A DNA stretch of 64,000 nucleotides from the NCBI RefSeq assembly GCF_020745735.1, contig NW_026867487.1, forward strand, positions 3,348,001 to 3,412,000, read 5' to 3'. Origin of the DNA: Hemiscyllium ocellatum (Eukaryota). The notes beneath the pieces are model-generated. The model had not been told where the DNA came from. It did not search any database and was given only the letters and a program-made list of their open reading frames with translations. Shown in pieces: positions 1 to 64,000 of the stretch. How positions within the stretch are numbered: the first letter of the stretch is position 1; each line of letters opens with the position of its first letter. Made by a program: the position numbers and the translations under genes.

Positions 1-13033: not shown

Positions 13034-13526
13034 AACTTCTGTACATGGGGCAGTCTGTTATTATTACTGTGAGGTTTCTGAAAGTGTAGAAATGCACGAA
13101 AGAGTCAGTCAGCTGCAGTCCATTGATCATCAAATTGGTGAACTTGTCTGAGGTCTGAAATACTGCAGAAATGCGATCTTTTACAAAGTCTGCTTCATTC
13201 TCGCCTCCTTCAGAATATCTCCTCAGCAGATTCACGGGCTGTGTGCCTGACTGCAATCGGTACCAGCATATTGAATAATAGCTCTCTGTAGAATCATTGC
13301 TACAACGTAGAGTCACTGTCCCTCCTTCTGTTCGAGCATCTGATTACAGTAACTAAGCGACTGAATCTCCATGCCTCAGGTCTGAAATTAAAACAGACAT
13401 TAATTGCAAATTGTCAGGGTGGCATCAACTAAAATTGTGGTTTAATAAAGGAATTTGAATTGCGTTTCTTCCATATTTTCCCGTCAGACTTGATGTTCAC
13501 ACAGCTTAGATGCTGAGTAACCACAT
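13034..13526 (-). pseudogene. Family A V pseudogene with decayed RSS
   Basis: Stops in leader, donor GT>GA, FR1 stops, second Cys>Tyr (VHFYTF); cacagta-22-acagaagtt. Confidence 0.9.
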
Positions 13527-14817
13527 TATTTCTATCCTTGGTATTACAAAGCTGTCAGACAGTTGAGGACAGCCATCTAAACCTCCGTCCTCAACGTGCT
13601 GCTCACTGACTCGGGATGATCCCACATCATTTCAATTTTTCAGTCGTGATGTTAAGAGGAAGGGAGTGGGGGCCGTCTCTCAATAAATTGACTCTCTCCA
13701 ATCTGAGTTGCAGCCATTGCAACCATTATAATAGGTCACTGAGCATTCTGTGACGAAGACTTTCTTCTATAAAAAGTAATTTCCCAGATTCCCAGAGCTC
13801 TTAATCACAAGGATATTTTGTGATAATCCAGCCAATGCATGCATTGAACTTAATCGCATTTGCCACCCGAGTGACTTAAGCCCTTCTCGTAAACCTTGTG
13901 GACCCACAAACCACCAGCTCTCAAAATGAAATCCCTCAAATCCAATCTACTGCATTACTGAACTCAATCCCATTCTTTATCCAGCAGCATCTCTGAAATC
14001 ATTTTTTTTAAGACTCTCCTGAATTCTGGTATTTCTCTGCTATATCTCTGTATTCGTGCTCAAGATCGTGAAGGTTTTCCTTTTGTTTTATTTCTCACAT
14101 CTTTTCTGAGTTGTGTCTCTCCTTCTTCTTCCACCTCTCCGGGTGTAGTTTGCTTCGTTTCACTGAACACAGAAGCCTTATGGAGCAAAACTAGTTTTAC
14201 ATTTCAATTCCGTCACTGTTGCTGTCTTTGAAAGCAGCACGCCAAGTATTTGCGTCTCTGTGTCTGTAATTAACTTACATCAGGGTCTTGTTTATTTTTG
14301 TGTGTGTGCATGTGACTGTTTGTGTGTCTATGTGTTTTGTGTGATTGTATTCTCAGATGTCTGTGCTTGTATGCTTGTACTCATGTGGGTTTGATTTTGA
14401 ACGTGTTTCCACGTGTGCATCTGCATTTGTACCTTTGGGTATGTGTGCACTTTTGTCTGTGTGTGTGCATTTTGTTTATGCATTTTGCATCTGTGCATTC
14501 CGGTGTAAGTGATCGCGTGTAAGTGACTGCATGAATGTTTATTTGTGTTTAATAGCTTTCACATATTTACGGCTGTGTTTCTGTGTGTTCGCAGTTCCAC
14601 TGTCTGTCCTGTCGACCAGAGTATCGGATTTTAAAGATGTTTAGAATAATTAAAAGTTTCATCCACAGCGTTACTTCACATTTCTAATGTCAATTCAGAT
14701 TAAAATTCTCGTTGGTTGCAGATATGCATTGTCCAGAGGGATGATAATAAATGAAAAAACGAAGAAAAACTATCTGTCTCTTTCCCTGTTTCTCCCCAAG
14801 TGTTCAACATGACACAA

Positions 14818-14833
14818 TGTCACCCTCTGCAGG
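14818..14833 (-). promoter_or_regulatory. CTCF-like core ~1.3 kb upstream of the 13.5-kb V
   Basis: CCTGCAGAGGGTGACA on the minus strand. Confidence 0.55.
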
Positions 14834-14984
14834 TAGATATCCGTTCGTTTACAAGCGGAAGATGATAACCATTTGAAATTCAGTCAGAGGGACGAAAGCT
14901 ACACACAGCCCCATTTAAACCCAAAGTAGATCTAATTACATGGACAGTCAATGTGTGGTCTCAGCTACTCTCCACTCATAGAGT

Positions 14985-16600
14985 CATAGAGTCACAGAAA
15001 TATACAGCATGGAAACAGATCCTCCGGACCAACCCATCTATGCCGACCAGATATCACAACCCAATCCAATCCCACCTGCCAGCACCCGGCCCATATCCCT
15101 CCAAATCTTTCCGATCAATATACCCATCCAAATGCCTAGCAAATGTTGCAATTGTACCAGTCTCCTCTATTTCCTCTGGAAGTTCATTCCATACACGTAC
15201 CATCTTCAGTGTGAAAATGTTGCCCCTTAGGTCTCTTTTATATCTTTCTCCTCTCACCCTCAAGCTATGCCCTCTTGTTCTGGACTCCCCGGCACGAGGG
15301 AAAAGACTTTGTCTCTTCATCCTATCCATGGCACTCATACTTTTGTAAACCACTATAAGGTCACTCCTGAACTGCCGACACTCCAGGAAAACAGCCCCAG
15401 CCTGTTCAGCCAATCCCTATAGCTCAGATCCCCAACTCTGGCAACATCCTTGCAAATCATTTCTGAACCCTTTTAAGTTTCACAACATCTTTCTGATACG
15501 AAGGAGACCAGAATTGCACGCAATATTTCAACAGAGGCCTAACCAATGTCCTGTACAGCCGCAACATGACCTCCCAACTCCTGTATGCGACACTCTGACC
15601 AATAGAGGAAAGCAGTCCCAACGCCTTCTTCACTATCCTATCTACCTGCGACTCCATTTTCAAGGAAATATGAACCTGCATTCCAAGATCTCTTTGTTCA
15701 GCAACACTCCCTAGGACCTTACCATTAAGCCTATAAGTCCTGCTAAGATTTGCTTTCCTAAAATGCAGCACCTCGCATTGATCTGAATTGAACTCCATCT
15801 GCCACTTCTCAGCCCATTGTCCCATCTGGTCCAGATCCTGTTGTAATTTGAGGTAACCCTCTTCGCTGTCCCACTACACCTCCAATTTTGCTGTCATCTG
15901 CAAACTGACTAACTGTACCTCTTATGCTCGCATCCAAATCATTTGCAGAAATGACAAAAAGTAGTGGACCCAGCACTGATCCTTGTGACACTCCACTGTT
16001 CACAGGCCTCCACTTTGAAAAACAACCCTCCACCACCACCCTCTGTCTTCTACCTTTGAGCCAGTTCTGTATCCAAATGTCTAGTTCTCCCTGTATTTAT
16101 TGAGATCTAACCTTGCTAATCAGTCTCCCATGGGGAACCTTGTCGAACACCTTACTGAAGTACATATACATCACATCTACTGCTCTGCCCTCATCAATGT
16201 TCTTTTTTACTTCTACAAAAAACTCAATCAAGTTTGTGAGACATGATTTCCCGCGCACAACGCCATGTTGACTCTCCCGAATCTGTCCATGCCTTTCCAA
16301 ATACATGTACGTCTTGTCCCTCAGGTTTCCCTCCAACAACTTTCCCACCACCGAGGTCAGGTTCACCGGTGTATTGTTCCCTGGCTTGTCGTTACTGCTC
16401 TTTTTAAACAGTGGCACCACGTTAGCCAACCTCCAGTCTTCCGGCACCTCATCTGTGACTATTGATGATACAAATATCTCAGCAAGAGGCCCAGCAATCA
16501 CATCTCTAGCTTCCCACAGAGGTCTCTGGTACACTAGATCAGGCCCTAGGGATTTATCCACTTTTACATGTTTCAAGACATCCAGCAGTTCCTCCTCCAC
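14985..16600 (-). mobile_element. 5'-truncated CR1-type LINE
   Basis: ORFs with PEDWRLANVVPLFKK, FSKVFDKVPHGRL, GVSQGSVLGPLLF, KWQMEFN. Confidence 0.92.
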
Positions 16601-17850
16601 TCACATGTCAAGTTGAAGTTAATAAATTTTCTCGTCATACTTTTTCTCTGTTTCTCTATGCTTGAAAGACTACAGTTCTGAAACGTGCTTTCCACATCTC
16701 CCATGCCTTTAGAAAGGAATGATTTCTTTTTTGAGCGGTGTTTTCGCTCAAAGGGTGTTTCTGGATCAGCAATGGTATGCACACGCTCAACAGATCTCAC
16801 AACATAGACTAAAGTCTAGATACTCTTAAACTTCAACTATCTCGCTCCGGCTGTTAAACATCATTCATTTGTTAATTTATTCGTAACAATTAGCAGGTCA
16901 GCGATACATCTCAAAATATGCACTCTAATGTGCGCAGCCCATCCCAGGAAAACAGCATTAACGTGGCACAAAATGAAATAAGGTTATTCGAAAGCGGGAG
17001 TTCTGAAGAGAAATGAGGGCAAAGTAAACATATTTTGTGTTCACAATGATCAGAATCATTCTTCCATCTGCAGGCGGGATGAATTGGGAAGGAGACAGTC
17101 TGGTAGTTCTCTTACTTTTGAGTCTGGAGACCGAACATGCTCTGAGTGTTTGAAGTGAAGACTTGGCAGCATAGAGGGAGAAATTTTGCTGTCGCCAATG
17201 GGGATGTGTCTGTATCGAAGGCATAATATCTGCATATGGACCCACATATTTCAGAAACAGATCAGGAGGAGTATCTTCTTCTCAGATGGCAAAAAATCTG
17301 TGGAATTATTTACCTCAGATGTCAGTTTGTTCTACGTAATTGATGCTGCAATACAGTGTTTTTTTTTTTCTGAGGAAGACAATCAAGGCTTCTGAATAAT
17401 AGGCAGAAGTGTGGAGTTCAAAATTATCAGCTGTGATGTCTTCGAAATTTGGATTCATCTCGATGGACTGAATGGCCTTTTTTTTTGTTCCATGTCTTCG
17501 ATTCTGAAAGTCTTACGACTGCAGCCAGAAGACAATGGAGGCTCATGTTTCTGCCCTTCGTACAATTAGTTGTTAAGATCTGGCATACACAAATTACTGT
17601 TAGAAAGGGAAGTTAAGCGCAGTTTAATAAAAGTAAACAGATGAGCATGTACTTATACATGATGTACCAGTTCTGTGAAAGCAGGATTGGGCAGGGTATT
17701 CTTGAGCGGGAACAGAATACGTCATCAGAGATATGTAAGGAAACATGGCCCCCTTTTTCACTTTAAAGCGTTCTGAATCGCTTTTCTAAAGTCAATGGTG
17801 GGTTCATTGGTGCTTTGAGAATCAGCAGAGATACTTCATTTCCTCTTGTG

Positions 17851-17889
17851 GGTTTTTTTACAGGTATAGATTTGATCTGTTTCACTATG
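17851..17889 (-). other. 23-bp-spacer RSS of the VH-like segment (non-canonical)
   Basis: CATAGTG-23 nt-AAAAAAACC directly after the coding end. Confidence 0.85.
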
Positions 17890-18364
17890 TCACTACACAA
17901 TAATATATCGCACTGTCTGATATTCTTAATGTCTTGATAGTCAAAGAGAAGGTGTTGTTTGATAAATCTTTGGCAGCAGTAACTCGTCCTGTCACCTCTG
18001 GATTATAATCCTTGCTGCTTTCGCTGTAGTAATAAACAAGCCATTGCAGGCCATTCCCAGGGCGTTCAATGTACCAGAACATCCTTTCGCTCCTCAGATC
18101 GAATCCGCTGGTTGCACAGGTCAGTGTCAGGGATTGCCCAGAGATACCTGACTCTGCCTGTTGCTGAGTCAACGTTACCACTGATTCGGCACCTAGTAAA
18201 GCAAAATGACATTCATTAAACCAGTGTGACTTGGCGTTGTGTACTTCTCCCCAGCGAGAGAATGAACAGAGGAAACGAAAATGGTTAAAAATTTGGAGAG
18301 AAGGGAATGGGATATACGCACTGCATAAGAATACAAGAATCAGAACCACAGATATCAGTGACAT
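17890..18364 (-). CDS. Immunoglobulin heavy-chain-like V segment (IgW/IgM VH or TAILV-like), intact ORF: leader 18322-18364, V exon 17890-18192
   Basis: Spliced MSLISVVLILVFLCSAES-VVTLTQQQAESGISGQSLTLTCATSGFDLRSERMFWYIERPGNGLQWLVYYYSESSKDYNPEVTGRVTAAKDLSNNTFSLTIKTLRISDSAIYYCVV; both Cys and Trp present; 129-nt GT-AG intron. Confidence 0.88.
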
Positions 18365-18959
18365 CCTCCTTCCTGAAACTATGTTAAAAGAGATAGCCTG
18401 TCCTCCAGTCACCCATAGACAACGCAGTTTGGCAGATTGTTGGCTTTTCATCTGCCCTCACAGGCATTTATGAATACGCAGAACTGAGGGCGGGTTTGAT
18501 GACACTGTCATTGGTCGCCTGATAGCGATGTCTGATGGAAACAATACAAGTTTCTTCCCGTCAGTAGGGGGCTCTGCAACAACATCGTCTCGGTGTCAAT
18601 GCTGTGTGAAGAATTAAGTACACTATTTGCCAAAAAGAGAAAAGGATTCCGTCTCAACGTACACATAGGGTCAGATTTGGGACGAAAGAGCGCCTCAGTA
18701 TGAGGACAAATCAGCATGTGTCTATTGGGATTACAGAGGTGTCCGACACTGAAATGACAGAGTGTGTCAACATAGGAATCACGAAGATGATCAGTTAGGA
18801 GTTTCCAGCGTCACTCTTTATTTGACTTACAGAGCTGGACGTGTGGGAATTTTAGATGGGGAAGTGTGAGGGTGACAGATTATCAGAGTGGGAGAGGTAT
18901 TCAGTTTCTGGCTTGCACAGTCATTATCGTGAGAATGACAGATTTAGTCAATGTGGGGA

Positions 18960-20780
18960 TTTTAGGAGTCAGTGTGGAGATTTGATTTGATGTGATTTGA
19001 TTTATTGTCATATGTACCTATGTACAGTCAACAACATTATTTGTGAGCAGTACAGGCAGACATTGTAAGCAAGGACGTATAGAGCATACGATGAAAAAAG
19101 GACTTGGACAGAGTAAGGCAGACAGGTAACAAGGCATAAGGCATGCGCTCGTCAATATCAGCGTGAACATGATCAGCATTATTTGAATGTAGAAAGTCCG
19201 TTCATCTGTCCAATAATGGCAGGGAAGAAGCTGTTCTTGAACCTGCTGATGGGTGTGTTCACTCTTCTGTATCTTCAGTCTGACGGTTGAAATTGTAGGA
19301 GACTTTTTCCACAGTGGATGCAACTTTGATCCTGTTGGCAGCCTTTCTGTGGCTAATGGATGTGTATATGAATTGCATGGATAGGATGTCGGCGTCCATG
19401 ATGGTCTAGGTTGTGCTCACGACCTTGCGATTGTAACGGGAGTCTGCAAAGCAGTTACTGGGTCAGACCGTTATGCAAACTAGACGGTATGGCTTGCATG
19501 GTGCATCTGTAAAAGTTGGCGAGAGTCCTTATGGATATGCCAGATTTCCTGAGCTGCCTGAGGAAGAAGATGCTTTGTTGTGTTTTACCAATTGTCCCAT
19601 CTACATGAGAAGTCCAGGATAGATTTCCGTTTATTGTCACTCCTAGGAAATTGACACTTTCAACTCTCTCAACTTCCTTTCCATTAATGTAGATAGGGGC
19701 GTGTTCTCCTCTCTTCCTCCTGAAGTCAATGGTCATTTCTTTAGTTTTGTGGACATTGAGACAAAGCCTTTTATCATTGCACCGCGTCGCCAAGCCCTCT
19801 TTCCCCTTTCTGAAGTCTGATTCACAGTTGTTTAACATCGGTCCTACCCGTGGTGTCATCAGCAAATCTGTCGATGGTATTTGTTCAGGATTTGGCAACA
19901 CATTAGTGGGTGCACAGGGATTACAGCAGGAGGCTGAAAATGCATCCATCGGAGGAGAGGGGCTCCAATGTTAAGTATCATCTTGGAGGATTTGCTGTTG
20001 TTTATCTTCACTAATTGCGTTCTATGGGCCGGCTAAGGCTCCAGTTGCAGTGTGTGGAGCTGAGACCTGAGACTCTGAGTTTTTAGACCAGTCTAGAGGG
20101 GATAATGGTGTTGGAGGCGGAGCTATAATCAAGAGTCAGTATTTTGGATTAGTGGTGCTGGAAGAGCACAGCAGTTCAGGCAACATCCGACGAGCAGTCC
20201 GGATGCTGCTTGAACTGCTGTGCTCCTCCATCACCACAAATCCAAAATCTGGTTTCCAGCATCTGCAGTCATTGTTTTTACCATCAAGAAGCTGTCGTCT
20301 GATGTTGGTGTCCTTGATGTCCAGGATACTTAGGGATAGGCATAGGAATGTGAAAATGGTGTTCGCTGTGGACTGTTACATTGGTTGGTAAATTTCGAGG
20401 GATCAAGGCAGGCTTGGAGACTGGAGTTGATTGAGGCCATGACCTGCGTCTCGAAGCACTTCATCAATGTGGAGGTTTGAGAGTCAGGGTAGTAGTCATG
20501 AAGGGACATTGCATGCGCTTTCATAGGTACTGGGTTGATGGTTGTCTTCGTGAAGCAGTTAGGACTTCGGCTTATCGGAGCAAGAGTTTAAGATGGCAGT
20601 GAATACCCCTGCATACTAGTCCGCACAGGGTTAAGTGCATGGCCGGGGAATCAGTCTGTTTGCTTTCTTTGTGTTGAGTCCCTGAATGACTCTCCTCATG
20701 TCTACACCAGTGACAGAGGGAGCAGGTGCATCTTTGGCTGTCGGGGCAGTTGCAGTGTGTGGAGCTGAGAACTGAGACTT
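18960..20780 (-). mobile_element. Rex1/Babar-like LINE remnant with an embedded Penelope-type terminal fragment (~20140-20280)
   Basis: KTKEMTIDFRR...VERVESVNFLGVTI..NLSWTSHVD...IRTLANFYRCT; MKCFETQVM motif. Confidence 0.8.
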
Positions 20781-21784
20781 GGAATTTTGAGATCAGTCTG
20801 GAGGGGATAATGGCATTGAAGGCGGAGCTGTAATCAAGAAGCAGTAGTCTGATATCTGGTCGCTTTTATGTATTTGTCTGTCAAAACTGCTTCAGTCTAT
20901 CCATGTTTTTATTTATGACAGACTTGCTCCTGGTTCCACACAGTGAGGATGCACAATGTTGTGTGCAATAACAGGGGCCCCTCTCTCAAACACAGGCCAT
21001 AATAAATCAGTTTATGTTGAGGTTGTTACATTAAATGCAGTACAGTGATTTTCGTTCTGATACAGATTTATTTCCTGAAATCCTCATCCAACAGTTGTGA
21101 GACTGTGAATCTGACAGCTTTGTAGGGTTTTGGTCAGAGATGATATCAAACACTTTCTGTGAAGTGCAGCACTGTCAATGAAGCCGTCTGTTCACCAGAG
21201 GACAATAAACTGGGAACCTATGGACACAGGCGGCCATCCGGTACCAGGACAGACAGGTATTCTCCCTCACTCCATCGGATGTGGTGAGTATGACACTCTG
21301 TCCACTCATACTGCCACCTCAAGCTTCAGCTGGCGAGCGAGAGAATCAGGCAGAATTCTTGAAGGGCACAAATAATAATATATGGTTAAAGGATATGGTT
21401 AATCCACAGGAGGTTTTGCAATTCGAACCCACACCCTCTAGACAATGCAGAGAAGGTACAATGAAGAAAAAGGAGAGGTGAGTTAACAAATAACAAGTGA
21501 TTTTATGAAGTCCTTCAGATGACTGTTCTAAACGTGCAAACATACTCACGAGATTGACGGATGGGCTATTCGACCCTTAGATCCTCTTCCACCGTTCAGT
21601 AAGTTCACAGCAGGTCTGAATTTAACCTCAACGCTTCGTGGACATCTCTGATGATGCTTCATTCCCTTGATGATCAATACTTTTTCTAACTCTGCCTTTA
21701 ACTCTGCATTTTGCATCCAATGCATTTTGAGAAAATTAATCCCAAAGCGTCAAGACCTAATGTGTCTGGCCGGTTTAACATAGA

Positions 21785-22025
21785 GGTGGTCGATGTATAA
21801 CCATAGGTACAACTACAGTCACCGTTCCTCCTTTTCCCCGAAGATCTGAGAACAGTGATAGAATCCCCAAGTGCCAGATCTGGAATGAAGAACAAGTATC
21901 AATTGCAAAATGGTTGACTGGCATCGGTTATACTTATAATCTTTCAAAGAAACCTGGCAAGATATTCCTCCACATTTTTCTGTTAGAATTGATCCCAACA
22001 AAACGCAGATACGGAATAGCCATAT
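21785..22025 (-). pseudogene. Family A V pseudogene fragment (leader and FR1 only)
   Basis: ATA(M)WLFRICVLLGSILT leader with donor GT>AA; DLALGDSIT then an 8-nt deletion; homology ends near CDR1. Confidence 0.75.
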
Positions 22026-24577
22026 TGACGCTGCCCTTTGTGTGAGAGGGCAGTCAGATAATTAAAGGCATCTGCTCTAAATCCCGGTCCTGCACATGAT
22101 GCTATCTCTAGCTCGCTGTAAATCCCGGCCCTCTGCATGATGTTCCCCCACAGTTGGTGGTGGAGGAAGACTGACTTTTAGTAAATTGGCACATTTTGAG
22201 CTGGTTTACAGTCAATCTTCATAAAACGGAGGAAAGAGAATTCTGTCACATTGGCCTCCATCCACGATAAGCAATTCCGCAGGATCTCAGTACCCTTACT
22301 CACGGGGCTTTGTTCGATTCTGTTTCACTTCCCAATTGATGTCCCTTATTGTTATTAATCCAGGTAATGGCTGCCCCGATAACTTCTTGTTATCAAAATA
22401 CCTTCTCTCAGATCATCGTACTGGCATCCATGAAATCAATCTGAGGTTTATACAGCAGCATCTCTGATATCACAGTCACCTGATTCCCTTTGTTTTCCAG
22501 ATCTCTTTTGCTGTTTTTTTTGTGTAGGACTCGGGATTGTAGCTCTCCATCATTTGGATCCTCTGGGCATTCTTCATTGAGCGCTCAATGTCACTTTAAT
22601 TCCATCCCCTCTGTGGGTTTTTTTTTGTCTGTCTTAATGGACACAGAGGCCTCACAAAACGAGGCGAAACGCATATTTGAAAAAGTGCATAATTGCTGTC
22701 ATCGGTCTTATCACCGTCAGCATCTGTCTGTGTTCATTCATGGGTTCACTTTATTTGTTGTGTGCATGTGTGTGTGTGTGTCTGTGTACACGTACGTGCC
22801 ACACGTGCAACTGTGAACTTTGCAGTTCCAATCTGAATAAGTTTCGGTGTGTGCTTGCGGTGTTTCTTTCTGTATGTGTTTTTGTGCATTTCTGCATTCC
22901 CGTGTATGTGCTTTAGTCAAAGTACTGTGGGTATACAGGAATATTTGGATATACATATTTGCTTTCATGTAAATGCCTCTGTGTTTCAGTATGTGTAGAG
23001 TTCTACTGTTTGTGTGTTTTTTTTTGCCTCTGACAGTGTCCGACAGAAACTTGTCCAAAATATCATAAATGATCAGTCTACTTCCTGATTTTCCTCCATG
23101 TGTTTAACGTGATAAAATGCCATATCTGCTGGTACATCTCTGTTCCCGGATAACTTAAAGGTCGTACTCCTCGGAGATCCACCCAAAGGCAATATTGCAG
23201 CACACAGCACTACCAGAACTGACATTATCATCAAATCACATACAGGAATAGTGTGTAGTCTTTGCTGCTCTCAACTCGCATGTTGAGTTGACTTCCATGA
23301 ATTCACTGGTGATATTTCAACGTTTTCTCTGCCAACTTTTCCTCTTTGCTCATGTGCCATTATTCTGGAAAACCTATTGTCCATCTTCCATACCATATTC
23401 CCAGAATCATAGCCCAGAGTTTGTCACGAGGCTGGGTTTGCTCAAAGTCAGTTTACGGATCAGGGCATTTGTTTTTACATGCGGGGCAGATCTAACAATG
23501 TAAAAACGTTGCTCATTAAAATAGACAAAAAAATTAGCCTCTCCACAATGTAATTTCTACTTCCGACAGTTTTTCTTATTGCAAGATAATCTAAATTAAT
23601 GATTTGTTTGTAATTGTTAACAGACCAAAGATTCACCTTTAGCTGGATGCTAAAATGTGCAACAATTATTCATAGATCACCTCTAATGTTATGCTATTTC
23701 AGGGCTGGGTGCCTGTAGAGAAACGATGGTGAAGAAACACGCTTTGTGTTTATCAGAATGAGAACCTTTCTTTGTTGTATGACCGTGCAGAGCAGAGGGC
23801 TCTTGTGACGCCATGGATAATGTCCCGACTTATGAGTCAGGAGGACTGCGTTCAAGTCACAACTGCTCTAGATATGTGCATTGAAATCTTGGCAACTTAG
23901 ATGTAAAAGTTATTTCATCAGTTGGAGAGTCTAGGGGACCAGGGGACGTATTTTGATAATAAAGAGTCATATATGCAAGATAGAAACTAGGAGAAATTTC
24001 TTCCCTCGGATGGAAATTCTAAATAATTCTTTACGATTGAGACTAGCTTGCCGACTATGTTCACGGCTGAATAGAAACATGTATCAGCAGTAAGAGAATC
24101 ATGGCTTTTGAGGAAAAAGCAGGAAAGTTAAATTGACGGTCACAATATCATCCATAAAATCATGGAGTATTGGTAATGGAATCAATGCCGTGTTTCTGCT
24201 TCTGTGTCTCATGTTCTCAAGATCTTGAGGTTGCAGTCAAATAAGTGAGTCGGCTTGTGGTTAGGAATCTTTATGCAGTGAGCTGTTGAAAGCTGGGATA
24301 GACGAGTAAGATCCTGCTAGAAAGGGAGAAAAGTAATGTTTTTAGAATGTAACCAGAATACTGCACAGATATGTGGGAGTTCAAAACTGCCAGTTATGTA
24401 GAAATACTGGCGGGGAAGGGATTGTTGAGCAGTAACTTGAAAGTGCAGGGAGAGATATGAAGTGCCCAATTATCACATTTTGTTCCTCGTGATGGTCTGA
24501 TCCTGTGAGCTGCTAGCAATGATGGCTGCATTGTTGCTTTAAGTGATAATTGAGGAAAATGCTGCATTTCCACTTGT

Positions 24578-24870
24578 GGGTTTTGTAGAGGAGTGAATCT
24601 GACCTGTTTCAGTTTGTTGCTGTGCAAAATAACATGTCACACCGTTTGAAATATTCATTGGCCTCTAAAGGAATCACACTGTTTGTAAAGTCTTTGATAG
24701 CAACAATTCGCTTTTCAATATCTGGCCTATTCGTTGTACTATAGAACAAGCTGTGGCAGGCCACTTCCGGCAAATTCTCTGCATCAATACATGCAGTAAC
24801 TGCCAAGATTGAAGCTGCTGATTTTACAGGTCTGTCACGGAGACTGCCAGAATAACTCCATTACTGCCTC
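24578..24870 (-). pseudogene. Second Ig VH-like segment, decayed and 5'-truncated by a Penelope-like insertion
   Basis: QSP*QTCKISSFNLGSYCMY*CREFAGSGLPQLVL...RPDIEKRIVAIKDFTNSV...LFCTA; RSS caaactg-23-acaaaaccc; spacer and flank resemble 17840-17885. Confidence 0.8.
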
Positions 24871-24874
24871 TCAT

Positions 24875-25830
24875 TGAGATTTCAATCCTCCTTCAAAAGG
24901 CCACCAACTCCCACAGCTGCATGGACTACACCTCCATCCACCCTGTCTCCCGTAAAAACGTTATCCCTCATTCTCAATTCGTCTGCCTCCACTGCACCTG
25001 GCCCAAGAAGACCAGCTCCACCACAGAACGCACCAAATGGCCTCCTTCTTCAAAAACTGCAATTTCCCCTCACACATGGTGGATGATGCTTTCCAGCACA
25101 TCTCATCCACTTCCCGCAACTCCGCCCACAAACCCCACCCCTCCAACCGCAGAAGGGTAGAACCCTCAGTCCTCATCTTCCATCCCACTAATTTCCCAAT
25201 ACATTGCATCAGCCTCCGTCAGTTCTGCCACCTACAAACAGACACCACCACGGAAGACACATTTCCCTCCCCACCCCTATCTGTGTTCCACAAAGACCAT
25301 TCCCTCCACGACGTCCTTGTCAGGTCCATGCCCCCAAACTACGCACCCTTCCCTTCCGGCACCTTACCCTGCCACCGCAAGAATTACAAACCTTTGTGAA
25401 CACACACCACCTCACATGAGGCCAAGGCCCCAAAGGAGCATTCCACACCCATCACAATTTTATCTGCACTTCCACACATCATTTACTGTATCTGTTCCTC
25501 CCGATGTGGTTTCCTCCACATTGGGGAGACAGGACGCCAACTTGCAGAGTACTTCAGAGAACATCTCTGGGACACCCGCACCAACTCACCAACCACACTG
25601 CCCCCGTAGCCGGACACTTCAACTGCCTCTCCCACTGCGCCAAAGACATGCAGGTCCATGGACTCCTCCATCACTACACCCTAACCACCCGACGGCAGGA
25701 GAAAGAACGCCTCATCTTCGGCCCTGGGACCGTCCAACCACACAGCATCATTGAGGACTTCACTGGTTTCTTTATTTGCCCTCCTCCAACTCTTTCCCAG
25801 TTCTAAACTTCCAACTCGGCACTGCCTTCA
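24875..25830 (+). mobile_element. Penelope-like element remnant
   Basis: MASFFKNCNFPSHMVDDAFQHIS..., KERLIF..GTVQPH GIY-YIG-type motifs. Confidence 0.8.
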
Positions 25831-25969
25831 GCACGGACGAGTTAGACGAAAAGGTTTTGTTTCCGTGTTTCTGTGTGTATCTGCACGATTCTATGATTCA
25901 AATGTGACCAAGATGGAGCGACCCACCACTGCCCATCAGTAGCCCCTAATAATCTCACGTGTAACTCAT

Positions 25970-26030
25970 TTGTGTTGATTCTATTGAGCATAATGAGTGT
26001 AATCCATTGCAATCGTGCCACTGTCTTCAT
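25970..26030 (-). pseudogene. Orphan type-D leader exon D3
   Basis: MKTVARLQWITLIMLNRINT, donor GT>AT (ATGAGT). Confidence 0.7.
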
Positions 26031-26419
26031 GTTCAATTGACAGGAGTATAACACCGAAATAAGCAACCAGTCTCGTATTCATAGTAGATTTTATCTTTCC
26101 ACTCACGCATTACCCAACAAGCAAAGCCCCGTGACCACTTACACATTACTTGAGTTAAATCTAGGGAACAATAGTCGTGTAAGGAACGAGAGAAACCATT
26201 GTAAAAGTGAAGCCGAAAAGAAGACGAAATTAAAGAGATTAAAGTGATATCTGTGGCTGAGTTCATTGAGGAGAATTCAAACGAAAGAGACAATATAGCT
26301 GTAGCTCAGTCTAAGGATGGAGAGACATCAACAGAGGAAGATGAAGACGACATTATGTGTGCAAAGACGTACATGGAGTTTCATTAATGTGAGATAGTTG
26401 GCATTGATACAGGAGAAAC

Positions 26420-27480
26420 AGCAGGAGGCCAAGGTTGATATGAAGCAAGTGTTTTTCTAATTGATCCATGTTGTTGGATGTGGGCATCGCTGGCTCAACA
26501 GTATTTATTGCCCATCCATAGATGCCCTGGAGAAGCTGGTGATGAACTGCTTTCTTAAACTGCTGCAGTCCACCACTGTGCATTGACCCACACTGCATTA
26601 GGGAGGAAATTCCAGGATTTTGACCAGAGGCAGTGAAGGAAAGGCGATACATTTCCAAGTCAGAATAGTGAGTGGCTTGGAGTGAAACTTGAAGCTGGCG
26701 GTGACTGCACCTATCTGCTGCCTTTGTCTTTCTAGATGGAAGCGGTCATGAGTTTGCAAGATGCTGTCTCAGAATCCTTGGTTAATCCTGCAGGCCATCT
26801 TGCAGACAGTGCACACTACTGCTACTGAGCTACTGAGTGGTGGAGAGAATGGATGTTTGTGAATGCAGTGCCTATCAAACAGGCTATTTTGCCCTGGGTG
26901 GTGTCAAGCTTCTTGAATATTGTTGGTGCGCACCCGTCCAGGAACGTAAAAAAGTGTTCCATCACACTCTTGACTTGCGCTTTGTATATGCTGGAGGGCA
27001 TTAGGGGTATCAGGAAGTGACTTCCTCAGCGGAATATTTTCTTAGCCTCTGACCTGATTTTGCAGCCACTGGCTTCATGTGGCGAGTACAGTTGAGTTTC
27101 TGGTCAATGGGAATGTTCAGGATGTTTGTATTGGGCGATTAAGTGATCACAACACTATTAAATATCAGCGATAGTGCTTGGATTGTCTCTTACTGGTGAT
27201 GGTCAATGCCTACAATTCTGTGGCGCCAATGTTACTTGCTATACACCTAACCAAGATTGGTGCGCTTGGACACGGACTGCTTCAGCATCTGAGGAGTCAC
27301 AATTGGTGCTAAAATTTCTGCATTCGTTCCCAGTTCTGACCTTATGATGGAGGGATGGTCATTGATGGAACAGCTGAGGATAGTTGGTCCGGGGACACTA
27401 GCCTGAGGAAATCCTACCAACATGTGCTGGAGATGAGATGAAGGAACTCCAACAACCACTACCACTCTCCTATGCATCAG
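26420..27480 (-). mobile_element. HER1-like (CR1/L2-group) LINE 3' part; HE1-like SINE fragment follows at ~27500-27620
   Basis: GVPQASVPGPTILSCSINDHPS RT motif; shark LINE-type tail ...AAGAAAGCAGTTCATCACCAGCTTCTCCAGGGC... Confidence 0.7.
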
Positions 27481-27909
27481 GTATGAATCTAATCACCAGA
27501 GAGTTTGCTCATTTACTGCCTCAAAGCTCCAGGGGCACAAATTCGATTCTAGACTCGGGCGACCTTCTGTGCAGAGTTTTTACATTCTCCCCGTGTCTAT
27601 GTCAGCAGCCAGAACACAAAACACGTACAGACAGGAGCTGTACAGACAGCCTCACCATCTCAGCAAAAACAACCTAACAGAAGACCAGCGGTAACTGAAT
27701 GAAAATAAATGTTGAGGAGCTTCTATTTTCAATTTGCAAGTATAACATGAATCATTATTGGTCAGAATTTAGAGTATGTCGATGTTCTAACCAACCTGTT
27801 CAGAGGTGTTGTGCACACGTTTAGTCTAACTGAATCAATAAACCGGATTTTTTTTGGTCAAAAGATCACTCCACATCCGTAACCACTAAGAATTCCAAGT
27901 GCAACTCAC

Positions 27910-27970
27910 CTGCATTGATTTTATTCAGGATAATGAAGATTATCAATATTAAAAGTGCCTCCACCTTCAC
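27910..27970 (-). pseudogene. Orphan type-D leader exon D4
   Basis: GTG(M)KVEALLILIIFIILNKINA, intact donor GCAG|GTGAGT, upstream CACTTCC at 28043-28049. Confidence 0.75.
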
Positions 27971-28538
27971 GTCCTTTTGACAGGAGTACAATACCGAAAC
28001 CAACAGTGGCTATTCTCTTCATAGGAGAGGCAGATCCGAGCAGGAAGTGCAGTGATTATACTTTCGCCTTCACATTAACTGAAATGTAAATACTCAGGAC
28101 TTCTCACCCGCCATATTAGAAATACCGAAGTAGACCAGCAGAGCGAGTAAAGAGAGTAAACACTGTGAAAATGCAGCTGCAAAGAGACTTTTCAATTGAG
28201 GATAAAGACACCAACATGTCCTTCTTCACATTTCCATTATGGTCTCTTCAATCATAATGAAGCTGGGTTCACTGGGGTGAATTCTCCTCACTCTCTAACA
28301 GATCACATCAGGGTGTTGATTTGAATGGAAGTGCTCAAATCTGAATCTGTTCTGTGTTAATGAGAGCGCTCAGAGAATTTGGTTTATTTTCCCTGCGGCT
28401 CTAGGAAATAACTGTGTGACAGTTTAACCCGAGGTAAATTTGGTTTCCTCTTGATGCGTGTTTGAATATTTAACAGTACATTGCATCAGCCCTCCAGTTG
28501 CACAAACGCTAATAGAAAGCCAATCTATGATTCGAAGA

Positions 28539-28577
28539 AGTTTTTGTACAGGAGTAAGACTGCTTATCATCACTGTG
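28539..28577 (-). other. Canonical 23-RSS
   Basis: CACAGTG-23-ACAAAAACT. Confidence 0.95.
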
Positions 28578-29026
28578 CTGTCACTGAAAGCGCAGTAATA
28601 CACCGCAACGTCAGACAGCCGTAGCCTGGCGATAGTCAAACTGGTGAATTTATTTGAGGTCTGAAGTTCCATAGAGAAACGATCTTGCACAAAATTTGCT
28701 TTATGATTTCTTCCAGCATTACCTTTCAACAAAATAAATTCGGGCTGTGAGCCTTGGTGCTGTCGGTACCAGAACAATGTATAGTAGCTCGATGTAGTAT
28801 CATAGGTACAGGTTAGTGTTACCGCATCTCCTTCTGTCCGAACGTCTGAAGGGAGTGACTGAGTGACAGAATCTCCGCGACTCAGGTCTGAAAGGGAAAA
28901 CAAATGTAAACTGTCACGCCAAGCTCAGATAAAACTATGAATTAATTAATGAATGTGAAATGCATTTCCTCCATGTTTACCTGTTAGAATTGCGCCCCAC
29001 ACAAACCACATGGTTAGTAGCCGCAT
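28578..29026 (-). CDS. TRAV/TRDV: Intact family A TCR V segment (leader 28981-29026, V exon 28578-28887)
   Basis: MRLLTMWFVWGAILT-DLSRGDSVTQSLPSDVRTEGDAVTLTCTYDTTSSYYTLFWYRQHQGSQPEFILLK...DRFSMELQTSNKFTSLTIARLRLSDVAVYYCAFSD; GT-AG intron. Confidence 0.93.
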
Positions 29027-29938
29027 TGTCACTATCCTCTGTGCATCAGGACAGCTCGGATGTTTAAAGGCACTCATTATATTAACCCTGCTCCCATGTA
29101 AAATGCTGACGTGTCTCTGAATGTTCGCACCTCACTGGTTTATGTGAATTGTGATGCTGTGTGGGTTGGAGGAAGTGAGCTGACTCTCAGTGAATTGACA
29201 CATCCTGAGATGGGTGAAAGTCATGGCACCGAAGGTTCTGACAGATTATGGTCTATCTTCGATAAGCTCTCCCCAGACTCAGGGAATCGTTTACTCTCAA
29301 ATTACTTTGCAGTGCCCCATATCCTCAAATGACGCCAACATTTGTTTGTAACATTTTTGCGGGGGAGGGGGTGAGAAAAAATACCCACGCTACTCCTAGA
29401 TTTCCACTGTACATGTTCTGTCCCCCCTTAGCTCACAAATCTTCAACTGCCCGGCTTCTACATCACTGAAACCAATCTCAACCTTATCCAACAGCATCTT
29501 TGTTATCACTTTAGCTGAATTCACCCTTGATTCGGCTTCACTTGCTGCTTCTCAGCCCTTAGGTTCATCTTTAACATTTTCTCCCTGTGTTAGTATCCTT
29601 GCATCATTCGTCACTCAGCTCAGTTTCGCATTCCTTCTCACCCTCTGCAGGTGTTTTCTGACTTACTGAAAACAGAAACCTCACACAGTAGGACCTGCTG
29701 CATATCTGAGTAATTTTACAGTTGCTGTCTTTGGTTCATGCACTGTGTCTGTGTCCATCTGTGTGTGAATGCATATATGCGTGTGCGTGAAAGAGAGAGA
29801 GAGTTAGAGAAAGGCAGACAGCGAGAGACTTTATAAGATTGCTCAGCGAACTCTCTGGCAATCGGAGGTCCTTGCCAGGCCTTTGTTAGAATCAAAGCCT
29901 ACCTTCGTTGCACGTCAACTTACCTTGAAATGATGCCA

Positions 29939-29972
29939 TGTCACTCTCTGCTGGCGGCTAGGAGTTACTACA
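29939..29972 (-). promoter_or_regulatory. CTCF-like element ~0.9 kb upstream of the 29-kb V
   Basis: TGTAGTAAC-tccta-gccgCCAGCAGAGAGTGACA. Confidence 0.55.
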
Positions 29973-30594
29973 ACTGCGACCAGCGGTAGGGCAGCAACAG
30001 ACATCGTCATTCAATCTGACAGAAGCGTGATAGAGCATGCATAGATAAATAGGGTCAGTGTGGTTATGAGGAAAGTGGTCACTGTGAAAATTACAGAATG
30101 GCCAATCTGGGGATCACAAAGATGATGATTCTGGAACAAAAACAGACGTGTTTAAGGTATGGATTACATGCTCTCCTAATCCAGTCCTCTTTGGACTTTA
30201 TATACCTCAATTCAGTGACGTGTCAATCTTGCAACCTCCAGAGCGTCCACCGCCAGGCTCTACACTCTTCCTATCTCTACCTCAGTCTTGTGCATATTTA
30301 GCACAAAACTCTGTCATAAATAATTCCACAGATTCTTCCTTATTTGAGAGAAGATATATCTCCTCATTTCCATCTTCAATGTGTGATCTCTCATTCTGCG
30401 AGAGTGCCACTGCTCCGAGACTCTCCATCAGTGCAACAACCTTTCCGTACCCACTCTGTCAATTTTTCATTCCACACATCGAGAGCATGCAAGAATGTGA
30501 GCCTGCTGATACAAATCAGGACACGACCACAACGTCACAAGATCTCTCCATGATGTTTGGATAGAAATAGATGAATTAAGCTGACATTGATAAA

Positions 30595-33500
30595 CAGAAA
30601 GCATAGAACATAGAGCAATACAGTGTAGAACATGCCCTTTGGCCCTCGATGTTTTAGAAACCTGTGAACTAATGTAAGTCCATCCTCTGACACTATCCCA
30701 TCATCATCTATGTGCTAATTCTAGGATTGTTTAAATGCCCTAATGTGACGAGTTAACTAGATTGGCAGGCAGAGCGTTCCACGTCCTTATTATTGTCTGA
30801 GTAGACAATCTGCCTCTGACATTTATCTTAAATGTATCAACCTTCAATTTGGAGCTATGCGTCCACATACAAGCTGACTTCATCATCCTAGGAAAAAGAC
30901 GTTCACGATCAACCCTATCTAATCTCTGATTACCTTGTACATCTCTATCAAATCCCCTCTTAGCCTTTTTCTCTGCAAAGAGAACAGACCCAAGTCTCAG
31001 CCTTTCCTCATAAGACTGTCTCTCCAGACCAAACAACATCCTGGTAAATCTCCTTTTCCCCTTTTCCAATGCTTCCACATCCTTCCTGTAATGGGGCGAA
31101 CAGAAATGTACACAATATTCCAAGTGCGGCTGTATTAACATTTTATATAGTTGCAGCATGACATTGCGATTCCAGAACACAATCTCTCGACCAATAAAAT
31201 CAAACAGATTGTATGCCTTCTTAACAGCACTATCAACCTGTGTCTCAGTTTTCAGGGATCTATGTACACGACTCCAAGTTCTCTCTGCACATCAACGCTA
31301 CGAAAAGTCTTGCCATGGATCCAGTATTGTGCCTTCCTGTTATTCTTCCCGAAGTGAATCACCTCACATTTGTCTGCATTGAAATTCACTTGCCAGCTCT
31401 CTGCACATTTCTGTGGTTCAGCCAATGCCCCTTGCGACCTGTAACATTCTTCCACACTGTCCACTTCTCCACCGACTTTAGTGTCATCTGCAAACTTACT
31501 TACCAATACATCTATATCAGCATCCAAATCTATATAAAAATGGCAAACAGCAATGGTCCCAAAACAGATCCTTGTGGCACATCACTAGTAACCGATCACC
31601 AGACTGAAAATTTTCCATCAACCACCACTCGCTGTCTTCTTACAGAAAGTCAGTTTCTAATCCAAACTGCTGAATCAAAATCAACTCCATGCTTCTGCAT
31701 TTTCTCCAACAGCCTACCATGTGGAACCTTATCAAAAACACTTTACCGAAGTCCATGTATGCCATGTTCCTGAAGAAGCGCTCATGCCTGAAACGTCGAT
31801 TTTCCTGCTGTTTGGATGCTGCATGACCTGCTGCGCTTTTCCAGCAACACATTTTCAGCTCTGATCTCCAGCATATGCAATCCTCACTTTCACCTCCATG
31901 TATGCCACGTCAAAATCGTTACCCTCATCCACATGTTTCCTCACCTTCTCAGAAAACTCAATGAGGTTTGTGAGACATGACTGCCCTTGACGAAACCTTG
32001 TTGACTATCTGCAATCAAATTGTTGCTTGCAAGATGATTATAAACTCTATCTCTTATCAGCCTTTCCAAAACGTTTTCTATAATATATGTAAGTCTCAGT
32101 CGTCTATAATTACCTGGGTCATTTCTACTTCCCTTTTTGAACAGGGGCACAACATTTTTAATCCTCCAGTCTTCTGGCACTAAATCTCTAGACAATGACG
32201 AATCAATGATCAAGGCCAAGACTCCAATATCACCTCCCCATCTTCCCAGAGAATCCTTTGATAAATCTCATCCGGCGCAGTGGACTTGTCTAATTGTACC
32301 CCTTCCGGAATTGAGAACACCTCCTCCTTGCTAATCTCGATCCTTTCTAGTCTAAACCCCTATCTCATTCTTCTCCTCTACAATATTCTCCTTTTCCTGA
32401 GTGAAAACAGTTGAGAACTATTCGTTTAACACCTCTCCCGATCTTTGCAGAGTCCACATACAGTTTCCCACTTCTGTCCTTGGCTGGCCTTATTCCTACT
32501 CTAGACATCCTTTTATTCCTCATTTACCTATAGAAAGCTTTAGGACTCTCCTTTATTCTACCTGCTAAAGACTGCACATACCCTCTCCTCGCTTTTCTTA
32601 ACTTTCTCTTTAAATCATTCCTAGCTAATCTGTAACTCTCCATCGCCTCATCTGAACCATCTCGTGTCAACGTCACATTTGCCTCCTTCCGCTTAAGAAG
32701 AGTTAAATTTCTTTAGTAAACACGGTTACCATTCTTTATGACTTGCTTCCTGCCTGACAGGGACATACCTATCAAGGACACACAATATATGTTCCTTAAA
32801 CCAGCTCTACGTTTCGATTGCCTCCATCCCGTGCATTTTGCTACCCCATTCCATGCATCCTAAGTCTTGCCAAATCGCATTCTAATTGCCCTTCCCCCAT
32901 CTCTAACTCTTGCCCTTTGGCATGTATTTATCCCTTTACATCGCTAAACTAAACGTAACCGAATTATGGTCACGCTCTCTAAAGTGCTCACCTACCAGTA
33001 AATCAAACTGATGGCCTGGCTCATGATCAAACACCAGATCCAATGTGCCCTTCCCTCTTGTCGGACCTTCCACATGCTGTGTCAGGAAACATTGGAAAAA
33101 AACTGATCCATCCGACACACTAGATGTATGGCATTTCCAGTCAATGTTAGGGAAGTTAATCTCCCCCATAACGACTATTCTGTTCCTTTCATTCCTAACC
33201 AGAAACGTTTAGGCGATCCTCTCCTCCATACCCCCCCGACTCTCATCCTCCTGTGCACTGGAACTACATCCATTCCTCTGCTGAGCTAGTTCAAACCCAC
33301 CCGAATGTTAACAGCAAATTTCCCACCAAAGTTATTGGCAACCCTCTCTTCCAAGAGAAGACCGCCCTGTTTGCAAATGCCTCAGCTTCCCCAGAATGAG
33401 TTCCAAATATCCGTGTACCTGAAACCCCACCTCCTGCACCATCCTGCAGCCACGTGTTCAGCTGATATCTCTCCCGATTCCTTACCTCGTTATAACATGG

Positions 33501-34250
33501 CACCAGTAACAAATCAGAGATAACAACTCTGTGTATTCTAGTTCTCAGCTTCCACTCTCGCTCCCTGAAATGCTGCCTTACATCCCTATCCCTCCTTCTA
33601 ACTTCGTCGTTGTACCTACGTGGACAAAGATTTGGGACTGGTCACCTTCTCAATTCAGGACCTGAAAAACACGATCTGAGACATCACAGACCCTGGCACC
33701 TGAGAGACAACACACCAACCCTGAGTCACGTTCGTTCCCAATAACACTTCTCTCTGAACCTCTAACTATTGAGTCCCCAATGAATCTCCTCATTGCCCAC
33801 CTTCTCTTTTCTGCAACAGGGACAGATTATGTGCCAGTGACATGCACCCCACCGCATGCCTTGGTATGTTTTTCCCCCTCCGACCCTCGAAATATCCAAA
33901 ACAGTATATTTGTTTATCAGGAGAAAGACCACAGGGGATTCCAGCACTGATTTCTTTTTCCACCTTCGAACAGTCACCCAGCTTTCTTCATGCCTGGGAA
34001 TCACTACTTCGCTTTAAGTCTTCTCTATCACAGCCTCTGCCTCTCGAATGGACCAAAGTTCTTCCGGCTCCCGCTCCAGTTCCCTGACGCGGTCTTGGAA
34101 GAGCGAGAGTTGTGTACCCTTCTTGCAGATGTACTTGGATGGGGCACTAATGGCGTCCCTCACCTCAAACATCATGCAGGACGATCATTTCGAATCCAAA
34201 AGTGGAAAGGAATGTCTATTAATGGTCATGAACAGATGAAGAATCTGATC
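30595..34250 (-). mobile_element. Long decayed CR1-type LINE with a Penelope-type terminal fragment at ~31765-31895
   Basis: GEINFPNIDW endonuclease-like motif, PEDWRIKNVVPLFKKG, SKFADDTK, PHLEYCVHF in successive frames. Confidence 0.85.
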
Positions 34251-34689
34251 TAGTTTTCCAGCATTGGGGAGACAGCTGATGTACAAGTTTTCCTTTAGGG
34301 AGATATAACTTTGACTCTGTCTTAAGGATTAGCTTCGTCACATTGCAAGATCTGTCCAATGTGCCCAGTGCATCCCTGATTCAAAAACTAACCTTCAACA
34401 AACGCACCTTCTAACCAACCTGTGGATTGCTCCTCCAAGAATCTGACAGGCGAGATGTGGAAAGGTCGACTCAGAATGAAAGTAGTGTGAAACAAGAGAA
34501 ACAAAGAACAAAATAAACGTGAGAATGTCTGCAGTGAATTTATGAATCTCAGCTGCTCATACGAGTTGAGACCAGTAAATGCTGCACATTGTCGCTGTAT
34601 GTGCGTTGTTGATACTGTACGTGTGAGTTGTGCTGCATGTTGCTATCGTCTCTCTGATTGAATCACTGATTAATTTGACCTTCTTCTTG

Positions 34690-34722
34690 TGCAGTAACGG
34701 ACATTTGCCTGCAGACAGTGGA
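34690..34722 (+). promoter_or_regulatory. CTCF-like element upstream of the 35.2-kb B leader
   Basis: TGCAGTAAC-ggaca-tttgCCTGCAGACAGTGGA. Confidence 0.5.
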
Positions 34723-35227
34723 ATTATACCGAGTTGAAGAGGAAGGAGTGAACCAAGGAAAATACTTTGTGTTTTCCTTTAATCTACACATTCACTTTCA
34801 CCCCTCTACTCAATTTATAACAAAAGGCGACAGCCATCTGCCTCTGCGTTGACAGGACATCCTTGATAAAACTCCCTAGATGAACGTTTCTAAACATTTG
34901 AATGCGTTTCCCATCAGACAATAAGATCGACAGAACAACACACAGCAGAACACGTCGAAACACACGCATAAAAGTATCAAATCAAATATGCGCAACAAAA
35001 TGTTCTTATACACTCACACGTGAACATATACACACAAACACATACACGTGCACACATTTGCACTAATACGTGCATGTGATGATTCAAATAGTCGAAATCC
35101 CAGGACAATGCATTTTGGTTAGTTTGATCGTCAAAATGTATAAACAGCACTTCCTGCACTGGCCATTTCTGCACTGTAAAGCAGAAAGCCGCTATTTATT
35201 TCGGTGTTTTACTTCTGAAAATAAGGC

Positions 35228-35285
35228 ATGAAAATGCGGGTGCAATTATCATTGATTATCCAGAATGTGAAAGCAATCATCCCAC
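35228..35285 (+). pseudogene. Orphan family-B leader exon (open), B V exon missing
   Basis: MKMRVQLSLIIQNVKAIIP, 58 nt, donor GTTAGT; CACTTCC at 35148-35154. Confidence 0.7.
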
Positions 35286-35658
35286 GTTAGTTATATTTTT
35301 GATTCTCATCGTCAGACGTCATGTGGTCTTTTCATATTTTCAGTTTGAGACAGGGTAATTACTCAATTATTACTTTATGACTGAGTCTCAGGACGCAAGT
35401 GAAGGAAAAAAAATTGCTGGCATCTTGCAAACGAATGCATACATACATGTGGAAGGACAAGGGCAACAGAGAAATAGGCAAAATGTCAATGGGAAGTTCC
35501 CCTCCAATCACGCACCATCCTGACTTAGAAATGTATCACCCGTCCTTCAGTATCAGCACATGAATATTCTGCCTTTTCTTCCTTTCCAATATCCTGTCTA
35601 CCTCCACACCAAGTGATGCAGCCATTTGAAACAACAGTTCACCACCACCTCTTGCAGG

Positions 35659-35995
35659 GGCATGCGGGTTGGGCGACATAGTGGCTCAGTGGTTAGCTCT
35701 GAAGCCTCACAGTGCCAGTAAGCTGCCTTTGATTCCAGCCTCATGCAACTGTCTGTGTGGAGTTTGCGTTTTCTCCCTATGGCTGTGCAGGTTTCCTCCG
35801 GATACTCCGGTTTCCTCCCATAATCCCAAGATGTGCAGGATTGAAGAATTGGCCATGCCAAATTGCCGGTAGTGTTAGGTGTATTAGTCAGGAGAAATGT
35901 AGAGAAATAAGGATATGGGTCTGAGTGGGTTACATTTCATGGGGTCAGCTTGGACTTGCTGGGCCCAAGGGAATGTTTCCAAACTGTAGGGATGC
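35659..35995 (+). mobile_element. tRNA-derived SINE (HE1/V-SINE-like)
   Basis: GTGGCTCAGTGGTTAG A-box-like start; GTTTCCTCC..TACTCCGGTTTCCTCCCA central motif. Confidence 0.85.
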
Positions 35996-36188
35996 CAAGT
36001 TCTAAGTACTGCATCAGTCAGAGGAGATCACGTGGTCCAAGTGTACAAATCAAGCAGTAGATAATATTATCTTTAGGGGATAAAGTTGATATACTTTTTC
36101 AATCTCTATTGGTATGATGGCATTTTACTGTGGGTGGGGCGTATATAATAGGTGTCCTCAAATATCCATTATGCAGAGGATAGCAACA

Positions 36189-36639
36189 ATGCGGTCACTC
36201 GCCAGCTCGGTTCTGTGGGCAGCAAGCCTAACAGGTAATTACAAAGGAAAGCATTTCGCATTTCTTCATCATAGTTTAAACTGAACCCGGTTTTCTCTTT
36301 CAGATCTAAGTCATGGAGATTCTGTCGCTCAGACGTTCGGACAGAAGGACGTGAAGTGACTCTAAGTTGTAACTGTGAAACTACAGTGAGCTACTATGCG
36401 TTATACTGGAACCGACAGCACCCAAACACACAGCCCGAGCTTATTGTGGGGAAGGGTACTGATTGTTCTGATTATAAAGCAAATATACGTAATATCATTT
36501 CTATATGGAACTTCAAACCTCAAAGAAATTTATCAGTTTGACTGTAAACTGGCTATGGCTCTTTGAACACTGCCATGTATTACTGCACTTTATTGGATGA
36601 CAGAGTGATACCAAACTGCCTCACCCCTGCAGAAAATTT
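36189..36639 (+). pseudogene. Family A V pseudogene
   Basis: Leader 36189-36234 intact; 13-nt FR1 deletion gives an early stop; further frameshifts; RSS cagagtg-23-agaaaattt. Confidence 0.9.
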
Positions 36640-37204
36640 CCCTGAACCATAATTTTGCTTTTTTATCTGTTGGACTTGGCTTGATTCACAGGCTATTGCA
36701 ACGATCTGTTCATACTCATTCAGAGAGGAAACCCAATTAACCCTGATCAAACTGATAGCCATCGGTTTCCTGGAGCTCTAAAAAAAAATAAACTGAAGGC
36801 TCTGAACTCTCACACAGACACAGAAGAGAGTCATGTTTGAACACTCACCTTCAAATTCCCACGGTCAACAATTTCCAGTCATGTGAGTTGTCAAGTGTAA
36901 GCTTAAAGGTAGCTCTTAGTTTCCAAGTTTCGCAGACACTGACGAATTATTCTGGTGTTGATAAATACAAAGGATGCTTGCACATATATATTTCGCTTCA
37001 GACATCCAGCCCTGGAAAAATACAAAGTATTTTTAAGCAAAATTAGTAGGGTTTTAATGAATATTGTTACACTCTTAAGAATCTCAGAGTTCTTACGACA
37101 CAGAGTAAACCCACCTCCACCCCCCCCCGCCACTCCAACTAATGTAAACCTGCAGCACAAAAGTGATTTAACCTGTGCTGTAATCTGTTAAAACTCGAGA
37201 GGCC

Positions 37205-38360
37205 AAAGAACTATGAGAAAGTGAGGACTGCAGATGCTGGAGATCAGAGCTGAAAAATGTGTTGCTGGAAAAGCGCAGCAGGTCAGGTAGCATCCAAGGA
37301 GCAGGAGAATCGACGTTTCGGGCATAAGCCCTTCTTCGGGAATGAGGAAGGTGTGCCAAGCAGACTAAGATAAAAGGTAGGGAGGAGGGACTTGGGGGGA
37401 GCGTTGGGAATGCAATAGGTGGAAGGAAGTTCAGGTGAGGGTGATAGGCCGGAGAGGGGGTGGACGCGGAGAGGTCGGGAAGAAGATTGCAGGTCACGAA
37501 TGTGGTGCTCAGTCTCAGGGTTGGGACTGAGATAAGGTGGACGGAGGGGAAATGAGAAAGCTGGAGAGATCAGCATTCATCCCTTGTGGTTGGAGGGTTC
37601 CCAGGCGGAAGATGAGGCGCTCTTCCTCCAGGCGTCGTGTTGCAATGGTCTTGCGATGGAAGAAGTCCTTGGTGGAGTGGGAGGAGGATTCAAAGCGTTC
37701 CATGGTTGGGTTGGTTGGTGCGGGTGTCCCAGAGGTGTTCTCTGAAATGTTCCACAAGTAGGCGGCCTGTCTCCCCAGTGTAGAGGAGGCCACATCGGGT
37801 GCAGCGAATGCAGTAAATGATGTGTGTGGAGGTGCAGGTGAAGTTGTGACGGATATGAAAGGGTCCCTTGGGGCCTTGGAGGGAAGTGAGGGGGGAGGGG
37901 GTGGTGTGGGCGCAAGTTTTGCATTTCTTGCTGCTGCAGGGGAAGGTGCCAGGAGTGGAGGTTGGGTGGTGGGGGGGGTGTGGACCTGATGAGTGAGTCG
38001 CAGAGGGAGTGGTCTTTCCAGAATGCTGATAGGGGAGGGAAATACATCTATGGTGGTGGGGTCTTTTTGGAGATGGTGGAAATGACTGAGGATGTTACGA
38101 TGTATCTGGAGGTTGGTACTGTGGTAGGTGTGGACCAGTGGGGTTCTGTCCTCGTGGCGACTGGAGGGGCGGGGTTCAAGGGCGGAGGAGCGGAAAGTGG
38201 AGGAGATGCGGTGGAGACCATTGTCAACCACGTCTGAGGGGAAAGTGCAGTCTTTGAAGAAGGAGGCCATCTGGGTTGTTCAGTATTGGAATTGGTCCTC
38301 CTGGGAGCAGATGCGGCGGAGGTGAAGGAATTGGGAATATGTGTGTTACAGTCACTGCAT
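37205..38360 (-). mobile_element. Penelope-like element remnant with terminal repeat
   Basis: ORF ending RRLEEERLIFRLGTLQPQGMN; GAAGGGCTTATGCCCGAAACGTCGATTCTCC terminal sequence. Confidence 0.85.
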
Positions 38361-38975
38361 CTAAAATGGGGAATTGAAAATTCTGATAGATTAACCTCCG
38401 TCCATGATAAGCAATAACCCAGATTCGCTGCACACTTTTCTCTCAAGACTCTACACTTTTACTTCGAACAATCCTCAACTGAAGTCATATTTGAGGATAA
38501 CCAGATAAGGTGTGACCCAGATTGGCGGCAGCACATCCAGATTTCTACCACAAACATTACCTTGACAGTCCCCCAACTGTGCCCTCTGAACTTATGATCT
38601 CTCCTTACACATCACTGAACTCAGCCTCAAAGTTATCTAACAGCATATTTGATATCACTCTTACTCAATTCTCCTTTATTATGGACCTCTATTGCTCTTT
38701 CTCTGTTCCACAGGCTCAAGATTATCCTCGCCCTTGGGTGCTTTTCTGACTCACTGGAGAGAGACGCCTCACAGATTCGGATCCTCTGTTTCCCCGAATA
38801 ATGTTACACTGGCTATCTTCAGCACACTCAGCATTTGTGGCTGTGTGTATGCACGCGCATGCTCACGTAAGTATCTCTCCATGCAAAGAGGAATATATGT
38901 CAGAGCTGTGACTTAATTTTTAAATGGTCAGAGCGTTTTTGCTTTGCCATTCAATCTGTGTTGAAAGAACTAAAA

Positions 38976-39009
38976 TGTCACCCTCTGCAGGTGGGCTAAA
39001 ATTACTACA
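38976..39009 (-). promoter_or_regulatory. CTCF-like element in an orphan V-upstream block
   Basis: TGTAGTAAT-ttta-gcccaCCTGCAGAGGGTGACA. Confidence 0.55.
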
Positions 39010-40299
39010 ACTGACCATCGTGAAAATCACCAGGTGTTCAGTCAGAGGCAGAGCAACAGCATGCAGCATCATTCAATCTGACAGCTGCATTAACATACAC
39101 ACAGAAACACACAAACAAATAGGGTTAGTGTGGGGGTTAGTGCTGAGCTGTGTAAAGCGGACAGAGGAGTAATTATGGGAATGAAAGAGAGTCAGTGTGG
39201 AGAAATCAGACGTGGTCAGCACGTGGATTACAGATCTATCTAATCAGAACTTCTAAGGATGTTTCTTGTTTCAATTCATCACGTCAGACTCTTGAAACCT
39301 CCTGAGAAACAAACGCAGTCTATCTAGTCTTTCCATGTCTATCTCTGATCTGAACATATTCAGTGCCCAAGCTCTGTGGCAAATCATTCCGCATATCATT
39401 TTGTCTCTGACAGAAGAAATGCCTCCTCACCTTGAACTGCAATGTTATTTTTTATTTTGAGAACACGCCATCTGCTCTTATGTTCTCCAACAGGTGATTC
39501 TCAGTCCAAACCATCTTGTCCTTTTTCAAATTCAAATTCGGAAACAACATTATTACTGGATATTTTAAAAAAAAGCCCTTCATAATTGAATACTGGGTGG
39601 TAAGCAAACAAAAGGCAACAAATTACAAACCAATGACCATCTATATAGAGAAGGCTAAGGGCAACTGATTAATGGAAACACCATCAGCTGCACGAACCCT
39701 TCCAAGTCAATCCCCATTCTGACTTGGAAATGTAACACCATTCCTTCATTGTCGTTTCGTGAAAATCTTGCAATTCCCTCTCCAACAGTTCCATGTATCA
39801 ATATACACAGGAAGTAAGAGTGCAGCTTCAAAAGACATCATGAAATTATCTTTTCAATATGTATTAAGAACGAGCAACAAAGTACGCCAGCGAGCGAAGC
39901 CCACATCTCCTCAGGCAACAAATCATCTCTCAGCCAGTGGCATCTTTGGTGAATCAAGTCGACATATTTTACAAAAGCAAATGTTGCGAATTTGAGACTC
40001 TGTCACATGGCAGGCCAATGTGAGTGTTTAAATATGTTTTTTTTTACTGCCAAAGAGACAAGCACAGGAGTGTGATGAGAAAAAATATGTTTTAAAAGTT
40101 ACTCTGAGAACAATGAGGCTGAGTACATCTACTCAGATACAACCACTGAAATGAATGGCCAGTTTCCATTTGGGTGATACAATGTATTTTCATGCAGCAG
40201 GATGCTTGTACCCTTGATGGATCTCAACATTTCCCCAAAGTTCCAGCCTGGTGCCCCAAGGTTTACTGCAGTCCTTAGCACATAGTCTTGGACATTGGA

Positions 40300-41290
40300 A
40301 GATGCCAATCTGCAACACTTGGTCGGGGTCAACTACTTGTTCTGGAAGACTAATTTCGGGCAGACCAAAGACCGCCTCTCACCAACTTGATGGTCCTCCA
40401 GGCACAGTTGATGTCTGTCTCAGATGCATCCCAAGGAACAGAATGTAGAGCACAGAGTCCAGCTGCTGAGAAGGACAGTCGACAGAAACCACTTGCATCT
40501 TCCTCCAGACGTCCCTTGCAAAGGCACATTCCATAACGAGTTGTGTGACAGTTACAATCCCTTTACAGCCACTTCAAAGGCAACATGCAGTCGTGCTCGG
40601 TATTCATGAAACATCTTCGCAGCTAAAGCCAAGAGATGTCCTAGCGCTCCTTGGAAAGTTCTGGTAATGAGGCATTCTGCCAAATAACTTTGACAATCTG
40701 CTCAGGGAAGCACACAACAGGATCTATCCTCTGCTTTTCCCTCAAGATCTCGAGAAGATATTACATGCAGACTGCTTCCTGATGGACTTGTCATCAAATG
40801 CAATTTTTCCGCAAATTTCTTTACAAAGAACAGGTGATACGGAAGGATGAAACTACTTGCTGTGTTCCACTGCAGCGAGACCAGTCTTATCCTTCGTAAC
40901 ACTGGGGTTGGGTGCAACCTCACTACATAGTGACACTTGGTATTTGTGTGCTGAAGGTCGATAGAAAGCTTGATGCAACCACACACGAAGGTGGCTACCA
41001 GGATGAGGGGAACATTGGATACGTTCTTTTACCCCTTATCCGGAATTTTGTACATGAATTCTCTGAAGATCAGGTCCATATTATAGATGAAACGGAGGGT
41101 GTCTTGGGCGAGTTGAACAAAATAGTTTTGGGTGATGTGCCAGACCTGCAAACAACATGGAGAGTGCCTCACACTGATGACAAAGTTTTTAGCCAGAATG
41201 ACAAGGAAACGGTGCTCCCAAAAGCCCAGTTTCCACTTTGGCAATGTATCCCTCCCAAGGTTTTGCGCATGTCCTGGCCTCTCTGAACAA
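40300..41290 (-). mobile_element. L1/Tx1-like LINE remnant
   Basis: VWHI.QN...QDTLRFI...MYK.PDKG and CGCIKL...TKCHYVVR motifs. Confidence 0.65.
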
Positions 41291-41996
41291 TATTCCTATC
41301 ACCTTCTGTTAATATGTCCTGACTGTGAAGGGAAAAAAGTATTGCTTTTCAGAGTTTCAAAGAACGTAATCTTGTTCTTGCCTCGATTTATCTTTTCTCT
41401 CAATGCTTATTTTAAGTGACCGCGGATGACCATGAATCTGCACACTGACAGCGAATCCTAGCAGAAAATGGTAGGGTCATCCAGGGCTTTGAACTACCGG
41501 CCTCCACTGTTTGGAACATCCACCCATCTGAGACTCGCATCCTATCTGATGGACTCTGAAAAGTGCTCCACTTAATGCACAAACAACCCAGGAGAGTGTG
41601 TGCCACCCTGTCTTACTCCGAATCTGATTGGGCAGCTTTCAGATTCCCACCCATTGATTGAGACTGGACAAAGGTTGTTGGTGCAGAACAATCGGATCTA
41701 ATTGCAGATTCCCCCCCCCCCCCACCCCCGAAAGCCTGTTTTGGGTGGCAGGTGGCACATACCACACCTTCCAGAATTCTTGCTCCACCTTTTTAAGTGC
41801 AGTGACTTTAACCCAGATCAGGATGTTTCAATTCACTGGACGTCTGCTCTATTTATCCTTCAAGCATTGTCTCACCATCCCCACAAGGTAGTGAAGTGAT
41901 AACCAACAGAGCCACGTCAGCAATTTACTGAGGGCAGGGTGTTAGAATAGTTGCTTTCAAATATGCAACTCCACTGTTACATAGAGGATAGCGCCA

Positions 41997-42487
41997 ATGT
42001 GTCTACTCAGCATCTGGGTAGTATGGGTCACAATTCTAGCAGGTAAATGTAGAGGAAATCCATTGTATATTTCTTTTTCAAATCACAGTTTAAACTGAAC
42101 CCAGACTGATAATTTGTAAATGATATCTGTTTGCTCTTTCAGATTCAAGTCATGGAAGTTCTGTCACTGTCACTGTCCTCAGATGGTCCCTCAGAAGGAG
42201 AACCTGTGACTCTTAGCTGTACCTATGTTACTACATTGAGCAGCTTACACGTTTTACTGGTACCGACAGCACCCAGAAACACAGCTGGAGTATATACTGT
42301 TCATAAAGACTAATGGTTATCAGGATAAAGCTGATTTTGCTAAACGTTGCTCCTCAGCAGAACTTCAAATCTCGAAGAAACTCACTAGCATGACTATCAC
42401 TGGGCTAGAACTGACTGACTCGGCCATGTATTACTGCGCTCTCAGTGACACAGTGATGATAAACAGTCTGTTTCCTGTACAAAAATT
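41997..42487 (+). pseudogene. Family A V pseudogene with two frameshifts but an intact RSS
   Basis: Leader 41997-42042 intact; -2 nt in FR1, +1 nt in CDR1; WYRQHPETQLEY...DSAMYYCALS; CACAGTG-23-ACAAAAATT at 42449-42487. Confidence 0.92.
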
Positions 42488-43616
42488 GTTTTTGGACCAT
42501 AGATAGTTGCATTTATTGAGGTTTTTGTAGAGTGTCAGAAATTAATCCGTGCTTTCAGGGGCCTCACCAAACGCAAGGAAGGAAACCAAACTAACCCTGA
42601 ATCAAATTGTCACCTAACTGTTTCCCTGAACTGAGAAAATAAACTGCAAAATCTGAGCATACGAACAGAGACAGAACAGAATGATGTGTGACCACGCCTG
42701 TTCTGATCCCTGCCACCCTGAGATTTGCTCTGCTGTGATTTATAGACAGCCTGCTGGGAGACAGCTCTCCTTTCTGGAGTTTCACATCCTCATCGCCTAC
42801 TCAAGGTTAAGAGAGGGGAGCATTCTGAGACACTACAGCAGTTTGCTTAGGGCGGGGTTTTAGAATGACTGATGATGCTAATTTGATCGTATTGAGGGAA
42901 TGCTGCAGCAATCCTTTCTTCATTAATTTGCACACACGGAACTGTATCCATTTGTGTCAATCATAACATGGCCATTGGCTATATGTGTATGTGTGTGAGT
43001 GTTTTTATAAGTGTATGTGTGTCGATGTGTCTGTGTATTTGTGAGTGTCTGAGTATGTCTTACCTGTTTGCATTGAGTATGTGTCTTTGAGTGTTTTTAT
43101 GCGCATCAAAGTGCAAGAAGATTCAATGTTAGAATGAAATTATTCATATTGCACCTGTGCCGTACATCAGTCAATTTTCCTGAGCTGGTATTTCTCGGTT
43201 TCATTGCCAACCGTCTCATAATGATAGATTATTCCTGTTTATTTCTCCAAGGTCATTCAGTTCCGTCTCTTTTACTCTCTGTCTCAGGCTCACCTTCCTT
43301 CTCTAATTCTTTTAGATTCTTTGCAAATCAGTGAACTCAGCACAAAACTGGTTGGAGACACCACTATGACAAATAGGAAGTGTTGAGACATTGTCTTTAG
43401 TCTCAAATCATCGAGTTTTCTTTCTGACTGCATTTTCACAGTGGAGTGATTACACTATTTTTTCTCCCAGTGGAACTAATGTGGTGCATAAGCGGGCACA
43501 AGTCTTCGCATTTTGGATCGTGTGTGAGTAGAATATAACAGCTACCCTCCCTTGCTTTGGCCAGCTGCGCACTATACAGAACAGAGCTGCGGTTTATTTC
43601 ATTATCCTGTCAACAG

Positions 43617-43671
43617 ATGAAGGTGTGATTCAAATTGATTAACATCATTATCCTGAATGTAATCAACCCAG
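43617..43671 (+). pseudogene. Orphan type-D leader exon D5
   Basis: MKV*FKLINIIILNVINP, CCAG|GTGAGT. Confidence 0.7.
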
Positions 43672-43967
43672 GTGAGTTACTCTTGAGATTCTTAGGGCAT
43701 AGCGATATGCAGTATGAATATCCCTACCTTTGGGTCAAATAGATCTGGTTTCTAGATTCGCCTCGTCAAAACGTACGCATAACATTTCTGAAGAGTTTGA
43801 TCAGGAATCTGATGCACTTCGAATTCTGATCGATTTTGATTGATGTAATATTTCCATATTGAACACCGGGGAACCACAACGCTCATTTTCACTCAGTAAT
43901 TGCTGCTTCACTGCAACATTGTTGTGGTTGGGATCAGAACGCTCTCACTATAGCTTCTATCTCCTGG

Positions 43968-45097
43968 CGTTTCTGTACTAGGTGCTCATTGGTTTGTATC
44001 ACGATAATGATCACCACACAGACGTACGCGGCAGCATCCTCCCCACGATGTCTCTGATGGTCCAAGTGCTGCAGTTCGGTTCTCAGTGAAGATTGGTTTG
44101 ATTCTTTGTTGGTCTGAGCACCTTGCCCAAGGCAGTTGTCAGAAGCTGTGGCTCCAATCCACCACGCCACTGATACCACTTCGAGAAGATGATTGAGGTG
44201 TTGGTCCTGCATTTCATTGTCACCGTGGAACCTTTTACAGCTACTAATGCTGGAGGAATCTGTGGGAACCGCTCCATTACCGGGAGCTCTGTAACATGGT
44301 ATCAAACTTACATGGGAGAAATTTTGAGTGAAGAGAATGTTGCAAGCATTCAACTCACTAGAAACACGTCGCATTTCACAATGGGGAAACTTGCAATTCA
44401 TTCCAATGGGTATATCGTGGTGTATGTTTTGACATCTCGTGTCTTTTCAAACTGATTTTAATAAAGTCTAATCCCTTCACACCCTCGGGCTTTACAATAT
44501 GGCAGTTAAAGAAAGACACTAAAACCATTCACATTATCACAGTACATGTCAGAGACTTTGATTTTTAATACTCACTCTGAGAAAACGTCCTGACTTGAAG
44601 CACCAAAAATGCAGTTAGTTATTGGGTGATTAGACGCCTGAGAAGATGGGAGCGTCGCTGGATGGCAGTGTTTGTTACCTGTTCCAAATACTCGGAGAGA
44701 AAGTCGTGGTGCCTTTTAAAATGAATACATTCATTGTTGACGAGGTAGACCCAGGGAGCCGTGAGAGATTGGAGGACAGGATTTTGACATAACAGCACTG
44801 AAGGAACCGCCCGAAAAGTCCAAGTCAGTGTGGTGTGTGAATTGCCGGGGAATTTGATGTTGGTGGTGCTTCCACTTATCAGCTGCCCTTGTACTTCTCG
44901 ACCGAAGTGGCCATTGGTTTGGAAGGTTCTGGAATTATTTTTTTTCCTTACTTCCGAGCACCCAATTTCAGTGACAATTCTTTCTCAAAATGAAACCGTG
45001 AAAAATACATGACGGCCAAGGGTGAGAATCTAAATTATAACTCACCTGGGATTATTCCATTGAGCTTGAAGAAACTCAACAGCTCCTCTGCCTTCAT
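43968..45097 (-). pseudogene. Family B V pseudogene B3 (leader 45046-45097, 757-nt intron, V exon 44007-44288, degenerate 23-RSS 43968-44006)
   Basis: MKAEELLSFFKLNGIIP|ELPVMERFPQIPPALVAVKGSTVTMKCRTNTSIIFSKWYQWRGGLEPQLL; frameshifted RIKPIFTENRTAAL/TIRDIV/EDAAAYVCVV; tatcgtg-23-acagaaacg. Confidence 0.82.
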
Positions 45098-46149
45098 GAG
45101 TTATTGATAGGAGCACAAGACAGATGTAAGCGAAGGCTGTCTTCTCTATAGTGCACAAAATGGCACAGAAGGAAGTGGTGTTGTCATATTTGCACCAACA
45201 TCTTAAATAAAAGACGAAGACCTCCAATTGCTTTAATTTGTGTATGCAGATGTTAGTGTTAATGTGCATGTGCGTGTGTCAGACCGCTTGGTTGTACAAA
45301 TTTTCTTCGAGATATTTACACATTTAGTTTGAGGTGTTCTGCTATTATTGTTCTGTCTCATTGTCTGATGAAAGATGTGTTTAAAAGATTAGAAACATTC
45401 ACCTGGTGCGTTTTCTGAACGACCTAACGTGAGCCCAGAAACGGTGGACTGTCACTTTGTGTGATAAGTTGACTGGAGGGGCGATAATGAATTAATTGTT
45501 TAAAAAAAAGAATCTTTCGTTGTTTCACTCCCATTTGTTGAATGTGGTGCTAAGCCATCGTCTAATGACCGATTTCTTTACTGCACAAAAGGAAGGTCAA
45601 ACTGATCGGAGAGAGGACAGCAGTATAAAGCAGCTTTCAAACTGACAGCACCATCAACTCACACATCGAGACAGTGCACAGTATTTGCTACTTTCAAATC
45701 ACATCTTCAGCTGACATCCATAAACGCACTGGCGATATTCTAATATTTCTTATGTCCATTGTTTCTCATCATTCTCCCGCCTGTCAATATGAACACCCAT
45801 TTCCAATTCCTCCATGTCAATTTCCAAGACTAACAATACACCGTTCGTTAAGAGGTATTGTTTGCACTGAGGATGTTTCTGGAACAGCAATAGTTTGTAC
45901 GTAATGGACAGATCTTAAAATGTAACGAGGGTGATTCTTAAAGCAGGGTCAAATTTACATTCTCTTCATTTACAGGTTGCACTTCAGCGGTATTCCTGAT
46001 GCTGGAAAACTTGTAGAAATTCTTGATTTGCTCGTGACAGTTAACAGACAAGGCATTTATCTCCAATCATGGAGTCGCTACTGTCTATCCATTCCCATTA
46101 GAACCTTACCAGCGTAACCCAAAAGTAGCTTCTACTAATCCAGGGCTAA

Positions 46150-49100
46150 CAGCTTTTTTTCTTCCTTTTTTCACGAGGTCAGGGCATTGCTGGCTTGGCT
46201 AACTTTTGTAGCCCATTCATAACTTGCAAGAGCGCAGTTAAGAGTCAACCACATTGGCTGTTTGTAATGAGTAGACCAGACCAGGAGGCGATACAGTTTC
46301 CTTCCTGAAACAACATGAGTGAACAAGATGAGTTTTGTCTGCAATGGTTTCAAGGTCATTATCAGGCTCTCAATTCCATATGTTTGTGGAATTCATATTC
46401 TTCCATCTGCTACAGGTGAGATTTGAAGCCAGGTCCCCACTCTTTACCTGGGTCTGTTCTTTAACAGTGCTGTGATAATACCAGAAGACCATTGTGGAGA
46501 AGTGAGCATGAGCAAACTTGCTTTCTGTTGATGTACAGTATAATATGCCCAATACATCAATGAAATGCGTGGAGGAATCTTGTGCCAATACCCCCCTGAC
46601 TTTCTGTCAGGAGACACACTTTCAAGTACCACATACTCGAAAGGTGTGTGATGAAAACTTGGCCGTGTAGCCAAAAAGAAATAATATTTTCCTCTCGTGG
46701 GAAAGTAGAGCAACATAAGGTGTAATATCAGAATAAGGAGTCACGCATTTAAGTCAAGGATGAGGAGGCATTTCTTCCCCCGAGGGAAAAAAATCCGTTG
46801 AATTATTTACCGCAGTGTCTGTGTAATAAATGTGTTCAAGACTGAGATTTGTATGGAAAGACGATACAGTGTGGGCTTGTATCTTCTTGAGTTTGGAAGT
46901 GTCAGACATGTTTGAATTATAAGACGTTAAATCTGAGAGAACGTGACTGATATGGATATGGATCTTGGTTTGTGTGTCAAGTGATCACTGAAGATGGCAG
47001 CCCAGGTAGATAAAGTAATATAAAACGCCTATCGAATGTTTGCCGTCTTTGGACGGGATATTCAATGTATGCTTGGAATATTGCGCAGACTTCTGGTCAC
47101 CATACTTCCAGAGGGGTGTGGAAGCTTTGTAGAAGGTACAGAAAAAAGCTTACCAGGATGTTGCTTGGTGTGGTAGAGTGTTGCTATGTAGAAGCGTTGG
47201 ATAGACTGCGTTTGTTTTCTCTGGAATGCAGCAAGTTGTGGGGTGACCTGATAGAAATCTATAAGATTGTGAATGGTATGGATCGAATGGAAATGATAGC
47301 ATTTTATTTTCCAAGGGTGGAGGTCTCAGTTACTGGGGGACCCAGCTTTAAGGTATCGGGGCAAAATTTAAAATCGATTGGCGAGGGAAGGTGTTTCAAC
47401 CAAAGAGTCGTGAATACGTAGAACGTGCTGCCAGAGGAGGTCACAGAGTCATAGAGATGTACAGCATGGAAACAGACACTACAGTCCAATGCCTCCATGC
47501 TGATCAGATATCCCAAACCAATCGAATCCCACCTGCCAGCACTTCACCCATACCCCTCCAAACCCATCTTATTCATGTACCCATCCAAATGCCGTTTAAA
47601 TGTTACAATTGTATCAGCTTCCACCGCTTTTTCTGGTAGCTTATTCCATACACATATCACCCTCTGTGTGTAAAGGTTGCCCCTTAGGTCTCTTTTATAT
47701 CTTTCCCCTCTTACCCTAAACCTATGTCCCTCTAGTTCTGGACTCCCCCACCCCAGGGAAAATACTTCATCCATCCAACCTATCAATGCCCCTCATAATT
47801 ATGTAAACCTCTATAATGTCACCCCTCAGCCTTCGACATTCCAGAGAAAACAGCCCCAGCCTGTTCAACCTCTCTCCATAGCTCAAATCTTCCAACATTC
47901 GCAACATCCTTGTAAATCTTTTCTGAACCCTTTCAAGTTTCACAGCGTCTTCCTGACAGGTCGGAGACCAGAATTACGGATACACAATATTCCAACACTG
48001 GCGTAATCAATGTTCTGTCCAGCCGCAACATGACCTCCCAACTCCTGTATGCAATACTCTGACCATTAAAGGAATGCATACCACACGCCTTCTTCACTAT
48101 CCTATCTATCTGCGACTCCACTTTCAAGGAACTATGAACCTGCAAAGGTTTCTTTGTTGAGCAACACTCTCTAGGAGCTTACCATTAAGTGTATAAGTCC
48201 TGCTAAGATTTGCTTTCCCAAAATGCAGCACCTCGCATTTATCTGAATTAAACTCCATCTGCCACCTCTCAGCCCATTGGTCCATCTGGTCCAGATCCTG
48301 TTGTATTCTGAGATAACCTTCTTCGCTGTCCACTGCACCTCCAATTTTGGAGTCATCTGCAAACTTACTAACTATACCTCTTATGATCGCATCCAAATCA
48401 TTTATGTAAATGACAAAAAGTAGAGAAACCAGCACTTATTCTTATGGCACTCCACTGGTCACAGGCCTCCAATCTGATAAACAATTCCCCAACATCACAC
48501 TCTCTTCTATATTTGATCCAGTTCTGTAACCAAATAGCTACTTCTCCCTTCACTCCTTGAGATTTAGCCTTGCTAACCAGTGTCCCATGTAGATCACATC
48601 TACCAACCTGCCCTCATCAATGCTCTATGTTACTTCTTCAAAAAACTCAATCAAGTTTGTGAGACATGATTTCCCACGCACAAACCCATGCTGAGTATCC
48701 ATAATATAACCTTGCCTTTCCAAATACATGAACATCCTGTCCGTCAGGACTAGCTCCAACAACTTACCCACCACTGACGTCAAGCTCAATCGTCTATAGT
48801 TACCTGGCTATTCCTTACCACCCTTCTGAAGCAGTGGTACCTTGTTAGCCAATCTCCAGTCTTCTGGCATCTCACCTGTGACTATCGCTGATATAAATAT
48901 CTCAGCAAGAGGCCCAACAACCACTTCTCTAGCTTCCCACAGAGTTCTAGGGTGCACCTGATCAGGTCCTGCGGATTTATCTACCTTTATGCATTTCAAG
49001 ACATTCAGCATTTCCTCCTCTGTAATATAGACATTTTTTAAGGTGGTGGAAGCGGACACAATAGCAGCATTCTGGAGGCACTTGGACAAATACACGAATA

Positions 49101-49200
49101 GGCAGGAAACAGAGAGATACAGATGCTGTAAGTCTAAATTGTCAGCAGGGGCTCAGAGAACAAAATGGCCAGTTGCTGTGCTGCATTTTTTATTGTTCTT
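46150..49200. mobile_element. Cluster of SINE/CR1 LINE remnants (plus-strand CR1 ~46500-47430; minus-strand CR1 ~47440-49020)
   Basis: LFSLE..KLWGDLIEIYK; SKFADDSKIGG; PEDWRLANKVPL motifs. Confidence 0.85.
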
Positions 49201-49324
49201 TGATTATGTGGATCTGTTTACTACGCGCTGCACACATCTGTTTTCTCTAGACTGACCGTATTTCTAATTCCCTCAATGATCCATCTGAAATCTTCCCACT
49301 GGCCAGCTCTAATACTTGCATTTG

Positions 49325-49326
<2 letters not shown>

Positions 49327-49372
<46 letters not shown>
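49327..49372. repeat. (GT)n microsatellite
   Basis: Pure dinucleotide run. Confidence 0.95.
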
Positions 49373-49373
<1 letters not shown>

Positions 49374-50579
49374 TGTGTATACACGCTGAAGCTGCTGTAA
49401 GGTTGGATGCTGCTGTCTGCTGCTCAACTCCCTCTGAACAATTCACAAGCGAATTCCAGTTTGCTTCGTAAACAGCTTCATGCCACTACAGAGGAAGAAA
49501 ATGTTGTACTTTAAATGCGATTTGAAGTGAAGTTTTGAAGAGAGGTTTCGACTCTATTAAATTCAGCGAAAGCTTAAACAAATATTTACCATTTCACAGA
49601 TAGAAGCACTTGCAAGCTTTCTCTCTTCCTCTCTCTCTTTCTCCCCCTCCCGTCCACACACAGAAAGTGAGGTGCGAGAAATGAAGATTGCTACTTTAAA
49701 ATGATTCCGATGTAGAGTGGATCCTGTACTGTATGGCCTCTGTGTTCAGTCAATCAGCAAACACCCAACGAGTGTTAGATGAAAGTTGCGACTGAGCTCA
49801 GTGAAGAATTCAGAGAGGATCTAACGTGGGCAGAGTGTGCTCATATTGAGCTGAGGACGGAGAAACAGTAACAGAGGTCCAGAATAAGAGAGAATCCATT
49901 GAATGTGATATCAGGGATACTGCTGGATTCATCGAGCGTGTGGTGCACGAAACGTACAGCATCCAAGGAACAAGAGAATCGATATTTTGGGCATAAGCTC
50001 TTCGTTCCTCTCCGAATCGTCGATTATCCTTCTCCTCGGAGTTTGCCTGACCAGCTGTGCTTTTTCAGCACCATATACTCGATTTTGATACCCAGCATCT
50101 ACACTTCCTACTTTCCGCATACTGCTGGTTAAGGATGATATGAAATCCATTGGTGTGGAAATTTGGATTGTAATTTGAGAGGGAACAGTTTATGGGGATG
50201 CAAGCATCACGTGTGATGTAGAAATTTCGAGGGCGGTGTGGTCAATCTGGGGACTGACTGATTAATAACAAGAATTGGCGTGAATGTGGAAGTGGGGCAG
50301 GAAAGTAAAAGAGCAGTCTTGAGAGTGAAGGTACTGCAGATCTGGGGAATTGTTCAACATGGTTGGAAGTTAAGGCATTAGAATTCTCCATACTCCATTT
50401 TAAGTGCAATGACTGTAACTCAGATTGGGATGTGTCCATTCGCTGAGAATCTACTCTCTTTCTCCCGCCCATACAAGGCGTGGAACATTCAGACATACGT
50501 CAACTTTTTACTCACAGCCGCTTATTAGAATGTGTGTCTTCAAACTTCCGACTCTACTGTTGCACAGAGGGCAGCGACC

Positions 50580-51036
50580 ATGTGGACACTCATCATCTGG
50601 ATTTTGTGGGCAGCTAATCTAACAGGTCAACATGGATGAAATCTAATTTTTATTACGTTATCAAATAATCGTTCAGACTTGAGGTCACTCTGACTCTAGA
50701 CAATTTATGTCTGTTTTCTCTTTCAGATCTGAGTCATGGCGATTCTGTCACTCAGTCACTCTCCTCAGATATTCGGACAGAAGAAGAGGAAGTGACTCTA
50801 AGCTGTACCTATGATACCACATTGAGCAAATATTCATTATTCTGGTACCGACAGCATCCAGACTCACAGCCCGAGTTCATAGCGTTGAAAACTTATGCTG
50901 GTTATGAGGACAAAGCAGATTTTGCTGAAAGTCGCTTCTCAATCGAGCTTCAGACCTTGTATAAATTCACCAGTTTGACTATCACTGAGCTAGAACTGGC
51001 TGATGCTGCGGTGTATTACTGCGCTTTCTGGACCAG
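50580..51036 (+). CDS. TRAV/TRDV: Intact family A TCR V segment (leader 50580-50625, V exon 50727-51036)
   Basis: MWTLIIWILWAANLT-DLSHGDSVTQSLSSDIRTEEEEVTLSCTYDTTLSKYSLFWYRQHPDSQPEFIALK...DAAVYYCAFWTS; donor GTCAAC. Confidence 0.9.
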
Positions 51037-51075
51037 CACAGTGGTGTCAATCAGTCTCCCCCCTGTACAAAAATT
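51037..51075 (+). other. Near-canonical 23-RSS
   Basis: CACAGTG-23-ACAAAAATT. Confidence 0.95.
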
Positions 51076-51540
51076 GTCTTTGCATCATAGAATTATCGGT
51101 TTGAAGAGTTTTTTTTCGCAGATGTTCAGAACGTTACTATGTGCTTTCAGGACTTCCTATCTTCACCAAAAGGAAACCAAATTAACCTTGCATCGAACTG
51201 TCACCAAACTGTTTTTTGGAAATGCTAAGGAAATCAGCAGCAGACTGTGACCATACGCACAGATATAGGATTGAATCATGTGTGAACACACACATTCTAA
51301 TCCCCACAAACAACACTTCACTCTTCTCTGATTAGTGAACTGGGTGACAGCTCCTTCTCTGAGTTTCCCATCCTCATCGCCAACAGAAGATAGTGAGAAT
51401 GGAGCACCGAGAGATATCACAGCGGATTACTGAGAAGGGATAATTAAAATGGCTGAAGATGCTGATTTGATAGCATTGTTGGAAAGTTGTGTCAATCATT
51501 TCATCATCAGCGTGATCACATGGAGCTGTGTGCATTTACT

Positions 51541-51542
<2 letters not shown>

Positions 51543-51612
<70 letters not shown>
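51543..51612. repeat. (GT)n microsatellite
   Basis: Pure dinucleotide run. Confidence 0.95.
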
Positions 51613-51615
<3 letters not shown>

Positions 51616-51699
51616 CACATGTGCACATCAGTGTGTGAATGTGTGTGTTTCTGAGAGTATGTGTGAGTGACGATTCTGTGCTTTGAAGAGGTGTGCTTT

Positions 51700-53900
51700 A
51701 CTCTTGCTCCCTTTCTGCAGAGATTGGAAGCGAGTACCGAACATCTGATGAGAAGATAAACAACTTGTGAAGTTTTGGTTATTTTTTAAAAGTTTGAATA
51801 ATAGACGTAGCCTGTGAGGGTATAGACAATCTCTTACAGATTCAGGACTTTCTTTAGTAAGCTTTCAGCAGTTGTTCCTGGAGTCTCAGAAGGATTGGAA
51901 GTCAGTAAATCTGTTCCGGCTGTCCTCCTCCCACTGTGAATTATCTGTTGGCGTTCTTTTCTGCTGGATTGTAGCTGGTACATGCATTTCTTTCTTGCTA
52001 ATAGAATGCACCAGAGACAATGTGCTTTACTGAATTTGCATTTTTGCCACATCAGTTTTTATTGGATGTTACTAAATTAGAAAAGTTACTGTTTAGTAGT
52101 AAGATTATCTATTATTTTGTCCAGTTTTCCAATAGGCATAAATTATTGAAAGTTCGTCTTGATTTATTTTGTTTCAATTACAGTGTTTGACTAAATAATA
52201 ATTTGCTTAACATCGAGTGGTTTTACCAATAAAATTGCACGGCAGAGCACCTGATGTTTACGTGTAAAACAACAATGAAATGATAGGGTGTATTCTACTT
52301 TCTTCAGACATTTTGAATGGGTCTGGTGTGTTCGATAACAATCTGGCAGTTCGACCCGGATCAAAACCTCTAATTTCGGTTTGGACTAAGAATTGTTGAA
52401 CTCAACGACCGCGAATTGCAAATGCAAGTGTCTTTTCTTTGGGTTTTCAATTCGGTTTGTTAAAACAGGATATGCATTGGGTAGCTTGAGTTTTTCAGTC
52501 GCTTAAAGATTGCTCGTCGTGGAGGAAGAAGTCACTTCTTATGTTTTACAGATGGGAATAACGACACAGCTGATGCAATTGGCACACATATTGCAGTTCA
52601 TGTTGTCTTTGACTCCGCGAAAACGAGAGGTAATTGCAGCAATAACTTGACATTTATGATGACCGGAAATGACATCGAAGTTTTTACAAATGCTTAATAT
52701 TCAATTGCAAATGGACCAGCTTGATGTAGATTGAAAGGGAAGAGGAAAGGAAATAAAACAGTTTGACTCCCGATTAAAAGGAAAGCAAAAGGAAAATGAG
52801 AGGAAAGCTCGAGCAGAAAAAAAGAGAGAGGATAAATTGAGAAAGAGGGAGAACAAAAGCAGAAAGGGGGAGAGTTTGAACATCAGAACCTGGCATTAAG
52901 CGAGCCATGTCGATTTAAAAGGGCGCAAATGCACATATAAAATTGAATTATTGAAGAGGCTAGTGATGACCAGCTAATCCATTCGTGCCCATGGCTGATG
53001 AGATCTGCTTAACTATGGTCAAGCGTCGCTTTAGTTCAATGATGTAGATGCCCTTCTCATTTCATTTGAGAAAGGGGCTTAACAAATGAAATGTGCTGCG
53101 ACTATGTGGGCGTTGTTGATCCAAAAAAAAACCTTGCAAGAGCAAGGTATCAACCAGGAGCAACCGATAAAGAAATGAAAATGTTAAGAGACACGGGAAC
53201 ATTCCAATCTTTGATGTTGATAATGGAGGGAATATGCCATTCAGAAGGAGAATTGCCAATAAAGGTGTCAATAAGAGGAATTCATGATGAAAAAAAAACA
53301 GTGTTTCATTATGTAAAATGATGTTGGATAATCCAGTGAAAAGTAGTGAAGTGGTGGAAATGCTTGGTTCCACGAATACAATTCATCTTTGGGAATGATA
53401 GAGCTGGCTCACAGATGAGGGTATGTCAACAATGTTTCAAAAGCCAGTGGGAAATCAGGCAAGTATTGCAGGTCATTCATCCTGAGTTTTTCTTGACTTT
53501 TTGGCAACAATGTCTCAAATCCACAATTTGAAACAGGAGGTGAAATCAGTGAATAATGAAGGAATTTAAAATAGGAATATCAAAGACCATGTTTGATTAA
53601 ATTGTTAAGAAAATGAAAACTAGAACAGGTGGAGGGCAAGATTAATATTATTTGTCGAGAGAAATCAACTGAATGGCAACAGAAGGATGAAAGGTCAGAA
53701 TAACTGCTTCAAAAAAAGCAAACAGAGAAGAAGAATCTGAGCACTTCCAAAAATGTTGTTATCCTAAAACCAAAGCCTTGAGAGAAGAGATGTGACCATG
53801 CCATATTCAGGCGGATGTCAAAACGGCAGACTTACACCCGTGGGTTATAAAAAAACGCTGTTGTTGTAACACATGAATTATCAGTAGGAGATCATTTGCG
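51700..53900 (+). mobile_element. Decayed Gypsy-type LTR retrotransposon (gag/protease remnants)
   Basis: DALLISFEK..QMK..MWALLIQ gag-like; MLRDTGTFQSLM aspartic-protease-like DTG; IQFIFGNDRAGSQM; outer boundaries uncertain. Confidence 0.7.
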
Positions 53901-54292
53901 AATAAGAAAAGCTCAAGCCAAAATACGAAACAAATTATTGGTCTTGACTGCATAAGGACATAATTGAATTTTCGTGTGGAGGTAGACACAAGGAGCATTT
54001 GGAAAGGGGTGGACAAAGCTGGACCCAGTGACGCTGAAGGAGCTGTGACATGTTTGCATGTTAGGATGGGGACTGACTTTGAGATTTATTTAAGCTGGTG
54101 GCGCTCCTGCTTATTGGCTGCCCTTGTCCTTCTACACGGTAGTGGTCATTGGTTTGGAAAGAGAGTTGCTTTTTATGCTTACTTACCAACACTCAATAAT
54201 AAGTGGTATATTTTCAAAATCAAGTAATAGCACAAAGTGGAATTGCAAAAAGATCGCATGATACTCAAGGGTGGCAGTCTAGGGTAACTCAC

Positions 54293-54350
54293 CTGGGATG
54301 ATTTCATTCAACTTTAGAATAATCAACGTTCGTCTCATCTGCGCCTTCAT
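54293..54350 (-). pseudogene. Orphan family-B leader exon (open), V exon lost
   Basis: MKAQMRRTLIILKLNEIIP, CCCAG|GTGAGT; TATAAAA ~80 nt upstream. Confidence 0.75.
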
Positions 54351-55067
54351 TCCTTATTGATAGGTTTGCAACACCGTGATTAAAAAAAACCTGCTCTCCT
54401 CTTTACGAGGCACAACAGACCAGAGCTGTTTTTATACCTCCACTCAACACAAACCATAGGCACAGCATGGACCTCCAAACGTTTCCATCTGCACATTCTG
54501 GTGTTCGTGCTCATGTATATGTGTCCGTGTGCATATTTGGTTTAATATCTTTCCGCGTGTATTTCAATGTGTTCTGTTGTGCATTTTTCTGTTTGTGTCG
54601 TTGTCTTTTGGGAAGTACATTACAAAGATGAGAAACGTTCATCTGCAGAGGCGTTTCACGATTCTATTGTCAGCTCAACCGCAACTGGCCGTCGCTTTCT
54701 GAGATAAATTGACAGGATGATAAAGCATGAGTTTAGAAAAGAAAATGTTCTTACATTCTCTTTCTCTGCTTCTTGTGTTCAGAGTTAAAAATCACAAAAC
54801 ACCACGTTAGAGTTCGATAGATTTCTTTGGAAGTTTAAGCTTTTGGAGAGTTGCTCCTTCATCAGGTAACTAGTGGGGCAGGATGATATGTGTCCGATGA
54901 TCCTCCCGCACTAGCTACCTGAAGAAGGAGTGACACTCCAAAAACTTGTACTTCCAAGTAAACCTATTGGACTATAAACTGATGTTGTGTGATTTTTATC
55001 TTAATCCACCCCAGTCCAACACCAGCTCCTCCACAGCCTCTCTCCCTTCAGTTCAACACGGTGCAAT

Positions 55068-55100
55068 TGCACCCTCTGTTGGTCGGTGTACGTTACTGCA
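55068..55100 (-). promoter_or_regulatory. CTCF-like element (best match in the window)
   Basis: TGCAGTAAC-gtaca-ccgaCCAACAGAGGGTGCA. Confidence 0.65.
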
Positions 55101-55699
55101 CACGAAGAATAACAAACGATTCAGCGACTCAGACAGAGAGAGAGTCATAGCAGCATCTTTCAAATTGACAACAGCGTGAACTGACACACAGCAGCAGTGT
55201 TAAATTTTTGATACTGTCAGTTCGCATGTTCAGAAGACATTTCACTGGTGATATTTAGATGTTTCTTTTGTCCATTGTTTCTCTTTCTTTACCGACTTGT
55301 CGTTCTGACCAAACCCTTCTATATGTCCCATGTCGGTGTCCCAAAATAAAAATCCACAGTAACAAGGCTGTTTGTTCATCGTGAATTTCTGGATCAGGGT
55401 TGGTTTGCACATAATGGGCAAATCTCAGAAATAAAAGAGGCTGTTTGCAAAATCAGACTCAAAGTTAGATTCTCTTCACTGACCAGTTGTACTTCAATTG
55501 TCTTCCAAATACTGGAAAAGTTGCTTAATGTATTGCTTCCTCTGAAAATTTACTGATTAGACACTCATTTCCACTCCTGAGCTCTAAAGTATGGAACTAT
55601 TCCCATTTGAACCTCATTTAGATCTTACAAACATATTTTTTGTAATTCCAGACTGCGGGAAATGTGTTTGCTCAAACATGCTTTGCGTACAGAAACAGA

Positions 55700-57170
55700 A
55701 GCATTGTAATTAGGTGCAGGAGTAGGCCGTTCGGCCCTTAGAGCTTGCACCAACTTTAATACGATCATGGCTGATAATGCAAATTCAGTATCCTATTCCC
55801 GCCGTTTCCACATACCCTCAATCCATTTTGCCACAAGGGGCACATCTAGCTCCATCTTGAATATATATATAAAATGAACCGGTTCCACAGTTTCCTGTAG
55901 GAGAGAATTTCAATGATTCACAACTTTGAGTGAAAAAATCGTTTCTTATCGCTGCCCTTAATGGCTTATCCCTTACTTTTAGACTGCAACACCCTAATTA
56001 TGAGCTTCCCAACATCAGGAACGTTTTTTTTGCCACACCTAATCCGCCCAGTTTCATCAGGACTGTAATTGGTTCGATGAGATTCCCCCCTCAATTTCCC
56101 AAAAGTCCAGCGAATACAAGCCCATTCAACGCTATCTTCCCTCATATGTCAGATCTTTCATTCCGGGAATCAGTCTTGTGAAACTTTGTTGGGCTCCAGT
56201 AAAAGCAAGAATGCCCTTCTTTAGACGAGAAGCACAGAACTGCACACAATACTCAAGGTGTGGCTTCATGAAGACCCTACATAACTGCTGCAAGTCATAA
56301 ATACTCCACCACATATTTCCTACCACTGTGAAGGATGGAATGCCATTGGCTTTCCTCACTGCTGACTGCACCTGCACACCAACCTTCAAAGACTGTTCCA
56401 TCATGGCACCTAAGTCTGTTCACACCACACCTTTTCCTAAACTGCCATAACTCAGATAATAAGTTGCCTTCCTTGGTTTTATGACCAAAGTGGATAACCT
56501 CACATTTATCCACATTAAATTACATTTGACAGATATTTTGCCCACTCCGTCAGCCTGTCTAAGTCACCCTGCAATCTCTTAGCATCCTCATCCCAACCCA
56601 CACTGCCACCCAGTCTAATGTCACAGCCGATCAAGGCAGCACCTAAGGAGCAGCAGAATCGACACTTCGAGCATAAGCTCTGCATCAGGAACATATTGCT
56701 CAAAACGTCGAATCTCCTGCTTCTCAGATGCTGCCTGACAAGTTGTGCTTTTCCAGTACCGCACGTTTTGACTCTGATCTTCAGCATTGGCAGTCCTCAC
56801 TTTCACCCCATTCAATTCCTTAGTCAAAATCGTTTATGTATATCGTGAGCAGCAGAGGTTCCAGCACTGAAACCTGCAGCACCCCGCTGGTCACTGCCTG
56901 CCATCTGAAAAGGACCCGTTTACTCCAACTTTCTGTTTACTGTCTGCCAACCACTTCTTTACATATGCCAATACATTATCTTTGAAACCATGAACTTTAA
57001 TCTTCATTAGTATTCTCTTGTGTGGAAGATTGTCAAAACCCCTTTGAAGGTCTGGATATACAATATTTACTGATTCATCCTTGTTCACTAGGCTGGTCAC
57101 ATCTTCAAACAATTCCAGTAGATTCTTCAAGCATAATTTCCCGAGAGTAGCAAGGGATGAACACATACCC
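55700..57170 (-). mobile_element. Decayed CR1-type LINE with a Penelope-type terminal fragment (~56615-56810)
   Basis: FDNLPHKRIL, DKCEVIHFG, PHLEYCVQF motifs. Confidence 0.85.
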
Positions 57171-57245
57171 CTTTGTGTGAGTTGTTGCGACTCTTGATTT
57201 GAATGTCACTTCGAATTAAATTCCCGATGCGTTTGACATCCGCTT

Positions 57246-57280
57246 CTGCATCAGTGGAGACTTCCCAGCAGAGATTAGCA
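57246..57280 (+). promoter_or_regulatory. CTCF-like element ~0.9 kb upstream of the 58-kb V
   Basis: TGCATCAGT-ggaga-cttcCCAGCAGAGATTAGCA. Confidence 0.4.
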
Positions 57281-58076
57281 TTATATTGAGTTCAACGCAG
57301 AGGAGAACAGGGGAGTAGATTGTGAGACGTTTTGCTCAATTATCATTCCTCCAGACAACTATCTCCGAAAAATAACTGCCACCTTCTTTATCAGAGGTAC
57401 AGCTAGAGATGATAGAGTGTTTGTTTAGTGACGCATAGTGTTGGTTTGTCGGGTTTTAATTTGAGAGGGGGTTGTTTGTGGTGCTACAATGATCATGTGT
57501 CTTTTGGAAATCACCACAGTGTCGTACTTAAAAAGAACTTGGGTCGTTTCGTAAGACGAACTGGCGTCAGTAGGTGACGTGGGGCAAAACATTCAGCAGG
57601 GCTTTCCTTTTCTTTCAAAAATGTACTCTATTGAGAAAAGAACATCTCTTTGAATGCATACAATGTCAAAAATGCACTTCGATTCGGTACAGTGCTACAT
57701 GAACTAAAACAAACACATTTGAGTTTAAATCTATCCCAAAAACCAAATACATCTCTTACACATATAAGACTGTATTGCAAGCCTTGAGACACCAGTAAGG
57801 TCTGTCAGAAAAGCAAGATATTCTTGAGAGTAAAGGTGCTAGCAATCTCAGATATTGCTTGTCAGGACTGGAAGCCAATCTATCAGAATTCTCAATGTTC
57901 CGTTTTAAGGAGAGTGTGTATAACAGGGCTCACGGTCTGCCAACATACATGGTGTCTGCACTCCGGCACCGGCCCTTCAAGAATCATTGATGTCACAAAC
58001 ACTTTTCATTATGTTAGTCTAGATATATGTGACAACAAAGCATTCATTCATTTGATGATTTGGAAACATCCAGTGA

Positions 58077-58098
58077 CACGACAGCACTGAGGGCGGGG
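58077..58098 (+). promoter_or_regulatory. Family A V promoter motif: CRE/ATF-like half site plus GC box
   Basis: CACGACAGC..GGGCGGGG; CACGTCAGC at 41913-41921 and 29105-29113 (minus) in equivalent positions. Confidence 0.5.
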
Positions 58099-58155
58099 TT
58101 TCAGAATGGGTGTATTCAAATACCCAGCAGCTCTGTTATACAGAAGATAATGAAA

Positions 58156-58599
58156 ATGCGTCAACCTAGTGTTTGGTTTGTGTGGGGCGCAATTCTAGCA
58201 GGTAAATGTGAAGCAAAGCCATTTCCAATTCCTTTATCCAATTGATGGCAGACAAGCATTTTATAATTGATACCTGTTTTATCTTTCAGGTCTCAGTCAT
58301 GAAGATTCTGTCACTCAATCTTTATCCTCATATAGTTTGGCAGAAGGAGAGGCAGTGACTCTAAACTGTACCTATGATACGACATCGAGCAGCTATTCAT
58401 TATCGTGGTACCGACAACACCCAGACAATCAACTCGAGTACATACTGAGGAATGATAATGACGGTTATCAGCATTCTGCGGATTTTGCACAGCATCGCTT
58501 CTCAGCAGAACTTCAGACATTGAAGAAATTCACCAGTTTGACTATAACTGGGCTACAGTTGATTGACACTAATGTGTATTACTGCACTTTATGGGACTA
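58156..58599 (+). CDS. TRAV/TRDV: Intact family A TCR V segment (leader 58156-58201, V exon 58290-58599)
   Basis: MRQPSVWFVWGAILA-GLSHEDSVTQSLSSYSLAEGEAVTLNCTYDTTSSSYSLSWYRQHPDNQLEYIL...HRFSAELQTLKKFTSLTITGLQLIDTNVYYCTLWDY. Confidence 0.92.
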
Positions 58600-58638
58600 C
58601 ACAGTGATGTGAAACCGTCTCATCCTTGTACAAAAACT
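58600..58638 (+). other. Canonical 23-RSS
   Basis: CACAGTG-23-ACAAAAACT. Confidence 0.95.
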
Positions 58639-59319
58639 TCAGTGAACTGTTGTTGAACACCCAGTTGCAGTTTGTGTGAATCATAGGTTGTTCCAAGATG
58701 TCGTTTCGAGCTCAGACATAGAGGAAACCAAGTTAACCTCAGGTACCCAGTCACCCGAGTGCTTCCTGAAACTGTTGAGACAATAAATTGCAAACTGTGA
58801 TCACTCATGCAGGTACAGAACAGAATCATAACTGAACACTCGCATTAAAATCCCCACAGTCAACAATTCGCTGTCCCACATGTTCTGGATAGTGAGCTGG
58901 AAGAGGTCTCACCTTCTCCGAGTTTCACAAACTCACTGCTGACACAAAGCTTCGAGGTAGGATCTCGAAGAGAACCCGCAGTTTATTGAAGGCATGGCTT
59001 AAGAATGGGTACTTCTGAACGTGTTGATTTGAATGTATTGAGTGAATCGTGATCATTCCATCATTCCTATGATCATCAAACTGGACATCTACTGTGAACG
59101 TAATGTGACACCAGGTTTTTGTGCATGCATACATGTGTGTGCCATTGTGCGCATGTGCGTGTATGGTTTGTGCATTTCTGATTGTGCATATGTATATTGT
59201 GTTATGTGTTTATTTGTCTCTGTATGCGCGTTTTTCTGTGATAGTTTGTGTCTGTGTGTGCAGGTTCAAAGAAACAACAAATTTATCAGTGGCAGAGAGC
59301 TAAATTGCTAATCCAATGA

Positions 59320-62300
59320 CTCCGCTAATGTTCTGGAGATGCAGATTCAATCCCAACCACGGCAAATGGTGGAATGTGAATTTAAGTGAAAAAAAAGTCT
59401 GGAATAAAGAATCAATTGCTGACACTGAAACAATTGTAGTTTGTAGGACAAACTTATCTGGTTCACTAAGATTCCTCAGGGAAGAAAAAATGCCATCCTC
59501 ATCTGGTCTGGATTCCAGACGCATAACAATGTAATTGACTCTCAGTTGCGCTCTGAGATGGTCTAGCAAGCTGTCCAGTTTTGTCATTCACAACAAATCA
59601 CATTGAACTGAAGCTGGACGGATCAGCTGGCATTGACGTAGGCATCGGAAAAGACAACAGCACCACCAGCCCTGCCGCCACTGCAAATTCCTTCTCACTA
59701 ATGTCTCGGGGCTACTGTCAAAATTCAGAGAGCTGGCTCACAGAAGAGCTTGATATGGCGATATCTTATATATAATGATCCAGAAACCACCATCACATCC
59801 CTGGATATGTCCTGTCTCACCAGATGGACAGACCCAGCAGTAGTATACAGTCAGCAAGAAGTTGCATTAAGATTCCCCGACATTGACTCCAGTTCCCATG
59901 AAGTCTCAATGATTCAGGCTAATCTCAGTCCTGATGTTTATAGTGTACCTTCTTCCCTCGGTGGATGAATTGGTACGCGACCATATTAAACAACACTGAG
60001 AGGTAGCACTGGGGATGGTAAAGGCACAAAATATACCCGTGGGAAATTTCAATGTCCACAAAGTGACTTGGCAGCAGCACTGATAAACAGGCTAGTCGAG
60101 TCCTAAAGGCCATAGATGCTTGAATGAGTCTGCAGCAGGCGGTGATGGAACCAACAAGAAGGAAAATCATGCTTGACATTATCCTTACCAGTCTCCAACT
60201 GCGGATGCATTTGTCCATGACAGTATCGATAAGAGCAACTAATTAACAGATTTGTCGAGATGAAGTGCCGCAAACACATTGAGAATAACCTCCATAGTTT
60301 TGTGTGGCACTATCACCATGCTAATTTGAACAGACTTTGAACAGAAGTACCAACTCAAGGAAGGGCATCCATGAGGAGCTATGGGCCATCAACAACAGCA
60401 GAACTTTCCTACAGCGCAATCTGTAACCTGATGGGCCAGCAAATCCGTCACTTTAAGCATTCCTATCAAACCAAGGGATCAATTCTGTTTCAATGGAGAG
60501 TGTAGGAGGGCATGTCAGGAGCAACACCAGGCATACATGAAACAGATGTGCAAACTTCTGAAGCTACCAAACAGCATATTAAGCAACGTAAGCAGAAAGT
60601 GACAGACAGAGCTAAGCGATCCCACAAACAATGCATCAGATCTAATCTCTGGCTTGCTGTGAGAACCATTCGTGAAAGGTGGTGGACGATTAAGAAGACA
60701 CTGTACGAGGTGGCTCCGCAAAATCCCCATCCTCAATGATGGAAGAACCCAGCACATCAGTGCAAAAAGTAAGGCTGAAGCTTTCGCATCAACCTTCAGC
60801 CAGAATGCCAAGTTAATGATACATCTCGGCCTACTCCAGTGGCCCCCAGCATTACAGATACTAGTCTTCAGCCAATTCGATTCACTCCACGTGAAATCAA
60901 GAAACAGTTGGAGTCACTGGATGCTGCAATGGATATTGGCCCTGAGAATATGCTAAGAATGGGACTGAAGACTTGTATATCCAGAATGTGTCGCTCCCCT
61001 AGGCATACTACCCCAGTACAGTCACAACACTGGCCTATATTCGACAATGTGGAACATTGCCCAACTATGCCCGGTACACAAAAAAAATGACAAATCAGAA
61101 CTGGCCGATTACCGCCTCAACAGTCTACTTTCGATCCTCAGTAAAGTGATGGAAGCTATCATCCCCAGTGGTATCAAGCAGCACCTGCTCAGCAATGACT
61201 TGCTCACTGAAGCCCAGATTTGGTTCATCCAGCGACACTCAACTCCTGGTCTCATTACAGCCTTGCGTGAAACATGGACAAAATAATTGAATTGCAGAGG
61301 TGAAGTGAGAGTGACAGCCGAGTGAGGCATCAAGGGGCCTATCAAAGCTGGAGGCATTGGGTCATAGAATCCGTACAGTATAGAAACAGACCCTTCAGTT
61401 CGACAAGTCCACATTGTCACTCCGAAGATTGTCCCAGCCAAACACATTCGGCTTTGCCAGTGCACCTCACCTGAACATGCCTGCATACTGTGAGCAATTT
61501 AGCTAACATAGACACGGGGAGAATGTGAAAATTCCAGACTCTCGGTCGCCCGAGCCTAGAATCGAATTTGTGCCCCTGGAGCTTTGAGGTAGTAATGCTA
61601 GCCGCTAAGCCACCATGCCGCTCAGGTATCGATGTGCAAACTCTCTGGTGCTTAGATACATATCGGATGCATAGGAGGATGGTAGTGGTTGTTGGAGCTC
61701 CTTCATCTCATCTCCAGGACATGTTGGTAGGAGTTCCTCAGGCTAGTGTCCCCGGACCAACCATCCTCAGCTGTTCCATCAATGACCATCCCTCCATCAT
61801 AAGGTCAGAACTGGGACGAATACAGAAATTTTAGCACCACTTGTGACTCCTCAGATGCTGAAGCGGTCCGTGTCCAAACGTAACAAGGTCAGGCTCATGT
61901 CCAATCTTGGTTAGATATATAGCAAGTAACATTCGCGCCACAGAATTGCACTCTATGACCATCACCAGGAAGAGACAATCCAACCATTGCCCATTATATT
62001 TAATAGTGTTGTGATCACTTAATCGCCCAATGCAAACATCCTGAGCATTCCCATTGACCAGAAACTCAACTGTACTCGCCACATGAAGCCAGTGGCTGCA
62101 AAATCAGGTCAGAGGCTACGGATATTCCGCTGAGTAAGTCACTTCCTGACACCCCTAATGCCGTCCAGCATATGCAAAGCACAAGTCAAGAGTGTGATGG
62201 AACACTTTTTACTTTCCTGGACGGGTGCAGCGCCAACAATATTCAAGAAGCTTGACACCACCCAGGGAAAAGCAGCCTGTTTGATAGGCACTGCATTCAC

Positions 62301-62690
62301 AAACGTCCATTCCCTCAAGCACTCAGTAGCTCAATAGCAGGAGTGTGCACTATCGGCAAGATGGACTGCAGGATTAACCAAGGATTCACAGACAGCATCT
62401 TGCAAACTCATGACCGCTTCCATCTAGAAAGACAAAGGCAGCAGATAGGTGCAGTCTCCGCCAGCTTCAAGTTCCACTCCAAGTCACTCACTATTCTGAC
62501 TTGGAAATGTATCGCCTTTCCTTCACTGCCTCTGGTCAAAATCCTGGAATTTCCTCCCTAATGCAGTGTGGGTCAATCCACAGTGGTGGACTGCAGCAGT
62601 TTAAGAAGGCAGTTCATCACCAGCTTCTCCAGGGCATCCATGGATGGGCAATAAATACTGTTGAGCTAGCGATGCCCACATCCAACAACA
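59320..62690 (+). mobile_element. Long decayed HER1-like LINE with an HE1-like SINE inserted on the minus strand at ~61345-61625
   Basis: MWNIAQLCPVHKK..DKS..ADYR..SLLSILSKVME RT motif; GVPQASVPGPT; same 3' tail as 26420-27480. Confidence 0.75.
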
Positions 62691-63159
62691 TGGATCAATT
62701 AGAAAAAAACTTGCTTCATATCAACCTTGGCCTCCTGTTGTTTCTCCTGTATCAATGCCAAAACATTAATAAAACTCTATGTACGTCTTTGCGCACATAA
62801 TGTCGTCTTCATCTTCCTTTGTAGATGTCGCTCCATCCTTAGACTGAGCTACAGCTATATTGTCTCTTTCGTTTGGATTCTCCTCAATGAAGTCAGCCAC
62901 AGATACCATTATAGAAAAGGAGAAAAAAAAAACGTATGACGACTTCTTTAATCTCTTTAATTTTGTCTTCTTCTCGGCTTCACTTTTACAGTGGTTTCTC
63001 TCGTTCCTTATACAACTTTTATTCACTAGATTTAACTAAAGTAATGAATAAGTGGTCACGGGGCTTTGCTTGTCGGATAATCTGTGAGTGGAAAGATAAA
63101 ATCTACAATAAATAGCAGACCGGTTGCTTATTTTGGTGTTGTACTCCTGTCAATTGAAC

Positions 63160-63220
63160 ATGAAGATAGTGGCACGATTACAATGGATTACACTCATTTT
63201 CCTCAATAGAATCAACACAA
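63160..63220 (+). pseudogene. Orphan type-D leader exon D6
   Basis: MKIVARLQWITLIFLNRINT, donor GT>AT, same lesion as D3. Confidence 0.7.
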
Positions 63221-63289
63221 ATGAGTTACACGTGAGATTATTAGGGGCTACTGATGGGCAGTGGTGGGTCGCTCCATCTTGGTCACATC

Positions 63290-64000
63290 ATTGAATTATA
63301 GAATCGTACAGATGGACAGCACAGAAACAAACCCTTTAGTCTAACTCGTCCGTGCTGAAGGCAGTGCTGAGTTGGAAATTTGGAACTGGGATATAGTTGG
63401 GGGAGGGCAAATGAAGAAACCAGTGAAGTCCTCATTGATGCTGAGTGGTTGGAGGGTCCCAGGGCTGAGGATGAGGCGTTCTTTCTCCTACCGTTGGGTG
63501 GTTAGGGTGTAGTGATGGAGGATTCCCTGGACCTGCATGTCTTTGGCGCAGTGGGAGGTGCAGTTGAAGTGTTCGGCCACGGGGGCATGAGGTTGGTTAG
63601 TTGGTGCGGGTGTGCCAGAGATGTTCTCTTAAGTACTCTGCAAGTGGGCGTCCTGTCTCCCCAATGCGGAGGAGACCACATCGGGAGGAACAGATACAGT
63701 AAATGACGTGTGGAAGTGCAGATAAAATTGTGATGGATGTGGAATGCTCCTTTGGTGCCTTGGCCTGATTAGAGGTGTGGTGTGTTCACAAAGGTTTGTA
63801 ATTCTTGTGGTGGCAGGGTAAGGTGCCGGAAGGGAAGGGTGCATAGGTTGGGGGTATGGACCTGACAAGGACGTCGTGGAGGGAATGGTCTTTGTGGAAC
63901 ACAGATAGGGTTGGGGAGGGAAACATGTCTCCCGTGGTGGTGTCTGTTTGTAGGTGGCAGAACTGGCGGAGGATGATGCAATGTATTCGGAAATTGGTGG
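63290..64000 (-). mobile_element. Penelope-like element remnant (duplicate of 24875-25830)
   Basis: Same ORF fragments in reverse orientation. Confidence 0.8.

Follow-up and report, generated by a model that had tools for sequence, protein, structure and literature searches.

Three V pseudogenes of a probable TRAV33 subgroup in a TRA/TRD-type V array of the shark Hemiscyllium ocellatum

The TRAV segments of the hemiscylliid shark Chiloscyllium punctatum have been catalogued by Giorgetti et al. (Nature 2023; PMC10322711, Supplementary file 5) in a table that, according to the authors, was made by mapping to the genome the V segments that were found expressed in 5'RACE cDNA primed on TRAC. Most entries in the C. 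punctatum sheet have leader introns of ~100 nt, whereas those of TRAV02, TRAV33, TRAV49, TRAV52, and TRAV61_4 span 720 to 900 nt, and TRAV37_5 also has a long intron. The distance from splice acceptor to second Cys is 272 nt in TRAV33 and likewise in TRAV06 and TRAV15, but only TRAV33 combines the short exon with the long intron. TRAV33 is listed as “F + 960300-961396,” with an RSS value of 15, an intron at 59-825, and a length of 1097, and the entry for TRAV32 gives 440 nt, an intron at 47-144, and an RSS value of 15. On the published map, TRAV33 is the last V before TRAJ_001 and lies 33 kb upstream of it. The text of the paper apparently does not discuss the long-intron TRAVs as one clade or a function of the long intron, and a definition of the flag “F” was not found in it.

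Several other V types also invite comparison. Shark TAILV and the supporting Vdelta of NAR-TCR reside in the same array as TRAV segments, as does the family described below. The supporting Vdelta segments of NAR-TCR are leaderless and follow a NAR V-D-J unit. Kappa V segments carry 12-spacers, and RFSGSGSG is a light-chain FR3 motif, whereas a pattern of the GKVQATLHREQKRSTLTI type is Valpha/Vdelta-like.

We analyzed a 64-kb window (the whole stretch of H. ocellatum DNA read here) and found it to be a TRA/TRD-type V array containing V genes of one family, here called A, and a VH-like V at 17885-18178. Family A consists of TRAV segments resembling TRAV32 of C. punctatum, and perfect signals of the form CACAGTG-23-ACAAAAAnn were located at 28577, 42449, 51037, and 58600. 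One TRAV-type V exon (13083-13364, minus strand) looks defective, with an in-frame TAA in its leader (ATGTGGTTACTCAGCATCTAA). Another (42161-42455, plus strand) is split over two frames, yet its RSS at 42449 is perfect (CACAGTG-23-ACAAAAATT).

Three further units in the array, B1, B2, and B3, make up a second family, B (Table 1). In each, a long phase-1 intron separates the leader exon from a short V exon, behind which lies a degenerate RSS with 23-nt spacing. The outer coordinates assigned to all three by the initial annotation proved exact, from leader start to nonamer end. Pairwise alignment of the V exons, together with ~80 nt upstream and the RSS, gave 60 to 76% nucleotide identity. Because homology reaches the leader and intron as well, B1, B2, and B3 are related as whole gene units, beyond a motif, and their assignment to one V family is borne out. 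They are homologous V gene segments, and all are pseudogenes.

Table 1. Family-B units, relics, and orphan leaders in the window (minus-strand positions of subfeatures are given in reading direction)
Feature	Position	Strand	Description
B1	2901-4775	+	Pseudogene; leader ATG at 2901
B1 leader	2901-2958	+	
B1 intron insertion	3633-4351	+	~720-nt dispersed repeat
B1 V exon	from 4463	+	Five 1-nt deletions and one 4-nt deletion
B1 Cys104 codon	4723-4725	+	TGA
B1 heptamer	4737-4743	+	CGTCGTG; RSS degenerate
B1 nonamer	4767-4775	+	CCAGGAACT
B2	10553-11664	+	Pseudogene
B2 leader	10553-10610	+	Start codon ATG changed to ATC at 10553; in-frame TGA
B2 V exon	from 11363	+	Three 1-nt deletions and one 17-nt deletion; stops TAG, TAA, TGA
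B2 heptamer	11626-11632	+	TGCCATG; RSS degenerate
B2 nonamer	11656-11664	+	CCAGAAACT
B3	43968-45097	-	Least decayed family-B pseudogene; tblastn with GCC20452.1 and codon-level alignment to TRAV33
B3 leader	45097-45046	-	52 nt; ATGAAGGCAGAGGAGCTGTTGAGTTTCTTCAAGCTCAATGGAATAATCCCAG, then donor GTGAGT
B3 intron	45045-44289	-	757 nt
B3 V exon	44288-44007	-	After acceptor TTACAG/AGCTC
B3 in-frame stop	44083-44085	-	TGA (CGG in TRAV33); V exon codon 69
B3 1-nt deletion	just after 44039	-	~20 nt before Cys104 codon
B3 Cys104 codon	44020-44018	-	
B3 RSS	44006-43968	-	23-nt spacer
B3 heptamer	44006-44000	-	TATCGTG
B3 nonamer	43976-43968	-	ACAGAAACG
B4 relic	39497-40246	+	Leader intron alone, 67-70% identical to B1/B2 introns; no leader, no V exon after
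B-type promoter, leader, and ~190 nt of B intron	54096-54370	-	No V exon downstream
Intact B-type leader	54350-54294	-	58 nt (19 codons), MKAQMRRTLIILKLNEIIP, GT donor; inside promoter-leader module 54370-54278
B-type leader and intron start	35142-35583	+	Leader 35228-35284; module 35220-35295; no B V exon
Short B-type leader copy	27990-27897	-	Promoter-plus-leader module, no B V exon
Short B-type leader copy	26050-25955	-	Promoter-plus-leader module, no B V exon
Short B-type leader copy	63139-63235	+	Promoter-plus-leader module, no B V exon
Inverted B-type leader copy	5134-5064	-	300-400 nt 3' of B1 RSS
Inverted B-type leader copy	12033-11938	-	300-400 nt 3' of B2 RSS
Inverted B-type leader copy	43606-43686	+	300-400 nt 3' of B3 RSS

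The family-B units have the split leader of TRAV/TRDV segments, in which a phase-1 intron follows a short leader exon and the acceptor lies a few codons ahead of the mature protein. Their leaders are 52 to 58 nt long and end in ...CCAG/GT; those of B1 and B2 hold 19 codons and that of B3 holds 17, each with 1 nt more, in agreement with the 17 to 19 codons first proposed. A leader-to-V distance of ~750 nt, suggested at the outset for all three, holds for B2 and B3 but not for B1, in which the leader lies ~1,500 nt from the V exon owing to the dispersed repeat inserted in its intron. Similarly, the acceptor had been given as YGYAG/AGCTC, which fits B1 and B2 but not B3 (TTACAG); the shorter form CAG/AGCTC is common to the three. 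The 23-nt spacing is present in each unit, as originally described, and the nonamers are recognizable. A functional 23-spacer RSS has a CAC-led heptamer and an A-rich nonamer directly 3' of Cys104; CAC is absent from all three heptamers, and B1, B2, and B3 therefore qualify only as pseudogene members of their family. Copies of the ~720-nt repeat of the B1 intron also occur at 31304-30602, 48184-47778, and 15724-15441.

Families A and B share the locus, the split-leader plan, and a 23-RSS at +15, but they show only 21 to 27% amino acid identity, in keeping with the earlier suggestion that B is a lineage distinct from A. They also differ in gene anatomy: family A has a 46-nt leader, an intron of ~100 nt (short, as had been noted), and a Trp-to-Cys distance of 59 residues, whereas the corresponding values in family B are 52 to 58 nt, ~750 nt, and 53 residues.

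Using the longest B3 reading frame (68 aa) as the query, we searched 1.84 billion representative proteins exhaustively with HMMER and found one single-domain relative (E 1.9e-9, 48% identity over residues 2-68); numerous light-chain-type multi-V gene models, 30 to 40% identical, were returned as well. The relative, GCC20452.1 (A0A401RQL8; P0007 in our searches), is annotated as “hypothetical protein chiPu_0019012” of C. punctatum and has the sequence MKTEERLLLIILRLNAFIP/ELLANEQIAQSPLALEAVEGSTVTMHCSTSALLSFVKWYQWRGGRDLKLLIVVSGSLVTAGKVQATLHREQKRSTLTISDVGRGDAAIYLCGV, after which the gene model continues through the RSS. A word-indexed homologue search yielded no candidates with the B3 frame and only GCC20452.1 itself with GCC20452.1; the absence from this search of any other annotated family protein of 90 to 287 aa is a weak negative, as V segments are often unannotated as proteins. 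GCC20452.1 passes the Pfam V-set model (42.7 bits against a cutoff of 26). The 68-aa B3 frame scanned alone against Pfam gave nothing at an E of ≤1 because it is half a domain; a V profile from which all family-B sequences had been left out did match B3 (13.2 bits, domain E 2.5e-5). The V-set domain with Cys23, Trp41, and Cys104 is present in the family, in its intact protein; of the window copies, B1 and B2 no longer have it.

The gene that encodes GCC20452.1 lies on BEZZ01001781.1 (L001) and has its leader at nt 1-58, its intron at nt 59-825, and the end of the Cys codon at nt 1097. In its RSS, 23 nt separate the heptamer CACCATG from the nonamer ACAGAAACC; counted from the first base of the Cys codon, the heptamer starts at +15. 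These values agree number for number with the published TRAV33 entry. In addition, TRAV32 was located exactly where the table predicts (L001 2851-2412, minus strand, ending 7150 nt upstream of TRAV33), with an ATG, a GTGAGT donor at 47, a CAG acceptor at 144, a terminal Cys, and CACAGTG at +15, and this match at the predicted distance makes the identification of the GCC20452.1 gene with TRAV33 secure. The DNA and peptide strings of GCC20452.1 had no match in the supplements of PMC10322711, where the table gives coordinates and no sequences, and a full-text literature search for WYQWRGG returned no paper. Retroelement-type ORFs, with reverse-transcriptase-like and endonuclease-like motifs, flank TRAV32-TRAV33 in C. 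punctatum (L001 18085-18513, plus strand, and 113-1504, minus strand).

The leader, intron, and short V exon of TRAV33 can be aligned with those of B1, B2, and B3. TRAV33 has the same gene plan as family B, with the MK..LLIIL.LN..IP leader, a phase-1 intron of ~750 to 770 nt, the TTACAG/AGCTC acceptor, the short V exon, and a 23-RSS with the nonamer ACAGAAAC(C/G). B3 is 77% identical to TRAV33 in the leader, 69% in the intron (alignable throughout), and 71% in the V exon, with one exon indel, and the V exons of B1 and B2 are 63 to 65% identical to it, with introns that are alignable too. In tblastn of GCC20452.1 on the window, B3 was matched over 83 aa (47% identity, E 2.9e-19, one stop), and B1 and B2 in several short frames, along with all B-type leaders; matches to family A reached just 21 to 25% identity. 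The short spacing from Trp to the second Cys, first noticed in the pseudogenes, is real and a trait of the family: Trp41 and Cys104 are 53 residues (159 nt) apart in the intact gene, compared with 59 residues (177 nt) in family A. A short V exon is not unique to family B, given the 272 nt to Cys of TRAV06 and TRAV15.

Based on this evidence, B1, B2, and B3 very probably belong to a single TRAV (possibly TRAV/DV) subgroup of hemiscylliid sharks, in which they are germline segments without function and C. punctatum TRAV33 is the intact representative. TRAV33 is intact and has a CAC-bearing heptamer, whereas B1 to B3 are dead. The initial annotation had supposed that functional members might exist elsewhere, and C. 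punctatum does have an intact, functional-looking one; its further claim that the family could be reconstructed only from three pseudogenes has to be given up, as GCC20452.1 is public and is catalogued as TRAV33 “F” (PMC10322711). The possibility it had raised, of a TRAV/DV family that is well described and normal in length, is half right: the subgroup is catalogued, but the text gives no description of it and its V exon is short. Since the lineage is already catalogued, what the window holds is an ordinary set of pseudogenes from a known TRAV subgroup and not a lost or new lineage.

The window also holds a solitary leader intron (B4), longer promoter-leader relics, and scattered leader copies (Table 1), and the orphan leaders are homologues of the family-B leader. 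The V that follows the relic at 35142-35583 belongs to family A (36326-36598) and has its own 46-nt leader. Beside B4, the string CACAGAG-24-ACAGAAACC at 40451 was considered as an RSS and rejected; with no V exon ahead of it, we treat it as a chance match. A stretch of 150 to 290 nt of B intron (44931-44777, minus strand) recurs outside the B genes at 62393-62683 (plus), 26766-26476 (minus), and 39623-39770 (plus), in every case with a same-strand B-type orphan leader 430 to 460 nt downstream of it, and was without a match in Rfam and tRNA scans. In the place after TRAV33 equivalent to that of the inverted leaders, we observed a weak partial leader match (L001 12085-12051, E 8e-5) that overlaps a dispersed repeat and may be spurious.

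One could see in these elements an old V lineage, kappa-like in length and in FR1-FR2, that was retained in the TCR alpha/delta locus with a conserved, regulatory leader intron of ~750 nt; the orphan leaders, including the inverted copies 3' of each B RSS, would then be remains or parts of that regulation instead of debris. We regard this scenario as unlikely and keep to the reading of B1, B2, and B3 as dead members of the TRAV33 subgroup.

The class of V to which the subgroup belongs was examined with the intact protein. Against human and mouse germlines in Swiss-Prot, GCC20452.1 showed 30 to 32% identity to TRAV21, 27, 34, 41, 20, and 17 and 30 to 33% to mouse kappa V-VI, and its identity to TRBV, IGLV, TRGV9, and IGHV was lower than that to TRAV and IGKV. 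In a phmmer search of the PDB with the whole domain, kappa chains and TCR alpha chains were mixed at 42 to 50 bits, and the nearest named ESM Atlas clusters were TRAV41, TVA11, and TCR alpha chain. When the TRAV33 V domain was modeled with AF2 (pLDDT 77) and compared with Swiss-Prot folds, every V class scored at an E of about 1e-5; structure thus does not discriminate, and we used the identity column alone. At the sequence level, Valpha and Vkappa are equally near to the family.

These affinities raise the question of whether family B and TRAV33 represent an Ig light-chain-type (kappa-like) V lineage in the TCR alpha/delta locus, a counterpart of the VH-like TAILV. In the PDB, the B3 frame had Vkappa in all of its top matches, but kappa chains are heavily over-represented in that database, and when the query was the whole domain of the intact protein, human TCR alpha chains scored level with Vkappa (44 to 48 bits). 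GCC20452.1 is nearer to human-type (mammalian) Vkappa (35%, 40.8 bits, almost gapless) than to shark family A TRAV (27%, 29.3 bits); human TRAV germlines, however, equal IGKV in identity. The gap pattern around CDR2, C'', and the D strand and the 53-residue Trp-to-Cys length are those of Vkappa, and FR1-FR2 (TQSP.SL.A..G..VT..C...WYQ...G..P.LL) is likewise shared, whereas FR3 reads GKVQATLHREQKRSTLTI, without the RFSGSGSG of light chains. As in the adjoining TRAVs, the RSS lies at +15 and its spacer is 23 nt and not 12 nt long, and the neighbors are TCR V genes, where a kappa V segment would be expected in a V-J-C minicluster. Finally, the intact member was published as a TRAV from a TRAC-primed repertoire (PMC10322711). 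We therefore consider a kappa-type origin very unlikely. Unlike TAILV, family B is not VH-like; it is 27% identical to the local VH-like V, and IGHV is its weakest class. Locus, RSS type, FR3 pattern, and published TRAC-based naming all point to family B being a TRAV(/DV) subgroup, and the alpha/delta type first proposed for it stands on locus and 23-spacer RSS.

Decay is much further advanced in B1 and B2 than in B3. In B1, the splice donor GT has become AT, and the Trp41 codon is lost; B2 has a mutated start codon, is also without the Trp41 codon, and has a TGA at Cys104. Two 1-nt deletions and the TGA at Cys104 are common to B1 and B2, and we infer from these shared lesions that the duplication that produced them (76 to 79% identity now) copied an already dead gene. 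B3 is a separate, older branch of the family, nearer to TRAV33 than B1 and B2 are.

The main frame of the B3 exon translates to ELPVMERFPQIPPALVAVKGSTVTMKCRTNTSIIFSKWYQWRGGLEPQLL...NLH and then meets a stop. When this copy is aligned with the intact relative, a single frameshift and a single stop suffice, rather than several, and the codons for Cys23, Trp41, and Cys104 are kept, with the frame broken before Cys104. Relative to the CACCATG heptamer of TRAV33, CAC has become TAT, and the leader is 6 nt shorter than that of TRAV33, with a weakened hydrophobic core (MKAEELLSFFKLNGIIP). The dS between B3 and TRAV33 is about 0.49 and the dN/dS about 0.68. With a dS of about 0.5 and flanks that are 53 to 63% identical, the two genes are old paralogues and not orthologues.

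The small number of exon lesions in B3, one stop and one 1-nt deletion relative to TRAV33 with all three landmark codons retained, could be taken to mean that B3 is functional and that its defects are assembly or sequencing errors. Four independent errors would be needed (the TGA stop, the 1-nt deletion, two substitutions removing the heptamer CAC, and the 6-nt leader deletion with its weakened core), and the V exon is no more similar to TRAV33 than the intron is (71% and 69%), which, together with the dN/dS, leaves no sign of recent constraint; we find a functional B3 highly improbable. With the heptamer CAC lost and the frames broken in all three, the window copies, as members of the TRAV33 subgroup, are predicted to be incapable of joining or of expression as V genes.

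It is scarcely credible that the B V exons are the supporting Vdelta of decayed NAR-TCR cassettes with a NAR V-D-J remnant as the long intron: an acceptor-led V exon far from its leader fits such a cassette, but every B has its own leader, which in the intact relative is spliced directly to V (published intron coordinates agree), the ~750-nt intron is conserved as a unit between B3 and TRAV33 and is too short for NAR V plus D plus J, and a V-domain profile finds nothing in the B introns in any frame, so that a decayed cassette is excluded.

In a working member of the TRAV33 subgroup, a leader exon of 58 nt would be followed by a phase-1 intron whose length, ~770 nt, is unusual among V genes, then by a V exon with 272 nt to the second Cys, and finally by a 23-spacer RSS that begins at +15 relative to the first base of that codon. 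RAG would presumably recombine such a gene with a TRAJ bearing a 12-RSS, or with a TRD D segment, for expression together with the alpha (or delta) constant region. Alpha usage is taken from the published table, and the place of TRAV33 as the last V before TRAJ_001 would be compatible with delta usage too. An intact family-B member may be present elsewhere in the genome of H. ocellatum, of which the 64-kb window was read here.

The H. ocellatum window extends a TRAV subgroup, already catalogued in a sister genus, by three pseudogenes and several fragments of genes, which is of little import beyond annotation; for the TRAV33 subgroup, the array is here a graveyard. V genes with leader introns of ~750 nt do exist, and pipelines that expect introns of 100 nt easily miss or mis-pair them.
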